A program made the translations under genes and the position numbers. This document shows positions 1 to 64,000 of a DNA stretch of 64,000 bases, one piece after another (positions within the stretch are counted from its first letter, which is position 1; the number at the start of each line of letters is the position of its first letter). Under the pieces are notes generated by a model that was not told the DNA's origin, searched no databases, and worked only from the letters and a program-made list of their open reading frames with translations. The stretch comes from Anaerolineae bacterium (GTDB lineage: Bacteria; Chloroflexota; Anaerolineae; Anaerolineales; Villigracilaceae), in contig JAKLPV010000218.1 of NCBI GenBank assembly GCA_022013685.1, positions 5,213-69,212 of the forward strand. The letters are read 5' to 3'.

Positions 1-1
1 A

Positions 2-1327
2 CCGAGAATAGATGAATTAATTGCAGAGAGTGAAAAGCAGCCACGCAAGCAGCGCTACACCGCGCACAAGATATACGAGATGATTTGTGCAGAAGGTTAT
101 CAGGGTAGCGAAGGCGGCATTCATCGCTATGTCAGCGAACAGCGAACAGCGCGCAAAAAGCGTCAGGCCTACTTGCCGCTGGCCTTTGATCCAGGGCAGG
201 ACGCGCAAGTGGATTGGGGGGAGGTGGTCGCTGTAGTTGGTGGAGAGCGTCAGAAAGTGCAAATCTTCGTCATGCGCCTGAATCACTCGAAAGCGCGTTT
301 TGTGATGGCGTTTCCCTTCCAAAAGCAGGAAGCATTCTTTGAAGGGCATATCCAGGCTTTTCACTTTTTTGGTGGTGTTGCGCGCCGGATTGCTTATGAC
401 AACCTGAAAACAGCAGTCTTTCGGGTGTTATCAGGGCACACTCGCCAGGAGCAAACCAATTTTGTCACCTTTCGGAGTTACTACCTGTTCGAGAGCCATT
501 ATTGCACCCCGGCACAGGGTCACGAAAAAGGTGGGGTGGAAAGCGATGTTGGCTATGCCCAGCGAAATTTCTTTGCCACCATTCCGGATGTTGCGGACTT
601 CGAAAGCCTGAATCAGCAACTGCGTCAGGCTTGCCAGCAAGATATGCAGCGGCGTGTGCGCGGAGAAAGCCGCCAGGTGACCGAAGTCTGGCAAACTGAA
701 CAGGAGGCCTTATTGCCGCTTCCCGCAGTAGATTATCGGGCTTGTATTAGCAAGGTTGTGAAGGTCAACCCATACAGCCAGGTGGTCTTTGAAACCAATC
801 GCTATTCGGTTCCCAGCGAATATAGCGGCAAACAATTGGTATTACGCGCCTACCCATTTTGGGTGGAAGTCCTGAGTATGGATCGGGCTATCGCTAAACA
901 TCCACGCTGTTTTGCACGTGAACAAGACGTTCTTGATCCCTTACATTATCTTGGTCTTCTTGAGCAACGCCCGGGAGCCTTGGATTACGCCATTCCGATT
1001 CGACAATGGCGGCAAAATTGGCCGAAAGCCTATGAGCAATTGCTGAGCGCTCTCCGTGTCAACAAGCCTGGCGGCAGTGGGATCCGCGAGTTCATTGCCG
1101 TTTTGAAATTGCATCGCCAGCATTCGGCTGAAATTGTGAAACAGGCTGTCTGCCAGGCGGTGGAAATGGGCGCTCCGCATTTAGATGGTGTCCTGTTGTG
1201 CCTTCGACAATTGCTCTCACCCCCAGAACTACTGCAAAGTCTCAATCTTGCGCACCCCCAATTAGGCACAGTAGGCCAGCAGCCGGTCTGCATTGATCAG
1301 TACAACCAGCTGCTGCGAGCGAGGTAA
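2..1327 (+). CDS. istA: IS21-family transposase IstA (5' partial; frame is open to the window edge)
   Basis: The frame stays open upstream of the listed Met (PRIDELIAESEKQPRKQRYTAHKIYEMI...). A DDE-type core (DPGQDAQVDWGE, FVMRLNHSKARF) and the length are typical of IstA. Confidence 0.9.
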   Translation, partial: PRIDELIAESEKQPRKQRYTAHKIYEMICAEGYQGSEGGIHRYVSEQRTARKKRQAYLPLAFDPGQDAQVDWGEVVAVVGGERQKVQIFVMRLNHSKARFVMAFPFQKQEAFFEGHIQAFHFFGGVARRIAYDNLKTAVFRVLSGHTRQEQTNFVTFRSYYLFESHYCTPAQGHEKGGVESDVGYAQRNFFATIPDVADFESLNQQLRQACQQDMQRRVRGESRQVTEVWQTEQEALLPLPAVDYRACISKVVKVNPYSQVVFETNRYSVPSEYSGKQLVLRAYPFWVEVLSMDRAIAKHPRCFAREQDVLDPLHYLGLLEQRPGALDYAIPIRQWRQNWPKAYEQLLSALRVNKPGGSGIREFIAVLKLHRQHSAEIVKQAVCQAVEMGAPHLDGVLLCLRQLLSPPELLQSLNLAHPQLGTVGQQPVCIDQYNQLLRAR

Positions 1328-1329
1328 GC

Positions 1330-2082
1330 ATGGACACCAATCTTCTGCTCGAAACTTATCTGCGTCAATTACGCCTGCCTGCTTTTCTCAAGCATTATGC
1401 CCAGTTTGCCACTGATGCTGCACGCAGTAACGAAGACCATGTACGCTTCTTACTGGCGCTTGCCGAACAGGAAGTCCATCAACGCCAGCAGAACATGCTG
1501 CAACAACGGCTCAAGATGGCCCGGTTTCCTGTGTCCAAGGAACTGGCCGATTTTGACTTTTCCTGCCTGCCATCCCTGAACAAAGCCCAGGTTCTCGATC
1601 TGGCCCGCGGCGAATACATCCAGAAAAAACAAGGCCTGATCCTGCTCGGCAATCCTGGGCTTGGAAAAACGCATCTTGCGATCGGGTTGGCCGCAGCAGC
1701 CTGCCGCCAGGGACGCCGGGTGCGCTTTTGGACCGCCGCCGGATTGGTGAATGAGCTCATCCTGGCGCAAGATGAACATCGTTTGCATCGGTTCATCGCT
1801 TCTGCACTCAAACTGGATATGATCGTTCTTGATGAACTCGGCTTTATTCCCTTCTCCGCCAATGGCGCCCAGGCACTCTTCACCTTTTGCTCCGAACTTT
1901 ATGAGCGCGTGGCAATGATTATTACCACCAACTTGAAGTTTGCTGATTGGGTACAAGTATTTGGAGATGAACGCCTCACCGCCGCCCTGCTCGATCGCCT
2001 TACGCATCATGCCCAAATTATCGAACTGCTGGGCGAGTCTTATCGCTTCCGGCAGCGCATGCAGGCTGAAAAGTCCGAATAA
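1330..2082 (+). CDS. istB: IS21-family helper ATPase IstB
   Basis: Walker A GNPGLGKTHLA, Walker B MIVLDELG, ~250 aa, immediately downstream of istA. Confidence 0.93.
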   Translation: MDTNLLLETYLRQLRLPAFLKHYAQFATDAARSNEDHVRFLLALAEQEVHQRQQNMLQQRLKMARFPVSKELADFDFSCLPSLNKAQVLDLARGEYIQKKQGLILLGNPGLGKTHLAIGLAAAACRQGRRVRFWTAAGLVNELILAQDEHRLHRFIASALKLDMIVLDELGFIPFSANGAQALFTFCSELYERVAMIITTNLKFADWVQVFGDERLTAALLDRLTHHAQIIELLGESYRFRQRMQAEKSE

Positions 2083-2285
2083 ACCGGGACAGACTGGTAT
2101 CCCTGATAACGTTGATGAAGGTTTATCGCTTTCAGGCTGCCAGCAGGGCAAAAAAAAGGCAGAAAGACACCTGCTCTTCCTGCCCTGCTGTATAGCCGCC
2201 TGGCAACGCTCGGGTTGCTCCTCAGCATTGCCCTATCCTCTGCCAGGCAAGTCAATTCTAGCATCAGTGCTTTTTTTGTGCCGAA

Positions 2286-2390
2286 AATGGCCTTGTTTTC
2301 AAAATTAAAATGGGCTCGTTTTCAATGTTAATTTTAATCTTGTAACTTACCAAATGGGCTTGTTTTCGAGTAAAAAGTGGGCTCGTTTTC
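2286..2390 (+). repeat. Four direct copies of AA(T/G)TGG(G/C)CT(C/T)GTTTTC at 2286-2300, 2309-2323, 2353-2367 and 2375-2390; probable IstA binding repeats of the IS right end
   Basis: Read directly from the sequence. All copies share one orientation and sit within ~110 nt downstream of istB. Confidence 0.7.
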
Positions 2391-2785
2391 GCTTGCAAAA
2401 AACATTTTATGCTGACACATCACAAGAAGAGATAGAACAGGTTTTTTTTGAAGATGCTTCCCGTGATCGTCTCCACATTCGCCTGATTGCCTTCGAATCC
2501 AATGAACTGGCTGGCACGATTATTTTACGCGAGCGCGGAAGTGTGACGTTACCAGAGTTCCAACCTGAATTAGGAGGATTATATGTCGTTGAGTCTCATC
2601 GAGGCCAAGGCATCGGCACAGAATTGGTTCGGGCAGGCATGAAATTGGCGCTAGATCAAGGTTATGAAACAATCTATGCAACAACCGTTGCAGCAGCAGG
2701 CATCCTGGAACAGCTAGGTTCGGAATTTATCAAAACAATCATTCATGAAGATGAGCAACTGGCATTGTATCGGTGTAAACTATAA
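2354..2785 (+). CDS. GNAT family N-acetyltransferase, probably N-terminally truncated by the IS, with its start codon lying inside the IS end
   Basis: Acetyl-CoA motif A is present (VESHRGQGIGTELV). The first ~15 codons overlap IS terminal repeat copies 3 and 4, and the expected first beta-strand region of the GNAT fold appears to be missing. Confidence 0.55.
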   Translation: MGLFSSKKWARFRLQKTFYADTSQEEIEQVFFEDASRDRLHIRLIAFESNELAGTIILRERGSVTLPEFQPELGGLYVVESHRGQGIGTELVRAGMKLALDQGYETIYATTVAAAGILEQLGSEFIKTIIHEDEQLALYRCKL

Positions 2786-2862
2786 ATGCTGCCCAACGCG
2801 GCATGCACGCGGGCCATTGGGCTACATTTCAGGCACACAACCGTATAGGTCTATATCCAAGA

Positions 2863-3375
2863 ATGATGATTGTCCAGATTCAGCCCATCGAGCCGCAACA
2901 GATTACAGAGGCCAAGCGAGTCATCTTGTCCTTGGCGCGGAACATCTTCCAATGGCAAGCTTCGCTTGACGAGATCATCAAGCGATCCGATGAACAGGGA
3001 GACATCCTCGACTTGGATAACCCTCAAACGCATTACTTCGATCGCCAGGGCTTGTTCCTCGTAGCCCTGGACCAAGGACGAGTGATCGGCACGGGCGCGA
3101 TCCGCCGGCTGGAGGGGGATACGGCAGAACTGAAACGATTATGGTTATTGGAAGCCTATCAGGGGCACGGCATTGGATATCAATTAATGCAGACGTTATT
3201 GCGCTTCGCGCAAACTACAGGCTACAGATGCATCCGCTTGCAGACCGACCGGAAACAGGATCGCGCCATACGCTTTTACAAACGGGTTGGGTTTCAGCCC
3301 ATCAAATGCGACAGCGATGACCCGGACGACATTTGTATGGAGATGGTTCTCTCTCCATTTACAAAGTGTTCTTGA
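2863..3375 (+). CDS. GNAT family N-acetyltransferase
   Basis: Motif A LLEAYQGHGIGYQLM, ~170 aa. Start chosen at the internal ATG 2863 (MMIVQIQP...). Confidence 0.85.
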   Translation: MMIVQIQPIEPQQITEAKRVILSLARNIFQWQASLDEIIKRSDEQGDILDLDNPQTHYFDRQGLFLVALDQGRVIGTGAIRRLEGDTAELKRLWLLEAYQGHGIGYQLMQTLLRFAQTTGYRCIRLQTDRKQDRAIRFYKRVGFQPIKCDSDDPDDICMEMVLSPFTKCS

Positions 3376-3456
3376 CCCTACCCAAGCGCCGGCCGGATAT
3401 CCCAACCCTGCATATCTTAATTTTCAATTCCCAACCTGTCACCACAAGGATAAGCC

Positions 3457-4368
3457 ATGCCCAAAACCCCACTTAACAGCCTGCCCGGCTTGCTGGCCGG
3501 GCTGACCGCCGCAGCCATCTGGGGCGGCATGTACGTGGTCAGCAAAGTCGTGCTGGATGTAATTCCGCCCTTCGCCCTGCTGACCAGCCGTCTCGCGCTG
3601 GGCTTCCTGGCCCTGTGGCTGGTGGTCGCCTGGCGCGGGCGGTCATCGAACCTGCCAGGGCATGGGTTCACGCTCAACCGCAGCCAGTTCATCTCCGCCT
3701 TTTGGGTTGGCGTGGTCGGCTATGGGATTTCGCTCGGATTCCAGTTTGTGGGCACGAAACTCTCGACCGCCGCCAATGGCGCGTTGGTGACTTCGGCGAC
3801 ACCCGCGCTCGTGCTGCCCTTTGCCTGGCTGCTGCTCAAAGAGCCGGTCACACGCCGCAGGCTGCTCGCCATCCTGGTCGCCAGCCTGGGAGTCCTGGCC
3901 GTGATCGACCCGCGCACCGCCGATTTATCGTCCGACCTGTTCCTGGGCAATCTCTCCCTGCTGGGCGCCGCCCTGACCTGGGCGCTCTACTCGGTGCTGG
4001 TGCGCAAAGTCAGCGGACAGGGGATGGATTTGCTGCAAGCCACCGCCGTTTTCCTGCTGGGCGGCCTGCCGATCACCATTCCGCTCGGCATCTGGGAGCT
4101 CTCCACGCAGGGCATGGGCCAGATCACCCTCGCCATCCTCGGCGGAATCCTTTTCCTTGGCATCATCTCAACCGCCATCGCCATGTTTTTATGGAATTAC
4201 GCCTTCGCCCGCCTGCCGGCTGCAGTCGCCTCGCTCACCTTTTTCGCCCAGCCGCTGCTCGGGGCGTTGCTGGGCTGGTTCTTCCTGGGAGAACAAATCA
4301 CCGCCCTGTTCATTCTGGGCGGTGTCTTGATTGGAACCGGAATTCTGATTTCAGCCAGCGAAGGCTGA
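3457..4368 (+). CDS. EamA/DMT family transporter
   Basis: About 10 predicted TM helices, duplicated EamA-like halves, 303 aa. Confidence 0.85.
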   Translation: MPKTPLNSLPGLLAGLTAAAIWGGMYVVSKVVLDVIPPFALLTSRLALGFLALWLVVAWRGRSSNLPGHGFTLNRSQFISAFWVGVVGYGISLGFQFVGTKLSTAANGALVTSATPALVLPFAWLLLKEPVTRRRLLAILVASLGVLAVIDPRTADLSSDLFLGNLSLLGAALTWALYSVLVRKVSGQGMDLLQATAVFLLGGLPITIPLGIWELSTQGMGQITLAILGGILFLGIISTAIAMFLWNYAFARLPAAVASLTFFAQPLLGALLGWFFLGEQITALFILGGVLIGTGILISASEG

Positions 4369-4390
4369 CCCCTGGATACTGGTTACTGCC

Positions 4391-4435
4391 CTTCGACTAC
4401 GCCGCATAAAGAACATGCGGCTCCGCTCAGGGCTT
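4391..4435 (+). repeat. Split repeat CTTCGACT-N23-TCCGCTCAGGGCTT at a convergent gene junction
   Basis: The same two words with the same 23-nt spacing recur at 28543-28587. Here the spacer forms the hairpin GCCGCAT/ATGCGGC. Confidence 0.6.
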
Positions 4436-4457
4436 ATACAAGAAGTCTAATTCTGAT

Positions 4458-5900
4458 TTATTCCCCGATTGTATGCAACAAAGCCATATTCGGGTTGCGC
4501 AGCGCTCCCACCGGGAAACCGCAGATGATGACCACCTGGTCACCGGGGCGGAAGTTACTCGTTTCGAGCAAGTGGTCATCGACATGCTCGATCATCGCTC
4601 GCAGAGTCTCGACAAATTCGATCCTGTGCGGCAAAATGCCCCACAGGAAAGACATCTGGCGGTAGGTATTCTCATCTGAAGTGAAGGCAATCACCGGCAC
4701 CTGAGCGCGCACTTTCGACATCAACCAGGCCGTGCTGCCGTGCATGGTGAAGACAGTAATCCCGGCCACATCGCGGTCACGGGCGATTGCATAGGCGGCG
4801 CGCGCCATGGCAGCGGCATCCGTCTCGCCCAGGCCATCCGTTTCGCGCTGGCCAGGCTGACCCCACTCGAGGAAGTGGCTTTCCGCCTCGCGCGCAATGC
4901 GGTCCATCATCGCTACGGCTTCGACCGGGTATTTGCCCGCGGCTGTTTCGCCGGAGAGCATGATCGCATCGGTGCCGTCAAAAATGGCATTGGCCACATC
5001 CGAGGCTTCGGCGCGGGTTGGCAGCGGGTTAAAGATCATCGATTCGAGCATCTGGGTGGCGGTAATGACCAGTTTGGCCTTGGCGTTGGCGGCATGGATG
5101 ATGCGCTTCTGCATGATCGGCACCCGCTCCGGTGGCACTTCCACACCCAGGTCGCCGCGAGCGACCATGACCCCATCGACCGCATCCAGGATGTTGTCGA
5201 GATCATCGAGCGCTTCCGGGCGTTCGAGCTTGGCGATCACCAGCGGGCGAGGCTGGTTGGCAGGTAACAGGCGTTTAATGGCGTGGCGGACGTGGATGAC
5301 ATCCTGCACCGATCGCACAAACGAAATGGCGACCGCTTCCACACCCTGCACCAGGCCAAAGGCCAGGTCGGCCTCATCTTTTTCGGTAAATCCGGGAATA
5401 CGCAAGCGCACACCTGGCAGGTTGATGCCCTTGTTGGAGGTCAGCGTGCCACCGACCACGACCCGCGCCAAGAGAATGCGCCCCTTAACGGAAACAACAA
5501 CCAGCACAAGCCGGCCGTCATCGAGCAGGAGCCGGTCTCCGGCGTGGACTGATTCGAAAAGTTCCGGAAACGTGACGGAGATCTTCTGCTCCTCGCCATC
5601 CGGCAACGGATCATCCTGGCAATAAACCCGCACCAGCTCATCAAAAGTCAGCTGCATGGGAGCCGCCAAAACGCCTACGCGCAGTTTCGGCCCCTGCAAA
5701 TCGAGCAGGATGCCCACAGAAATATCGAGGGCGGCTGAGACCCGCCTGATGCTGGCGATGCGCGCGGCATGATCTTCGTGAGTACCGTGCGAAAAGTTAA
5801 GCCGGGCAACATTCATGCCCGCTTTGAATAATTTTTCAAGGGTGGCTTCGTCCTGGCTGGCAGGGCCGATGGTGGCTACAATTTTGGCGCGTCGTTCCAT
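4458..5900 (-). CDS. pyk: pyruvate kinase
   Basis: N-terminus MERRAKIVATIGPAS...MNVARLNFSHG and MVARGDLGVE are canonical pyruvate kinase motifs; 480 aa. Confidence 0.95.
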   Translation of the reverse strand: MERRAKIVATIGPASQDEATLEKLFKAGMNVARLNFSHGTHEDHAARIASIRRVSAALDISVGILLDLQGPKLRVGVLAAPMQLTFDELVRVYCQDDPLPDGEEQKISVTFPELFESVHAGDRLLLDDGRLVLVVVSVKGRILLARVVVGGTLTSNKGINLPGVRLRIPGFTEKDEADLAFGLVQGVEAVAISFVRSVQDVIHVRHAIKRLLPANQPRPLVIAKLERPEALDDLDNILDAVDGVMVARGDLGVEVPPERVPIMQKRIIHAANAKAKLVITATQMLESMIFNPLPTRAEASDVANAIFDGTDAIMLSGETAAGKYPVEAVAMMDRIAREAESHFLEWGQPGQRETDGLGETDAAAMARAAYAIARDRDVAGITVFTMHGSTAWLMSKVRAQVPVIAFTSDENTYRQMSFLWGILPHRIEFVETLRAMIEHVDDHLLETSNFRPGDQVVIICGFPVGALRNPNMALLHTIGE

Positions 5901-5925
5901 AAGTTCTTTATCCTTACATAAAAGT

Positions 5926-5955
5926 ATCGGGGCACAGAAAAACCTGTGCCCCGAT
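5926..5955 (-). terminator. Intrinsic terminator candidate after the CoA-transferase gene
   Basis: 12-bp stem ATCGGGGCACAG/CTGTGCCCCGAT, followed on the minus strand by ACTTTTAT. Confidence 0.6.
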
Positions 5956-5975
5956 TTTAACCGCTTTTCGATTTA

Positions 5976-7286
5976 TTAAAGGTAATTCATCTCTTTGGCT
6001 TTACAGGTCAGCTCTTCGCGGAATTCAGGGTGGGCAATATTGATCAGTGCTTGCGCGCGCTGACGTATGGTTTTACCATACAATTCGGCCACGCCATACT
6101 CGGTTACGATAAAGCGAACATGGTTACGGGTGGTTACCACACCCGCGCCTGGCTTTAAGACAGGCACAATCTTGCTGAGACTCGTGCCGTCTCTCAGCAA
6201 CGCCATGCTCGGCAGGGCGATAATGGGCACGCCGCCCTTGGAGCGGGATGCGCCATAGACAAAATCCAACTGGCCGCCCACGCCCGAATAGAGTTTGTAG
6301 CCGATGCTATCGGCGCACACCTGGCCGGTCAGGTCGATCTCGATGGCAGAGTTGATCGCTACCATGCGGTCGTTCTGGGCGATCACAAACGGGTCGTTGA
6401 TGTATTCGGTGCGATGCAGTTCGATGAGCGGATTGTCGTCGACCCAGTCATACAGGCGTTTGGTGCCGATGATGAAACCGGCGATGATTTTGCCGTTATG
6501 GATGGTTTTACGGGCATTGGTGATAACGCCCGCTTCGACCAGGTCGATCACGCCATCTGAAAATAGTTCGGTGTGAATGCCCAAATCCTTTTTGTTATAC
6601 AGATATTTAAGCACCGCATCAGGAATGCCGCCAATGCCCATCTGCATGGTTGCGCCATCGGGGATCAGGTCGGCAATGTGACCGGCAATACTCTCAACCA
6701 CGGCCTGGTCGCCGTCTTCGCTCATCGCCAGCTCCAAAATGGGATAATTTACCGGTACGATATAGTTCAGGCGGCTGACGTGCAGGAAGGCATCGCCCAG
6801 GGTACGCGGCATCTGGTCGTTGACCTCGGCGATAATAATTTTTGCCGATTCAGCGGGGGTCTTGGTCAGGCCAACTTCCACACCCAGGGAACAGAAACCG
6901 TGCTCATCAGGCGGGGAAACATGCACAAACGCCACATCCAATGGCAGGACATTGTTCTTGAATAGCAGGGTGAATTCAGAAAGCAAAACGGGCGTAAAAT
7001 CTGCCCGGCCTTCCTGGACGGCCTTGCGGACGTTATGCCCGATAAAGAGCGTATTGACACGCAGGTGACCTTCCAACTCCGGGCTGACGTATTCCGCCGA
7101 GCCAATCGTCAGGGCGTGACAGAGTTCGACATTCTGCAATTCGGGCGCGCGCTTGACGAGCGCACCCAATAAAAATTTTGGAATGGAAACATTGCCGGTC
7201 AGAAAAACACGATTTCCACTTTCAACACACTTAACGGCTTCATCGGCTGTACAGACACGTGACTGATAGATGCTCTGCCAAGACAT
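5976..7286 (-). CDS. acetyl-CoA hydrolase/transferase family protein (4-hydroxybutyrate CoA-transferase-like)
   Basis: 436 aa. The N-terminal pattern (SADEAV..V.SG..VF) and overall similarity match Cat2/AbfT-type CoA transferases. Confidence 0.85.
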   Translation of the reverse strand: MSWQSIYQSRVCTADEAVKCVESGNRVFLTGNVSIPKFLLGALVKRAPELQNVELCHALTIGSAEYVSPELEGHLRVNTLFIGHNVRKAVQEGRADFTPVLLSEFTLLFKNNVLPLDVAFVHVSPPDEHGFCSLGVEVGLTKTPAESAKIIIAEVNDQMPRTLGDAFLHVSRLNYIVPVNYPILELAMSEDGDQAVVESIAGHIADLIPDGATMQMGIGGIPDAVLKYLYNKKDLGIHTELFSDGVIDLVEAGVITNARKTIHNGKIIAGFIIGTKRLYDWVDDNPLIELHRTEYINDPFVIAQNDRMVAINSAIEIDLTGQVCADSIGYKLYSGVGGQLDFVYGASRSKGGVPIIALPSMALLRDGTSLSKIVPVLKPGAGVVTTRNHVRFIVTEYGVAELYGKTIRQRAQALINIAHPEFREELTCKAKEMNYL

Positions 7287-7289
7287 TGG

Positions 7290-8381
7290 CTATTCTCCTT
7301 CTTCCGGGGCTACCCAACGCTGCAAGTGCCTCATCTCGCCTTTGAATGTGTTAACCCCCATCTCCAGGCTCGCATCTTTGGCAATGGCAGCTTCGGCACC
7401 GCATTCGGCCACTTTCATGATGTAGGGCATGGCCGCATTGACGAAAGCGTGGGTGGATGTGCGCGCCACAACAGCCGGGACGTTCGGGACACAGTAGTGC
7501 AGGATGCCTTCTTCAACATAAGTGGGATGGTCGTGGGTGGTCGGGCGCGAGGTTTCGAAACAACCGCCCTGGTCGATACTCATATCGATCAAAAGCGAGC
7601 GCGGTTTCATGGTCTTGAGCATTTCACGAGTAAGGACGATTGGGGCGCGTTCGCCGGGGACAAGCACCACGCCCAAAACGACATCGGCGTAGTTGCAGGC
7701 GCGTTCGATGTTGCGGCGGGTGGAGATCATCGTTACGATCTGCGGATAGCGGTCGTGAACGCGCTGCAGGGATTCCATGCTCTTATCGAGCACCGTAACA
7801 TGCGCTCCCAGGCCGAGGAAGGCAATCGCCGCGTTGGTGCCGGCCGCGCCCGCGCCGATGATGATCACTTCGGCAGGGGGCACGCCCGCGACGCCGCCAA
7901 GCAGGATGCCTTTGCCGCCGAGGTTATTTTGCAGGAAACGGGCTGCGATCTGCGGGGCCATGCGTCCGCCAATCTGGCTGAGCGAATGCAGAACCGGCAG
8001 CGAACCATCCGACAACTGGATTTGCTCATAGGCGATGGCCGTGGTCTTTTTTTCCACCAACCCTTCGACGCGTCCCTGGCGGGCCGAAGCCAGGTGCAGG
8101 AAACCCATCAGGGTGGTTTCGGGGTTTAGCCATTCGATTTCTTCCTGTACTGGGCGGGTGACTTTGAGCAGCAACTCGGCCCGGCCATAAACTTCGTGGC
8201 CTGAATAAACAATGCTGGCCCCGGCGCGCTCGTATTCCAAATCGCTAAAGCCCGCCCCCAGCCCGGCTTCATGTTCCACGTACGCTGTATGGCCTTGCTG
8301 AACAAGAATTTCAACGCCTGCCGGAGAAACGCCTACGCGATATTCAAAGGGGCGGCGCTCTTTTGGGATTCCGATATTCAT
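7290..8381 (-). CDS. ald: alanine dehydrogenase family protein
   Basis: N-terminus MNIGIPKERRPFEYRVGVSPAGV and a Rossmann loop IIGAGAAGTNAA; 363 aa. Its stop lies 3 nt from the downstream start. Confidence 0.85.
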   Translation of the reverse strand: MNIGIPKERRPFEYRVGVSPAGVEILVQQGHTAYVEHEAGLGAGFSDLEYERAGASIVYSGHEVYGRAELLLKVTRPVQEEIEWLNPETTLMGFLHLASARQGRVEGLVEKKTTAIAYEQIQLSDGSLPVLHSLSQIGGRMAPQIAARFLQNNLGGKGILLGGVAGVPPAEVIIIGAGAAGTNAAIAFLGLGAHVTVLDKSMESLQRVHDRYPQIVTMISTRRNIERACNYADVVLGVVLVPGERAPIVLTREMLKTMKPRSLLIDMSIDQGGCFETSRPTTHDHPTYVEEGILHYCVPNVPAVVARTSTHAFVNAAMPYIMKVAECGAEAAIAKDASLEMGVNTFKGEMRHLQRWVAPEEGE

Positions 8382-8402
8382 AGAGCCTCCATGTGGGTAG
8401 AG

Positions 8403-8434
8403 AAACCCTAAAGGCTGTAAAACCTTTAGGGTTT
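8403..8434 (-). terminator. Stem-loop after rocD (possible terminator)
   Basis: 12-bp stem AAACCCTAAAGG/CCTTTAGGGTTT; on the minus strand it is followed by TTTCTCT. Confidence 0.5.
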
Positions 8435-8438
8435 GAAA

Positions 8439-9644
8439 TTAATCCATTTGCAATACTTCGCGGATTTTCGGCAAAGCCCAGTCAATGGTCTCTTTGTCAA
8501 TCACCAGCGGCGGCGCAAAGCGGATAACGTGGTCGTGGGTCTCTTTAGCCAGGATGCCGCGCGCCTTGAGCGCTTCGCAGAAACGACGCGCACCGCCCGC
8601 AGCCGGGTGCAGTTCGACGCCGATCAGCAGGCCGCGTCCGCGCACTTCTTTAACGTGCTTGCTGGGGACTTCGCTCAACTGCTCGATGAAGTAATTGCCC
8701 AGTTCGTTGGCGCGTTCATCCAGTTTTTCATCGCGTAAGACGCCGATGGCAGCCCTGCCGATCGCGGCAGCCAGCGGGTTGCCGCCAAAAGTCGAGCCGT
8801 GCTCGCCGGGTTGGAACAGGCCCATCAAGTCCGCATCCGCCAGCACAGCCGAGATCGGATAGAAACCGCCCGAAAGCGCCTTGCCGATGATAACCATATC
8901 AGGCCGAACGCCTTCTTCATGCTGGAAGGCAAATTTTCGACCCGTGCGGCACAGACCGGTCTGGATTTCGTCCACGATCAACAGAACGTTGTGCTTTTTG
9001 CAGATTTCAGCAACCTTCTTCAGGTAACCCTTGGGTGGAATAACCACCCCGGCTTCGCCCTGGATTGGCTCGATCGAAATGGCGGCCGTGTTGGGGGTGA
9101 TGGCTTTTTCAAAAGCTTCAGCGTCGCCATAGGGAACCGTCACAAATCCGGGGGTGAAGGGGCCAAAATCATCCCGATAAAGCGGTTCGGTCGAGAACGA
9201 GATGATGGTGGTGGTGCGCCCGTGGAAGTTGCCTTCAACGGTGATGATCTCAGCCTGGTGACGCGGCACACCCTTGACGCGATAGGCCCACTTGCGGGCT
9301 AGTTTGATGGCGGTTTCAACCGCTTCGGCGCCGGAGTTCATCGGCAGCGACATTTCGTAGCCGCTAAATTCGGAGAGTTCCTTGTAAAACAAGGGCAGTT
9401 GGTCATTGCGGAAAGCGCGCGAGGTCAGGGTGACCTTTTTGGCCTGTTCAAGCATGGCATTTAGAATGCGCGGGTGAACGTGGCCCTGATTGACCGCCGA
9501 ATAAGCGGAAAGACAATCTAAAAATTTGTTGCCATCTACATCGTATACCCAGGCGCCCTCAGCCTGCTCGATGACCACGTCAAGCGGATGATAGTTATGC
9601 GCGCCGTACTGTTCTTCAATTTCAATAAACTGTTGGGTTTTCAT
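8439..9644 (-). CDS. rocD: ornithine--oxo-acid aminotransferase
   Basis: EEQYGAHNYHPLDVV...EGAWVYDVDGNKFLDCLSAYSAVNQGH is the classic ornithine aminotransferase N-terminus. Start moved to ATG 9644, which has a GAAAGG ribosome-binding site. Confidence 0.9.
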   Translation of the reverse strand: MKTQQFIEIEEQYGAHNYHPLDVVIEQAEGAWVYDVDGNKFLDCLSAYSAVNQGHVHPRILNAMLEQAKKVTLTSRAFRNDQLPLFYKELSEFSGYEMSLPMNSGAEAVETAIKLARKWAYRVKGVPRHQAEIITVEGNFHGRTTTIISFSTEPLYRDDFGPFTPGFVTVPYGDAEAFEKAITPNTAAISIEPIQGEAGVVIPPKGYLKKVAEICKKHNVLLIVDEIQTGLCRTGRKFAFQHEEGVRPDMVIIGKALSGGFYPISAVLADADLMGLFQPGEHGSTFGGNPLAAAIGRAAIGVLRDEKLDERANELGNYFIEQLSEVPSKHVKEVRGRGLLIGVELHPAAGGARRFCEALKARGILAKETHDHVIRFAPPLVIDKETIDWALPKIREVLQMD

Positions 9645-9667
9645 TTGTTGCCTTTCTGTGTATGGTG

Positions 9668-9697
9668 AGAGCGAAATTGCCCCGAGCGCCACGCAGT
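9668..9697 (-). repeat. 31-nt motif CAGCCTCTCGACTGCG(T/C)GGCGCTCGGGGCAA in the rocD leader
   Basis: Matches 10753-10783 at 30 of 31 positions, same orientation; lies 24-53 nt upstream of the rocD ATG. Confidence 0.8.
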
Positions 9698-9729
9698 CGA
9701 GAGGCTGAAAAGAACCCCCACCCCGGCCT

Positions 9730-9770
9730 CCCCCAGTTTCCGCCGGTTGTCGAGACGCGGAAACTGGGGG
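9730..9770 (-). terminator. 14-bp stem-loop between argF and rocD (terminator or attenuator candidate)
   Basis: CCCCCAGTTTCCGC/GCGGAAACTGGGGG with a 13-nt loop. The T-rich tract on the minus strand is not immediately adjacent. Confidence 0.4.
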
Positions 9771-9796
9771 AGGGTGCCCGGAGGGCGGGAGGGGGT

Positions 9797-10720
9797 TTAT
9801 GCCACTTCCAATAAACGAGCCAGTACCGCCTTCTGTGCATGCAGGCGATTATGAGCCTGCGGAAAAATCGCCGAATGTGGGCCATCGGCCACATCGTCGG
9901 TCAGTTCGTGGTTGCGATGGGCCGGGAGGCAGTGCATGACGATCACATCCTTGTCGGCTTCGCTGACCAGTTTGGCGTTGACCTGGTAAGGCGGGAAGAC
10001 GGCTTCACGTTTGGCGGTTTCTTCTTCCTGGCCCATACTGGTCCAGGTGTCGGTGTAGATGACTTGCGCGCCCTTGACCGCTTCGTGCGGATCGGTCAGC
10101 AGATTGATCTTCGCGCCGCTGACGGCAGCCAGTTTCTTGCCAGTTTCGATGGCTACAACCGGCATGTCGTAGCCGTCCGGGTTGGCAATCGTGAAATTCG
10201 CGCCAAGCATGACCGCGATGTGCATCAGCGAAACAGCAACGTTGTTGCCATCGCCAACATACGAGACAGTCAGGCCCTTCATTGAGCCAAACTTCTCAAT
10301 AATCGTCTGAGCATCGGCCATCGCTTGGCAGGGATGGCTGAAATCGCTCAAGCCGTTGATGACCGGCACCGACGACCACTTGGCCAACTCGACAACATGG
10401 GCATGCTCGAAGACGCGCGCCATCATCACCTGGACATAGCCAGACATGACACGGGCAATATCCGCAATCGATTCGCGTTTACCAAGGCCGATTTCATTGG
10501 GGGAAAGGTAGATCGCGTCGCCACCCATATGGCGCATGGCCATATCGAACGAAACACGCGTGCGCAGGCTGGGCTTCTGGAAGATCATGCCCAACACTTT
10601 GCCCTTGAACAAGGGCGGGTTGCCATGCTCGAAATATTCCTTTTTCAAGCGGATGGCCAAATCTAAAATGTCTTGGATTTCTGCCGGGGAAGTATCGGCA
10701 ACGTCGAGGAAGTGTTTCAT
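9797..10720 (-). CDS. argF: ornithine carbamoyltransferase
   Basis: [20 protein letters not shown] and HCLPAHR motifs; 307 aa; AAGGAG ribosome-binding site. Confidence 0.93.
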
Positions 10721-10752
10721 GCTTTCAGTCTCCTTGGGGAAATTGGAAGGTG

Positions 10753-10783
10753 TTGCCCCGAGCGCCGCGCAGTCGAGAGGCTG
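10753..10783 (-). repeat. Second copy of the 31-nt motif, in the argF leader
   Basis: Lies 33-63 nt upstream of the argF ATG; see 9668-9697. Confidence 0.8.
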
Positions 10784-10785
10784 TT

Positions 10786-10837
10786 AAATTGTATTGTGAC
10801 AGAGGCCACGGAAAAACACCTGTCACAATACAAATTT
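10786..10837. promoter_or_regulatory. Large inverted repeat upstream of argF and downstream of the MBL gene (operator or terminator candidate)
   Basis: 14-bp perfect stem TTGTATTGTGACAG/CTGTCACAATACAA, extendable by AAA/TTT with a 1-nt bulge; 17-nt loop. Confidence 0.45.
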
Positions 10838-10902
10838 TATCACAGCGGCCTCATCAGGTCATGTCCCCTCTGTCACGTTTTGAATTGACGTTTGTACCGA
10901 TT

Positions 10903-11805
10903 TTAGAGCCTGAACTTCCTCCAATATCTTTGCAACCCGTCCGCGCTCATGCCGAGCGGGTTGGCCAGCAGGTAGGCTTCGCGCACGTCGGCGGGCAGGC
11001 CAATCGCGCGGCCCTGTTCTTCCATCCAATCGACAAATTTTAGGCGCAATTCTTCGATCGGCGGGTCCGCGGGCATGACCCGCTCCAGCCAGGCGTTAAC
11101 ATCGTTCAAGACCCGGTGAATGGCCGGGAAATGCCATTCGGGGTCGTCGAAAATGCCAAAATGGGTCGGGACAACATGGCGCGCGTTCAGGGCTTGCAGT
11201 TTGTCGATTGAAGCGTGCCAGCGTTCAATGTGCAGTTCGGGCGGCACAAAGGGCAGGCGCAGGTAGGGGTAAGTCGAAATGCGGATACCGCCCACATCGC
11301 CGGTAAAGCAGTAGCCATCCACAAAATATGAAACATGATGTTCGGCGTGACCCGGCGTATCGAGCGCCAGCACCTTCAGGCTGCCGCCCAGGGAGGTTTC
11401 GTCGCCGTCCTGCAGAATCGTCAGTTTTTCGGGCGCAACCGGCAAAAAGTCACCCCACAGACTGTGCATTTTATCGCCATAAATGCGCGTGGCCGAGGCG
11501 ATCAGCTTTTCAGGGTTGAGCAAATGCGGCGCGCCGTTGGAATGCACAAAAACCTGCGCCCCGCGCGTAGATAAAAGCCCGGCCGCCCCGGCATGGTCGA
11601 GATGGATATGGGTCAGGAAAACATGAGTGACGTCTTGCAAACCATAGCCCAGCACGGCCAGCGCCCGCTCCAGGGCCGGGACGGTCGAACCGGGACCCGA
11701 TTCAACCAGCGCAACCCCGTCCGCATGCGGAATTGCATAGGCCGCAATCGCGCTCGCCTGGCCCTGAAAGTCTAAATCGAGAGGCTGGATAGTTGTTTTC
11801 GCCAT
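10903..11805 (-). CDS. MBL-fold metallo-hydrolase
   Basis: THIHLDHAGA (HxHxDH) motif. Start moved to ATG 11805 (MAKTTIQPLD...). Confidence 0.85.
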   Translation of the reverse strand: MAKTTIQPLDLDFQGQASAIAAYAIPHADGVALVESGPGSTVPALERALAVLGYGLQDVTHVFLTHIHLDHAGAAGLLSTRGAQVFVHSNGAPHLLNPEKLIASATRIYGDKMHSLWGDFLPVAPEKLTILQDGDETSLGGSLKVLALDTPGHAEHHVSYFVDGYCFTGDVGGIRISTYPYLRLPFVPPELHIERWHASIDKLQALNARHVVPTHFGIFDDPEWHFPAIHRVLNDVNAWLERVMPADPPIEELRLKFVDWMEEQGRAIGLPADVREAYLLANPLGMSADGLQRYWRKFRL

Positions 11806-13091
11806 AACGGTTGCTCCTGTGAACGATTTTGAGCGGCAAAAGTCGAAAGTTTTTCGGCCAGGTCGTCGCCATTGGAAACCTGGCAAACCGGCACACCCCG
11901 CGTCAGCAGGCTTTCAGCCAGCCCATCGTTCGAAGTATGCCAGCCAAAAGTCTGCGGATTGAGCAGGATGACAACGGGACTCAGCCCGCGCCGGGCAATG
12001 TTTTCAACCGCGAGCAGGATGTCCTGCCGTGATGAAGGTGTTATCAGCAGCGCGCTGGACCCGTACGGGATGCGCGGCGTGATCGAATCGACCAGGCTGA
12101 CAAGCGGCAGGCGGCCTTCAGGCCTGACAAAAGCCAGCGTCTCGAGCAGTTTGCCTTCCTGTCGTTCACTGCGTTCGGCGGGGATGACGGTGTAGGCCGG
12201 ACCTTCGGTCACAAACCCGACTGCGCGGCGCTGACCGATGAAATAATGAGCCAATGAAGCTGTCAGGGCCACAGCATATTCGATGGTTGCCGGCGGCAGG
12301 GATAGCTGCGGCCGGCGTTGCAGGGTCCAATCGTGCCAGGCCGCCAGGGACGGGGCCGGCAGTTCATGATGGATGGCCGCTTCGGCGTCAAGGAAAAGCC
12401 ATATTTCGGCCTGCGGATCCTGCTCGAACTCCTTGACCATCAGGCGGTTGCGCCGGGCGCTGGTCGGCCAGTGAATACGCTTGAGCGGGTCGCCATGCAC
12501 ATATTCGCGTACCCCGGCAGCATGGGGCGTGATTTCGAGCGACTTCTGGCGGATGGCTTTGCCGCCGGGCAGGTAGCCCGCGGGGGAAGGAAAATCTGCG
12601 ATAGGCAGGATCAGCGGCAGGACGAGCAAGGAATCAGCGTGGGAAATCGTCCGTTTAACGGAGAACAGGCCAAACGGGTCGCCAGACGCCAGCGTGGTCG
12701 GCCCAAGCTGGTAGACGCCCCTTTGAGTGAGCCAGGTGCGGGCCAGATAAGAACGCGTCTGATTTCTCCCCAAATTGGTAAGCAAGCGCGATCCCGCGGC
12801 CTGCGGCAGGTTGGAGCGGTTTTCGATTTCGACCCACAGGCGCGGCAGGCGGCTTTGGTTGAACAGGTCGAAATTTTCTTCAAACATATCGCCGACCGAA
12901 GCGCGCAGGGAACGCGCCTGGCGGGTTAATCGTAGTTTTCGCAGGGAAAGAAATGTCCACAACCAGGCAGCGCCCAGCAATAACCCGCTCAGATAGGCCA
13001 GGCGAACGTATAGATCGGCCCCGTTGATGATGGTGCCGACCAGGCCGACTGCAAACAGGAGCAGCAGAAAAAGGCGCGCCGGGTTTCGCAT
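11772..13091 (-). CDS. DUF58 domain protein (MoxR-associated, two N-terminal TM helices)
   Basis: Motif GVREYVHGDPLKRIHW is typical of DUF58. It lies directly downstream of MoxR. ATG 13091 is preferred over the upstream TTG at 13124. Confidence 0.8.
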   Translation of the reverse strand: MRNPARLFLLLLFAVGLVGTIINGADLYVRLAYLSGLLLGAAWLWTFLSLRKLRLTRQARSLRASVGDMFEENFDLFNQSRLPRLWVEIENRSNLPQAAGSRLLTNLGRNQTRSYLARTWLTQRGVYQLGPTTLASGDPFGLFSVKRTISHADSLLVLPLILPIADFPSPAGYLPGGKAIRQKSLEITPHAAGVREYVHGDPLKRIHWPTSARRNRLMVKEFEQDPQAEIWLFLDAEAAIHHELPAPSLAAWHDWTLQRRPQLSLPPATIEYAVALTASLAHYFIGQRRAVGFVTEGPAYTVIPAERSERQEGKLLETLAFVRPEGRLPLVSLVDSITPRIPYGSSALLITPSSRQDILLAVENIARRGLSPVVILLNPQTFGWHTSNDGLAESLLTRGVPVCQVSNGDDLAEKLSTFAAQNRSQEQPLWRKQLSSLSI

Positions 13092-13092
13092 T

Positions 13093-14043
13093 TCAGGCGT
13101 TGAAGGTTCCGCCAGGGACGGCAACCGCCAGCAGGATTTCCTGCACCAGCTTTTCGGCGGTCACATCACGCAGGCGGGCAGCCGGGTTGACAATCATGCG
13201 GTGAGGCAGCACGGCCCCCGCCAGAGCTTTGACATCGTCGGGCAAGACATAATCGCGGCCAAGCAGCGCTGCGCGAGCCTGGGCCGAGCGAAAGAGAGCC
13301 AGCGAACCGCGCGGGCTGGCGCCCAGGTAAATATCGGCGTGCTGACGGGTGCGATGAACAATGTCGATAATGTAACGTTTGACCGCCGGGGAGACAAAAA
13401 TCTCGCGCACGGCATCGGCAGCCTGCAAGACTTCATCGGCGCTGATAACCGCTTCGACGCTTTCGATCGGGTGACGCAACTGCTGGTTTTCGAGGATGCG
13501 AATCTCGTCGGCTGCGCCGGGATAGCCCAGGCGCAGGCGCAGCAGGAAACGATCCAATTGGGCTTCGGGCAGCGGGAAGGTGCCCTCGTATTCGATCGGA
13601 TTTTGGGTGGCAAGCACCATGAAGGGACGCGGAAGGATGTGGGTTTGTCCGTCCACCGTGACCTGGCGTTCCTCCATGGCTTCGAGCAGGGCAGCCTGGG
13701 TCTTGGGAGTGGCGCGGTTAATCTCATCGGCCAGGATGATCTGCCCAAAGAGCGGGCCTGGGCGGAATTCGAATTTACGGTTCTCCTGGTTGAAGATGGA
13801 GGTGCCTGTCACATCCGATGGCAGCATATCCGGGGTAAATTGCAGGCGGTTGAAGGCGCAGCCGAGCGATTTTGCCAGGGTGCGCGCCAGCACCGTCTTG
13901 CCAACGCCGGGCACATCTTCGATGAGCACATGTCCCTGGCAGAGCAGGCCGATCGTGATCAGATCGAGGGCGTTGCGCTTGCCAATGATGACGGTTTCAA
14001 GGTTTGCAAATAGTTTTTCGCCAAATGCTTTCAGGTCGGTCAT
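13093..14043 (-). CDS. MoxR-family AAA+ ATPase
   Basis: Walker [10 protein letters not shown], Walker [10 protein letters not shown], ~316 aa. Start at ATG 14043. Confidence 0.92.
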
Positions 14044-14163
14044 GGTAGCTGTCCTTTGGGGGTGGATGAGTAGCTTGATTGTACGTGAGAATTGGGCGCG
14101 GGGCAAGCAATATTAGAACCAGTCAAAAAGACTGCTAAAAAACCCAAAGGTGACAAAAGTCAC

Positions 14164-14191
14164 TTGATTTTTCATCCGAGATGTCTATACT
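14164..14191 (+). promoter_or_regulatory. Candidate sigma70-type promoter for the large envelope protein gene, preceded by the palindrome GTGACAAAAGTCAC (14150-14163)
   Basis: TTGATT-16 nt-TATACT, about 33 nt upstream of ATG 14224. Confidence 0.4.
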
Positions 14192-14223
14192 TTAACCTAT
14201 TACTTCTCGAACACAGGCAGGGA

Positions 14224-16899
14224 ATGATGAAACCCTTCTCCGGCAAACACACTTGGTTATTGTTTTTAACAGCCCTGACCCTCCTGGCAGGCCTGGGCGC
14301 GGCCATGTACGACTATCTGGGGCCTGATCGCACCGTCACTGAAAGCAATGTCGAAACCTATGATTACGGAGTGTGGGCAAAACCAAATTATATTGACCCT
14401 GCAACAGGTGAGTGTGCCTGCAAAAAAGCCGGCCAACCAGACGTATGCGCAGATGGCTGCATTGTTTGCTCTTGGGAAAGAGCCCCCGGCAACGCCTGCG
14501 GAGACGCCACCTACTGGTACAAACTCGGCACGCAGTCCGAAGTCGTCACCACCACCCGCACCTACCCCGAAGCCAGCATCAGCGGCGCTTTACAATCTTG
14601 CGCACTGCATAACGGCTGGTGCGCGACATCGCCTTTTCTCTCACTAACGGCCAACGAACCGGTTGCAGGCCATCAAATCCTGCTGCTGGAAGGCACGCGC
14701 AATGGCGAGATATTCGCCTGCGCGAGTACGGGCTGCGATATTCCCCTGCTGGAAGGCGAAAACACCTTCACCTATTGGGCGCTTTCCGATTGGGGAGATA
14801 GCTCACGCATGGGTAACCTCAGCGCCAGGGTGGACACCCAACCGCCACAGATAGACGGCGCAATGAGCGGGACACCGGGCGAAGCGGGCTGGTATGTCTC
14901 ACCGGTGACCTTTTCCGCCTCGGCTTCCGACCCCCAGCCTGCTTCAGGCATCCAGGCATTTTCCTACGCCCTGATCGACGGCGCATGGACAGCCTATACC
15001 GCGCCTGTGATCGTGGGCGATGGCGCTCATTCGATCATCTTTCGCGCCCAGGATGTTGCCGGGCACATACTCGAAATCAGCCAGGCGGTGCAGGTCGATA
15101 CGCTCCCGCCGCAAGTTTCTGGTGCGCTCAGCGGCGAGCAGATAAATGGATGGTATCTCTCGCAAGTGACGTTCTCCGCCTCGGCGGTTGACACAGGTTC
15201 GGGTGTCGCGCGAATTGAATACAGCCTTGGCGGGGACGCATGGCAACCGTATAATGCGCCTGTGATGATTGGCGATGGCATCCACAGCCTGCGCACACGC
15301 GCCCTCGACGTGGCGGGCAACACCGTCGAAGGGGAAACTTTATCCTTCCAGGTGGATGGCGCCTCTCCGCGCATTCAACTGACTGAGTCCTGGCATATTT
15401 GGGAAAGCGGCAGCTTGCAAGTGAACGATGGCGGCAGCGGGCTGGCAGGCGTGGAAATTGAAATCCGCGACCCGCAGGGCAGGTGGCAAAAAGTGTCACG
15501 TGCTCATGAAACCAACGGGCAAGCTTTCGCCACCAATATCACCTGGAACAGAAAATTTGCAGACGGCACAATCGCTCCCATTGGCGCATACCAGGTGGTC
15601 ATCAAGGCTTCTGACTACGCCGGGAATATGAGCAGCGAGACGGCCAGTATCTTCATCCCCGCGCCCAATGCACCGACCTATCCACCCGCGCCAACCCGGA
15701 CACCGGTCACAACCGCCACTGGCGTTCGGGTGGTTGCACTTATGCCCTCAGCAACAATCACAGCCACACGGACGCCAGTTGTTTCCACCTTTGGCCTTGC
15801 GCCGCCAGTTGTTTCCGCTGCGCAGGCTTCTGTCCCCTCGACCAGTGGCGGGCAAGACCTGTGGGGCGCGGCGGCGCTGGCAGCGATCAGTGGAGCAACC
15901 GCATACGCGCTCGAACAACAACGCCAGCGCAAGGAAGAGGAAGCCCGCCAGGCCGCCGAAGCCGCGCAAAAAGCCGCCAGCCTGAACGCCGCCGCGGCCC
16001 AGGCCAAGGTGCAGAACTACCTGCAAGGCAAGGCCATGCTCGAGGCGCAACTGGCGCAATCCGCTTCCCATCATGGCCAGGACGCCAAACTCGAACGCGA
16101 AGAAGGCAAAGAAGAAATCGCCTGGGAAGCCTGGAAAGACCGCTCCCAACTCCTGGCCGCGCAACGGGCCGAGGTAGAACGGCAGAGACAGGCACAAGAA
16201 GATGCTAATCGCACCTACGCTGCCCTGCGCGAGAAGGGACAGTCCATCACTGTTACTGCGCCAAAGGAAAAACCGTGGTGGACTTTGCCATCCTTTTCTT
16301 TTCCTGAGCGCGAGGCCAAGTTGTTAGCAGAAAAAATACCTTCGATTGGTATTACCAATGGACGAAAGCAAGAACCGGTGTTTAAATTTTTGGCTCCGCC
16401 CAGTCTCGTTTCTTTTGGAGCAATTACCAGGTATCGATTTACAAGCAATGCAAATCCAGGTGCAGAATTACGAATAGATGGAATTGGAGCCGGCAACATT
16501 TATGAAGCTAATCAACCAGCATTGATGGCGAGGGCCAATTTTGACACTGGTGAGCTTGTTGCAAAAGTGAGGGTTCCATCGGAACTTAATTTTACAAAAG
16601 GTGGATTTTCATGTTCTGCTGGTTATTCTGCCAATATGTATATCCAGTGGAAAGGGATTTATTCAACAATTGGCGCGGATATTAATTATGCTGACATAAA
16701 TGCCAAAGGAGCAGGTGTAAAGGGCAATATAAGCAAGGGGGCATATGTAGAGGTTCAACCAGCGCCGATACTAGCCGCAGCTGCTCTTGCTACAATAGTG
16801 GTATTTACACCGTTTGATGAACTCGTTGCTTTAGGGGCAGCAGGATTGAAAGCATTACAAGAGGCAGGCCGCATACTGCAACCTGCATTTGAACGTTGA
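14224..16899 (+). CDS. Large envelope protein: N-terminal signal anchor, Cys-rich region, three repeated Ig-like modules, Pro/Thr linker, TM helix, charged coiled coil, and an unknown low-GC-encoded C-terminal domain
   Basis: Internal repeats VDT.PPQ..G..SG....GWY.S.VTFSASA.D..SG......Y.L..G.W..Y.APV..GDG.HS...RA.D.AG start at 14829 and 15094, with a third related module at 15352. The TM segment is LWGAAALAAISGATAYAL. Start placed at ATGATG 14224. Confidence 0.8.
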   Translation: MMKPFSGKHTWLLFLTALTLLAGLGAAMYDYLGPDRTVTESNVETYDYGVWAKPNYIDPATGECACKKAGQPDVCADGCIVCSWERAPGNACGDATYWYKLGTQSEVVTTTRTYPEASISGALQSCALHNGWCATSPFLSLTANEPVAGHQILLLEGTRNGEIFACASTGCDIPLLEGENTFTYWALSDWGDSSRMGNLSARVDTQPPQIDGAMSGTPGEAGWYVSPVTFSASASDPQPASGIQAFSYALIDGAWTAYTAPVIVGDGAHSIIFRAQDVAGHILEISQAVQVDTLPPQVSGALSGEQINGWYLSQVTFSASAVDTGSGVARIEYSLGGDAWQPYNAPVMIGDGIHSLRTRALDVAGNTVEGETLSFQVDGASPRIQLTESWHIWESGSLQVNDGGSGLAGVEIEIRDPQGRWQKVSRAHETNGQAFATNITWNRKFADGTIAPIGAYQVVIKASDYAGNMSSETASIFIPAPNAPTYPPAPTRTPVTTATGVRVVALMPSATITATRTPVVSTFGLAPPVVSAAQASVPSTSGGQDLWGAAALAAISGATAYALEQQRQRKEEEARQAAEAAQKAASLNAAAAQAKVQNYLQGKAMLEAQLAQSASHHGQDAKLEREEGKEEIAWEAWKDRSQLLAAQRAEVERQRQAQEDANRTYAALREKGQSITVTAPKEKPWWTLPSFSFPEREAKLLAEKIPSIGITNGRKQEPVFKFLAPPSLVSFGAITRYRFTSNANPGAELRIDGIGAGNIYEANQPALMARANFDTGELVAKVRVPSELNFTKGGFSCSAGYSANMYIQWKGIYSTIGADINYADINAKGAGVKGNISKGAYVEVQPAPILAAAALATIVVFTPFDELVALGAAGLKALQEAGRILQPAFER

Positions 16900-16910
16900 G
16901 GTTAAGTCTA

Positions 16911-17672
16911 ATGTCTACTGAATTGAAAAATAAACTTTACTTGCAACTTGTTCATGGTAATTATGAAATAGGAAATGATATAGTAGAACAAGCGAAGTTT
17001 GACACAGAGCTAAATTGCATTTTGTTTTTAGCTTCTGTTGGAAAAAAAAGGCTAATTTATAAATGTCAACCTTTGCTATCGGAAAACCAGGCTTGGCGAA
17101 CTGACAATAATAGTGCTGTTTGCTATGAGGCCAAGGCAGTGGCTGCTTATATTCAGGGCGATTTAGAAAACGCACATAATCACTCTTCGCAAGCCTTGGA
17201 ACTTAATTCAAATGCTTTTTTTCCCCGCGCCATTTTATCTGAAATGGCAATAAATGAGCGAGATTATAAAAACGGTATTAGATATTATCGAGAAATTCTG
17301 GATATATACCCCTCACATAATAATACTTTGCTGAATTTAGCAAATGTTCTTCTTCTTGCAAAAGGAGATTATGACGAAATTCTTAGCTATGTAAAAAAGT
17401 CGAAAAAATCATTGCGGCGTGACCTGTATTTGTTTCTTATTCCTTTTGGCAAACCGTTTGCTCGCTTTATTTGGCTCTTCATTGCGTTACCGTTATTCTT
17501 AATTCCTGTGGTTGGCAATTACATATTTCTTCTACTGACTATAGTTCTTGTTGCCATTGGCCTGGTTACACTCAAAAAAATTGGGCTCGATGTTCTTATC
17601 ATTACTCGGTTGTTTGCACTGCAAATTATTTCTACCCTAATTTGGATGTTATCATTGCTTTTATCCAGATAA
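16911..17672 (+). CDS. TPR-like repeat protein with a C-terminal multi-pass membrane region
   Basis: TPR-like segments (AYIQGDLENAHNHSSQALELNSN..., YKNGIRYYREILDIYPSHNNTL) are followed by ~3 hydrophobic helices. DNA is ~30% GC. A TTG at 16896 overlaps the upstream stop codon. Confidence 0.7.
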   Translation: MSTELKNKLYLQLVHGNYEIGNDIVEQAKFDTELNCILFLASVGKKRLIYKCQPLLSENQAWRTDNNSAVCYEAKAVAAYIQGDLENAHNHSSQALELNSNAFFPRAILSEMAINERDYKNGIRYYREILDIYPSHNNTLLNLANVLLLAKGDYDEILSYVKKSKKSLRRDLYLFLIPFGKPFARFIWLFIALPLFLIPVVGNYIFLLLTIVLVAIGLVTLKKIGLDVLIITRLFALQIISTLIWMLSLLLSR

Positions 17673-17704
17673 TTTTTTGCTCGCCTGCTTTGGTAAATAA
17701 TAAA

Positions 17705-18682
17705 ATGATGAAAAATATCAAATTTATCCTATCGTTTTTCTTCTTTGTTGCCTTTCTCTCTGCTTGTGATTTGGCAGTAGATTCAAACGTCGTGTTAAGG
17801 AAATCGCCAGATTATGTGCGTGTTGAGAGAGGTAATATTTCCGACTTGGCCTTTTCGCCCGACAGTAATTTTCTGGCAACTTCTTCGAGCCATGAAATAT
17901 TCTTTTACAACGCGAAGACACTTGAAGAAATGCATGTTTCAGTATCAGATTCAGATGTTATTGAGATTGCTTTTTCTCCAGACAGTTCTCTGTTGGCCTC
18001 CGGTCACTGGAATCATACTGTGCAGTTATGGGATGTTCGTACCGGACAAAATGTAAAAACCTTGAGAGGTCATACTCAATGGGTCAACAGTGTAGCCTTT
18101 TCTCCTGATGGACTGTTGCTTGCCTCCGCTTCGCTCGATCGAACGGTACATGTTTGGGATGTTGAGAGTGGACAGGCTTTGCGGGTTCTCGATGACTTTG
18201 ATGAATGGGTTCGCAGTGTCGCGTTTTCGCCTAACGGCTTATTCCTTGCCGTTGGCGCGGAAGATAAAATGGTAAGGATATGGGAAATTGAAACCTGGCG
18301 CAAAGTAGGGGAATTATCTCATGATTATGGCGTTGGCACAGTGGCATTTTCACCGGATGGTTCCTTACTGGCATCTGATTCAAACGAAACGGTGCAGCTT
18401 TGGGAAGTTGATACATGGCGTAAGATACGCGTGCTCAATCTGAATTCCTGCCAGGCAAATCGGACAGTATTTTCTCCCGATGGAACATTCCTTGCCGTAG
18501 GTTGTCTTGAAGACACCATACAAATATGGGATGTTGCCACCGGACAATTGGAAACTGAGGTGGACGGAAATTCTGACTTGGTTAATAAGTTAGCTTTTTC
18601 GGCGGATGGGCGTTTGCTTGCCTCGGGCACATTTTCTCGTGATAAAACCATATGGTTTTGGGAAATTATTCGGCAGGAATAA
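17705..18682 (+). CDS. WD40 beta-propeller lipoprotein
   Basis: Signal peptide with lipobox (FFFFVAFLSAC). About 7 WD40 repeats (AFSPD...LAS....VQLWDV). Start at ATG 17705; the listed longer ORF is an upstream extension. Confidence 0.85.
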   Translation: MMKNIKFILSFFFFVAFLSACDLAVDSNVVLRKSPDYVRVERGNISDLAFSPDSNFLATSSSHEIFFYNAKTLEEMHVSVSDSDVIEIAFSPDSSLLASGHWNHTVQLWDVRTGQNVKTLRGHTQWVNSVAFSPDGLLLASASLDRTVHVWDVESGQALRVLDDFDEWVRSVAFSPNGLFLAVGAEDKMVRIWEIETWRKVGELSHDYGVGTVAFSPDGSLLASDSNETVQLWEVDTWRKIRVLNLNSCQANRTVFSPDGTFLAVGCLEDTIQIWDVATGQLETEVDGNSDLVNKLAFSADGRLLASGTFSRDKTIWFWEIIRQE

Positions 18683-18699
18683 TTACAAAGTTTCTCTCA

Positions 18700-19107
18700 A
18701 TGGTTTGTTTCATGTTTTATACCATCCTCGAAACCCACTGGCCGAAACTGGCCCTGCTCTTAACCCTGACTCTGTTTGCTGGGCTGCTCTTTGCGCCCGC
18801 TCTCGCACAGGGATTTGCCACGCCTTTTATTGTCCTGACTCTGGGTATGGGTATCCTGCTGCTAGCCCTGCGCAACTGGCGATCTCACCGCGCCGGGAAG
18901 TTGTCCGGGCTCGAACTGGTGCGTAATGTCTTTGTTGAGACGGCTTGCCTATTGCTGGTTTTCGTTCTGGCGCGTTTTGTGGGCAGGCATGTGGCGGGCT
19001 TTGTTGGCGAAGGGTATGGTTGGCGGCTGGCGCTGCTGTCTGCGCTTTTGGTCGGCGTGGCGGCGGGATTAGCTGTCCAAAAGACCTTGGGCAAGTTGGT
19101 CAAGTAG
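18700..19107 (+). CDS. Small multi-pass membrane protein, function unknown
   Basis: Hydrophobic segments throughout; GC content returns to the host level; its C-terminal end has a diverged copy at 19722-19830. Confidence 0.55.
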   Translation: MVCFMFYTILETHWPKLALLLTLTLFAGLLFAPALAQGFATPFIVLTLGMGILLLALRNWRSHRAGKLSGLELVRNVFVETACLLLVFVLARFVGRHVAGFVGEGYGWRLALLSALLVGVAAGLAVQKTLGKLVK

Positions 19108-19137
19108 CAAAAACAGCGAAAATCAGCTTTATTGGGA

Positions 19138-19620
19138 AAATGGGAAAGCTTTCTCCACCAATATCACCTGGAACAGAAAATTTACAGACGGCACAATCGC
19201 TCCCATTGGCGCATACCAGGTCGTCATCAAGGCTTCTGACTACGCCGGGAATATGAGCAGCGAGACGGCCAGTATCTTCATCCTCGCGCCCAACGCACGA
19301 ACCCGGACACCGGTCACAACCGCCACTGCCACTGGCGTTCAGGTGGTTGCACTTATGCCCTCAGCAACAATTACAGCCACACGGACGCTGGTTGTTTCCA
19401 CCTTTGGCCCTGCGCCTCCAATTTTTTCCGCTGCGCAGGCGTCCGTCCCCGTCACCAGTGGCGGGCAAGGCCTGTGGGGCGGCAGTTAGCGGAGCAACAA
19501 CGCCAGCGCAAGAAAGATGAAGCCAAGCCGCGCAAAAGGCAACCAGTCTGAACGCCGCAGCCGCCCAAGCCAAAATCGAGAACTATCCGTAAGGCAAGGC
19601 CATGCTCGAAATCACCATCA
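19138..19620 (+). pseudogene. Decayed fragment paralogous to 15515-16055 of the large envelope protein gene
   Basis: Nucleotide alignment by eye shows long identical runs (e.g. ccaccaatatcacctggaacagaaaattt, ggcttctgactacgccgggaatatgagcagcgagacggccagtatcttcatcc). Several deletions are present, including most of the TM segment, plus in-frame stops. Confidence 0.85.
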
Positions 19621-19721
19621 GGAACTCTGGATTGAGCGAGGCAGAGAAGAAGGCCAGCGAAGAAAGTGCCAAGATTAATGGCATAGTTCTTCGACAAGTT
19701 CAGGAACCGCTGGGCTGATGG

Positions 19722-19830
19722 CTCTGTTATCCACGCTGGTTGTGGGGTTGGGGCGGGACTGGCTGTCCAGAAGACTTTGGAGAAATTGGTCAAAAAAGAT
19801 AAGTCCCCCTATACGTTGAGCTTCAAGTAA
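19722..19830 (+). pseudogene. Fragment paralogous to the 3' end of the small membrane protein gene (19017-19107)
   Basis: AGLAVQKTLEKLVKKDKSPYTLSFK* here versus AGLAVQKTLGKLVK* there. The upstream part (LMALLSTLVVG versus LALLSALLVG) is offset by a frameshift. Confidence 0.6.
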
Positions 19831-19907
19831 AACAAAAAACAGCATGAACATCCTGCCTTCAGCATTGATGGGTTGCTTGATTTGAATCCATCAATGCTAA
19901 AAAATAC

Positions 19908-19936
19908 TTGACATACTGTTTTATACACAGTATAAT
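19908..19936 (+). promoter_or_regulatory. Consensus sigma70-type promoter with an embedded palindrome (candidate PadR operator)
   Basis: TTGACA-17 nt-TATAAT. The spacer contains ACTGT-N7-ACAGT. It lies 18 nt upstream of the padR ATG. Confidence 0.65.
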
Positions 19937-19953
19937 GTTGAAAAGGTTATGAA

Positions 19954-20286
19954 ATGACAAACAATACTCTGCTTGAAAACAATATTCTTGAACTGCGACG
20001 CGGCGTGATCGTGCTGGCAGTACTCAGTCAACTGGGTGAGGAGCAGTATGGCTATTCCCTGCTGAAACTGCTCTCAGACCAGGGTTTGGAACTCGACCAG
20101 GGCACCCTCTACCCACTCTTACGCCGGTTAGAGTCGCAAGGGTTGCTTGAATCGGTCTGGAAACTCGAAGAAGCGCGCCCTCGCCGTTATTACGTGATCA
20201 GCGCTGCGGGCAAAGAAATTTTGCCGCAACTTAAAAACGAATGGGCTGGCATCATCGCCATGATGGACAGGATACTGGCCCGATAA
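19954..20286 (+). CDS. PadR family transcriptional regulator
   Basis: YGYSLLKLL....L....GTLYPLLRRLESQGLLES.W......RRYY pattern; 110 aa. Confidence 0.9.
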   Translation: MTNNTLLENNILELRRGVIVLAVLSQLGEEQYGYSLLKLLSDQGLELDQGTLYPLLRRLESQGLLESVWKLEEARPRRYYVISAAGKEILPQLKNEWAGIIAMMDRILAR

Positions 20287-20297
20287 AGGAGAAAACT

Positions 20298-21302
20298 ATG
20301 AATCTTATTGACCGTTACATCCAGCACGTCGGCAAACACCTGCCCGAAAAATCACGCGAAGACCTGAAGCGCGAAATCCGCTCGCTGGTCGAAGACAGCC
20401 TCGAAGATCGCAGCCGTGAACTCGGCCGCAAGGTGGACACCGCCATGACCGTGGATGTGCTCAAGGAATTTGGCCGCCCTGAAAAAATGGCCGCCTCCTA
20501 CACGCCGGAGCGCTACCTGATCAGCCCGCGCCTATATCCCATCTTCTGGTTGGTAGTCAGGATCGTAATGACCGTCCTGTTTGCCATTATGCTGGTCAAA
20601 CTCTTCATCGGCATCACGCAGGTCGACGCCAATTTTGTCCAACTGATCATTCAAACGGTGACAGGGTTTGCATCTGGAGCCATCTCTGCGCTAGGGAACA
20701 TCGTCATCGTATTTGCTGTCATCCAGTACTTCGCCCCCGATCTGAGCAAAGAACTTGACAAGGACGATGACTGGGATCCGCTCAAGATGGAAAAAATTGA
20801 AGATGAAGACCAGGTCAGCCGGGTCGAGCAGGCTTTTGGAATCACCTTCAGCGTCATCGGGTTGGCCGTGTTCAATTTCTTTCCAGAATTGCTCGGATTC
20901 GGCGCTACCAGCAATGGCGAATGGATTTTCCTGCCTGCGCTTTCAGAAGCCTTCTTCACCTACCTGCCATGGATCAATCTGCTCTGGGGCGCAGAAATCA
21001 TTCTGAGCCTGTTCCTGCTCATTCAGGGACAATGGCAGACCGCCACCCGCTGGGTCTCGATCGCCATCAAAATCATGACGGTTGGATTAGCCGGCTTCAT
21101 GCTGGCCGGGCCGTCGCTGGTGGGTCTGAATCTGCAAGACATGGTTGCCTCCGGGATTGGCTTCACGCTCGAAACAGCTACCAGACTGGTTTCACTGTTC
21201 AAACAGGTTGTTACTGTTACACTGGCGCTGATCATCGTGTTGGACGGTTTCTCAATCGTCAAGCGCATCTACAAATTCGCCGTCAAACGCAGTGGCAGCT
21301 AA
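20298..21302 (+). CDS. PadR-associated membrane protein with an N-terminal HAAS/DUF1700-like domain
   Basis: N-terminus MNLIDRYIQHVGKHLPEKSREDLKREIRSLVEDSLEDR is followed by multiple TM helices. AAAGGAG ribosome-binding site before ATG 20298. Confidence 0.75.
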   Translation: MNLIDRYIQHVGKHLPEKSREDLKREIRSLVEDSLEDRSRELGRKVDTAMTVDVLKEFGRPEKMAASYTPERYLISPRLYPIFWLVVRIVMTVLFAIMLVKLFIGITQVDANFVQLIIQTVTGFASGAISALGNIVIVFAVIQYFAPDLSKELDKDDDWDPLKMEKIEDEDQVSRVEQAFGITFSVIGLAVFNFFPELLGFGATSNGEWIFLPALSEAFFTYLPWINLLWGAEIILSLFLLIQGQWQTATRWVSIAIKIMTVGLAGFMLAGPSLVGLNLQDMVASGIGFTLETATRLVSLFKQVVTVTLALIIVLDGFSIVKRIYKFAVKRSGS

Positions 21303-21325
21303 CCTGCCTAATCGCACAGTCCCCG

Positions 21326-21360
21326 GCCACTTGCCCAATTGGGCAGGTGGCTTTTTATTT
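21326..21360 (+). terminator. Intrinsic terminator
   Basis: Stem GCCACTTGCCCA/TGGGCAGGTGGC followed by TTTTTATTTT. Confidence 0.75.
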
Positions 21361-21438
21361 TCCCCTTGCGGATGTGGTCAAAACTGGGTAAAATAGAATC
21401 AATGGTTGAGCAACTATGCAACAATAGAGGGAACACGC

Positions 21439-21738
21439 ATGACCCATCACATCATCGACGAACCAACTGCCGCGCAGGTAGCCAGCTTGTTCGAAGCCCT
21501 CAGCGACCCCACCCGTGTGCGGATTCTTTCCGCCCTGATGGATGGCGAGACCAACGTCGGCGACTTGGTGCAGCGCATCGGCCTGACCAAATCGGCCATC
21601 TCGCACCAACTGCGCGGGCTAAAAGACAAACGCCTGATTCGCTCGCGCAAAGCCGGACGGCATGTTTACGTTGCGATTGACGACGATCACGTCACCGAAC
21701 TCTTTCAGCGCGGCCTCGACCACGCCTTACACGGATAA
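21439..21738 (+). CDS. ArsR/SmtB family metalloregulator
   Basis: LFEALSDPTRVRILSAL.....VGDL......KSAISHQLRGL motif. Start at ATG 21439 with a GAGGGA ribosome-binding site. Confidence 0.9.
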   Translation: MTHHIIDEPTAAQVASLFEALSDPTRVRILSALMDGETNVGDLVQRIGLTKSAISHQLRGLKDKRLIRSRKAGRHVYVAIDDDHVTELFQRGLDHALHG

Positions 21739-21745
21739 TCCACCC

Positions 21746-22666
21746 ATGACCCACACCCACCATCATCATGCCCCGGCAGGCAAAAATGCCGGTTTGCGTC
21801 TGGGGCTTTCGCTTAGCCTGACGTTCCTCTTCGTTTTTGTAGAAATCGTCGCCGGGCTGTGGGGCAACAGCCTGGCCCTGCTGACCGACGCCGCGCACAA
21901 CTTTACCGACGTTGTTGCGCTCGGCCTGAGCTGGTATGCCATCGTGCTGGCAAATCGGCCGGCCCATGCCAACAAAACCTTTGGCTACCACCGCAGCGGG
22001 ATATTGGTTGCGCTGTTCAATGCCGCCAGCCTGGGGCTGATCTCGCTCGGGATCTTCTCGGAGGTCTGGAAACGCTTCCAATCGACCTCCGAGGTTGACT
22101 CTGGCATCCTGATTGGGGTCGGGCTGGTGGCCTTCATCGTCAACCTCGTCACCGCCTGGATGGTCAAGGAAGGCAGCGAGAACGACCTGAACATGCGCTC
22201 GGCCTTCCTGCACCTGATGGGTGACGTGCTCTCGACCCTGGGCGCAGTTGCCGCCGGGGTGGTCATCTTCTTCACCGGCTGGAACTGGCTCGACCCGCTG
22301 GTCAGCGTCTTGATCGGCGGCCTGATCCTGTGGAACGCCTGGGGAATCCTGCGCCAGGCGATCAACATTCTGCTCGAAAGCACCCCCGGCGACATCAATA
22401 TGGAAACCATGCTTGGCGACCTGCAAGCGGTTCCCGGCGTCGAGAGCGTTCACGACCTGCACGTCTGGAGCATCACCGAGAACATGCGCATGCTTTCCGC
22501 CCACATCGTCACCGCCGACCAACCCATCAGCGCCGGAGCGGGCATCCAGAGCGACATCCGCCAGATGCTGGCCGAGCATTACCAGATCGGGCACGCCACT
22601 CTGCAACTGGAATGCGCCTGCTGCAACACCAACGGCGTCTTCTGTGAGTTGGGCCATACCGAATAA
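21746..22666 (+). CDS. czcD: cation diffusion facilitator family transporter (CzcD-like)
   Basis: His-rich N-terminus MTHTHHHH. Motifs LLTDAAHNFTDV and HLMGDVL; C-terminal domain DLHVWSI. Confidence 0.92.
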   Translation: MTHTHHHHAPAGKNAGLRLGLSLSLTFLFVFVEIVAGLWGNSLALLTDAAHNFTDVVALGLSWYAIVLANRPAHANKTFGYHRSGILVALFNAASLGLISLGIFSEVWKRFQSTSEVDSGILIGVGLVAFIVNLVTAWMVKEGSENDLNMRSAFLHLMGDVLSTLGAVAAGVVIFFTGWNWLDPLVSVLIGGLILWNAWGILRQAINILLESTPGDINMETMLGDLQAVPGVESVHDLHVWSITENMRMLSAHIVTADQPISAGAGIQSDIRQMLAEHYQIGHATLQLECACCNTNGVFCELGHTE

Positions 22667-22692
22667 GCCATAAGGCAAAATAATATCTTGTA

Positions 22693-22730
22693 TTTTCCGT
22701 TGTTTCGGTTATAATCGAAATAACGGAAAA
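22693..22730. promoter_or_regulatory. 15-bp-arm inverted repeat spanning a TATAAT box; candidate autoregulatory operator of the GbsR-like regulator
   Basis: TTTTCCGTTGTTTCG-GTTATAAT-CGAAATAACGGAAAA, 14 of 15 arm positions pair; ends 6 nt before ATG 22736. Confidence 0.6.
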
Positions 22731-22735
22731 TATAT

Positions 22736-23272
22736 ATGACTCAACTAACACCAACCGCACAGAAATTCATCATCCATTGGGGCGAAATGGGCGAACGCTG
22801 GGGCATCAACCGGACAATTGCCCAGATCCATGCCCTGCTGTACATCTCTGCCGAGCCGCTGAACGCCGAAGCGATCAGCGAAACCCTTTCGGTGGCGCGC
22901 TCGACGGTCAGCGCCGGATTAAAGGAACTGCAAAACTGGGGGATCGTCAAAGCCGTGCATATTCTTGGTGAGCGTACGGAGCATTTTGAAGCCCTGGGTG
23001 ATGTCTGGGAAATGGCGCGCGTCATTATCGACATGCGCAAACGCCGCGAGTTGGACCCAACCCTGAATATGCTGCGTGAGACAGTTGCCGAACTTGAGCG
23101 GACCGATGAATCAGCCGTGACCAAAAAGAAAATGACCGAAATGTTGGCTGTGCTCGAAACGGCTACCACCATTTACGAGCAAGGCCAAAAAATCCCGACC
23201 AAGACGATTATCAGTATCGCCAAAAAGAGCGAAATTGTGCGCAAAATGTTGAATTCGATCCCCGATTCGTAG
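22736..23272 (+). CDS. GbsR/MarR-like winged-helix transcriptional regulator
   Basis: FIIHWGEMGERWGINRTIAQIHALLYIS.EPL.AE.I...L.VARS.VS..LKEL..WG pattern, as in the GbsR/OpcR family (COG1510). Confidence 0.8.
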   Translation: MTQLTPTAQKFIIHWGEMGERWGINRTIAQIHALLYISAEPLNAEAISETLSVARSTVSAGLKELQNWGIVKAVHILGERTEHFEALGDVWEMARVIIDMRKRRELDPTLNMLRETVAELERTDESAVTKKKMTEMLAVLETATTIYEQGQKIPTKTIISIAKKSEIVRKMLNSIPDS

Positions 23273-23294
23273 GGGCGTATATTTTTTTGCCTTT

Positions 23295-23318
23295 TTATTT
23301 CGATTAATACCGAAATAA
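23295..23318. promoter_or_regulatory. Second operator-like palindrome TTATTTCG-N8-CGAAATAA
   Basis: Same core as 22701-22724 (TTGTTTCG-N8-CGAAATAA); lies upstream of the membrane protein gene at 23397. Confidence 0.55.
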
Positions 23319-23396
23319 CCGATACAACGAAAACTAGAGCAGAAAAGGCGATTTCACCCAATTAAGCTTGACCTTTTATGAAAGGAGTAATGAAAA

Positions 23397-23783
23397 ATGA
23401 GCAAACGACTACTTTGGGCTGGCGGGGGTTTCAACGTTCTGTTAATGATTTTTCACATTTGGCTGGGCTGTCAGATACAGTTGATTCCCGATCTGTCACC
23501 AGATTACAAGGCCTTGATGCAAATGTTGAATGTTGGGGTCATCCTGATCCTGGTTTTTGCAACCTATGCTTCGCTATTTTGTATTCGTGACTTGCTGACT
23601 ACTGGCCTGGGTAAGCTAACGATGCTGGTGATTGCGCTCTTTTATGCCACGCGGGCCGGGGAGGAGATCATCCTGGCTCCCGAGTTTTCGGCGGTTATTT
23701 TTGGTATCTGCCTGGCTGTGGCTGTAATTTATCTTCTGACGCTGGCAGGAACGCTGCGTGCGCCGGGCTTGGAGGGTCGATGA
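23397..23783 (+). CDS. Small 4-TM membrane protein, function unknown
   Basis: Hydrophobic profile; AAAGGAG ribosome-binding site 9 nt upstream; its stop overlaps the next gene's start. Confidence 0.6.
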   Translation: MSKRLLWAGGGFNVLLMIFHIWLGCQIQLIPDLSPDYKALMQMLNVGVILILVFATYASLFCIRDLLTTGLGKLTMLVIALFYATRAGEEIILAPEFSAVIFGICLAVAVIYLLTLAGTLRAPGLEGR

Positions 23784-24769
23784 ACTCTGAGATAGATTCA
23801 ACCCGGGAACGCCTGCAGCAGATTGACGCGCTGATCTACCCGTACATCGAGAGCAATAACTCAACCCTGGCGAAGGCTCTCTATCAACTGGTTGTTTCAG
23901 GCGGCAAACGTATCCGCCCCAGGCTGGCCCTGTTGACGGGAAACATGCTCGGAGCCGAGCCGCAGCCGCTCCTGCGGCTGGCAGCCGCAATCGAGATGCT
24001 GCATATCGCCACCCTGGTCCACGATGACCTGATCGACCGGGCTGCCTTACGACGCGGGATAGCCACCTTGAACAGTCACTGGTCATCGGCAGCCACCACG
24101 CTAACCGGCGATTTTGCCTTTGCGGTGGCCGCCCAGTTGGCCGTCCAGGCCGATTCCTTCCCGGTCATGCGCCTGTTCACAGAGACTTTGGGAAGCATGG
24201 TTGGCGGGGAGATACTCCAGCTTTCCAGCGCAAAAGGCATTTCCATGCGTGAAGATTACTACCGCTGGATCCAGGCCAAGACCGCCTCCCTGTTCGAGCT
24301 GGCAGCCGGCGCGGCGGCGCGTTTGAGCCAGGCAGATGATGATGTCGTTGCCGTAGCGCGCAAGTTTGGTCACGAAATCGGGATGGCTTTTCAAATTATC
24401 GACGATGTCCTCGATTTCACCGGCCAGGAGGCCAGCCTGGGGAAACCGGTTGGCAACGACCTGCGGCAGGGAACGGTCACCCTGCCTGCCCTGTACTACC
24501 TGGAGGCCCATCCCGATGACCCGACCTTGGTCTCTGTCATTCAACGCAACGGGCATACCCCGGACAGCCTGGAACGGCTGATCGCAACAATCAGGGATAG
24601 CAGGGCCATCGAGCGGGCCATCAGCGAAGCGGAAGGTTTTGTGCAGAACAGCCTGACCAGCCTGGAGGCTTTCCCGGAAACTCCCGAGCGCCAAGCCCTG
24701 GCAGCAGTTGCCCGCCAGATCATCCCAACCAGCATTTACGCCCAACGAAAGGCCACCGCCAATGTTTAG
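23780..24769 (+). CDS. polyprenyl diphosphate synthase (trans-isoprenyl)
   Basis: First and second Asp-rich motifs LVHDDLIDRAALRRG and IIDDVLD; 329 aa. Confidence 0.9.
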   Translation: MNSEIDSTRERLQQIDALIYPYIESNNSTLAKALYQLVVSGGKRIRPRLALLTGNMLGAEPQPLLRLAAAIEMLHIATLVHDDLIDRAALRRGIATLNSHWSSAATTLTGDFAFAVAAQLAVQADSFPVMRLFTETLGSMVGGEILQLSSAKGISMREDYYRWIQAKTASLFELAAGAAARLSQADDDVVAVARKFGHEIGMAFQIIDDVLDFTGQEASLGKPVGNDLRQGTVTLPALYYLEAHPDDPTLVSVIQRNGHTPDSLERLIATIRDSRAIERAISEAEGFVQNSLTSLEAFPETPERQALAAVARQIIPTSIYAQRKATANV

Positions 24770-25166
24770 AATCATCGAAAAACAAAACACCTATCAAATG
24801 ATGAGCTACCTGACGGCCGCGCTATATTTCTACCTGTTCGTGATGCTGTTATTCTTCCCCGGTTCTTTTCTAAATGAACTTGGGATTGAATCAACCGCAT
24901 CGGCAGATTTCCTGGCCAGACGAGCCGCCATGCTGATGCTGGGATTCGCTGTCCTGGTGTTCCTTGGAAGGAAAGTGTCCGATTCGATGGCCCGGCAGGT
25001 TATGGCAATTGCCATCAGCATCAACATGGCCGGGTTTGCCGTGATGGGCCTGGTCGAGTTTGGGCGCGGATTTGCAAATACGGGGATTCTAACGGCTGTA
25101 ATTATCGAATCGATCCTGGCGGTTTCCTATTTCCTGTTCTGGCTTGCCGCCCGGCAGGCAAAGTGA
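24762..25166 (+). CDS. membrane protein, function unknown
   Basis: Four hydrophobic helices; ATG 24762 overlaps the upstream stop codon. Confidence 0.6.
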   Translation: MFRIIEKQNTYQMMSYLTAALYFYLFVMLLFFPGSFLNELGIESTASADFLARRAAMLMLGFAVLVFLGRKVSDSMARQVMAIAISINMAGFAVMGLVEFGRGFANTGILTAVIIESILAVSYFLFWLAARQAK

Positions 25167-25189
25167 AAAATTATGATCGGGAGGTTGTT

Positions 25190-25561
25190 ATGAAACATTT
25201 TTACAAAATTTCTGCTTACCTGTTATTGATCGGGGTTGTCCATACTGCCCTGACGCCGCTGTTCTATGAGCAGTTATCCGAGGATGCGCTCTGGTTTGCC
25301 GGGACCGGACTGGCGTTGATTTACCTGAGCCTGCTCAATATCGCTGCCGAAAAAAGCCGCGCAAAGTGGATGCTCAAAATCTGTCTGGCAGCCAACCTGG
25401 CAGGGTTGATTTACGGCGTCTTAATCGTCCTGGCGCTCCCGGGAATCCTGGCTTTTGTTTCCTTGCTGATTTTCCTGGCGGTGACGATTGGCTCCGCTTA
25501 CGCGCTTCTTGAATCCTTGAAACTGAAAAATCTGGAGGAAAGCAACAATGCTGCTGGATAA
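25190..25561 (+). CDS. membrane protein, function unknown
   Basis: Hydrophobic profile; GGGAGG ribosome-binding site before ATG 25190. Confidence 0.55.
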   Translation: MKHFYKISAYLLLIGVVHTALTPLFYEQLSEDALWFAGTGLALIYLSLLNIAAEKSRAKWMLKICLAANLAGLIYGVLIVLALPGILAFVSLLIFLAVTIGSAYALLESLKLKNLEESNNAAG

Positions 25562-26117
25562 GTATCTTCCCGTTTACGATTTCAATGAAGTCCATGGAAT
25601 CACCATCCGAACATCGCCTGAAAAAGCCTTTGCGGCGATTAAAGAGTTGGAATCAGCCGAATTATCCCCTTTGGCTTACTGGCTGATGTCAATCCGGGAG
25701 TTACCGGCCAGGTTGACAGGAAAACCGTCCCCGCAAATACAAGGCGGCCGGCCTTTCCTGGAAGAGCTTTTTGAAGATGGTTTTCTTGACCTGGATGAAG
25801 TTCCCAATCAGGAAATCGTCTTTGGGCTGGTCGGCCAGTTTTGGGAGCTGACCGGCGGCCAAAACCCACAAATTGCTTCCCCACAGGAATTCCTGACCTT
25901 TGACCAGCCCGATTATGCCAAAGTAGCGGCCAACCTGGCTGTGACCGATCTCGGCAATGGAACCGTGCGCTGCACCACCGAAACGCGCATTCGGGCCACC
26001 CACCCGGCAACGCTAAAAAAGTTTGCCCTTTACTGGCGGATAATCTCACTGGGCAGCGGGTTCATTCGCATCTTATGGCTCAAGGCCATTCAACGCAAGG
26101 CCGAACGCGGCCAATAG
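25548..26117 (+). CDS. hypothetical protein
   Basis: A 189-aa ORF in operon context with coding-like composition. No motif was recognised with confidence. Confidence 0.5.
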   Translation: MLLDKYLPVYDFNEVHGITIRTSPEKAFAAIKELESAELSPLAYWLMSIRELPARLTGKPSPQIQGGRPFLEELFEDGFLDLDEVPNQEIVFGLVGQFWELTGGQNPQIASPQEFLTFDQPDYAKVAANLAVTDLGNGTVRCTTETRIRATHPATLKKFALYWRIISLGSGFIRILWLKAIQRKAERGQ

Positions 26118-26250
26118 CCTTTTTTGACTCGAGCGATTTCTGAGCCAGGGCTTTCGCGAAACAACCTGACAATACAACAATGTCATTGCGCCAAACCCTT
26201 GCAATTATCCATACTATCCGCTACAATTGAAAAAGGTTTTCAATACCAAA

Positions 26251-26694
26251 ATGACTGAGACAACAACTTCCAACACGTATGACCAGTGGCTTGAGAGCCT
26301 GAGCGAGAGCGGTTACCGCGTCACCGCCCCACGCCGGGCCATTGTCGAGATCATGGCGAACAGTCCCTGCGCGTTGGGGCCGCTCGAAATCTACGACCAG
26401 GGCCGCCAGGAATATCGCGGGTTGGGGTTGGTGACCGTTTACCGCACACTTGAAAAACTGGAAGAACTTGGCCTGGTGCAGCGCGTCCACCATCCGCAAG
26501 GCTGTCACATGTACCTGCGCGCGGCGCACGGGCACGAACACCTTGTGCTGTGCACCGCCTGCGGCAAGGCAGAATACTTCAGCGGCGACGACATCAGCAA
26601 ACTAATTAACGCTGTCGCCGAAAAAACCGGCTTCGAGATCCGCGAACACTGGCTGCAACTGTTCGGCCTGTGTTCGGCCTGCAAAAACAACTAA
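26251..26694 (+). CDS. zur: Fur family transcriptional regulator (Zur-like)
   Basis: R.T..R..I........P....EIY.......GL.TVYRTL..L...GLV and CxxC (LCTACGK, CSAC) motifs; adjacent to a ZnuA-like gene. Confidence 0.85.
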   Translation: MTETTTSNTYDQWLESLSESGYRVTAPRRAIVEIMANSPCALGPLEIYDQGRQEYRGLGLVTVYRTLEKLEELGLVQRVHHPQGCHMYLRAAHGHEHLVLCTACGKAEYFSGDDISKLINAVAEKTGFEIREHWLQLFGLCSACKNN

Positions 26695-26746
26695 ATCAAA
26701 CCGCCCCCGAGGTCTGAAGATTTCGGGGGCAAAAAAGGAGAAGTAA

Positions 26747-27742
26747 ATGAAAAAGATTATCTTTACCATTATGGGGATTTTTGCGCTAACCCTGGGCGCC
26801 TGCGCCCCTCAGCCTGCTGCGGCCCCCGAAGCCGAGAGCCAGGCTAAGGCTGAGAGCGCATCGCTGCGCGTTTTGGCGGCCAACAGCTTCCTGGCCGATA
26901 TCGCCCAAAATGTGGCAGGAGACCGGGTAACGGTCGATTCGCTCATCCCGATTGGTCTGGATCCCCACGCCTTTGAACCGACCCCGCAAGATGTGGCGAA
27001 AATTGCCGACAGCCAGATGTTGATTATTAACGGGGCCGGGTTCGAGGAATGGATCGAGGAAACCATTTCAAACGCCGGCGGGAACACCAAAATTGTTGAG
27101 GCTTCTGCCGGGCTGGCCATGCGCGAAGCAAGTGAGGCCGAGCCCAGCCATGAGCATGAAGGAGAAGAAGCCGATGAGCACGAAGGTGAAGAACACGACG
27201 AGCATCATCACGAAGGCGACCCGCACTTCTGGCTCGACCCGAACCAGGTGATTGTATATGCCGAAAATATCCGCGACGGCTTGAGCGAGATCGACCCGGC
27301 AGGCAAAGACACTTACGCCAAAAACGCCGCCGGCTACATCGGGCAATTGCGCGAACTGGACACATGGATCCGCGCACAGGTCGAACAAATCCCGGTGGAG
27401 CGGCGCGTATTGGTCACCGACCACGACACCCTGGGCTATTTCGCCGAGCAGTACGGATTCAGCGTGACCGGGGCAATCATTCCCAGTTTCAGCAGCGGGG
27501 CCAGCCCCAGCGCCCAGGAACTGGCCGGATTGATCGACCAAATCAACGATACCGGCGCGCCAGCCATCTTCCTGGATGTGGCCGCCAACCCGAAGCTGGC
27601 GGAGCAAATTGCCGCCGAAACCGGCGTAACTGTGGTTGCTGACCTGCACACCCACTCAGTGACCGCGGCAGGCGGCCCGGCCGCGACTTACATCGAGATG
27701 ATGCGTCATAATACCCTGCGGATCGTGAACGCGCTGAAATAA
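26747..27742 (+). CDS. znuA: metal ABC transporter substrate-binding lipoprotein (ZnuA/TroA family)
   Basis: Lipobox LTLGAC. A His/Glu/Asp-rich loop EPSHEHEGEEADEHEGEEHDEHHHEGDPHFWLDP is characteristic of ZnuA. Confidence 0.9.
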   Translation: MKKIIFTIMGIFALTLGACAPQPAAAPEAESQAKAESASLRVLAANSFLADIAQNVAGDRVTVDSLIPIGLDPHAFEPTPQDVAKIADSQMLIINGAGFEEWIEETISNAGGNTKIVEASAGLAMREASEAEPSHEHEGEEADEHEGEEHDEHHHEGDPHFWLDPNQVIVYAENIRDGLSEIDPAGKDTYAKNAAGYIGQLRELDTWIRAQVEQIPVERRVLVTDHDTLGYFAEQYGFSVTGAIIPSFSSGASPSAQELAGLIDQINDTGAPAIFLDVAANPKLAEQIAAETGVTVVADLHTHSVTAAGGPAATYIEMMRHNTLRIVNALK

Positions 27743-27764
27743 ATTTTATTAGCCAGAACGGGTA

Positions 27765-27806
27765 AAATACAAATCAGGTGCTATTTGAAGCACCTGATTT
27801 GTATTT
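27765..27806 (+). terminator. 18-bp stem-loop after znuA (terminator candidate)
   Basis: AAATACAAATCAGGTGCT/AGCACCTGATTTGTATTT with a 6-nt loop. Confidence 0.55.
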
Positions 27807-27824
27807 CCATAGGAGAAAAGAAAT

Positions 27825-28526
27825 ATGCAAAAATCTTACCAATATTACGACATCGTAATGGTATTCTTTGTGACCGTCCTGGTCGTCAGCAATGTTGCCT
27901 CTTCTGCAAAAATCGTTGACCTGCGCATGAGCTTCTTTGGCTTTGCCCTGGCTTTCGACGCCGGGACGATCCTTTTCCCGCTCGGCTACATTTTTGGCGA
28001 CATCCTGACCGAAGTTTACGGATTCAAGCGCTCGCGGCGGGTAATATGGATGGGTTTTTTTGCGCTGGCGCTCTCGGCGGCGGTCTTCTGGCTGGTCAGC
28101 ATATTGCCGGGCGAGGCCACGTGGCAGGAATACGCCGGAGACGCCGCTTATCTGGCCATCCTGGGCGGGATGTCGAGCGGCGGGATCGTACTCGGCTCAC
28201 TGGCCGGTTACTGGACGGGGGAATTTTCAAACGCGGTGGTGCTGGCAAAGATGAAGGTCTGGACTCAGGGCCGCCACCTGTGGATGCGCACCATCGGCAG
28301 TACGCTGATCGGCCAGATGGTGGATACGGTCGCTTTTGTGCTTGTTGCGACACTGTTTGGCGTTTTCCCCTGGAGCCTGTTTGTGGTGCTGGTAGTTACC
28401 AATTACCTGTTCAAGGTGGCGGTCGAAGCCCTGATGACCCCCGTCACATATGGGCTGGTGAACTTCTTGAAAAAGGCCGAGAATGAGGATGTGTATGACC
28501 GGGAGACGAGTTTCAGGCCGTTTTAG
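27825..28526 (+). CDS. yhhQ: queuosine precursor transporter (YhhQ/DUF165 family)
   Basis: VSNV.S.K......F....DAGT.LFPL.YIFGDILTEVYG pattern; 233 aa; multi-pass membrane protein. Confidence 0.85.
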   Translation: MQKSYQYYDIVMVFFVTVLVVSNVASSAKIVDLRMSFFGFALAFDAGTILFPLGYIFGDILTEVYGFKRSRRVIWMGFFALALSAAVFWLVSILPGEATWQEYAGDAAYLAILGGMSSGGIVLGSLAGYWTGEFSNAVVLAKMKVWTQGRHLWMRTIGSTLIGQMVDTVAFVLVATLFGVFPWSLFVVLVVTNYLFKVAVEALMTPVTYGLVNFLKKAENEDVYDRETSFRPF

Positions 28527-28542
28527 GTGACTTCAAGCCACC

Positions 28543-28587
28543 CCTCGACTGTACTCCTCGTTGCACTCGTCGTTCCGCTCAGGGCTT
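28543..28587 (+). repeat. Split repeat CCTCGACT-N23-TCCGCTCAGGGCTT at a convergent gene junction
   Basis: The 14-mer is identical to, and the 23-nt spacing the same as, the copy at 4391-4435. Confidence 0.6.
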
Positions 28588-28593
28588 GGGAGT

Positions 28594-31500
28594 TTAAGTC
28601 AGCAATCTCGTATTGATTTCCTGTACGTCGGTCTGGTAACGCACAAGATCGTCGCGCAAACGTTCAGCTTCATTTGCATAGCGCAGGCGGCGGGCCAAGA
28701 AGGCAAATTCTTCACTGCCGTAGGCCGGGACATTGACATCCTTGGCGTTGCCGCGCACAACGCGCATCGAATCGATCAGCCAGCGCAGGAAGGTATGGGC
28801 CTTGTGCAGGCGGGTGTAGTCATCATCGTTCAATATCCCGGCGTGGTGCATGGCGTCCATGCACTGGCGGATGTTGGGTTGGCGCAGGGTGGCATCTGAA
28901 GCGCCATGCGTGATTTGCAAGCCCTGGATCAAGTACTCGATATCGACCAGCCCGCCGGGGCTATATTTGGCATTGAAAGTCCCGGCCGAGACGAGGTGAC
29001 GCACCTGGCGCTCACGCATGGCGCGCATGGCGGTCACGTCAAAAGGGATGCCCGTATAGACGAAAGAATCGCGCAGGGCGCAGGCTTGCGCTCCGAGGAT
29101 CGGGTCGCCAGCAATGGGGCGCATCTTGACCAGAGCCTGGCGCTCATAGGCCCAGGCCGGGCCTTCGGATGCGTAATAGCGGCGAAATGAATCCAGCGAA
29201 ACGGCCATGCTTCCGGCCTTGCCATAGGGACGCAGTTGCAAATCGACCTGGAAAATTCCTTCCTGGCGGGCCTGGATGGCCGCCAGAAAATCACGCACAA
29301 CCCGTTCATGGAATTCAGAAGTCGGGATTGTTTGCAATCCATCCGTCTGACCTTCTTCGTCGTACAGGAACATCAGCTCGATATCGGAGGCGAAGCCCAA
29401 CTCGCGCCCGCCGCACTTGCCGAGGGCCAGCACACTCATCTGCGAAACGGTCCCGTCAGGGCGGCGTGGATGTCCGTGCAGACTGCGCAAGTCTTCAGCG
29501 CACAAGTAATAAGCGTTGTTGACGATCACTTCGGTCAGATCAGTCAGTTCGGCGGAGAAATCCCAGAATTCACGAGTATGGCCGAGCAAGTGGCGCATGT
29601 CGAGGCGGAACATTTCGCGGTCTTTGAAATCATTGAGCACCCTGCGCCAGGGAGCATCTTCGTGTGGGGGCTGCGGGCCAAGATGAACCGGCTTGAGGGC
29701 TTCTTCCAGCTCGAACTGCAATTGCTGGCGCGATTTGGCGGTATCCAGGGCGGTCAGGTCGGAGACGACAGGGAAAAGATTTGTGTACTGCATTCGCAGG
29801 AAATCATCCCACAGGAAATCGCTAACACCCAGTAAATGAGCCAGGTTGCCGAGCACTTCGGGGCGTTCGATGGAGGCCAGTTCGTCGGGCCAGTTGGGGC
29901 GCTCGAAGAGTTTTTCGATAAATTCGCGGAAGTGCAGCAGGGCCGAAGCCGGGTTGGGGCAACGCGGCAGCAGGTGGGTGAAATGCTTGATCAGGACAGC
30001 AGCGGTGCGCAATTCACGTTGCTTCTGGTAAGAGGTAATCTTGTGCCCATCCTTATCGGTGACAAAGAGCAGGTCATTAACCCGGCTGCCGTGCGACTGC
30101 ACCACCATGCGGGCGATATAGGTGCGAGTTAACGAAAGAGCGTTGGTAAATTCGTACAGGAAGCCGATGGTGTCGGGGGCATCCAGATGCAGGGTGGTGT
30201 AACGCGTCGAAGTACGGTTGTCGATTTTGATTTCAATGGGATAGAGCGGCTCGGCAGTTGCCAAGATTTTCTGAAAAGTGGCCCCAACCCGCTTTGCCAG
30301 TTCGCTGCGCGCTTCGCGGCGTTTTCCGCTGTGCATCAGGCCCAGCAAGGCAGACAGGTCATCAGTATAGCGCAGCCAGGTTTCGGCTTCAGGCTTCGGG
30401 CCGATCGGTTGAACAGTAAACACGTCCACAATTTTGCGCGAGGCTGAGGGTGGAGTCGCATCTGTTAAAGGGCGTGACGAGCTGCGGGTGGTGGCGCGTT
30501 CCAGCACTTCGTAGGTAAAGATTTCACCAGCCTGGATATCCAGCCCGTAGACGAAGAACAATCCACAAATCAACGAAAGTTCCCCAAGATAATCATAAGC
30601 AACTATCGTCACCTGCCAGCGCTGGTCATCGAGCGGGCGGGCTTCGAGGCGCACCAGATTTTCGTTATCGAGCGACTCGGCCATCAGGGCGTGTTTCTGG
30701 ATTTCTTCAGAGCTAAAAATGTTGGCATATTCGGCATCCAGGCGCGCCAGATGCTTTTGGACTATCGGGTTGGGGGCTTCTTCAGCCGGCTGGGGGGCTG
30801 GGACCGCTTCAATACCACCGACGTATTTGGCGTAAATGACACGGATGGCTTGGCTGTGCTGCTCGTACCGCTGGATCATTTTCTCACGAGATTCGCTGGC
30901 CGAACCGCGAAAGCCGAGCCGCCGCGCCAAAAGTGTCAGCGCGCCAGGGTCGGTGGGCAGGGTGTAGGTCTGACGGTAGTGCATCATTTGCAGGAAGTGT
31001 TCAACGGTGCGCATAAAGATGTAGCCATCGGCAAGCGTGCGGCCTTCGGGGGCAGTCAGGTGGCAGAAGCGCACCAGGCGGGTGATGGCAACCAGGGTCG
31101 AGCGTTTGCGCAAGCGCGGATTTTCGCCATAAGCCAACTGCATAAACTGGACAGCAAACTCGACATCACGGATGGAGCCTTCGCCGAGTTTGACTTCGCC
31201 CCACTCGCGGCCTTTCTGGCGCAGGAGTTCTTCAGTGCGTTGTTTCATCGCATAGACGCTGGCGCGCACCGTTTCGGGGTTTTGACCGAAGATGACCGGC
31301 TCAATTTCACGGCGGAATTGCAGGCCAAGCTCGAAATCGCCTGCGATGGGGCGGCCTTTGATCAAGGCCTGTTTTTCCCACAGGCGGGCATTTTTGTTCA
31401 GATAATCAAGATAGCCTTCAAGGCTGCTGACCAGGCCGCCATCACGCCCCCAGGGACGCAGACGCATATCGACGCGATAAAGGAATCCTTCGGGAGTAAC

Positions 31501-32289
31501 GCTGGAAAGGGCTTCGATGAATTGCTGGCCGAGGCGCAGTTTTTCCGGCCCTGGCTCGCGGGCCAGGAAGAGCAGGTCGATATCGGAGCTGTAGTTAAGC
31601 TCGCGCCCGCCCAATTTGCCCATGGCAAGGACGACAAATCCGTCCGCTGCAACACCAGTACGGTCGCTTGCATAGGTCAGGCAGGCGCGCGCCATGCCGT
31701 CGGCCAGGGCTGAAAGTTGGGAGGTGACGGTCGGCAGGTCGTACAGGTCGAGCAGGTCGCAGGCGCCAATGCGCAGCAATTCACCGTGCTGGTAGCGGCG
31801 CAGGGAATCGAGTTCCGCGCCAGGGGCGGCCAGGGCGCGCATGGATTCCGCGCCTTCAGCTTCGTAAGTTTCAGCTTTTTTCAGGCGCGCCAGGGCTTCG
31901 CGGTCGGCCAGCAGGTCGAGGCGGCCCGGCGAACGCAGCAGAATCTCGGTCAGGAACTGACTACCCGCAAAAATAGTAACCAGAATCTCGAGCGCGCGCG
32001 GGTTTGCGGCCAACTTGGCAAAGATTTCGGTGGCCTGACCGTCACTGGCGAAGCGTTCCAGGTTGATCAGGGCCTGGTCGGGATCAGCACAAGAGGCCAG
32101 GCTGGCGAGCAGGTGCGGCAATAGTTCGCCTACAGCCAATGAGGCCTGCGGACTGGAGTCAGCCATGTGGCGCAGGCGGCGCAAACTGGCTTCACTGTTA
32201 CTGAATCCGAGTGTGTCGAGCAAGGCTTGCGCGGCAGATTCCGGGAAGTTGGGGCTGAGAAGTTGATCGGCGCGCAGGGAAGTTTCCAT
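28594..32289 (-). CDS. glnE: glutamine synthetase adenylyltransferase/adenylyl-removing enzyme (GlnE) with an internal double ACT-like insertion
   Basis: Two nucleotidyltransferase cores (GKLGGRELNYSSDIDLLFL, GKCGGRELGFASDIELMFL), each followed by RVD/VDLRLRP and a GlnE C-terminal-type helical domain. At 1231 aa it is ~250 aa longer than typical GlnE. Confidence 0.85.
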   Translation of the reverse strand: METSLRADQLLSPNFPESAAQALLDTLGFSNSEASLRRLRHMADSSPQASLAVGELLPHLLASLASCADPDQALINLERFASDGQATEIFAKLAANPRALEILVTIFAGSQFLTEILLRSPGRLDLLADREALARLKKAETYEAEGAESMRALAAPGAELDSLRRYQHGELLRIGACDLLDLYDLPTVTSQLSALADGMARACLTYASDRTGVAADGFVVLAMGKLGGRELNYSSDIDLLFLAREPGPEKLRLGQQFIEALSSVTPEGFLYRVDMRLRPWGRDGGLVSSLEGYLDYLNKNARLWEKQALIKGRPIAGDFELGLQFRREIEPVIFGQNPETVRASVYAMKQRTEELLRQKGREWGEVKLGEGSIRDVEFAVQFMQLAYGENPRLRKRSTLVAITRLVRFCHLTAPEGRTLADGYIFMRTVEHFLQMMHYRQTYTLPTDPGALTLLARRLGFRGSASESREKMIQRYEQHSQAIRVIYAKYVGGIEAVPAPQPAEEAPNPIVQKHLARLDAEYANIFSSEEIQKHALMAESLDNENLVRLEARPLDDQRWQVTIVAYDYLGELSLICGLFFVYGLDIQAGEIFTYEVLERATTRSSSRPLTDATPPSASRKIVDVFTVQPIGPKPEAETWLRYTDDLSALLGLMHSGKRREARSELAKRVGATFQKILATAEPLYPIEIKIDNRTSTRYTTLHLDAPDTIGFLYEFTNALSLTRTYIARMVVQSHGSRVNDLLFVTDKDGHKITSYQKQRELRTAAVLIKHFTHLLPRCPNPASALLHFREFIEKLFERPNWPDELASIERPEVLGNLAHLLGVSDFLWDDFLRMQYTNLFPVVSDLTALDTAKSRQQLQFELEEALKPVHLGPQPPHEDAPWRRVLNDFKDREMFRLDMRHLLGHTREFWDFSAELTDLTEVIVNNAYYLCAEDLRSLHGHPRRPDGTVSQMSVLALGKCGGRELGFASDIELMFLYDEEGQTDGLQTIPTSEFHERVVRDFLAAIQARQEGIFQVDLQLRPYGKAGSMAVSLDSFRRYYASEGPAWAYERQALVKMRPIAGDPILGAQACALRDSFVYTGIPFDVTAMRAMRERQVRHLVSAGTFNAKYSPGGLVDIEYLIQGLQITHGASDATLRQPNIRQCMDAMHHAGILNDDDYTRLHKAHTFLRWLIDSMRVVRGNAKDVNVPAYGSEEFAFLARRLRYANEAERLRDDLVRYQTDVQEINTRLLT

Positions 32290-32526
32290 AACAAAATTAT
32301 ACCGGATGCGCCTGGATAAAAGGACAGGAATATGAAGGAGTACCCATTTGGGTCATGGTCTGACGGCCTGTGCCATTTCTTATGGCCCGTTTGGGGGACA
32401 AATTACTACCAGAAAAAGAGTGCAACCCGCCTTAAATTCTCCATAAGGGTAGTTACACGGACGGTTCCCTGTATATACAATGCTGGCAGAAGATGCATAC
32501 ATTATTTTGAATAGGAAAGAACGAGC

Positions 32527-33828
32527 ATGGCAACCGCAATCCTGATTTTTTTTGTGGCTTACATCGCAATTGTGAGTGAGAAATTCCCCCGACATTGGGT
32601 CGCGCTTCTTGGCGGCTCGCTGCTGGTCGCATTTGGCGTGATGAGCATTGAAGATGCGCTCAACTACATCAGTTGGGAAACGATTGGGCTGCTGGCGGGA
32701 ATGTTCCTACTGATTTCAATTTTGCAGGAAGGCGGTTTTTTTTCCTGGCTGGCGATGACTGCGGTGCGCAAGGTCAACTATCACCCTTCAGCTTTATTTG
32801 TGGTGCTGATACTGATGGCCGCCTTTTTGGCAGCGTTTATGGACAGTATTACTGTGATGTTGTTCCTTGCCGCCCTGACAGTGCAGCTCTGCCGTTTGCT
32901 CAGCCTTGACCCGGTTCCATTGATCATCGCCGAAGTCTGCGCGGCGAACACCGGCGGCGCAGCGACTCTGGTAGGCGACCCTCCCAATGTGATCCTGGGT
33001 ACTACCCTGGGATTCAGCTTTGCCGATTTTGTAACCCACACCGGCCCGATCGCCCTGATTGGCGCATTGGTTTTGTTGAGCGTTTTTTATCTGATAAATC
33101 GCAAGGCGTTAAAAAATGCGCATATAGCCCTAACACCCGAAACAATCGCTGAAATTGAGCAGTTGCAAAGCGAACCATTACACGCTCACCTGACCCGCGT
33201 CGGCCTGACCGGTTTCCTGATGGCAGTCTTCCTGCTGGTCTTTCACATCCCACTCAGCGAGTGGAGCGGCCTGCCTATCACCGCCGCTGTCGCGGCGCTT
33301 ATCCCTGCCGGGCTGGCCGTCATCGCCCTGCGCGACGACCAGCGTAAAAAAGCCATCCTGCGCGTGGATGGCGAAAGCATCCTGTTCTTTGTGGGCCTGT
33401 TTATGTTGATCGGCGGCCTGGAGAAGGTTCATCTTTTCGAAATACTTGCGGGCGCATTGTCCGGGATTGCCTCCTCACCCGAAAGCCTGGTCATAGCCCT
33501 GCACTGGGGGCCGGGATTGTTGAGCGGCGTGCTGGATAATGTGCCGCTGGCCCTGGCAATGAGCTATGTCCTGAAAGATCTGGCCGCCATGCCGGCCATG
33601 CCCGCTCTCTCACTGATGGTCTGGTCGCTGGCCCTGGGTGTAGATATCGGGGGGAACATAACCCCCATCGGCGCTTCTGCCAATGTTGTTGCCTATGCCT
33701 ACATGGAGCACAATCACGGCAGTGTGGGTTGGAAACGTTGGTTGTTGATCGCCGGCCCGCCTAGCATTTTAGTCATGATCATTGCTTCGTTGTTGATTTT
33801 ACTAAAAGGCCAAATCGGGTGGTACTAA
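32527..33828 (+). CDS. ArsB/NhaD (SLC13-like) permease family protein
   Basis: 433 aa, ~11-12 TM helices, GGAATLVGDPPNVI motif. Confidence 0.8.
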   Translation: MATAILIFFVAYIAIVSEKFPRHWVALLGGSLLVAFGVMSIEDALNYISWETIGLLAGMFLLISILQEGGFFSWLAMTAVRKVNYHPSALFVVLILMAAFLAAFMDSITVMLFLAALTVQLCRLLSLDPVPLIIAEVCAANTGGAATLVGDPPNVILGTTLGFSFADFVTHTGPIALIGALVLLSVFYLINRKALKNAHIALTPETIAEIEQLQSEPLHAHLTRVGLTGFLMAVFLLVFHIPLSEWSGLPITAAVAALIPAGLAVIALRDDQRKKAILRVDGESILFFVGLFMLIGGLEKVHLFEILAGALSGIASSPESLVIALHWGPGLLSGVLDNVPLALAMSYVLKDLAAMPAMPALSLMVWSLALGVDIGGNITPIGASANVVAYAYMEHNHGSVGWKRWLLIAGPPSILVMIIASLLILLKGQIGWY

Positions 33829-34069
33829 CCCATTTGGGTCAAAAAAAGGTAAACGCCGTCATTTTAGAACAAAATCCGGCTCAAAAATTGTCCATACGGG
33901 TAATGGTTTAAAAAAACCCATCCGCATAGAATGTCATAAGTGTTGAACGCAGATGCGCGGGCGTTGTATTGCATCCCTGGCCTGCCAAGCCTCCTTCTGC
34001 CGCGACTCCCGCGCCTGCGTTGACACCTTCAATTACAACCAACTTTGTTTCACAAAGGAGAGAGAAAAA

Positions 34070-35467
34070 ATGAAAACCTTTGCATTAAGCTCCATCAAAT
34101 GGCTGCGCTGGGTGATTGTGCCCGCGCTCGCATCTACAGCCTTGCTGGCGTTCACCAGTCCGGCTTTTGCCCAATCCCCCGATCCCGATGCTATCGGGGA
34201 ACTGATCCGCGGGTTGAATACCCTGTGGGTCATCATCGCCTCTGCGCTGGTGTTCTTCATGCAGGCCGGTTTCGCCATGCTCGAATCTGGCCTTACTCGC
34301 GCCAAGAACACCACAAATATCTTTTTCAAAAATGTGATTGACTTCGTGTTCGCCAGCCTGGCCTTCTGGGCCTTTGGGTATGCTTTCATGTTCGGGGCAA
34401 GCGCTGGCGGATTCATCGGCACAACCGGCTTTTTCGTCAGCGGTGGTGAAGATGTTGCCGGCCTGCCTCTGTTGGCCTTCTGGTTCTTCCAACTGGTCTT
34501 TGCCGGTACTGCGGCCACCATCGTTTCGGGGGCCATGTCCGAACGCACCCGCTTCACGGCTTACCTGGTCTATAGTTTCGTGATTTCTGCGGTTGTGTAC
34601 CCGATTGCCGGTCACTGGATGTGGGGCGGCGGCTGGCTCTCGACACTGCCTTTCGGCGCCGGATTCAAGGATTTCGCTGGCTCAACCGTGGTCCACAGTG
34701 TTGGTGGCTGGATGGCCTTGATCGGCGCGATGGCGCTTGGACCGCGCCTGGGTCGCTTTGGCAAAGACGGTAAAGCCACAGCCATTCCCGGTCACTCGGC
34801 TCCCTTTGCTGTCCTGGGTGTCTTCATCCTGTGGTTGGGTTGGTTCGGTTTCAATCCCGGCAGCCAGCTGGCGATCAATGGCGCAAACGCTGACGCCGTC
34901 GCCCTGATTGCGGTCAACACCAATCTGGCGGCAGCTGCCGGCGGCCTGGTTGCCATGCTGCTCAGCTGGGCCTTTGTCACCAAAAAGCCTGACCTGGGCA
35001 CCGCCCTGAACGGCGTCCTGGCCGGCCTGGTCGCCATCACCGCGCCCTGCGCCTGGGTCACCCCTGCTGCATCCATCGTTATCGGCGTTATTGGCGCAGT
35101 GATCGTGGTTTACGGCGCCCTGCTGCTCGAAAAACTCAAAATCGACGATCCCGTTTCCGCCGTCCCGGTTCACTTGATGAACGGTGTCTGGGGTACGCTG
35201 GCGGTCGGCATCTTCGCAACCGAAAACGGCGTGACCGGCCTGATCGCAGGAAACGGCGGACAATTTGTCGCCCAACTGATCGGTGTGCTGGTTGTCGGCG
35301 CCTGGTGCCTGGTTACCGGTTACGTACTCTTCTTCGGCGTCTTGAAAGGCCTGGTTGGCCTGCGCGTCTCCCAAGACGAAGAACTCAAAGGCCTGGATAT
35401 GCCCGAACACGGCACCGAAGCCTACCCTGGCGATGCAGTTCCACAAGGGTCTTTCGCAGGGGACTAA
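34070..35467 (+). CDS. amt: ammonium transporter
   Basis: FVFFMQAGFAMLE, DFAGSTVVH and VHLMNGVWG motifs; signal peptide; AAAGGAGAG ribosome-binding site before ATG 34070. Confidence 0.93.
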   Translation: MKTFALSSIKWLRWVIVPALASTALLAFTSPAFAQSPDPDAIGELIRGLNTLWVIIASALVFFMQAGFAMLESGLTRAKNTTNIFFKNVIDFVFASLAFWAFGYAFMFGASAGGFIGTTGFFVSGGEDVAGLPLLAFWFFQLVFAGTAATIVSGAMSERTRFTAYLVYSFVISAVVYPIAGHWMWGGGWLSTLPFGAGFKDFAGSTVVHSVGGWMALIGAMALGPRLGRFGKDGKATAIPGHSAPFAVLGVFILWLGWFGFNPGSQLAINGANADAVALIAVNTNLAAAAGGLVAMLLSWAFVTKKPDLGTALNGVLAGLVAITAPCAWVTPAASIVIGVIGAVIVVYGALLLEKLKIDDPVSAVPVHLMNGVWGTLAVGIFATENGVTGLIAGNGGQFVAQLIGVLVVGAWCLVTGYVLFFGVLKGLVGLRVSQDEELKGLDMPEHGTEAYPGDAVPQGSFAGD

Positions 35468-35486
35468 GTTAAATTCATTCTGAGAA

Positions 35487-35530
35487 GGCAGGATAACTGT
35501 TTTGCGGACAGTTATCCTGCCAATTTCTTT
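35487..35530 (+). terminator. Intrinsic terminator after amt
   Basis: 14-bp stem GGCAGGATAACTGT/ACAGTTATCCTGCC followed by AATTTCTTT. Confidence 0.65.
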
Positions 35531-35549
35531 GATTAATGCAGGAAAACCC

Positions 35550-35783
35550 ATGCATTCCGAAACCACATCAGCTATTTCACCTGCCGTATTAATCTACCTT
35601 GGCATGGGCGCAATGACCGCCAAAATCATGCTCGAAGGCAGCAACCCGCGAGGAAAACCGGCCATTGACTGGCTGCGTTACCTTGTCCAAGCTGCCAGCA
35701 TCACCCTGTTATGGCCCTTATTCCTTTTTATAGAAAAATTTGAAAGTTGGTTAAAATCCTCCAACGAGGAGACAACCCCATGA
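35550..35783 (+). CDS. small hypothetical membrane protein
   Basis: Two hydrophobic segments; its end overlaps the start of the permease gene; ribosome-binding site is weak. Confidence 0.35.
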   Translation: MHSETTSAISPAVLIYLGMGAMTAKIMLEGSNPRGKPAIDWLRYLVQAASITLLWPLFLFIEKFESWLKSSNEETTP

Positions 35784-37219
35784 GCGCCCTGCCCAAACCA
35801 CCCCGCAAAACCCTCGGCCTGACCGGGATCACTCTCAACGCCATGGCTTTGGTGGCTCCCGGCGCATTTGCCTGGCTGCTCTACCAACCGCAACTGGCCG
35901 CCCAACAAAGCGGACTCGGGGGCATCTGGCCCGGTGTTTTACTGGCCCTGCTGACGGCTCTGGTCACAGCCTTTTCTTTTGGGCAACTGGCCCGGCGCTA
36001 CCCTGAAGCAGGACTGCGCAGCGCCTATCATTTCGCCGAACAGGTTTTTCGAGACAGCGCCCACCCGCTTGGCCCGGGCGTGGCCCGTTTCGCCAAATTC
36101 CTGACCGGCTGGGCCTCGCACCTGTATTACTGGGTCTACCCCGGAGTCATGGTCGCCTTTATGGGCACCCTGGCCGATTCCAGCCTGCGTCAGTTTGGGT
36201 ACGAACCAACCGCCTTTGGACAAATCCTGCTCGCGGGTTCATTCGCCGCCTTTGTCGGCTTCCTGGCCCTGCGCGGCATTACCGGCTCGACCGTCTCGAG
36301 CGTTGTGCTCAACACCCTGCAACTCATCACCCTGGGGCTTTTCAGCGTGCTCGCCATCGTTTTTCGCAGCGTTAATCCGCTAGAGTTGGCAAACATGCCA
36401 AGTCTGACCAATATTGTTCTACCCGCCAATCTTTCCGGGTTGGCTTTTCAGGCCGCCCTGGCAATGATGCTGATGGTCGGCTTTGAAGCCGTCACATCCC
36501 TAAGTGCTTCCGCGGCCAACCCTGGCCGCGACATTCCGCGCGCTTCGATCCTGGCGCTGCTCATCCAGGGAGCGTTCTCTTATCTGTTGGTCTATTTTGC
36601 CGCCGGGCTGGCCTTCAACGATCAGATCGACCCGGCTTCGCGCGCCCCGCTCGGCGAACTGGCCCGCCAAATCGGCGATGCCATGCTTTCAGGCAACGGT
36701 TTGGCCTTCATGTTCGTGATGGCCTTCGCCACCGCCATAGCCCTGCTGGCGGCCATGCTCAGCGCCACCAACAACGGCGTGCGGATCAGTTTTTCGATGG
36801 CGCTCGACTCCGAAATGCCCGACCTGCTCGGCATTCTGCACCCCAAATACGCCACGCCTTATTACACTGTCATTTTACTCAGCCTGGTTTCGGCCGTGCT
36901 CGGTTCTTTTGGAATATTGGGCGGCCTGCCCGCACTGATGGGATTGATCCTGGCTGCCACTTTGGGCGCTTTCCTGCTGTATGCAATTCTGGGCGCACTC
37001 ACCGTGGCCGCTTTCGCCGCCACACCGGCCTTTCACTGGCTCAAACATGGACTGCTGCCGCTGGCCACCATCGCATTAAATCTGGGGATTGCCATGCTGG
37101 CTCTGGTTTCCGGCCTCAGCGCGGGCGGCGTAACAGCCCAGGCCTGCAGCCTGGCGCTGGGTCTGGCCGCCCTCTGGTTGATTCTCAGCCTGATTTCGTA
37201 TTTTGCCCGCCGCAGGTGA
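35780..37219 (+). CDS. APC superfamily amino acid/polyamine permease
   Basis: About 12 TM helices, ~480 aa, N-terminal pattern L.....I.LN.MALVAPGAF. Confidence 0.8.
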   Translation: MSALPKPPRKTLGLTGITLNAMALVAPGAFAWLLYQPQLAAQQSGLGGIWPGVLLALLTALVTAFSFGQLARRYPEAGLRSAYHFAEQVFRDSAHPLGPGVARFAKFLTGWASHLYYWVYPGVMVAFMGTLADSSLRQFGYEPTAFGQILLAGSFAAFVGFLALRGITGSTVSSVVLNTLQLITLGLFSVLAIVFRSVNPLELANMPSLTNIVLPANLSGLAFQAALAMMLMVGFEAVTSLSASAANPGRDIPRASILALLIQGAFSYLLVYFAAGLAFNDQIDPASRAPLGELARQIGDAMLSGNGLAFMFVMAFATAIALLAAMLSATNNGVRISFSMALDSEMPDLLGILHPKYATPYYTVILLSLVSAVLGSFGILGGLPALMGLILAATLGAFLLYAILGALTVAAFAATPAFHWLKHGLLPLATIALNLGIAMLALVSGLSAGGVTAQACSLALGLAALWLILSLISYFARRR

Positions 37220-38054
37220 TACTTTGCTCAAACAATACACGCTGGCCGATTTCGATTGCGCCGGACTGAGCGTCACCGGCCCCGTCCGCGCAGATAACCA
37301 GGACGCGATTCTCGTCCCGGCGGCTTCGGCCTCACGTTTCCCCGGTTCGTTGTTGGCCCTGGCTGATGGCATGGGCGGCTATTCGCACGGAGACATTGCC
37401 AGCAACCTGGCCTTGCGTCAGGTTGCGCAGATTTTACGGGCCTGCCCGCCAGGCGGCAATTACGCCAAATACCTGCAACAAGCCACTGAAAGCGCCAATC
37501 TCGAAATCTACAAGGCCGCCCAACAGCTTGGCGGCGAGCGCATGGGGACCACCCTGCTGGCTGCTTATTTATCCGGGAGTTTTCTGCACCTGGCGCACAT
37601 TGGCGACAGCCGCGCCTATCTCATTCGCAACGGCCACAGCACCTGCCTGACCAGCGACCACACCACCGTCGGTGAGTTGGTGCGGGCGCGCATGTTACCG
37701 CCCGAGTACGTCCGTAGCCACGAACAGCGCTCCATTCTGACCCGCGCCCTCGGTCTGGCGCTCTTCGTCCAGCCCGACCTTTCGCAGACCAAACTCCAGC
37801 CCAAAGATTGGATCGTGCTGGTCAGTGACGGGGTCTGGGGCGCGGTTGAAGATTCACAAATCGGCGAAACCGCCCAAAAAGCCAGCAATGCCCAATCGCT
37901 GTGCGAAGCCCTGCTCGACCTGGCCATCGCTCAAGGCAGCGACGATAACTGTTCCGCGGTCGCCCTGCGCGTTCGCGGCTTTCGCTTCCAATCCTATGAA
38001 GAACCGGCCCAGAAAGAGCGCAGTTGGCTTGGCTTTTTAGGCCGTTCATCATAG
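37203..38054 (+). CDS. PP2C-family Ser/Thr protein phosphatase
   Basis: NQDA, LALADGMGGYSHGDIAS and VLVSDGVWG...GSDDN motifs. The start codon is uncertain (TTG 37203 or 37224). Confidence 0.85.
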   Translation: MPAAGDTLLKQYTLADFDCAGLSVTGPVRADNQDAILVPAASASRFPGSLLALADGMGGYSHGDIASNLALRQVAQILRACPPGGNYAKYLQQATESANLEIYKAAQQLGGERMGTTLLAAYLSGSFLHLAHIGDSRAYLIRNGHSTCLTSDHTTVGELVRARMLPPEYVRSHEQRSILTRALGLALFVQPDLSQTKLQPKDWIVLVSDGVWGAVEDSQIGETAQKASNAQSLCEALLDLAIAQGSDDNCSAVALRVRGFRFQSYEEPAQKERSWLGFLGRSS

Positions 38055-38066
38055 AATGTATACATC

Positions 38067-39068
38067 ATGACTTTCATTGATCCTTCATTTAATAAAATCC
38101 TGCATATTGGCGACCAGTTCGACCAGTATCAGATCCAAAGTTATCTGGCTCAAGGCGGCATGAGTGATATTTACCGCGCCTTTGACATGCTCACCCGCCG
38201 CGAAGTCGTTATCAAGATCCCCAACCAGTCCATGCTGGGTGACCCGGCCCAGGCCGAGCGCTTTCAGCGCGAGTTGGAAGTCATCACCAGCCTCGACCAC
38301 CCCGCCGTCTTGAAAGGGATTGGTTCGGGCATTTACAATCGCATCCCCTACCTGGTAACAGAATTTATCGATGGCAAATCCCTGCGCCAGGTCATGGAGC
38401 TTTCGGGCGCATTTTTGCCCGAAAAAGCCATCCCCATCCTCTTGAAAGTTGCCGAGGGCATGGCCTACTGTCACGCGCAGGGCATTGTTCACCGCGACCT
38501 GAAACCCGAGAATATCCTGATCCGGCTCGAAGATGGCCAACCGATCATCATGGATTTTGGCCTGGCCCTCACCCGCCGCTCGCACCGCGTGACCTTCTCG
38601 AACCTGACCGTCACCCTGGGCACTCCCGACTACATGGCCCCGGAACAGATCGAAGGTCAGCGCGGCGATATCCGCACCGACATTTATGCCCTCGGGACGA
38701 TCCTGTATGAAATGCTGGCCGGCAGGCCGCCCTTTGGCGGGGACACCCCGCTGGCCGTTATGGCCCAACACCTGAACAACACGCCGCCGCGTCTCGATCA
38801 GGTTGCACCCAAGGTCTCCCCCGCGCTGGCAGCAGTGGTCGCCCGCTGTCTGCAACGCCAACCCGAGGCGCGCTATGCCGATATGCCAGCACTCATGGAA
38901 GCCCTGCAAAACCCAGCCAGCGCCGACTTGGCCCTGCTCGAACCACAAAAGCAAAAAAACAGGCCGGGGATCCAACAGTCTCAAATGCTATGGGGCATCC
39001 TGCTCGGCATGGGACTGATGGTCGGGCTGATCGCGCTGGCGCTCCTGTTACAAACCTTGCTTCCTTAA
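38067..39068 (+). CDS. Hanks-type Ser/Thr protein kinase with a C-terminal TM anchor
   Basis: VVIKIP (the VAIK lysine), HRDLKPENIL, DFGLA, and GTPDYMAPE. Confidence 0.9.
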   Translation: MTFIDPSFNKILHIGDQFDQYQIQSYLAQGGMSDIYRAFDMLTRREVVIKIPNQSMLGDPAQAERFQRELEVITSLDHPAVLKGIGSGIYNRIPYLVTEFIDGKSLRQVMELSGAFLPEKAIPILLKVAEGMAYCHAQGIVHRDLKPENILIRLEDGQPIIMDFGLALTRRSHRVTFSNLTVTLGTPDYMAPEQIEGQRGDIRTDIYALGTILYEMLAGRPPFGGDTPLAVMAQHLNNTPPRLDQVAPKVSPALAAVVARCLQRQPEARYADMPALMEALQNPASADLALLEPQKQKNRPGIQQSQMLWGILLGMGLMVGLIALALLLQTLLP

Positions 39069-39074
39069 AAATAC

Positions 39075-39106
39075 GATCCCATCTCAAAACGAGATGGGAT
39101 TTTTTC
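39075..39106 (+). terminator. Intrinsic terminator
   Basis: GATCCCATCTC/GAGATGGGAT(C) stem followed by TTTTT. Confidence 0.8.
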
Positions 39107-39173
39107 ATTCTGAGCAAGAATCGGGTGGAAAATCAAGATAAAATGACCTACAATGTCAGCATTAGAGGTCACT

Positions 39174-40031
39174 ATGAAAACAAATCTCACTCAATTTACA
39201 GAAACAAGCCAGGACTACGCTCTGATCGAGCGCGCCATCCGCTACATCGAAGACAACATCAGCCAACAGCCCGAGCTGCCCGAAATCGCCGCTGCGCTCG
39301 GGCTGAGCGAGTACCACTTCCAGCGTCTGTTCACGCGCTGGGTTGGTATCAGCCCCAAGCGTTTTCTGCAATACATCAGTAAAGAAAACGCCAAGCAAAT
39401 GCTTAAAAATTCGGGAGATATTTTGGGCGCAGCCTACGGGACGGGTCTTTCCGGCCCCGGCAGGTTGCACGACCTTTTGGTGCATACCGAGGCCGCCACC
39501 CCCGGAGACTTGAAGCGGCGCGGCGAGGGACTGCTCATACGCTACGGCTTTCACCCCTCCCCTTTTGGCGAGTGCCTGCTGGCCCTGACCCCGCGCGGGA
39601 TCTGCTACCTCGGCTTTGTCCAAACCGACAGGCCATCCGCGCTGGAAATTCTACGCTCCGATTGGCCGCATGCCAGGCTGGAAGAATCTCCCGGCGAGAC
39701 TGCCGGCTACATCCCCTCGCTGTTCAACCAAATCGACTCGCCCGAAAAGCCCCTTGCCCTGCACCTGGCCGGGACCAACTTCCAGATCAAAGTCTGGGAA
39801 GCCCTGCTGCGGATTGCTCCGGGCCAGGTCAGCACCTATCAGCGCATTTCGTCAGAACTTGGCTACCCGCAGTCTGCGCGGGCAGTTGGAAATGCCATCG
39901 CCCACAACAAAATCGCCTGGCTGATTCCCTGTCACCGGGTCATCCGCAAAGAAGGCGAATTTGGCAATTATCGTTACGGCTTGCCGCGCAAAAAAGCCAT
40001 GCTGGCCTGGGAGTCAGGGTTTGTAAAATAA
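39174..40031 (+). CDS. AraC-type HTH fused to methylated-DNA--protein-cysteine methyltransferase (Ada/AdaA-Ogt-like)
   Basis: N-terminal AraC helix-turn-helix (LSEYHFQRLFTRWVGISPKRF). C-terminal MGMT active site IPCHRVI. Confidence 0.88.
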   Translation: MKTNLTQFTETSQDYALIERAIRYIEDNISQQPELPEIAAALGLSEYHFQRLFTRWVGISPKRFLQYISKENAKQMLKNSGDILGAAYGTGLSGPGRLHDLLVHTEAATPGDLKRRGEGLLIRYGFHPSPFGECLLALTPRGICYLGFVQTDRPSALEILRSDWPHARLEESPGETAGYIPSLFNQIDSPEKPLALHLAGTNFQIKVWEALLRIAPGQVSTYQRISSELGYPQSARAVGNAIAHNKIAWLIPCHRVIRKEGEFGNYRYGLPRKKAMLAWESGFVK

Positions 40032-40041
40032 TAAGACAATG

Positions 40042-40108
40042 GGACACGGATTTAACGGAGTTTCACGGAAAGTTTAAAAATTCCGTAAACTCCGTTCACT
40101 CCGTGTCC
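40042..40108. repeat. Long imperfect hairpin (REP-like) after the ada-like gene
   Basis: GGACACGGATTTAACGGAGTTTCACGGAA ... TTCCGTAAACTCCGTTCACTCCGTGTCC; ~29-nt arms and a 10-nt loop. Confidence 0.6.
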
Positions 40109-40153
40109 AAAAGCTTTTTAGCAGCAGCAATCCATTCCTGAACACGGAGAATC

Positions 40154-41050
40154 ATGAAAACAAAAGTCTGGCTGGCAATGCTGGCCATCTATGTCATCTG
40201 GGGTTCGACTTATCTTGGGATTCGTTTTGCCATTGAAAGCATCCCGCCCTTCCTGCACGCCGGGATGCGCTTCTTGATCGCCGCCGTTCTGATCCTGGGC
40301 TGGCGCTTCCTGGCCGGCGATGAACGCCCCACCCTGACCCAGTGGCGCGATGCCAGCATCGTCGGGCTGTTCCTGCTCCTGGGCGGCAACGGTCTGGTTT
40401 CGTGGGCCGAGCAAACCGTCGACTCAGGCATCGCCGCCCTGATCGTCGGCACCGTTCCGCTCTGGCTGACTCTGTTTGAAGCCCTGCGGCCAGGCGGAGT
40501 CAAACCCGGCTGGCAGGCGGTCGTTGGGCTGCTGATCGGCTTCGGCGGCATCTTCATCCTGATCAACCCCGAAACCCTGGCAAGCGCCGCCTTTCGCGTC
40601 GATCTGCTGGGCGCGGGCGCGCTGGTGCTGGCCACCATTTTATGGGCAATGGGCTCGATCTACGCCAAAACAGCCCAGGTACCCAAATCAGTTTTCATGT
40701 TTACCGGCATGCAAATGGCCTCGGCCAGCGTTGGCCTGCTGCTAGTCAGCGCCCTGAACGGTGAAATGGCCAGCTTTGATATCCGCGCAGTAACGCTCAC
40801 GTCATGGATGGGGCTGATCTACCTGATCCTGTTCGCGTCGCTGGTTGCCTTCGTGGCCTATGGCTGGCTGTTACGGAACGCCCCCATTTCGCTGGTTTCC
40901 ACCTACGGCTACGTCAACCCGCTGGTGGCCATCTTTCTGGGTGCCTGGCTGGCCAACGAAGTTCTGACCTGGCGCGTCTTCGTCGCCGCAGCCGTTATCA
41001 TCAGCGCCGTAGTGATGATTAATCGGGCAAAATCACCTCCAAAAATATAA
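40154..41050 (+). CDS. EamA/DMT family transporter
   Basis: 10 TM helices; WGSTYL motif; 298 aa. Confidence 0.85.
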   Translation: MKTKVWLAMLAIYVIWGSTYLGIRFAIESIPPFLHAGMRFLIAAVLILGWRFLAGDERPTLTQWRDASIVGLFLLLGGNGLVSWAEQTVDSGIAALIVGTVPLWLTLFEALRPGGVKPGWQAVVGLLIGFGGIFILINPETLASAAFRVDLLGAGALVLATILWAMGSIYAKTAQVPKSVFMFTGMQMASASVGLLLVSALNGEMASFDIRAVTLTSWMGLIYLILFASLVAFVAYGWLLRNAPISLVSTYGYVNPLVAIFLGAWLANEVLTWRVFVAAAVIISAVVMINRAKSPPKI

Positions 41051-41079
41051 CCAAACAGGCACAAAAAACAGAAATACAT

Positions 41080-41136
41080 CACGAAGGCACAAAGTCACAA
41101 AGTTTTTCGCAAAACTTGAGATTTTGTGCCTTCGTG
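41080..41136. repeat. 14-bp-stem hairpin at a convergent junction (REP-like or bidirectional terminator)
   Basis: CACGAAGGCACAAA/TTTGTGCCTTCGTG with a 29-nt loop. Confidence 0.6.
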
Positions 41137-41156
41137 GTAAATGATGTTTGTCTTGC

Positions 41157-42752
41157 TTACAACAACCGGTCGCCGCCATTGACCGAATCCGTCCGATAGT
41201 GACAACCGCGGCTCTGACGGTTATGGCGCGCCGCCTGGGCGATCAGCAGGCCCGCCTCGACCGCATTGCGCAGACCAATCAGACTGTCGCTCAACTTCGT
41301 CTTGCGATAAAACATTTCGATCTCGTTTTGCAGGTGGCGCAGTTCACGGATGGCGCGTGAAAGCCGGTCGCCGGAGCGAATCAGGCCGACATAATGCCAC
41401 ATGATATTTTGGATGGTTTGCATGTCACCCTGGATCAGGGCCGGGTCTGACTCATGGGTCAGGTTCGATTCGTCCCAAAGCGGGATGGAATCCGGTTCAG
41501 GATAAGACAAACCGGCGATCTGCCCCGGGATGTGCTCGGCAGCACGCTCGCCGAAAACCAGGCCTTCCAGCAGGGATGTGCTGGCCAGGCGGTTCGCGCC
41601 ATGCAGGCCGGTGCAGGCCACTTCACCGACAGCGTACAAGTTTTTGATCGTCGTCTCGCCCCAGGTGTTAACGGCCACCCCGCCGCAGGAATAATGGGCA
41701 GCCGGGACAACGGGAATCGGCTCGCGGGTAATATCGAGGCCGACACGCAGACACTCGGCATAAATATTGGGAAAGCGTGTCCGCAATTGCTCAGCGGGCA
41801 TGTGACTGCCAATATCCAGCAAGACGTAAGGGTAGCCGTTGGTCTCCATCTCATGATGGATGGCGCGCGCCACCACATCACGCGGGGCCAGGTCACGCCA
41901 CTGCGGGTCATACTTTTGCATAAACGGCTGGCCTTCCGGGGTCAGCAGCGTCCCGCCCTCGCCGCGTACCGCTTCACTGATCAGGAAACCCTGCGCACCC
42001 GGCACTTCCAGCGCGGTCGGATGAAACTGGATGTATTCAGCGTTGATAATACGCGCGCCAGCCCGGTGCGCCATGACCAACCCGTCACCGCGCGCGCCCA
42101 GCGGATTGGTGGTGTTGCGGTAAATGCGTCCCAGTCCACCCGTTGCCAGCACCGTTGCCCGCGCCAGGGTGCGATGGATCGCCCTGCCGTTGCGGTCGAA
42201 GACATACGCACCATAACAGGTGACGGGGTTATAGGTATCGAGCGGGTTGCGTGAGTGATGCGGGTACGTGATCAGGTCGACCGCGGTCGCATTGGTCAGC
42301 AGTTCGATGTTGGGCTGGCGGCGGACCGCTTCGGTCAGAGCTTCGACAATGCTGCGACCAGTGCCGTCGCCAACATGCAGGATGCGGCGGCGGGAATGGG
42401 CCGCTTCCTGCGTATAGTCCAGTTCACCGCCCGGATCGCGGTCGAACCCGACAACGGCCTCCGTTAAAAGGAGATTTTCCAGGCGGCGAGGCCCCTCCTC
42501 AGCCACGATTCGCGCCGCTTCGGGCAGGGATGCCCCCGCGCCGGCCTCGAGGATATCGTGGACGAGCAAGTCTGCGTTGTCGTCTGGCCCGCGATGGATG
42601 ATCCCACCCTGCGCCCAGCGCGAATTGGATTCGCGCGGGTCAGATTCGCGAGTGATCATGATGATATGGCGCTGCGGATCTTTCGCCAGCTTGAGCGCTA
42701 CGGCCGCTCCGGCAATGCCAGAGCCAATGATGAGTACGTCGGTAGTTTTCAT
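41157..42752 (-). CDS. nadB: L-aspartate oxidase
   Basis: DVLIIGSGIAGA FAD-binding site, RWAQGGI, HYSCGGV; 531 aa; last gene of the nad operon. Confidence 0.95.
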   Translation of the reverse strand: MKTTDVLIIGSGIAGAAVALKLAKDPQRHIIMITRESDPRESNSRWAQGGIIHRGPDDNADLLVHDILEAGAGASLPEAARIVAEEGPRRLENLLLTEAVVGFDRDPGGELDYTQEAAHSRRRILHVGDGTGRSIVEALTEAVRRQPNIELLTNATAVDLITYPHHSRNPLDTYNPVTCYGAYVFDRNGRAIHRTLARATVLATGGLGRIYRNTTNPLGARGDGLVMAHRAGARIINAEYIQFHPTALEVPGAQGFLISEAVRGEGGTLLTPEGQPFMQKYDPQWRDLAPRDVVARAIHHEMETNGYPYVLLDIGSHMPAEQLRTRFPNIYAECLRVGLDITREPIPVVPAAHYSCGGVAVNTWGETTIKNLYAVGEVACTGLHGANRLASTSLLEGLVFGERAAEHIPGQIAGLSYPEPDSIPLWDESNLTHESDPALIQGDMQTIQNIMWHYVGLIRSGDRLSRAIRELRHLQNEIEMFYRKTKLSDSLIGLRNAVEAGLLIAQAARHNRQSRGCHYRTDSVNGGDRLL

Positions 42753-42757
42753 GGGGG

Positions 42758-42880
42758 TTAGAGATTGGAGAATAGAGATTAGAGAGTAGAGATTGGAGAG
42801 TAGAAAATCGGGAGTAAAAGGGTTTGACTACTTTCTACTTTCTACTCTCTACTCTCTCTTCTCTGCTCCCTGCTCCCTAC
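42758..42880. repeat. Low-complexity palindromic element in the nadA-nadB intergenic region
   Basis: A purine-word half (TAGAGATTGGAGAATAGAGATTAGAGAGTAGAGATTGGAGAGTAGAAA) faces a pyrimidine-word half (TTTCTACTTTCTACTCTCTACTCTCTCTTCTC). At least a 12-bp stem forms between 42795-42806 and 42839-42850. Confidence 0.7.
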
Positions 42881-43915
42881 TCATCCAATTTTTATCATCC
42901 GATCCACCGCCTGAAAGGCGCGGACGCGAATCTCTTCTGGCACATCGATCACGGTGCGGTTATGGAGCAGCGAATCGCGCACATTTTCCATCGTGATCAT
43001 GTTCATGTGCGGGCAGCGCACCATGCACAGGCGCAGCAGGTCTTTTTCAGGGTTGGCAGCGGCAATATTATCGCCCATCGAGCACTCGGTCAGCACCAGA
43101 TAATGCGGAGCCTGGCTATCCTGGACGAACTTGATCATGGCGTTGGTCGAGCCGGAATAATCGGACTCAGCCACTACTTCGGGCGGACATTCAGGGTGAG
43201 TCAGCACGATTACATCCGGGAACTGTTCACGCACCGAGCGAATGTCCTCGACCGTGAACTTATCGTGAACTTCGCATTTGCCATGCCAACCGATCATTTG
43301 CACATCCAACAGCGGATCTAGCGCTCCGCCAATCGATGGGAAAATGATGTGTTTGCCTGTTTCCCTGGCGACGTTCGAGGCCAGGTACTGGTCTGGCAGG
43401 AAAATCACGGTATCCGTTTTCAGCGATTCCACCACAGCGATGGCATTGCCGGATGTACAGCAGATGTCGCTCTCGGCTTTGACATCTGCATAAGTATTGA
43501 CATACGTCACAACCGGCACGCCAGGATATTTACGCTTGAGAGCGCGCACGTCTTCGGCAGTGATCGACTCGGCCAGTGAACAACCCGCTTTTTCGGCAGG
43601 CATCAGCACGGTCTTGGACGGGTTCAGGATTTTGGCTGTTTCAGCCATAAATTTGACGCCGCAAAAAACGATCACATCCTTATCGGTGCTGGCGGCCTTG
43701 CGGCTCAGGTCAAGCGAATCGCCCTTGAAATCAGGGATCGAGTGGAAAAGCACCGGCTCCATGTAGTTATGGCCGAGGATAACAGCGTTGCGTTCTTTTT
43801 TTAGCTGGTTGATCTCGACCGCAATCTCAGATTTGTAATACAACTCAAAATCTGGCACGAGCTTGCCCAGGCTGACTTTCATTTCTTCATACAAAACTTG
43901 CGCTTCGGGGTTCAT
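42881..43915 (-). CDS. nadA: quinolinate synthase
   Basis: ILGHNYM, FCGVKFMAETAKIL and MVRCPHM patterns; 344 aa; AAGGAG ribosome-binding site. Confidence 0.95.
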   Translation of the reverse strand: MNPEAQVLYEEMKVSLGKLVPDFELYYKSEIAVEINQLKKERNAVILGHNYMEPVLFHSIPDFKGDSLDLSRKAASTDKDVIVFCGVKFMAETAKILNPSKTVLMPAEKAGCSLAESITAEDVRALKRKYPGVPVVTYVNTYADVKAESDICCTSGNAIAVVESLKTDTVIFLPDQYLASNVARETGKHIIFPSIGGALDPLLDVQMIGWHGKCEVHDKFTVEDIRSVREQFPDVIVLTHPECPPEVVAESDYSGSTNAMIKFVQDSQAPHYLVLTECSMGDNIAAANPEKDLLRLCMVRCPHMNMITMENVRDSLLHNRTVIDVPEEIRVRAFQAVDRMIKIG

Positions 43916-43933
43916 TTTTAGCTCCTTTTTTTA

Positions 43934-43990
43934 GACGAAAGACCGATGACGAAGGACAAACCTTTGGTCTTTGGTCCTCCGTCTTTCGTC
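43934..43990. repeat. Imperfect hairpin built from GACGAAAG/CTTTCGTC words in the nadC-nadA intergenic region
   Basis: GACGAAAGAC (43934-43943) pairs with GTCTTTCGTC (43981-43990), with additional inner pairing. Confidence 0.6.
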
Positions 43991-44006
43991 TTTTGTCTTT
44001 TGTCTA

Positions 44007-44843
44007 TTACCGAATAAAATCCAACGAGACATCAAAAACCTTTGCCGAATGGGTCAGCGCCCCAATGGAAATATAGTCGACTCCGGTTTCGGCAATCGCG
44101 CGCACGGTTTCAAGGGCCACGTTGCCACTGGCCTCCAATTTGGCGCGCCCGGCTGTCATCTGAACGGCCTCGCTCATCATGGCAGGGGTCATGTTATCGA
44201 GCAGGATGCGCTCCACCCCCAGGGACAGAGACTCGCGGACATGCTGCAGCGTGCGGGCTTCAACTTCGATTTGCAATCCGCTCCCAGCGGCGCGGGCGCG
44301 ATTGACCGCTTCGGTGATCGACCCGGCAAAGTCAATGTGGTTGTCTTTGATCAAAATCATGTCATACAGGCCGATGCGGTGGTTTTGTCCGCCACCGCGT
44401 AAAACCGCCAGTTTATCGAGCATCCGCAGTCCGGGAGCGGTTTTACGGGTATCGAGGATGGATGCCTTCGTCCCGGCGACAGCATCTACAAACTGCCTAG
44501 TCAGGGTGGCGATTCCGCTCATCCGCCCCAAAAAGTTGAGCGCAGCCCGTTCAGCGGTCAACAGGCTTCGGGCGGGACCGCTCAGCGCGGCAACGATTTG
44601 ACGGTTTTCGACCTGATCACCCTCCCCCGCCAGGGCGCGGAAATCGATTTCCGCATCCACCGCGCGGCAAACCGCTTCGGCCACATCCAGCCCGGCGATG
44701 ATACCGGCTTGCTTGGCAATGATCTGGCCGCTCATCTGCGCTTGGAGTGGGATGATGCTATTGCTGGTGGCGTCGCCCTGGCCAATGTCCTCCTGCAGGG
44801 CGCGCCGAATGGCTTCTAGAATATCAGGATGAAGGTTACTCAA
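44007..44843 (-). CDS. nadC: nicotinate-nucleotide diphosphorylase (carboxylating)
   Basis: DTRKT.PGLR and ILIKDNH motifs; 278 aa; TTG start with an AAGGA ribosome-binding site. Confidence 0.93.
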   Translation of the reverse strand: MSNLHPDILEAIRRALQEDIGQGDATSNSIIPLQAQMSGQIIAKQAGIIAGLDVAEAVCRAVDAEIDFRALAGEGDQVENRQIVAALSGPARSLLTAERAALNFLGRMSGIATLTRQFVDAVAGTKASILDTRKTAPGLRMLDKLAVLRGGGQNHRIGLYDMILIKDNHIDFAGSITEAVNRARAAGSGLQIEVEARTLQHVRESLSLGVERILLDNMTPAMMSEAVQMTAGRAKLEASGNVALETVRAIAETGVDYISIGALTHSAKVFDVSLDFIR

Positions 44844-44856
44844 AGATTATCCTTTC

Positions 44857-44871
44857 GTGTAAAATTTACAC
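44857..44871. promoter_or_regulatory. Perfect 15-nt palindrome GTGTAAAATTTACAC just upstream of nadC (candidate NAD-regulon operator)
   Basis: Read directly from the sequence; lies 14-28 nt upstream of the nadC start. Confidence 0.4.
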
Positions 44872-45350
44872 TTATTATATCAACAAATCAAAGCGGAATC
44901 AACCGCTTGAGCAAGACGCTTATATAATGCCCGTGGTCACAAATGCATAGCATAATATGCGCAGCATGATATTGCGTGTTTACGTTCTTATAAAAACGCA
45001 ATTTATGGCCGGGACGGGTATAGCCACAGTCTCAGAGCTTTGTCAAGTTTAGCCAGCGAGGGCTTACTTGGCTGCTCAAATGGCGTATACTGATATTTCA
45101 AGAGCAAGCACGAAGCCTTGCTTGCCCTGCAGGAAGAAATCTTCAAAAGCGACCTGGAGTTCATGAAAATCTTGCTTGACTCCGATTCTTCGGCGAGGCC
45201 AGCCAAGATCCGCTTGTGGGCGGGTTTATCCGGGCTTATATTTTGCACCATCGGCAGGCATCCCTGTTCGAGCAACCAGCCCCGGTCGACCGGTTGTTTA
45301 TCTCAGGGATTTCAGTCAGCCCGGCCCTGCGCGAGCAAGGAGGTTGATCC

Positions 45351-46169
45351 ATGTTCAACTTGCCGGCACATAAAAACAGTTTTGCGCTGTATTTCATCTA
45401 TGCGCTGGGCTGGTCATGGCTTTTCTGGATTCCAGCCGTTGCTCTGGGCTATGAACAGAGCGACCCGATCGGGATGACTCTCTTTATCCTGGGCGGCCTT
45501 GGTCCGGCGCTTGCTACGCTCTTCCTGCTCTTTGCGGCCAATGACCGTGAAACGCGTTCGGCCTTCTGGACAAGCATGATCGATATACGCCGCATGGGGC
45601 TGAAGTGGACGCTGGTCACGCTGTTGACTGTTCCGCTTGCCGGACTGCTGGCAATCTTGAGCGCAAACATCCTGGGCGGGCTGGATGGCTGGGAACCGGT
45701 CAGCGAACTGGTCTACAATCCCGTCAACCTGGTGTTATTTACCATCGCAAACCTGTTCTTTGGCCCGCTCCCTGAAGAAATTGGCTGGCGAGGATATGCC
45801 CTGCCGCGTTTGCAAAAGCATTTTTCCAGCCTGGCTGCCAGCCTGATCCTGGGCGCGATCTGGGTAATTTGGCACCTGCCGCTCTTTTTCATCAAAAATA
45901 GTCCATTTGCAGCCGCTTATGCGGTTGGATCACTCAATTTTTGGGCATGGATGCTTGGCCTGCTGGCCGCCTCGGTCATCATGACCTGGCTTTTCAACAC
46001 AACCCGCGGCAGCATACTCTCGGCAATCCTTTTCCACCTGGCCCTGAATGTGACCAGCGGCATCCTGCTTTTGCCTCCCCAGGCGCAAATCTTCATGCTG
46101 GTCTGGTTGGCAGTGATTGCAGTTCTGGTAGTGGCTAGCCGCGGTAAAAATCTTGGAGCATTGTCATGA
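45351..46169 (+). CDS. CPBP family intramembrane glutamic endopeptidase (CAAX protease/Abi)
   Basis: PLPEEIGWRGY and AIWVIWHLP motifs; multi-pass membrane protein; AAGGAGG ribosome-binding site. Confidence 0.85.
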   Translation: MFNLPAHKNSFALYFIYALGWSWLFWIPAVALGYEQSDPIGMTLFILGGLGPALATLFLLFAANDRETRSAFWTSMIDIRRMGLKWTLVTLLTVPLAGLLAILSANILGGLDGWEPVSELVYNPVNLVLFTIANLFFGPLPEEIGWRGYALPRLQKHFSSLAASLILGAIWVIWHLPLFFIKNSPFAAAYAVGSLNFWAWMLGLLAASVIMTWLFNTTRGSILSAILFHLALNVTSGILLLPPQAQIFMLVWLAVIAVLVVASRGKNLGALS

Positions 46170-46771
46170 ACCCCAATATCGACTGGAATTACCCGCCTCC
46201 GCGCACCGGCTGGCGCAAGGAAATCGACACCTTCATCGGCCCCGGCGTCACCCGCGCCGAACTGGCCCTGGAATGGTTCGTCTCTCTGGCTGGCGGACTG
46301 GGCATGCTGGCCTATGCATTAACCCGGCCCCTCGGCTGGACCGGCTGGCAAATCGCCCTGGCCGTGCTGCTGGCCTTAGACCTGGCAGGCGGCGTAGTAA
46401 CGAATGCCACATCCACCGCCAAACGCTGGTACCACCGCCCCGGACAGGGCTTGCGCGAACACATAACCTTCATCGCTGTGCATGGCGTCCACCTGGCGCT
46501 GGTCGGCTGGCTCTTCCGCAGCGGAGATTGGGCCTGGGCGATTGCCTGGTTTGCCTTTTTGATGCTCGCCAGTACGCTGATTTTGTCGCTTCCGCTCTAT
46601 TTGCAGCGCCCGACAGCCTTTTCCATCTTCGGGCTGGGACTTTTGCTCTCCATCTACATCGATTCCCCCGTCCCCGGTCTGGAGTGGTTCATCCCAGTCT
46701 TCCTGCTTAAGCTGCTGCTCAGCCACCTGCTGCGCGAAGAACCCTACCGGCCAGAAAGCAAAGGCATATAA
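46166..46771 (+). CDS. membrane protein, function unknown
   Basis: Five or six hydrophobic helices; its start overlaps the upstream stop codon. Confidence 0.6.
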   Translation: MNPNIDWNYPPPRTGWRKEIDTFIGPGVTRAELALEWFVSLAGGLGMLAYALTRPLGWTGWQIALAVLLALDLAGGVVTNATSTAKRWYHRPGQGLREHITFIAVHGVHLALVGWLFRSGDWAWAIAWFAFLMLASTLILSLPLYLQRPTAFSIFGLGLLLSIYIDSPVPGLEWFIPVFLLKLLLSHLLREEPYRPESKGI

Positions 46772-46778
46772 TCAAAGC

Positions 46779-47321
46779 ATGAATAACCAATCTCCCAACT
46801 ACCTGACCCGACAATTCGAAACAGCCTGGAAGTTTACCGGCTATCACCTTGACGGCCTGACCACAGAAGAGTGCCTGTGGCGTCCCGCGCCCAAGGGATT
46901 ACACGTCCATCAGTCCGCGGACGGACTCTGGCGCGCCGAGTGGCCCGACCACGAGGGATATGACATCGGCCCGCCGAGCATCGCCTGGCTGACCTGGCAC
47001 ATCTGCTTTTGGTGGTCGATGACGCTCAATCACTCCTTCGGTGACGGAACACTTGCGCGAGAAAATGTAATCTGGCCCGGCAGTGCAGACGCCGTTCGTG
47101 AGCGGATTACCCAATTACAGGCAGAATGGCGCGCGGCGCTCGAGCAGCTATCCGATGAGGATTTGCTCTCGACACAGCGGACACGCTGGCCTTTCAAAGA
47201 TCGTCCGTTCGGCGACGTGGTCGCATGGCTGAATGTCGAACTGACCAAGAACGCCTCTGAAATCGGCTACGCGCGCTTTTTATATGCAGTCAGGGAAGGA
47301 AAAGAGTCCACCCAGGAATAG
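46779..47321 (+). CDS. DinB-superfamily protein
   Basis: A helical-bundle pattern with conserved His residues (W.YH.DGLT.EE..WRP ... WHICFW), ~180 aa. Confidence 0.75.
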   Translation: MNNQSPNYLTRQFETAWKFTGYHLDGLTTEECLWRPAPKGLHVHQSADGLWRAEWPDHEGYDIGPPSIAWLTWHICFWWSMTLNHSFGDGTLARENVIWPGSADAVRERITQLQAEWRAALEQLSDEDLLSTQRTRWPFKDRPFGDVVAWLNVELTKNASEIGYARFLYAVREGKESTQE

Positions 47322-47432
47322 GCTCTTTAGAAATTCTCGTGATATGCTTCCGCATTTGGGGTATGAGCGCGTAGCGCGCTCATACCCCAAATGCGGCTTT
47401 CTTTACGGCAAATATCAGACAACCCAGAAATA
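47319..47432 (+). repeat. Copy A of a ~110-nt dispersed structured element
   Basis: TAGGCTCTTTAGAAATT...hairpin...CTTTACGGCAAATATCAGA. It aligns along its full length with 56323-56435, same strand. Confidence 0.85.
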
Positions 47433-47572
47433 GATTGCGGAGATGAAGCCAAAAAAATTGTATAATAATTTAGTAGACTGCAACCGCCCGGTGCAGGATT
47501 AACGGTTTAGGGCAAATGATACGAAGCGCAGCAGACACGGCGCGCCCTGTATCGCTTTATTGGAGAAATAAG

Positions 47573-48067
47573 ATGAAACTATCCCAACGCATGAGAAAAT
47601 TTGGCTGGCTGGCTTTCAGGCTGATATGGATACCCTTCACCACCCTGATGATTGCCATGTTCGGGCTGCCCGAAGGCGAGTATGACTGGTCAGAGCTACC
47701 CATCCTGGCCCGCTATTCGATCGTGATCGGAGGATTATTCGCCGCCGCTTCAACCATTCTGCTGGTCGGCGCGCCCATCGTCAGCGGGCTGCACAACCAT
47801 GCCATCCTGGACCAGGGCCTGCCAGCCGAAGCCATCATCTTGAAAATCACCGACACCGGAACAACGATCAACAACAACCCGGTTGTCAGGCTGTTACTGG
47901 AAGTTCACCCGCCCAACCAGCCCGTCTTCCAGGCCGAAACCAAACGGCTGATTTCTCGCCTGGAGATACCGCAAGTGCAGCCGGGCGCCAGCGTATCGGT
48001 GAAGTACGATCCCTCCAGCCAGGCGGTCGCGCTGGTCGAGGAAAACAACTCCGGCTTGCCGGCCTAA
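47573..48067 (+). CDS. hypothetical membrane-anchored protein
   Basis: Two N-terminal TM helices followed by a soluble domain; GGAGAAA ribosome-binding site before ATG 47573. Confidence 0.55.
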   Translation: MKLSQRMRKFGWLAFRLIWIPFTTLMIAMFGLPEGEYDWSELPILARYSIVIGGLFAAASTILLVGAPIVSGLHNHAILDQGLPAEAIILKITDTGTTINNNPVVRLLLEVHPPNQPVFQAETKRLISRLEIPQVQPGASVSVKYDPSSQAVALVEENNSGLPA

Positions 48068-48084
48068 CTGCGGGCGGATGACGC

Positions 48085-48726
48085 TCAGCCTCGAAATGTG
48101 ATCAACCTGCCCTTTATCTCAACGGCTTTAAATTTGAAATGGTCCTTGATCCACGCGATGGATTGGGGGTGGTAGAAAAAAGCGTGGGTCTGGTCGTTTT
48201 TGTAATACCAATCCTCAAAATTAATGGCTTCATCATAGAGAACGGTCATGCAATACAGGGCGCCACCCGGCTTAAGCAGGTTTCTTAAAATGCCAAATTC
48301 GCGCAAGGGCCGGTAAAAATGTTCGACCACCTCGCAGCAGGCAATATAATCGTATTGTTCATTCAAAAGTTCGGGGAAATTTTGGAAATATGGATCGTAA
48401 GGGCTGACGTTATAAGCGGCATCGCTCAGCATCTTGGTGATAACGGGGCCTGTGCCGGCGCCAAAATCAAGCCCCTTATGATTGCGCCCAAAATCAGCCA
48501 GGATCGATGAAACAATCGGTCTGACAAAATCCTGGTAGCGCGGGTCATCCACTTCGTTATTGTGTTCCAGGTAGCGCGCTTTTTCTTCCTGTGCTTCCGC
48601 TAATTGGGCGCGGTCGAGAAAAACGCCCAGGCAGGTTTCGCACTTGTGATAAGTCCGCATCTGGGTTGTGGCGAAAAAATGGGCACTGCCGTTACACAAA
48701 GGACAAAGGTTGTTGATCGATTCCAT
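48085..48726 (-). CDS. class I SAM-dependent methyltransferase with an N-terminal zinc ribbon
   Basis: CPLC...CETC zinc ribbon; SAM-binding motif GLDFGAGTG. Confidence 0.85.
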   Translation of the reverse strand: MESINNLCPLCNGSAHFFATTQMRTYHKCETCLGVFLDRAQLAEAQEEKARYLEHNNEVDDPRYQDFVRPIVSSILADFGRNHKGLDFGAGTGPVITKMLSDAAYNVSPYDPYFQNFPELLNEQYDYIACCEVVEHFYRPLREFGILRNLLKPGGALYCMTVLYDEAINFEDWYYKNDQTHAFFYHPQSIAWIKDHFKFKAVEIKGRLITFRG

Positions 48727-48772
48727 ATCGTTTTTTACCTGTTGAGCGAAAATGCAGAAGTTTGCTTGCCCG

Positions 48773-48808
48773 TTTCAAACAAAACCGGGCTGTTTCATAA
48801 CAGCCCGG
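48773..48808 (-). terminator. Intrinsic terminator after csp
   Basis: CCGGGCTGTT/AACAGCCCGG stem followed on the minus strand by TTTTGTTTG. Confidence 0.7.
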
Positions 48809-48834
48809 AACGATCTGGCGCATTCGCCTGCGCA

Positions 48835-49047
48835 TTACCCCAGCGGGGTGACATTGGCGGCTTGCAAGCCGCGTGGGCCGTCCTCGACTGAAAACTCCAC
48901 TTTTTGTTCGGGGTCGAGGCGTTTATAACCTTCCATTTGAATGGCCGAAAAATGGACGAATACATCCTCGCCCTCTTCGCGCCCAATGAAGCCGTAGCCC
49001 TTGGTCGGATTGAACCACTTGACTGTTCCAACAAATCGATCTGACAT
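48835..49047 (-). CDS. csp: cold-shock protein (CspA family)
   Basis: [15 protein letters not shown] and DVFVHFSAI (RNP1/RNP2); 70 aa from ATG 49047; GGAGAAAG ribosome-binding site. Confidence 0.93.
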
Positions 49048-49129
49048 TTTCTTTCTCCTGCATGAAATTTTTGCTGTTTCCAGCCGGGCAAGATTATCAC
49101 GCTGGGAAATGTGTGTCAAGTCAAAAACT

Positions 49130-51136
49130 TCAGAGCAGCAGGAAGACAACCAGCTCTTTGGGGCCGTGTACGCCAATCGTCAGGGTCATTTCGATGTCGG
49201 CAGTCCGGCTGGGGCCGCTAACGATGACCGAGGCCGGCGCATCCGCCCCCAGGCGCAGCAGGGGCGCCAGGTCGTCGGTCAGATCGCGGGCGCGCAGCAG
49301 GGCAACATGGATCTCAGGCAGCAGCGAAGCCGTCAGAGCGGCCTGGTCGGCCCCTGAAACAAGAATACCGCCCGCCGGGGCATAGCCGAGCGGGCAAAAA
49401 GTGATCCCGGCCTGGGTGGTCGCATCCGGGTATGGCAGCAACAGCGTTTCGAGCAAAGCCATCTGTAACAGGCGCACCGATTCCGTATCCGCACAGGCGC
49501 TGTGGATATTGCGCTGATGCAGAAAAGCGCCGACTTTTGAGCCAAGTTCGTTTTCAGTACAGGAGATGACCTGCCCGCCGAGCGCGGTCAACTCGGATGC
49601 GAATTGCTCCGCCAGCGAAGATTTTCCCGGCTCTGGCTGTTGGAGCGGCTCCACACTCGCGCCAAGCTCTCGTTTCATGGGCGTTTCAGCGGCCTGCTGC
49701 CGGATTCCGTCAAAACGCTCGCGAAAGGGCCTGACCGGTTTCGGAAAATCCTTACTCAGCCCCCAGCCTGTCGCGGCTGGCAACGGCAAAAAACGCGGCA
49801 GCGGGCGCGAGAACCAGCCCGCGATCTTTTGCAAAACGGCGAACAGGCGCGGGTGGGAGGCGATCCGCGCGAAGCCGCCCAGGGCCAGTTTTAAGATTCC
49901 GGGGAGTCCCTGGCCTTCAAGCGGCTTTCCGCTCTCGCTTGGGATTTCCCCCGCCCTGATTCTGAGCAGCATCTTCGGCAGGTCAATATCGACCGGGCAG
50001 GCTTCCTTGCACGCCCCGCACAGCGAGGAGGCCTGCGCCAGTTGGGCAAAATCCTCACCCATCAGCCCCGGCGAAACAACCGAACCGATCGGGCCGGGGT
50101 AAGGCGCGATCACGCCGTCTGCGCCGCGATAGGCGTGCCCGCCCAACTCGCGGAAGACAGGACAGGCATTCAGGCAGGCCCCGCAGCGAATGCAGTAAAG
50201 CGACTCGCGCAGCGGCGAGTTACGCAAGGCACTGCGTCCGTTATCGACGATGACCAGGTGGCGCTGCTGGCCCTCAAGCGGGCGCTGGATCAGGCTGGTG
50301 TAAACGCTCAGTTTTTGTCCGGTGGCAGAGCGCGCCAGGAGCGAGAGAAACAGCGCCAGGTCGTCAAGGTTCGGGACGATACGCTCCATGCCCATCAGAG
50401 CGATATGCACCGGCGGCAGGGTGGTGACCATGCGCCCGTTGCCTTCGTTGGTGACCAGGGTAAATGTGCCGGTCTCGGCCACGCCAAAATTGACCCCGCT
50501 GATGCCGATATCGGCTGTCAGGAAGACTTCACGCAAAATTTTGCGGGCGGTATCGGTCAGGGTCGGGATGTCTTCTGTGTAAGGGATGCCCAGCTTTTCG
50601 TGGAAGAGCACCCCCACATCGGCGCGGCGCAGGTGGACAGCCGGGGTGATGATATGGCTGGGGCGTTCATGGCGCAGTTGGATGATGTACTCGCCCAGGT
50701 CTGTTTCAACGACGCGATGGCGCCGTCCTGAGCCTGTCGAAGGGCCACTGGCTTCGAGAGCATGGTTAAGTTCGATCTCTTCACTGACCATGCTCTTGGA
50801 TTTGGCGAACAACAGGGGCGCAGCATGCTGCGCCCCTACCAGGCTGGCAATTTCAAGCACGATTTTGAGCGCTTCGGCGGCGTCTTTGGCGCGATGGACG
50901 GTGACGCCGTTGCGTTGCACCTGGGCAATAAATTTTTCGAGATATTCGTCGAGATGTTCGATGACATCCGCGCGGACGGTGTGGGCGCGCTGGCGGCGTT
51001 CGGCCCAATCGGGGAGCGAGGCCAGGGCAGCGGCGCGACCCGCCATGCGCCGTTCAACATTGGCGTCCAAAGCCGATTGCAGGTTGGAATCAGCTATTTT
51101 TTCGCGGATCTGGCCTTTGAAGCTGGTATCGCTCAT
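49130..51136 (-). CDS. lutB: LutB-like iron-sulfur protein fused to a C-terminal LutC/LUD domain
   Basis: Two 4Fe-4S motifs ([21 protein letters not shown]). About 200 extra C-terminal residues end in a LUD-type pattern. Start at ATG 51136. Confidence 0.8.
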
Positions 51137-51149
51137 CGCTTTATCTTCT

Positions 51150-51863
51150 CTAACCGCCCGATTTTCTGGCGATGTACAGCCCACGCGCGTTCAGCCACTG
51201 CGGCTCATGGAAGACTTCCAGGCCACAGGCCTCGAAAGCCGCCAGGTACTCGTTCACACTGAATAATCCCAATTCATGCCGCTCGGTAAAATATTCGATC
51301 CCATCGGGTGTGCCGACCAGATAATTAAAAATGAAATACGACAGGCTGCCCTCCTGACCGGTCAGGTTCATGCGCGCGATCTTGAGGGTTGGTTGATCAA
51401 CAAACGTGGCGTGGATGTTCCCGACATGCCATTCTTCAGGCCCAAACCAGGGTTCGATGACCATCAGGCCACCAGATTTAAGATGGCGCTCGAAATTCGC
51501 AATCGCCTGGCGCATTTTTTCGGGGGTTTTGGTATAGCCGATCGAACTGAACAGGCAGGTGATCACGTCAAACTGTTTGTTCAGCTCGAAGTCGATCATG
51601 TCCCCAACATGAAAAGGCAATTCGGGACATTTTTGCTGCGCGGCCTCGAGCATGCGCGCGTCCAGATCGAGCCCTTCGACCTGGTAATGTTCGCGCAGGT
51701 AGCTGGTGTGCAGTCCCGTTCCGCAAGCCACATCCAGCAAGCTGTTCCCCCCGGAACGCAAACGGGCCTGGATATGCTGGTGGACCGACTCGGCTTCACC
51801 GGCGTAATTCTTGCCGCGGCCCAGGTAAATGGTATCGTACAAGTGCGCAGAGGGGGTGAACAT
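51150..51863 (-). CDS. class I SAM-dependent methyltransferase (resembles TylM1/DesVI-type N-methyltransferases)
   Basis: LYDTIY...KNYAGEA, LLDVACGTGLH, GLDLDARML, and FDVITCLFSSIGY. AAGGAG ribosome-binding site before ATG 51863. Confidence 0.75.
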   Translation of the reverse strand: MFTPSAHLYDTIYLGRGKNYAGEAESVHQHIQARLRSGGNSLLDVACGTGLHTSYLREHYQVEGLDLDARMLEAAQQKCPELPFHVGDMIDFELNKQFDVITCLFSSIGYTKTPEKMRQAIANFERHLKSGGLMVIEPWFGPEEWHVGNIHATFVDQPTLKIARMNLTGQEGSLSYFIFNYLVGTPDGIEYFTERHELGLFSVNEYLAAFEACGLEVFHEPQWLNARGLYIARKSGG

Positions 51864-51897
51864 AAACACTCCTTATCAAAAAGTTTCTTCGCGTTCC

Positions 51898-52632
51898 TTA
51901 GCGACCTTCGCGGTTTGCCAGCACTTCAGCGATGTGCAACACGCGCTGGTTTTTTTTCTGGCGATGCAGGCCGCCAGCGATGTGCATCCGGCAGCCGGTG
52001 TCGGCGACCACCAATACTGGCGATTCAGTTGACTCTAAATTTGCAATCTTGCGTTTGAGAAATTCGGCGCTCAGTTCAGGGTGTTCGACGCTGAAAACGC
52101 CGCCAAAACCGCAGCATTCTTCTTCGTGCGGCAGATCGAGGATCGTCGCACCGTGGACGTTGGCAAGCAGGGCGCGCGGCTGACGGTCGATGCCCAGTCC
52201 GCGTAACAGGTGGCAAGAGGGGTGATAGGTTAAAACACCATCCCAGCGCGCGCCGAGATCGGTCACGCCGAGCACATCCACCAGGTATTCGGTAAATTCA
52301 AAGCTGCGCGCAGCCAGCGCTCCGGCGCGCAGCAGCCCGCCCGGTTCGTTACGGAACAGTTCCGGGTAGCCGTGTTTGAGCATGTGGGCGCACGACCCAG
52401 ACGGGACGATCACATCGCCAAGGGCCGCTTCAAAGACCCGGATGGTATGCTCGGCCATCGAGCGGGCATCGGCACGCAGACCAGCGTTAAAAGCCGGCTG
52501 GCCGCAGCAGGTCTGATCGGCGGGGAAGGCCACGTCCAGGCCCAGGCGGTTGAAGATGCGCACAATCGCCTCCCCTGTTTCAGGGTGAAAGGTGTCTACC
52601 AGGCAAGTGATGAAGAGCTGGATGGTGTTCAT
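51898..52632 (-). CDS. lutA: LutA-like (Fe-S)-binding CCG-domain oxidoreductase
   Basis: Duplicated CCG motifs (QTCCGQP, EECCGFGG); 244 aa. Confidence 0.88.
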   Translation of the reverse strand: MNTIQLFITCLVDTFHPETGEAIVRIFNRLGLDVAFPADQTCCGQPAFNAGLRADARSMAEHTIRVFEAALGDVIVPSGSCAHMLKHGYPELFRNEPGGLLRAGALAARSFEFTEYLVDVLGVTDLGARWDGVLTYHPSCHLLRGLGIDRQPRALLANVHGATILDLPHEEECCGFGGVFSVEHPELSAEFLKRKIANLESTESPVLVVADTGCRMHIAGGLHRQKKNQRVLHIAEVLANREGR

Positions 52633-52634
52633 TT

Positions 52635-53390
52635 TTAGAGCAGGGTTTTGAGCGCTTCAGCAGTCTCGGTTGGGGCTTCGAGCATCGGCATGTGGCCGAC
52701 GCCGGGCAGTTCCGTCAGGTGGACGGTGCTTCGACGCTGCTCAGCAGCAGCTTTCATCTCGCGGGCGCGTTCAGCCGGGATGAGCGCATCGGCCAGACCA
52801 TGCACGATCGAGACGGGGAAATCGAAGTGAGACAGCAGACCGTTCGAATCAGGGCGGGCGGCCATGGCTTTGAGGGCGTTGATGATGCCGGGCGCGGACT
52901 GGCGCAGGATGGTTTCGCGGAGCAGCGCTTCATGGGCCGGGTTTGCCGAGAGTTTGGGAGACATGGCGTCTGCGACCACGCCGGGGCCTTTTTCAGCGAC
53001 CGCGGCGGCGGTTTTGTGGCGATTGGCCTGTCCCTCCGGGGTGTCGGGCCCGGCCTGGGTGGAGATCAAACCGAGGCCGAGAACCATCTCCGGGGACTGG
53101 CGGGCAAAAGCCAGAGCGACGTACCCACCCATCGAATGCCCGGCAAGAAAGGCGCGGCTGAGTCCGAGTCCGCGCAGCAGGCCGGCAAGGCTGGCGGCCA
53201 TCTCGTCCAAACCGCAGCCGCCTTCGGGCAGGGCGGAAGCCCCAAATCCGCTTAGATCGGGCAAAATGACATCAAAATGAACGGTCAGGTGCGGCAGGGA
53301 CTGTTCCCAGGCGCTGTGGTCGAGCGGGAAACCATGAATCAGGACGAGCGGCTGTCCCGAACCGGCGCGGATGTAATGCAGCTGGTTCAT
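52635..53390 (-). CDS. alpha/beta hydrolase
   Basis: HGFP and the nucleophile elbow GHSMGG; C-terminal His in GVGHMP. Confidence 0.85.
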   Translation of the reverse strand: MNQLHYIRAGSGQPLVLIHGFPLDHSAWEQSLPHLTVHFDVILPDLSGFGASALPEGGCGLDEMAASLAGLLRGLGLSRAFLAGHSMGGYVALAFARQSPEMVLGLGLISTQAGPDTPEGQANRHKTAAAVAEKGPGVVADAMSPKLSANPAHEALLRETILRQSAPGIINALKAMAARPDSNGLLSHFDFPVSIVHGLADALIPAERAREMKAAAEQRRSTVHLTELPGVGHMPMLEAPTETAEALKTLL

Positions 53391-55072
53391 TTTTTGACTC
53401 CTTTCGGGTGACCTTGCAGCCAGCCGCGCGCAAAAGCCAGAGCTTCTTCGCGGCTGGAGATGTGACCCTCGGCCTGGTTTTCACGGATGGCCTCGAGAAG
53501 CTGGCCAATTTCACGACCGGGGGTCATGCCCAGTTCTTTGATCAGATCGTCGCCGTTGAGCAGTTGCGGCGGGCGCACAACCTGTTCGGGGGTTTCCCAG
53601 TAGGCTTCGAGCAGGGCCCGGCAAACATCCAGTTCGGCGGCCCAGATCTCCTGCGGCAGGGTATGTTCGTAGGTGGCGCGCAGGTCGGCTAGCGAGTGCA
53701 GGATAATATCGACACCCGCCGGGCCGGTATCGCGGAAAAAGCGGTAGATGGCTCTGCGGCTGATTGTATGGCCTTTGCGCTGGTGGTCGGTTTGCGCATG
53801 GACGCGCATGTGGTGGGTGATGATGGTTTTGACGCGATCCATTTCGTCGTTGCTCAAGCGCAGGGCAATGGCGCGGCGCAGGGCCGTTTGGGCGCCTTTG
53901 TCATCGTGCCCGAAGAAGCGGATGCGCCCGCTTTCTTCGACCGTGCGAGTGGAGGGCTTTTCGACATCGTGATAGAGCGCGGACAAAAAGAGCAGGGCGC
54001 GCAGGGGCCGGTCGGTGTTCAGTTTCCGGGAAAGATGCTCGGCCAGTTGGGCGCGGTAGCGTCCCAGCTTCAGGACAAGCAGGCCGTTATAGACATCGGC
54101 ATTGGATTTTTGCTCGTTATATTGCGGCCCAAGCAGGTCGAGAATGGCTTCGAGATGGCGCAGAACCGACAGGGTATGCGACCAGACATCCTGAACGTGC
54201 GGCGGCGACTGGTTGACGCCTTTCATCGCTTCCAGCTCGGGCAAGATATGCGGGAGAATATTGAGCATGTCGAGGGCGCGCAGGGCGGTATCCGGCTGGG
54301 GGCCGGCCAGGATCTTCAGGATTTCGTCGCGCAGGCGTTCGGCAGAGACAGATGGCAGACCGGAAGCCGCGGCTTTCATCTGTTGGCGGGTCGCCGGGTC
54401 AATAGTTAACCCGAAAGCGGCGGCCTGACGGATGGCGCGCAGAATGCGCACAGGGTCGTCGCTCAGGGACGTTTCGGCGCAGGCTCGCAGGCGTTTGGCG
54501 CGCAGGTCGGCCAGCCCGCCCAGCGGATCGTGCAGTTCGCCGTTGTGCAGGTCGAGGGCGACAGCATTGATGGTGAAGTCCCGTCCGCGCAGGTCATCTT
54601 CGAGGCTTTCGCCGCGGAAACCGGCAAAGTCGAGAACGTCACGAGAACCGTCCGGGTGAATGATGACCAGTCGGGCGGTGTCGTTTTCTTCGTCGAGCGG
54701 GTAAAAGGCGGCAGAGAGCTTGTCGGCCAGTTTTCGCGCCAGCTTGAGAGCGTTTTTAGGAACGGCAAAATCGAGATCGTGAACTTCGCGCGCCAGGACA
54801 GCATCGCGCACCGCACCGCCAACCAGGAAAATGGGCTGGTCGGCAGGCAGGCTTTGGCGCAGCAAAAGCATCAATGGGCTGTGGAAAATTGGGAGTGTTT
54901 CAGGCATATAAACCACATCCAGTGGTTCTTTGGGACGGACGGCGCGCGCCGCGAGAAAGGCCGCCTCGCGGGTCTGACCTTGGGCAACCACCTGCCCCTT
55001 GACGAGCGCCACCCAGCGCCCGGCATAAGCGGACGGGATGGGTACTGGCTCTGGGGCGGGCGAGGCGCTCAT
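53387..55072 (-). CDS. CCA-adding enzyme/poly(A) polymerase family nucleotidyltransferase with an HD domain and an extra ~55-aa N-terminal domain
   Basis: LVGGAVRDAVL, RDFTINA, and an HD region (YHDVEKP). Confidence 0.85.
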   Translation of the reverse strand: MSASPAPEPVPIPSAYAGRWVALVKGQVVAQGQTREAAFLAARAVRPKEPLDVVYMPETLPIFHSPLMLLLRQSLPADQPIFLVGGAVRDAVLAREVHDLDFAVPKNALKLARKLADKLSAAFYPLDEENDTARLVIIHPDGSRDVLDFAGFRGESLEDDLRGRDFTINAVALDLHNGELHDPLGGLADLRAKRLRACAETSLSDDPVRILRAIRQAAAFGLTIDPATRQQMKAAASGLPSVSAERLRDEILKILAGPQPDTALRALDMLNILPHILPELEAMKGVNQSPPHVQDVWSHTLSVLRHLEAILDLLGPQYNEQKSNADVYNGLLVLKLGRYRAQLAEHLSRKLNTDRPLRALLFLSALYHDVEKPSTRTVEESGRIRFFGHDDKGAQTALRRAIALRLSNDEMDRVKTIITHHMRVHAQTDHQRKGHTISRRAIYRFFRDTGPAGVDIILHSLADLRATYEHTLPQEIWAAELDVCRALLEAYWETPEQVVRPPQLLNGDDLIKELGMTPGREIGQLLEAIRENQAEGHISSREEALAFARGWLQGHPKGVKK

Positions 55073-55164
55073 GACAAATTAGTTACTCTGCATTTTTTAT
55101 ATGGAGTCCAATAATTTCCATCGTTGGCTATCAAAAATCAGGAGATTTTTGACTCCGGGAAGGC

Positions 55165-55722
55165 TTACCCTTCGGGTTTGTACTTTTCCAAGTTAACCAC
55201 GCCGATGAAGGGCAGGTTGCGGTAATACTCGTCGATATCGAGGCCGTAGCCAAAGACGTAAGCGTTTGGGATGACAAATCCGCGATAGTGAATGGGGACC
55301 TCCACCTCACGCCGTTCTGCCTTGTCGAGCAGGGCGCAGACCTTGAGGCTTCTGGGGCTGCGGGTCTGGAGCATTTCAAGCACATGCGAGATGGTGTGGC
55401 CGCTGTCGACAATATCTTCCACCAGCAAAACGTTGCGGTCGGCAATATTGGTTTGCAAGTCATAAGTTACGCGCACATTCCCCGAAGAGGCGCGCGCGCC
55501 CACTCCGTAAGATGAGATCGCCATGCAATCCATGCCATGCGGCAGGCTGATATGGCGCATCAAATCGACCATGAAGGTAATCCCGCCGCGCAGGATGCAG
55601 ATCAAGACCAGGTCCTGGCCGGCATAATCGCGGCTGATTTCCGCTCCCAGCTCGACTACGCGGGCTTTGAGTGTGGCTTCGTCGATCAGGGTTTCGGCCA
55701 AAAATTCACGATAATCTTGCAT
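55165..55722 (-). CDS. hpt: hypoxanthine phosphoribosyltransferase
   Basis: PRPP-binding motif VLLVEDIVDSGHT; 185 aa. Confidence 0.93.
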   Translation of the reverse strand: MQDYREFLAETLIDEATLKARVVELGAEISRDYAGQDLVLICILRGGITFMVDLMRHISLPHGMDCMAISSYGVGARASSGNVRVTYDLQTNIADRNVLLVEDIVDSGHTISHVLEMLQTRSPRSLKVCALLDKAERREVEVPIHYRGFVIPNAYVFGYGLDIDEYYRNLPFIGVVNLEKYKPEG

Positions 55723-55734
55723 GTTCTTCTCCTA

Positions 55735-56304
55735 TCAACGGGGGACCTGATGATGTTCACGGCAACGGGCTTCGTACATTTCTGCAGCGCCGACAATGAC
55801 AACCGGTTCGTCATAACGGGCAGGTTTGCCATCCAAAAGGCGCTGGGTGCGCGAGGCCGGTTCACCACAGACCATGCAAATGGCCTGAAGCTTATCTACA
55901 TGCTCGGCGACAGCCATCAAAGTTGGCATGGGACCAAAGGGTTCGGCGCGGAAGTCAGTATCCAGCCCGGCAACAAGCACGCGGATGCCTCGCTCGGATA
56001 ACTGGCGTGTGACTTCGACAATGCCATCGTCGAAAAATTGGGCTTCGTCCACACCGACCACGGTAGTGTCCGTATAGAGCTTTAGTGCAATCTCAGCAGA
56101 GTTCCGCACCGGAACGGCTTCGAAGTCGGCCCCGGCGTGCGAGGTAACCTTTTCGACCGCGTAACGAACATCGATGGCGGGTTTAAAAACTTGCACCTTC
56201 TGGCGCGCAATCACGGCCCGGCGCAAGCGTCGAATGAGTTCATCCGTTTTGCCGCTGAACATCGAGCCGCAAACGACTTCAATCGAACCAGTTTTATGTT
56301 TCAT
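55735..56304 (-). CDS. tdk: thymidine kinase
   Basis: [15 protein letters not shown]-loop; C-terminal zinc site C..CG...Y.ARC. Start at ATG 56304; the listed longer ORF runs into the repeat. Confidence 0.93.
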
Positions 56305-56322
56305 GTCCACTCCCAAAAAAGA

Positions 56323-56435
56323 TAGGCTCTTTAGAAATTTCCGTGATAGGCCTCCACATTTTGGGTGTGAGCGCACGTATACGCGCTCACACCCAAAATG
56401 CGGGCTTCTTTACGGCAAATATCAGAGAACCAAAA
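56323..56435 (+). repeat. Copy B of the ~110-nt dispersed structured element
   Basis: See 47319-47432. It lies between the rpmE terminator and the tdk start. Confidence 0.85.
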
Positions 56436-56473
56436 GATATAAAAACAGGCAGATGATTATCCATCTGCCTGTT
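56430..56473 (-). terminator. Intrinsic terminator after rpmE
   Basis: AACAGGCAGATG/CATCTGCCTGTT stem followed on the minus strand by TTTTATATCTTTT. Confidence 0.8.
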
Positions 56474-56497
56474 AAGTTTACCTGAAAATCGCAGGAT

Positions 56498-56971
56498 TTA
56501 AGCTGCTTCTGTAACGGATTCGGGCACTTCGTAACCCAGGGCGCGCAGCTTCTTCTTGGCGTCGATCAGCGATTTGCGGCCAAAGCCCTCGATTGCAAGG
56601 GTGGCTTCTTCGCCTTCAGCCATCTTGGACAGCAACTGACCAACTTCAGTGATGCCAGCCTGGGCCAGGGATTTGGTCGGGCGGGTTCCGAGTTCGAGTT
56701 CGGCAACCGGACGCTTGGGAGAAACCTTCTCTGTCTCTTTGGCCTTCTGGGTTTCGACATATTCCTGGCGGGCCTGGAGTTTGCGGTAGAAGCGATCCAC
56801 CTGGCCTTCCATATCGATGATGCGGGCCTGCTCACCGGTGAAGAAGGGGTGGCAGTTCGAGCAGATTTCAACGCGAAGTTCTTTTTTGGTCGAGCCAGTC
56901 GTCCAGGTAGTGCCACAGGAGGCACAACTGACCTTGGCTTCGTAATATTTGGGATGAATTTCAGCCTTCAT
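56498..56971 (-). CDS. rpmE: ribosomal protein L31 with a ~90-aa C-terminal extension resembling the RNA polymerase alpha C-terminal (HhH) domain
   Basis: [10 protein letters not shown]...C.SCG...[10 protein letters not shown] is L31. The extension [24 protein letters not shown]...[21 protein letters not shown] matches the alpha-CTD pattern. Confidence 0.85.
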
Positions 56972-56981
56972 GGTAAACCTC

Positions 56982-57254
56982 TTATTCCTGAGCCTGGAGC
57001 ATTTCAGCGGGAAGGATGTTCACACGCTTGCGGCCATGATAAATGTCGAAAACCACAAGGCCATCCGTCGTAGCGAACAAGGTATCATCCTTGCCTTTGC
57101 CAACGTTCAGACCGGGTTTGATGTGCGTACCACGTTGACGCACGAGAATATTTCCAGAAAGTACGAATTGGCCAGCGTAGCGCTTGACACCAAGACGCTG
57201 GGCATTCGAGTCACGACCATTGCGGCTGGAACCGCCACCTTTTTTATGTGCCAT
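56982..57254 (-). CDS. rpmA: ribosomal protein L27
   Basis: [24 protein letters not shown]...ILVRQRGT. Confidence 0.95.
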
Positions 57255-57269
57255 CTCTACCTGCCTCTC

Positions 57270-57581
57270 TTAACCGATCTTTTCAATTTCAAGGCGAGTA
57301 TACTGCTGGCGATGGCCGGTCTTCTGGCGAATGCGTTTCTTGGGTTTGTAATGGAAGTTAATTGTCTTCTCACCTTTGAAATGCTCCAGAACAGTGGCCT
57401 TCACAGCCGCGCCTTTGACAGTTGGCGTACCTACGGCGACATCGTCGCCATCCACCAGCATGAGCACCAGCTCAATGTCAATGCTCTCGCCGGGGGCGAC
57501 TTGCATGCGGTCGACTTCAATCGTACCGCCTTCGACGGCCCGATATTGCTTGCCGCCGCTTTCAACAATTGCGAACTTCAT
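57270..57581 (-). CDS. rplU: ribosomal protein L21
   Basis: MKFAIVESGGKQYRV-type N-terminus from ATG 57581; 103 aa. Confidence 0.93.
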   Translation of the reverse strand: MKFAIVESGGKQYRAVEGGTIEVDRMQVAPGESIDIELVLMLVDGDDVAVGTPTVKGAAVKATVLEHFKGEKTINFHYKPKKRIRQKTGHRQQYTRLEIEKIG

Positions 57582-57755
57582 AAATTTTCTCCTGGTCTTC
57601 GCTTCGCCATAAGCACCGCCTTTTTTTCTGGTGGCCGCGTTACGGGTAAGCCGGGATTGACATAAACCCACCCTGGCAAAATTCTGCCAGGGCAGAGGCG
57701 AATGGAGATTATACCACCAGCGCGGCGGTTGTCAACAAGTTTGGGGAACGAATTT

Positions 57756-58247
57756 TCAGCGACGCGTAACCGGGCGCCAGTTTTCAATCAGGGTGCTGTT
57801 TTGGTCAGGGGAAAGCTCACGCCAGGTCTCGATCGGCAATTCGATGTGCGCCAGACTGGAAGTGGGCATGGGCGCGGCCTGGTCGGTCAGACTCTCGAGT
57901 AACAGCTCCAGGCCGGGGTTATGGGCAATCACCAACAGGTTGGGATAATGCGCGGGGGTTTTGGCGATGAACGCGAGCAGCGATTCCGCTTCGGCCAAAT
58001 ATAGATCGCGCGAGACGCGCACCAGGCCATTATAGCGGAGTACGCCCAAAACCTCGGCAGCGGTCTGCATGGCGCGGCGAGCTGTCGAAACGGCGACAAA
58101 GGCCGGGGTGAGTCCGCGCTGGCGCATGTACTCCCCCACCAGCAGCGCTTCGTCGCGTCCGCGTCCATTCAACGGGCGGTCGTGGTCATCCAGGCGGGTG
58201 TCTTTCCAGCTTGATTTGGAATGGCGAAGGAGAAAAAGTGTTTTCAT
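57756..58247 (-). CDS. sixA: histidine phosphatase family protein (SixA-like)
   Basis: LFLLRHSKS...DHDRPLNGRG motif; 163 aa. Confidence 0.8.
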   Translation of the reverse strand: MKTLFLLRHSKSSWKDTRLDDHDRPLNGRGRDEALLVGEYMRQRGLTPAFVAVSTARRAMQTAAEVLGVLRYNGLVRVSRDLYLAEAESLLAFIAKTPAHYPNLLVIAHNPGLELLLESLTDQAAPMPTSSLAHIELPIETWRELSPDQNSTLIENWRPVTRR

Positions 58248-59242
58248 AATTCTGAGAGGGCCAGGGTCAGGTTTTGGCGAAATTCGGGACGGTTAAAATG
58301 CGCCCAGGCCGCAGGGAAAGTTTCAGCCAGGCTGCGACGGCGGGCGTGCAGGCTGGCAAGGTAAGCCAGGATTCCGTCCAGATCGGGGCGCACGCCGAGC
58401 GGCAGGGACTGGTAGCGGGCCTCAAGCGTCGCCAGCAGGCCAGAGAGCAGGTCGCAGGCCAGATGGGCATCGTTGAGATCGCCAAGGTGGTCTTGCATGA
58501 TCTTAAAATCAACGATAAGCGCGGCAGCGGGCTTGCCAAGAATATCACGAAAAAATTCGACCGCATAGCGTAGTTTCTTGAAGCGTATGCGCAGGTCGTG
58601 CAGTTGTTCGGGGCTGGCTTCAGGAATGAGGGCTTCGCAGGCAAGCACATCAGCATAGCGCTGGTAAATGAGCAGGGGAGCAGCCTGCCAGGTGATTTGC
58701 GGATGCGGCTCTTGCGAGTTATAGCGCCGCGCGCCCAGGCCGGGTGTATCGAGAAAGCGGCTGAAATCTGTTTTGAAAGTGGCGAAGATTGGGCTGTCGA
58801 GATAGACCAACATTTTTTTGCGGGCAGACTGGCGCTCTGCCTGCCAGATTTCGATCAGAATTTGCAGGCTGACCGCGGAGGTTTTTTCGTACTGGCGCGC
58901 ATTCTCGATGAAAACATCCAGGTCGCGCACCGGGCCGAGAGCGCGACGGGCAGCGCGCAGATCCCGCAGAAGGGGGCGAATATCGCGCGGGCAAAAGGCG
59001 AGGCCAAAAACCTCGAAAGCGGCCCGCAGGCGGCGGGTGGCAACACGCATATCGTGTAATTCTTCAATGTCTTCGCCGAGGCGCGTTCCGGCTTCGTGGC
59101 GCAACAAGGCTTCGAAATGGGAATGCATCACCGCGCGAGCATATTCAGATAAGGGCAAGCTGGCGCTCAGATCACTCGTCCGCTTTTTCTTGCGAGGCTG
59201 TTTGGCCTCCTCCGGCGTCTGAAGCGGGTCAGATTCGGGCAT
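58244..59242 (-). CDS. CHAD domain-containing protein
   Basis: Helical and His/Arg-rich, with the HDMRVATRRLRAA and LRIRFKKLRYAVEFF patterns typical of CHAD. Confidence 0.85.
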   Translation of the reverse strand: MPESDPLQTPEEAKQPRKKKRTSDLSASLPLSEYARAVMHSHFEALLRHEAGTRLGEDIEELHDMRVATRRLRAAFEVFGLAFCPRDIRPLLRDLRAARRALGPVRDLDVFIENARQYEKTSAVSLQILIEIWQAERQSARKKMLVYLDSPIFATFKTDFSRFLDTPGLGARRYNSQEPHPQITWQAAPLLIYQRYADVLACEALIPEASPEQLHDLRIRFKKLRYAVEFFRDILGKPAAALIVDFKIMQDHLGDLNDAHLACDLLSGLLATLEARYQSLPLGVRPDLDGILAYLASLHARRRSLAETFPAAWAHFNRPEFRQNLTLALSEL

Positions 59243-61355
59243 GGCTCAAGAAAATTTGCTGGGAATTGACTTCGGGCGCCCCCTTGTCAGGGGAAAGACG
59301 CTGGTAGGTTCCATCCGGCTGCATCAGCCGGGCGGCGGTGTTATCGCGCAGATAAGTATCGAGCACCTGCTGACGAATATAACGGATATTGCGCGGGTCT
59401 TCTATCGGGAAGAGAACCTCGACGCGCCGGTCGAGGTTGCGCGGCATCAGGTCGGCGCTGCCCAGGTAAATCTGCGGCTCACCGGCGTTCTCGAAATAGT
59501 AAATGCGGCTGTGCTCCAGAAAGCGCCCCAGGATGCTGACCACGCGGATATTTTCGCTCAAGCCTTTGATGCCCGGTCGCAGGCAACAAATACTGCGCAC
59601 AACCAGGTCAACTTTAAGACCTGCCTGGGAGGCCAGATAAAGTTTTTGAATAATGGCTTTATCGACCAGGGCGTTCAACTTAAAGATCAGGTGGGCAGGC
59701 CGCCCGGCTTTGTGGTGTTCGATTTCGCGGTCGATCAGGGCTTCGAACTTCTGGCGCAAATTGACCGGAGCAACCAGCAATTTGCGGTATTCGGTTTTTG
59801 CAGAATATCCCGTCAGATAGTTAAACAGGTCGGTGGCGTCTGCGCAAATATCCGGGTCGATGGTGAACAGGCCCATATCCTCATAAGTCTGGGCTGTAGC
59901 GGCGTTGTAATTGCCCGTGCCGAGATGGATATAACGTCGAATATGCTCGCCTTCCCGGCGGACCACCAGGGCCATTTTGGCGTGGGTTTTCAAGCCCAGC
60001 AATCCATAGACAACATGAACACCTTCCTGTTCCAGCATGCGCGCCCAGCCAATATTGCTTTCTTCGTCAAAGCGGGCTTTCAACTCAACCAGGGTTGAGA
60101 CCTGTTTGCCATAATCACGCCGGGCTTCGAGCAGCGCGCGTACCACCGGGGCATTCGTCCCAACCCGGTAGAGAGTCTGTTTAATGGCAAGCACATCTTT
60201 GTCATAAGCGGCCTGGCGCAGAAAATTAACAACCGGCACAAACGAATTATAGGGATGGTGAAGCAGGATATCCCCCGCCGAAATCGCATCGGCAAGATTG
60301 GCATCATCGCCATTGTTCTTCTTCAATACCTTGGGGATAACCGGCAGGAAAGGCAAATCCTTCAAATCCGGGCGGTCAATTGATAACAAAGAACGTAAAT
60401 CCTGCAACCCCAACGGGCCGTCGAAAGCAAAGACATCCCTGGCATCCACTTCAAGCTGGTTGATCAATACTTCGCGAATACGCGGCGGCATCTGGCGGTT
60501 AATCTCCACGCAAACCACCGAACCAAAACGACGCTCACGGACACTCTCCTGCATGGTTTCCAACAAATCATCCCCTTCCAACTCCTGCACCACCAGATCA
60601 GCATTGCGGATGACGCGGAATAAATGCGCCTCCACAATTTTCATGCCGGGGAAAAGGCTGGCAAGATTTTCCAGGACAACCTGCTCCATCCAGACAAAAT
60701 AATGATGATACGGAACCGTGCCATCCTTGCGAGTGCTGCCCGAAGAACGCTTGAGCGGGATAAGGCGCGGCAGGGTAGCCGGGATCTTCAGGCGCGCAAA
60801 ACGCTCATTGCCCCGGTTGTCACGAATCAAAATCGCCAGGTTCAAGCTCAGGTTCGAAATATGCGGGAAAGGATGGCCAGGATCGAAGGCCAACGGCGTC
60901 AGCACCGGGAAAATTACTTCGTCGAAATACTCCCGCGAGGCATCGAGCTGCTTTTCATCCAAGTGGTTATAGTCAAGCACATGAATCCCCGCCTTGCCCA
61001 GGTTTTTGTGCAAGTCATTTGCCCACAGTTCGTGCCCAGATTTGAGTAACTCAGTGGCAAGCTTGCGGATGGCCGCCACTTGTTCGGCGGGCGTCAGGCC
61101 GTCAGGAGAAAAATCAACCACACCTTCGGCAATCTGCATTTTCAGGCCGCCGACCCGAACCATAAAAAACTCATCCATGTTCGAGCCAAAAATGGAAAGG
61201 AATTTCACCCGTTCCAGCAAGGGCCAACGCAAATCAACCGATTCATCCAAGACGCGGCGCTGGAACTCAAGTAAACCCAGCTCGCGATTCAAATAAAGTT
61301 TGGGGTCTTGTAAATCAAATGTCGGCTTTGATTCTGGCATTATTGTTTCCACCAT
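59229..61355 (-). CDS. ppk1: polyphosphate kinase 1
   Basis: NRELGLLEFQRRVL N-terminus, the autophosphorylated-His region LKTHAKM, and two PLD-like HKD-type regions; 708 aa. Confidence 0.95.
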   Translation of the reverse strand: MVETIMPESKPTFDLQDPKLYLNRELGLLEFQRRVLDESVDLRWPLLERVKFLSIFGSNMDEFFMVRVGGLKMQIAEGVVDFSPDGLTPAEQVAAIRKLATELLKSGHELWANDLHKNLGKAGIHVLDYNHLDEKQLDASREYFDEVIFPVLTPLAFDPGHPFPHISNLSLNLAILIRDNRGNERFARLKIPATLPRLIPLKRSSGSTRKDGTVPYHHYFVWMEQVVLENLASLFPGMKIVEAHLFRVIRNADLVVQELEGDDLLETMQESVRERRFGSVVCVEINRQMPPRIREVLINQLEVDARDVFAFDGPLGLQDLRSLLSIDRPDLKDLPFLPVIPKVLKKNNGDDANLADAISAGDILLHHPYNSFVPVVNFLRQAAYDKDVLAIKQTLYRVGTNAPVVRALLEARRDYGKQVSTLVELKARFDEESNIGWARMLEQEGVHVVYGLLGLKTHAKMALVVRREGEHIRRYIHLGTGNYNAATAQTYEDMGLFTIDPDICADATDLFNYLTGYSAKTEYRKLLVAPVNLRQKFEALIDREIEHHKAGRPAHLIFKLNALVDKAIIQKLYLASQAGLKVDLVVRSICCLRPGIKGLSENIRVVSILGRFLEHSRIYYFENAGEPQIYLGSADLMPRNLDRRVEVLFPIEDPRNIRYIRQQVLDTYLRDNTAARLMQPDGTYQRLSPDKGAPEVNSQQIFLSHARI

Positions 61356-61485
61356 CCACTTTTTCCTTTAATTATACAACTATGGTCAACTTATCATAAA
61401 TTTTACGCCCGGCACGTGTTTTTTAGGTTATGGATTTGTTAAAGATAACCAACATACTTGCAAAGGCCTACGGTACAATCACACT

Positions 61486-62646
61486 ATGGATTTTTACTGC
61501 TATGCCGTAACCGCTCCGGGATTAAGAAACCTGGCTGCCCACGAGTTGGAAGCGTTGGGCGTTCTACCCGCGGACCTGACCGCCGTTTCGACCCACCCTG
61601 ACCCTGGCGGAGTGAGCTTCCGCGCCGACCTGAGCGGACTCTATCGCGCCAATCTGCGCCTGCGCACCGCCAGCCGGGTGCTCGTGCGCCTGGGTAATTT
61701 TTTCTACGCCCGCACTTTTACCGAACTGCGCATCGCCGCCTCGCGCCTGGCCTGGGAACGATTCCTGGCCCCCGGCCAGGCCGTCGAAATCCGCGTCACC
61801 TGCCACAAATCCAAGCTGTACCACTCCGACGCCGTCGCCGAGCGTATCGCCATCGCAATCGCCGAACGGCTTGGCCAGCCCAGCCCGATTCAAAAATTCC
61901 AGGGCGAAGAAGAACAAAACCCGCCACAACTGATTCTCGCCCGGCTGGTGGATGATCGCATGACGATCAGCATCGACTCATCTGGAGCCTTGCTGCACCG
62001 GCGCGGTTACCGCCTGGCGACCGGCAAAGCTCCGCTGCGCGAAACCCTGGCGGCGGCCATGCTGATGTCCTGTGGTTGGGACGGGAGCATCCCGCTGATC
62101 GACCCATTCTGCGGCTCCGGCACCATTCCCATCGAGGCCGCGCTGATGGCACTGGGAATTCCGCCCGGCATCAAACGCCGCTTCGCCTTCATGGACTGGC
62201 CCGGCTTCGACGAGGCCGCCTGGCAGGCAGTCTGCGCTGAAGCCGCCAAATCCGAAAAAACAAAGCCGCCCATCATCCAGGCCTCCGATCGGGACGCCGG
62301 CGCCATCCGCATCGCGCAGGAAAACGCCGAACGGGCCGGGGTGGCCGAATACATCCAGTTTGCCAACCAGGCTGTTTCGGCCATCCAGCCGCCCGCGCAA
62401 CGCGGCTGGATTATCACCAACCCGCCCTACGGGGAACGAGTCAGCGCCAACAAAGACCTGCGCAACCTGTATGCCCAATTCGGTAATGTCCTGCGCGCCG
62501 ATTGCCCCGGCTGGCAGGTCGGGATTTTATGCAGCGACCCCAGCCTGCTCGGCCAGACCAGGCTCGCCCTGGATACGACCACGCGCATGATCAACGGCGG
62601 TCTGTCCGTCATCCTGGCAAAAGGAAAGATCGCAAAAACAGAATAA
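61486..62646 (+). CDS. THUMP domain-containing class I SAM-dependent RNA methyltransferase (RlmL/Trm14-like)
   Basis: LIDPFCGSGTI and the NPPYGERV catalytic motif; N-terminal THUMP-like region. Confidence 0.88.
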   Translation: MDFYCYAVTAPGLRNLAAHELEALGVLPADLTAVSTHPDPGGVSFRADLSGLYRANLRLRTASRVLVRLGNFFYARTFTELRIAASRLAWERFLAPGQAVEIRVTCHKSKLYHSDAVAERIAIAIAERLGQPSPIQKFQGEEEQNPPQLILARLVDDRMTISIDSSGALLHRRGYRLATGKAPLRETLAAAMLMSCGWDGSIPLIDPFCGSGTIPIEAALMALGIPPGIKRRFAFMDWPGFDEAAWQAVCAEAAKSEKTKPPIIQASDRDAGAIRIAQENAERAGVAEYIQFANQAVSAIQPPAQRGWIITNPPYGERVSANKDLRNLYAQFGNVLRADCPGWQVGILCSDPSLLGQTRLALDTTTRMINGGLSVILAKGKIAKTE

Positions 62647-62681
62647 AGACAAGCCCCGTTTTGAAAACGGGGCTTGTCTTT
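62645..62681. terminator. Bidirectional intrinsic terminator at a convergent junction
   Basis: AAAGACAAGCCCCGTTTT/AAAACGGGGCTTGTCTTT, flanked by A and T runs. Confidence 0.8.
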
Positions 62682-62751
62682 ATTTATCGTGGGGATAACC
62701 GGTTGCCTTCCCATCGGGTCAGGCGTTTCCGGGAATTGATGATTTTGGGGA

Positions 62752-63126
62752 TTACCCGACCAGCCTGGTCAAATCTTCTGCCGCGCGGCGCATTTCAAGG
62801 AAAACCAGACCCAGCTTGCCTTCCTGGCGCGCAAGGGCAGTCAGCACGGCTTCGTCGCCAACAGCGATGAGCACGATAAACCCATTATTACCTTTGATGT
62901 AAACCTGTTCCAGGCCGCCGCGCCCCAGTTCCGAAGCGATACGCTCACCGAGCGAAAGCATCGCCGCCGACATGGCCGAAACGCGATCTTCTTCCGCTCC
63001 TTGTTGCAAGGCCGAGGCCATGATCAGGCCATCAACCGAAACTACAGCCGAAGCTTCAATGTCAGGGGCGGAAGCCTGCATTGCGCGTAAGCGGTCTACC
63101 ATTTGTTGACTGCGGGATTTGCTCAT
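62752..63126 (-). CDS. roadblock/LC7 (MglB-like) domain protein
   Basis: 124 aa with a pattern (VSVDGLIMAS...AAMLSLGERI...GFIVLIAVGDEAVL) typical of Robl_LC7. Confidence 0.75.
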   Translation of the reverse strand: MSKSRSQQMVDRLRAMQASAPDIEASAVVSVDGLIMASALQQGAEEDRVSAMSAAMLSLGERIASELGRGGLEQVYIKGNNGFIVLIAVGDEAVLTALARQEGKLGLVFLEMRRAAEDLTRLVG

Positions 63127-63217
63127 GCAGTTTTCTCCAATGCGAAAGTGTCTTCAAAAGTTTACCACAATTCTTAAAATCTCGGCAAATTTTTCAAAAA
63201 CGTAAGGCAGGAAAACC

Positions 63218-64000
63218 CTAATTGCCGCGCAACTGGTAATTGGGCGCTTCCTTGGTGATGATAATATCGTGTGGATGGCTCTCGATCAGCCCGGCATTGG
63301 TGATTTTGTTGAGTTGGGTCTGAGAACGCAGAGCATCAAGATTATTTGCGCCCGCATAGCCCATGCCGGAACGCAGGCCGCCCACCAGTTGGTAGACAAA
63401 ATCGCGCAGTGTCCCTTTATACGGAACGCGGCCTTCGATGCCTTCAGGCACCAGTTTGCCGCCACCCTTCTGCCCGCTGCCATAGCGATCCTTGCCAAAA
63501 CCCTGCATCGCACCCAGGCTGCCCATGCCGCGATATTCCTTGAAACTACGGCCCTCATACGTGACCACTTCTCCCGGCGATTCTTCCAAACCGGCCAGCA
63601 GTGAACCAAGCATGACCGTATCGGCCCCGGCCACAATCGCCTTGACGATATCGCCTGAGTACTTGACCCCGCCATCGGCAATCACCGGCGTGGAGGTCTT
63701 GCGCGCTTCACGCACACAATTAAAAATCGCCGTCAACTGCGGCATTCCGGCCCCGGCCACAATGCGGGTGGTACAAATCGAGCCGGCCCCGACCCCCACC
63801 TTGACCCCGTCGGCCCCGGCCTCGATCAGCGCGCGCGTGCCTTCGGCGGTGACCACATTCCCGGCCACCACAGCCAGCGCCGGCCAGTTTTGCTTGACGC
63901 GTTTAATCGTCTCGATCACGCCGCGCGTATGACCGTGGGCGGTATCGATCACCACCACATCCAGCCCGGCATCCGCCATCAGGCCGACGCGCTTTTCCAC
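63218..64000 (-). CDS. guaB: IMP dehydrogenase (3' portion; the 5' end lies outside the window)
   Basis: [11 protein letters not shown] catalytic Cys loop, GGLRSGMGY, and the C-terminal end. Confidence 0.93.

Follow-up and report, generated by a model that had tools for sequence, protein, structure and literature searches.

In Rhs/YD-repeat toxins a variable C-terminal tip follows a conserved body, a cognate gene lies downstream, and in the E. coli rhs elements the tips and their partner genes are markedly lower in GC than the core. The protein family described here follows the same plan, with a candidate for the cognate gene in the locus under study, and its displaced orphan tips, like those of Rhs, still have part of the conserved region attached. 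However, searches of our carrier protein against Pfam and for sequence motifs returned no YD repeats, RHS match or PxxxxDPxGL motif. Unlike Rhs proteins, the carrier is of the Ig-like/OmpL47 type, with a TM helix and a coiled coil before the tip, and neither a T6SS nor a Tc context was observed. The extracellular body is shared with the OmpL47-type (Big_13) surface proteins, for which we know of no exchangeable C-terminal modules. The CdiA/CdiI systems resemble the family in the surface-displayed carrier, the conserved motif at which the variable C-terminal region (CT) begins, the modules of CTs with immunity or candidate immunity genes and the orphan arrays. They differ in that the same searches found no TPS domain, FHA repeats or VENN motif in the carrier of the window (the whole 64,000-nt stretch of DNA analysed), in that its neighbors are MoxR/DUF58 and PadR with no CdiB partner, in the Chloroflexota host, and in a tail that is mostly beta-strand as opposed to a five-helix bundle. 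According to the accessible part of PMC11630599, some CdiA-CTs are membrane-inserting (ionophoric) and are neutralized by highly polymorphic membrane immunity proteins, and this pairing is the nearest analogy for a tail that ends in hydrophobic helices and a partner with three TM helices. The accessible part of the catalogue of Sec-dependent polymorphic toxins (Zhang et al., 2012; PMC3482391) lists Imm11 with Tox-AHH and includes Chloroflexi among the hosts, and in the family described here the carrier likewise has a signal peptide, some members end in AHH or Ntox44 domains, and an Imm11 partner occurs. In the literature searched, including that part of the catalogue, we found no description of a carrier that joins OmpL47/Big_13 domains, a Pro/Thr stalk, a TM helix, a coiled coil and the motif NWLQGKAML, and none of a CT class with a KPWW motif and a beta-meander. 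The carrier is apparently undescribed.

The carrier of the window (Table 1) consists of an N-terminal signal/anchor (aa 10-28), a Cys-rich region, OmpL47-type Ig-like domains, a Pro/Thr stalk, a TM helix, a coiled coil, a junction and the CT. Its Ig-like body matches Pfam Big_13 and passes the curated domain cut-off of NCBIfam barrel_OmpL47 (NF047446) in two stretches (113.8 bits vs. a cut-off of 40), whereas the score for the Leptospira OmpL47 equivalog, 51.5 bits, lies well below the cut-off of 250. A single membrane crossing is predicted at aa 546-564 (15859-15915), and beyond it a charged coiled coil precedes the conserved junction NYLQGKAML (16015-16041).

Table 1. Features of the carrier locus, in coordinates of the 64,000-nt window.
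Feature	Coordinates	Strand	Basis or remarks
Carrier gene, 891 aa, NCBI L6461_22545 (MAG Anaerolineae bacterium)	14224..16899	+	ORF; exact match to P0001
Repeat copy A: end of last Ig-like domain, Pro/Thr linker, TM helix, coil, junction	15514..16043	+	Direct-repeat families D1, D2, D4, D10, D11
Proximal CT, host-like GC: coil extension and KPWW motif, aa 608-700	16044..16323	+	GC3 0.60
Distal CT (tail), aa 701-891	16324..16899	+	Long-stranded antiparallel beta-meander and C-terminal hydrophobic helix pair
Low-GC cassette: distal CT and two partner genes	16324..18682	+	GC, GC3 change-point, nt identity to L001/L002
TPR protein with three TM helices (TPR-TM)	16911..17672	+	Pfam TPR matches; alternative TTG start 16896
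Seven-repeat WD40 lipoprotein, accessory partner	17705..18682	+	Pfam WD40 5.9e-58, 7 stretches
Gene X, small multi-TM protein, weakly DUF3054-like	18652..19107	+	Host GC, GC3 0.62
Repeat copy B: orphan counterpart of copy A, decayed, from Ig end through linker, TM helix and coil to junction	19139..19609	+	91.4% identity to copy A over 465 nt
Remnant of displaced older module	19610..19830	+	Older CT start ITIRNSGLSEAEKKASEESAKING (like P0043/P0015) fused to 3′ end of X-like gene GAGLAVQKTLEKLVKK

The GC content of the cassette is 40.9%, against a mean of 56.5% (sd 2.3, minimum 50.4) for the other 2359-nt segments of the 64 kb (z = -6.8). Measured over 200 nt, it falls from 0.56-0.70 before 16200 to 0.31-0.49 at 16250-18700 and has returned to 0.56-0.58 by 18700-18900. 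The original prediction, made from the sequence of the window, had placed a low-GC region at 16250-18720 and had counted 14 G+C at 16921-16980. The composition is real (41.0% GC over that interval, and exactly 14 G+C), but the left edge has to be moved: by maximum-likelihood change-point, the GC3 of the carrier gene drops from 0.64 to 0.28 at codon 701, or nt 16324 (±2 codons), so that the foreign part of the carrier amounts to approximately 191 codons and not the approximately 215 claimed. The same position marks the onset of 85% nucleotide identity to the metagenome contig L002; on the right, the low-GC stretch ends with the stop codon of the WD40 gene. GC3 is low throughout the cassette (tail 0.31, TPR gene 0.31, WD40 gene 0.40) compared with 0.62-0.81 in the neighboring and other long genes. 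Codon usage thus changes, and the low GC is not an effect of amino-acid composition alone, an explanation that the prediction had left to a codon-usage check. The cassette appears to have been acquired horizontally, and its left break has the properties of a recombination joint.

To judge from the alignments, this joint is in frame and lies inside a resident CT of the class to which the incoming tail also belongs. The proximal CT is homologous to P0004, P0009, P0010 and P0015, and its sequence KPWWTLPSFSFPEREAKL has a counterpart at the N-terminus of the tail class, as found in P0125/P0128. The tail itself has 27 representative homologues, several of which are the C-termini of full-length family proteins; members ending in this class are P0128, P0139, P0142, P0145 and P0150. 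Because the KPWW sequence of host-like GC just upstream of the joint already belongs to the tail class, and because this class ends full-length members of the family, homologous replacement is favored over random insertion. In an AlphaFold2 model (pLDDT 78), the tail is mostly beta-strand, and a TM-like stretch is located at 16759-16815. The model had no structural match in PDB or BFVD and the sequence had no match either; the fold check suggested earlier therefore turned up no housekeeping fold. With the KPWW motif, the beta-meander and the hydrophobic helix pair, the tail represents a CT class that recurs and has no known fold. The CT of the window has no Pfam toxin-domain match, searches of toxin, immunity and defense families with the tail, TPR-TM and WD40 proteins gave no match, and a PADLOC search for anti-phage defense gave weak or generic repeat matches, none of which was significant.

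The two partner genes are as first described, with Pfam matches to TPR and WD40 and, in the signal peptide of the WD40 protein, the lipobox LSAC read from the sequence. The TTG codon proposed as an alternative start of the TPR gene does overlap the stop codon of the carrier; the start is probably the ATG at 16911 instead, which matches the NCBI product P0121 (253 aa). Among 5.8 billion proteins, the TPR-TM protein has just two close relatives. It adjoins a tail-class CT in the window, in L002 and in L083 (49% and 34% amino-acid identity to the proteins of the window). Tail/TPR-TM pairings of a weaker kind occur in L042, L043 and L054, and this conserved adjacency makes it the best candidate for the cognate immunity protein or partner of the tail. 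The three cassette genes have dN/dS values of 0.16-0.44, indicating purifying rather than diversifying selection; for the WD40 protein, the copy in the metagenome contig L001 is 86% identical in amino acids, with a dN/dS of 0.16.

From 16324 onward, 84-85% nucleotide identity extends to L001 (9890-11777) and L002 (378-1989), two metagenome contigs with unrelated flanks, and in neither is the cassette joined to a carrier gene. The tail of L002 is a stand-alone ORF. The L001 copy adjoins tRNA-His, and in it the tail is reduced to approximately 30 codons, a premature TGA interrupts the WD40 gene and the TPR-TM gene is the sole intact cassette gene, a state that resembles orphan immunity. L001 may be a degraded locus of the family; its Pyridox_ox_2 neighbor is 58-62% identical to the one beside the family gene of L086. 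A search for a true syntenic orthologous locus found none.

The carrier family is large and belongs to Anaerolineae/Chloroflexota; the retrieved set of 80 loci is drawn from MAGs, nearly all labelled Chloroflexota. Clustering yields 26 unrelated CT classes among 64 members, and five proteins whose Ig segments are 87-96% identical (P0006, P0013, P0014, P0015 and P0045) carry five unrelated CTs. In some relatives, the CT contains a toxin domain that scores above the Pfam gathering cut-off (given in brackets), namely AHH at 32.2 bits (22.3), Ntox44 at 42.5 (24) and Phage_lysozyme at 55.8 (22.3), and the AHH member of L088 is directly followed by Imm11 (28.1 bits, cut-off 22.1). Extra downstream copies of the TM-coil region, or orphans, occur in 7 of 42 loci; L037, L086 and L087 have arrays whose orphans begin in the last Ig domain, as does copy B of the window. 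Over the 2.5 kb past the TM-coil, the GC content averages 12.2 points less than that of the body, with a drop of more than 5 points in 32 of 34 loci. The alignments place the start of the variable region at the junction, near 16044, and thus upstream of the break at 16324. The family therefore has features by which polymorphic toxins are recognized: a shared N-terminus with unrelated CTs, recognized toxin CTs and displaced CT modules. The architecture originally proposed, that of polymorphic-toxin loci with a conserved body, an exchangeable foreign C-terminus and partner genes, holds at this level through the CT swaps, the toxin CTs, Imm11, the orphans and the occurrence of the cassette in other contexts, and comparison of relatives showed the expected variation in tails and partners.

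A direct repeat of approximately 530 nt (copies A and B in Table 1), which the prediction had missed, brackets the cassette. Copy A ends at the point where close homologues cease to align (query aa 609-613). Copy B has decayed through indels of -18, +6, -11, -3, -20 and -13 nt and an in-frame TAA, and its TM helix is mostly deleted. The older CT remnant that follows was compared with P0043, P0006, P0013 and P0015. Its X-like part has 77% nucleotide identity to the X gene of L089, a locus with an Ntox44-bearing family member, and 19712-19793 is approximately 72% identical in nucleotides to 19021-19103. The window thus holds its own decayed orphan at 19139-19830, likewise absent from the prediction. 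Gene X, which likely starts at 18700 or 18712, is 80% identical in amino acids and 77% in nucleotides to the gene two positions downstream of the Ntox44 relative, with weaker homologues on L027, L032, L033 and L001. Between L089 and the window, nucleotide identity is 85-90% in the junction, compared with a protein identity of just 39% between the carrier bodies. The junction and gene X would therefore be the conserved arms on either side of an exchangeable module.

We consider it reasonably probable that the interval is the distal part of an exchangeable CT module in a polymorphic, toxin-like envelope protein system, in which the CT is the effector and the TPR-TM protein is immunity-like. The carrier would be exported by its N-terminal signal/anchor and would display the Cys-rich region and the Ig-like domains on the stalk. 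A low-GC donor may have contributed a diverged allele that took the place of the CT from codon 701 onward and of the two partner genes, with the left crossover inside the resident CT and the right end abutting gene X, and an earlier module swap at the junction could have left the decayed orphan. The CT would act as the variable effector, with toxicity as a presumed property of its class, the TPR-TM protein as its cognate protective partner at the cytoplasmic face of the membrane, and the WD40 lipoprotein as an extracytoplasmic accessory. We infer the membrane topology, the recombination route and the route of the CT to a target cell.

The 3′ end of the gene could instead have been hit at random by a generic low-GC mobile islet, with an accidental in-frame fusion that has no bearing on what the gene does. 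The off-carrier copy beside tRNA-His and the stand-alone tail ORF fit such an event, which we nevertheless regard as quite improbable given that the tail is homologous to full-length family C-termini, that the joint is in frame in a same-class domain and that the GC drop past the coil is general in the family. Moreover, the 64-kb window contains no integrase, transposase or tRNA and no repeats at the cassette edges, plasmid and phage searches gave no match, and the cassette has three ORFs and nothing else, with no recombinase, terminal repeats or att sites of the kind that define integrative islands and mobile elements. A metagenome-assembly chimera, with DNA of a low-GC organism stitched into a high-GC contig, might be suspected because the window is a MAG contig and the fused protein was seen on this contig alone; it would require two joins, however, whereas the host-like DNA on both sides forms one locus (copies A/B; X and its X-like remnant) and the independent assembly L001 repeats the WD40-to-X-like junction inside DNA of approximately 57% GC, and we consider it extremely improbable.

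The module may also be exchangeable without being a weapon: the tail would serve in membrane anchoring or assembly, with the TPR-TM protein as its chaperone or assembly partner and the WD40 protein as a scaffold, and replacement would generate surface variation for kin recognition or escape from phages and predators. TPR and WD40 proteins are typical scaffolds, and the lack of a toxin or immunity signature or fold match in the three proteins, the purifying selection on their genes and the apparent position of the CT on the producer's side of the membrane are all in keeping with this idea. We consider it unlikely because bona fide toxin domains occupy the same carrier position in relatives, one of which has the matching immunity gene, because arrays of orphans, and CTs exchanged on bodies that are almost identical, typify conflict systems, and because the TPR-TM gene alone is intact in the degraded L001.

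The filamentous Anaerolineae abound in sludge, sediments and mats; to our knowledge, almost nothing is known of their competition or kin recognition. If the toxin-like reading is correct, they have a widespread polymorphic effector system with its own demarcation motif and a carrier architecture of which the literature searched has no description, a low-GC pool of its effector/partner modules circulates among genomes, and at least one effector fold has no known relative. The window would serve as a worked example, with a fresh allelic replacement, a joint at base-pair level, conserved arms and a decaying displaced module on one contig. A more speculative proposal, which we put forward as doubtful, is a new kind of polymorphic effector system of filamentous Chloroflexota in which the variable effector is parked beneath the Ig-like stalk, on the cytoplasmic side of the single TM helix and the coiled coil, and is either released or exported only on contact of the extracellular part with a neighboring cell (a secretion-arrest logic without T5SS, T6SS or T7SS) or fired in the producer as a suicide effector coupled to a surface sensor; the KPWW beta-meander class would then represent a new fold of membrane-active effectors, with the TPR-TM protein conferring immunity. 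An effector behind a TM helix poses a concrete, testable question of delivery. The positive-inside rule suggests that the CT is on the cytoplasmic side, behind a stop-transfer helix. A cytoplasmic CT is odd for a delivered toxin, and an export route is not evident, which counts against the toxin-like reading. The predicted topologies vary between relatives.

The C-terminal effector region of the carrier gene and the genes adjacent to it have been replaced by recombination, and the low-GC pool involved is common to several genomes. The carrier body consists of a Cys-rich region, OmpL47-type/Big_13 Ig-like domains and a Pro/Thr linker, and it is followed by the hydrophobic helix LWGAAALAAISGATAYAL, the segment EQQRQRKEEE, a coiled coil and the variable C-terminal region (CT), the distal part of which is here called the tail. 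The tail forms a cassette with two downstream genes, which encode a TPR protein with transmembrane helices (TPR-TM) and a WD40 lipoprotein. Both genes are present as originally predicted, as is the TTG start that overlaps the carrier stop codon. In the relatives, the consensus at the signal/anchor region of the carrier reads ...ALADYLGPDRT.

Positions of the carrier gene and its neighbours in the window
Feature	Position	Description
Carrier gene	14224-16899	891 aa; identical to NCBI L6461_22545, from a MAG labelled Anaerolineae bacterium
N-terminal hydrophobic signal/anchor	carrier aa 10-28	
TPR protein gene	ATG 16911; alternative TTG 16896	three TM helices at the C-terminal end; TTG overlaps the carrier stop
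WD40 protein gene	17705-18682	seven repeats; lipoprotein signal
Gene X	ends 19107	small, multi-TM; host GC

The GC content per 200 nt is 0.56-0.70 up to approximately 16200, 0.31-0.49 over 16250-18700, and 0.56-0.58 from 18700. The segment 16324-18682 has a GC content of 40.9%, which corresponds to z = -6.8 against all other equal-length segments of the window (mean 56.5%, sd 2.3, minimum 50.4). At third codon positions (GC3), the tail (0.31), the TPR gene (0.31) and the WD40 gene (0.40) lie below the flanking genes and all remaining long ORFs (0.62-0.81), and a likelihood change-point places the break in the carrier frame at codon 701 (nt 16324, ±2 codons), where GC3 falls from 0.64 to 0.28. 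The original prediction of a low-GC stretch at 16250-18720 is borne out by the profile, the z value and the codon usage, and the 14 G+C counted in 16921-16980 are exact, but both edges had to be moved, the left one approximately 70 nt further right and the right one to the WD40 stop codon at 18682. Amino-acid composition cannot account for the low GC, since GC3 falls as well, and a local mutational origin is ruled out because copies of the cassette that are 84-85% identical lie within unrelated flanks. Neither inverted nor direct repeats were found at the cassette edges, the window has no tRNA genes, and blastn searches against plasmids and phages gave no match to the cassette. A scan of JGI metagenome contigs for an exact 21-base conserved motif of the cassette matched only one contig, L084 (with genes for APRT and glucose-1-P adenylyltransferase), and this was rejected as a chance match.

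Only two close relatives of the TPR-TM protein exist among 5.8 billion proteins. On the 18.5-kb contig L001 (56.6% GC), window 16805-18682 is matched at 84% nucleotide identity, with GC contents of 0.34-0.45 at the copy versus 0.56-0.66 in the flanks. These flanks share nothing with the window, and the copy occupies a housekeeping-like setting, with a Pyridox_ox_2 gene on one side and tRNA-His/HisRS on the other. L001 retains just the last ~30 tail codons and an intact TPR-TM gene, whereas its WD40 sequence, in which no gene is called, has a premature TGA at codon 146 (L001 11235; CGA in the window). Because the Pyridox_ox_2 neighbour (9227-9805) is shared with the carrier locus L086, where a gene 58-62% identical to it (8349-8921) lies 1.1 kb upstream of the carrier, L001 may represent a family locus without its carrier gene. 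On the 2-kb contig L002, an identity of 85% begins at nt 16324, which is the GC3 change-point, and the tail stands alone as a 203-aa ORF, preceded by unrelated 53%-GC DNA. The third contig, L083 (DATLYK010000136.1; 4 kb, 41% GC), contains a degenerate family gene with the motif ADYLGPDRT, followed by TM proteins, and an orphan CT of the tail class (49% aa identity) that retains a coil remnant and KPKPWW, with a TPR-TM gene (34% aa identity) directly after it. L083 is binned as the archaeon Candidatus Nitrosotenuis despite its orphan modules and, because its degenerate carrier gene is of the Anaerolineae type, it is probably mis-binned. Between the cassette copies, synonymous divergence is 0.27-0.52 and dN/dS is 0.36 for the tail, 0.33-0.44 for the TPR gene and 0.16 for the WD40 gene.

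The carrier body has more than 100 homologues, and those that are named or titled come mostly from Anaerolineae/Chloroflexota, except for actinobacterial OmpL47-type proteins that match the Ig region only. Alignments of close homologues break off at query aa 609-613, where a segment (copy A) that is repeated downstream of the cassette also ends. Because the context of the window, MoxR/DUF58-carrier-PadR, is absent from all 80 GTDB loci and from L085-L089, a comparison of the same locus with different tips was replaced by a family-wide comparison of bodies with CTs. After removal of body and coil, 64 proteins fell into 26 CT clusters, and five proteins with Ig segments that are 87-96% identical (P0006, P0013, P0014, P0015 and P0045) have five unrelated CTs. 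Catalogued toxin CTs above the Pfam gathering score are AHH (P0071), Ntox44 (P0043) and Phage_lysozyme (P0024); moreover, P0044 has a LysM domain, and an HExxH-like motif occurs in P0010 and the L038 protein. A distance of 12 nt separates the AHH member from the Imm11 gene that follows it (28.1 bits against a cut-off of 22.1), and Imm11 is catalogued together with Tox-AHH in Zhang et al. 2012 (PMC3482391). The AHH protein (locus L088) also has a long helical region at aa ~690-960 between coil and CT, in which 'MEHSPEAK.W'-type units recur, and two hydrophobic segments ahead of the nuclease domain. Extra TM-coil copies occur in 7 of 42 loci. L037 has the order carrier, lipoprotein, orphan (linker, TM, coil and variant CT), second lipoprotein and third coil fragment, and L086 and L087 have three to four modules each. 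In the 2.5 kb past the TM-coil, GC is 12.2 ± 4.5 points under that of the body (mean of 34 loci, L003-L087), and the difference is greater than 5 points in 32 of them. The drop in the window, 17 points, is large within the family, yet not unique; the post-coil GC drop is a property of the family, and the window cassette is one instance of it.

Among 1.84 billion representatives scanned exhaustively with HMMER, 27 tail homologues were identified, five of which (P0128, P0139, P0142, P0145 and P0150) are the C-termini of full-length Ig body-TM-coil proteins. The class has the pattern KPWW...IPSxG...R.P.P...ISFGTVT...NP...DG...GYS...W.G.WNTTV..D.NY.DV...G.G.KGN.S.G.YVEVKP, followed by a hydrophobic helix and TPFDE. 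An AlphaFold2 model of the tail (pLDDT 78, pTM 0.62) contains nine long strands in antiparallel arrangement and three helices, two of them C-terminal. No housekeeping fold was found: Foldseek gave no significant structural match in PDB or BFVD (best E-values 0.016 and 0.0035, respectively; TM-scores <=0.27), and no profile match was obtained in PDB or Pfam. The porin, gasdermin and levivirus maturation-protein matches of the model were discarded as weak. The host-GC sequence immediately upstream of the joint, KPWWTLPSFSFPEREAKL, is already of the tail class, which places the crossover within a CT of this class that was already in place; the arrival of the cassette would thus be a homologous or homeologous allelic replacement and no random insertion.

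A direct repeat that had been overlooked in the original prediction brackets the cassette. The segment 15514-16043, which covers the end of the last Ig domain, the linker, the TM helix and the coil, occurs again at 19139-19609 (copy B), and because of these two copies the cassette lies between an intact and a decayed version of one conserved segment. Copy B is 91.4% identical to copy A over 465 aligned nt, but it has six indels (-18, +6, -11, -3, -20 and -13 nt), a broken frame and an in-frame TAA, and most of its TM helix is lost. Like copy B (aa 431), the orphans of L086 and L087 have their start (query aa ~397-417) within the last Ig domain. The ~100 nt past copy B encode "ITIRNSGLSEAEKKASEESAKING", which resembles the post-junction sequence of P0043 (LQNANLSDEEKAALKEYAKTNG), and they are followed at 19712-19830 by a remnant in which an X-like gene is represented by its 3′ end. 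The stretch 19610-19830 is what would remain if a deletion had run from the beginning of an older CT to a point within an older X gene. The 78-aa ORF 19253-19489 belongs to this decayed orphan (19139-19830) and might wrongly be annotated as a gene.

The locus of P0043, L089, shares just two blocks of DNA with the window. The junction block of 48 nt (L089 5107-5154 versus window 16000-16047 and 19571-19610) is 85-90% identical to copies A and B, and the gene X block (L089 6752-7144 versus window 18721-19113) has 77% nucleotide and 80% aa identity; gene X is two genes past the carrier in L089. Because these are the sole DNA matches between carriers with bodies that are only 39% identical at the protein level, the junction and gene X look like conserved arms, and they are candidate recombination arms around a swappable unit at 16044-18711. 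Integration of a circularised incoming module by a single crossover at the conserved segment would produce the A-module-X-B arrangement. Searches of PADLOC and NCBIfam with gene X gave no match.

The tail-class CT may be an effector that ends in membrane-seeking helices, and the TPR-TM protein its cognate protector. The latter role is suggested by a TPR part without a signal peptide combined with three TM helices, by the partnership with tail-class CTs across 34-73% identity (L002 and L083), and by the TPR-TM gene being the sole intact cassette gene in the degraded L001. TPR-TM-like genes are weakly paired with tail-class CTs in L042, L043 and L054, where the preceding orphan fragments have weak tail-class similarity (best E = 0.15, L042). 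The WD40 lipoprotein would act as an accessory outside the cytoplasm. In L037, L038, L042 and L043 the CTs are followed by lipoprotein or beta-propeller-like partners, and Pfam confirms one beta-propeller only (PD40 in L042, 22.4 bits, cut-off 20.9). For the TPR-TM and WD40 proteins, PADLOC and NCBIfam gave nothing beyond generic repeat matches. Because a stop-transfer helix is followed by RQRK, the carrier CT should be cytoplasmic; the relatives have zero, one or two more hydrophobic segments ahead of the CT. No secretion apparatus is evident near the carrier locus, and delivery is the weak point of the effector reading.

A rival explanation is that the tail is a module without toxicity that serves structure or recognition, and that its partners act as chaperone and scaffold. 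The absent toxin signatures and the purifying selection are consistent with such a module, but it leaves the toxin/immunity pairs and the orphan arrays on the same carrier unexplained. That the cassette is an islet inserted by chance is contradicted by a joint that is in frame within a domain of the same class, and the family-wide pattern also speaks against it. An assembly chimera is unlikely because both flanks are part of one locus and L001 independently has the WD40-to-X-like junction.

We favour exchange of a CT unit. In its way of working the system resembles the Rhs and CDI polymorphic toxin systems, although it is a member of neither. Pfam and motif searches of the window locus found no YD repeats, DPxGL, TPS, FHA, VENN or PT-TG, in agreement with the earlier statement that VENN and PT-TG junction motifs are lacking. 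The polymorphic-toxin-like reading proposed at that time gains support from the 26 CT clusters, the toxin CTs, the Imm11 pair and the orphans, with the boundaries corrected and the decayed orphan added. Four of the five sequence-testable features in the general definition of polymorphic toxins appear to be present, and the immunity gene of the window is a candidate. Pore-forming colicins are among the nearest functional analogies for the tail and TPR-TM pair. The other is provided by the ionophoric CTs of CdiA, which are paired with polymorphic membrane immunity proteins (PMC11630599). The literature searched, including the accessible part of the 2012 catalogue (PMC3482391), holds no description of the carrier or of the KPWW class to which the tail belongs, an absence that is no proof of novelty. 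The system stands out for a carrier that is widespread in an understudied phylum and apparently undescribed, for an unusually clean recombination joint and for the question of delivery that it raises.

Several other features were observed around these loci. A perfect sigma-70 consensus (TTGACA, 17-nt spacer, TATAAT) is located at window 19908-19936, inside a 34%-GC spacer and directly upstream of the PadR regulator gene (19954-20286), the end of which is overlapped by a HAAS-domain membrane protein gene (20241-21302). Downstream of the P0004 carrier locus, at a distance of 2.7 kb, is an IS200-like Y1 transposase gene (L085 13416-13835), and a gene with TIR and Tricorn/PD40 Pfam matches occupies the far end of L086 (1-54), ~10 kb upstream of the carrier. 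By eye only, the window starts with an IS21-like pair made up of an ORF resembling a transposase (80-1327) and an IstB-like ATPase (1330-2082) with the motif LGNPGLGKTHL, followed by two GNAT-like ORFs in a 47%-GC stretch (2354-3375).
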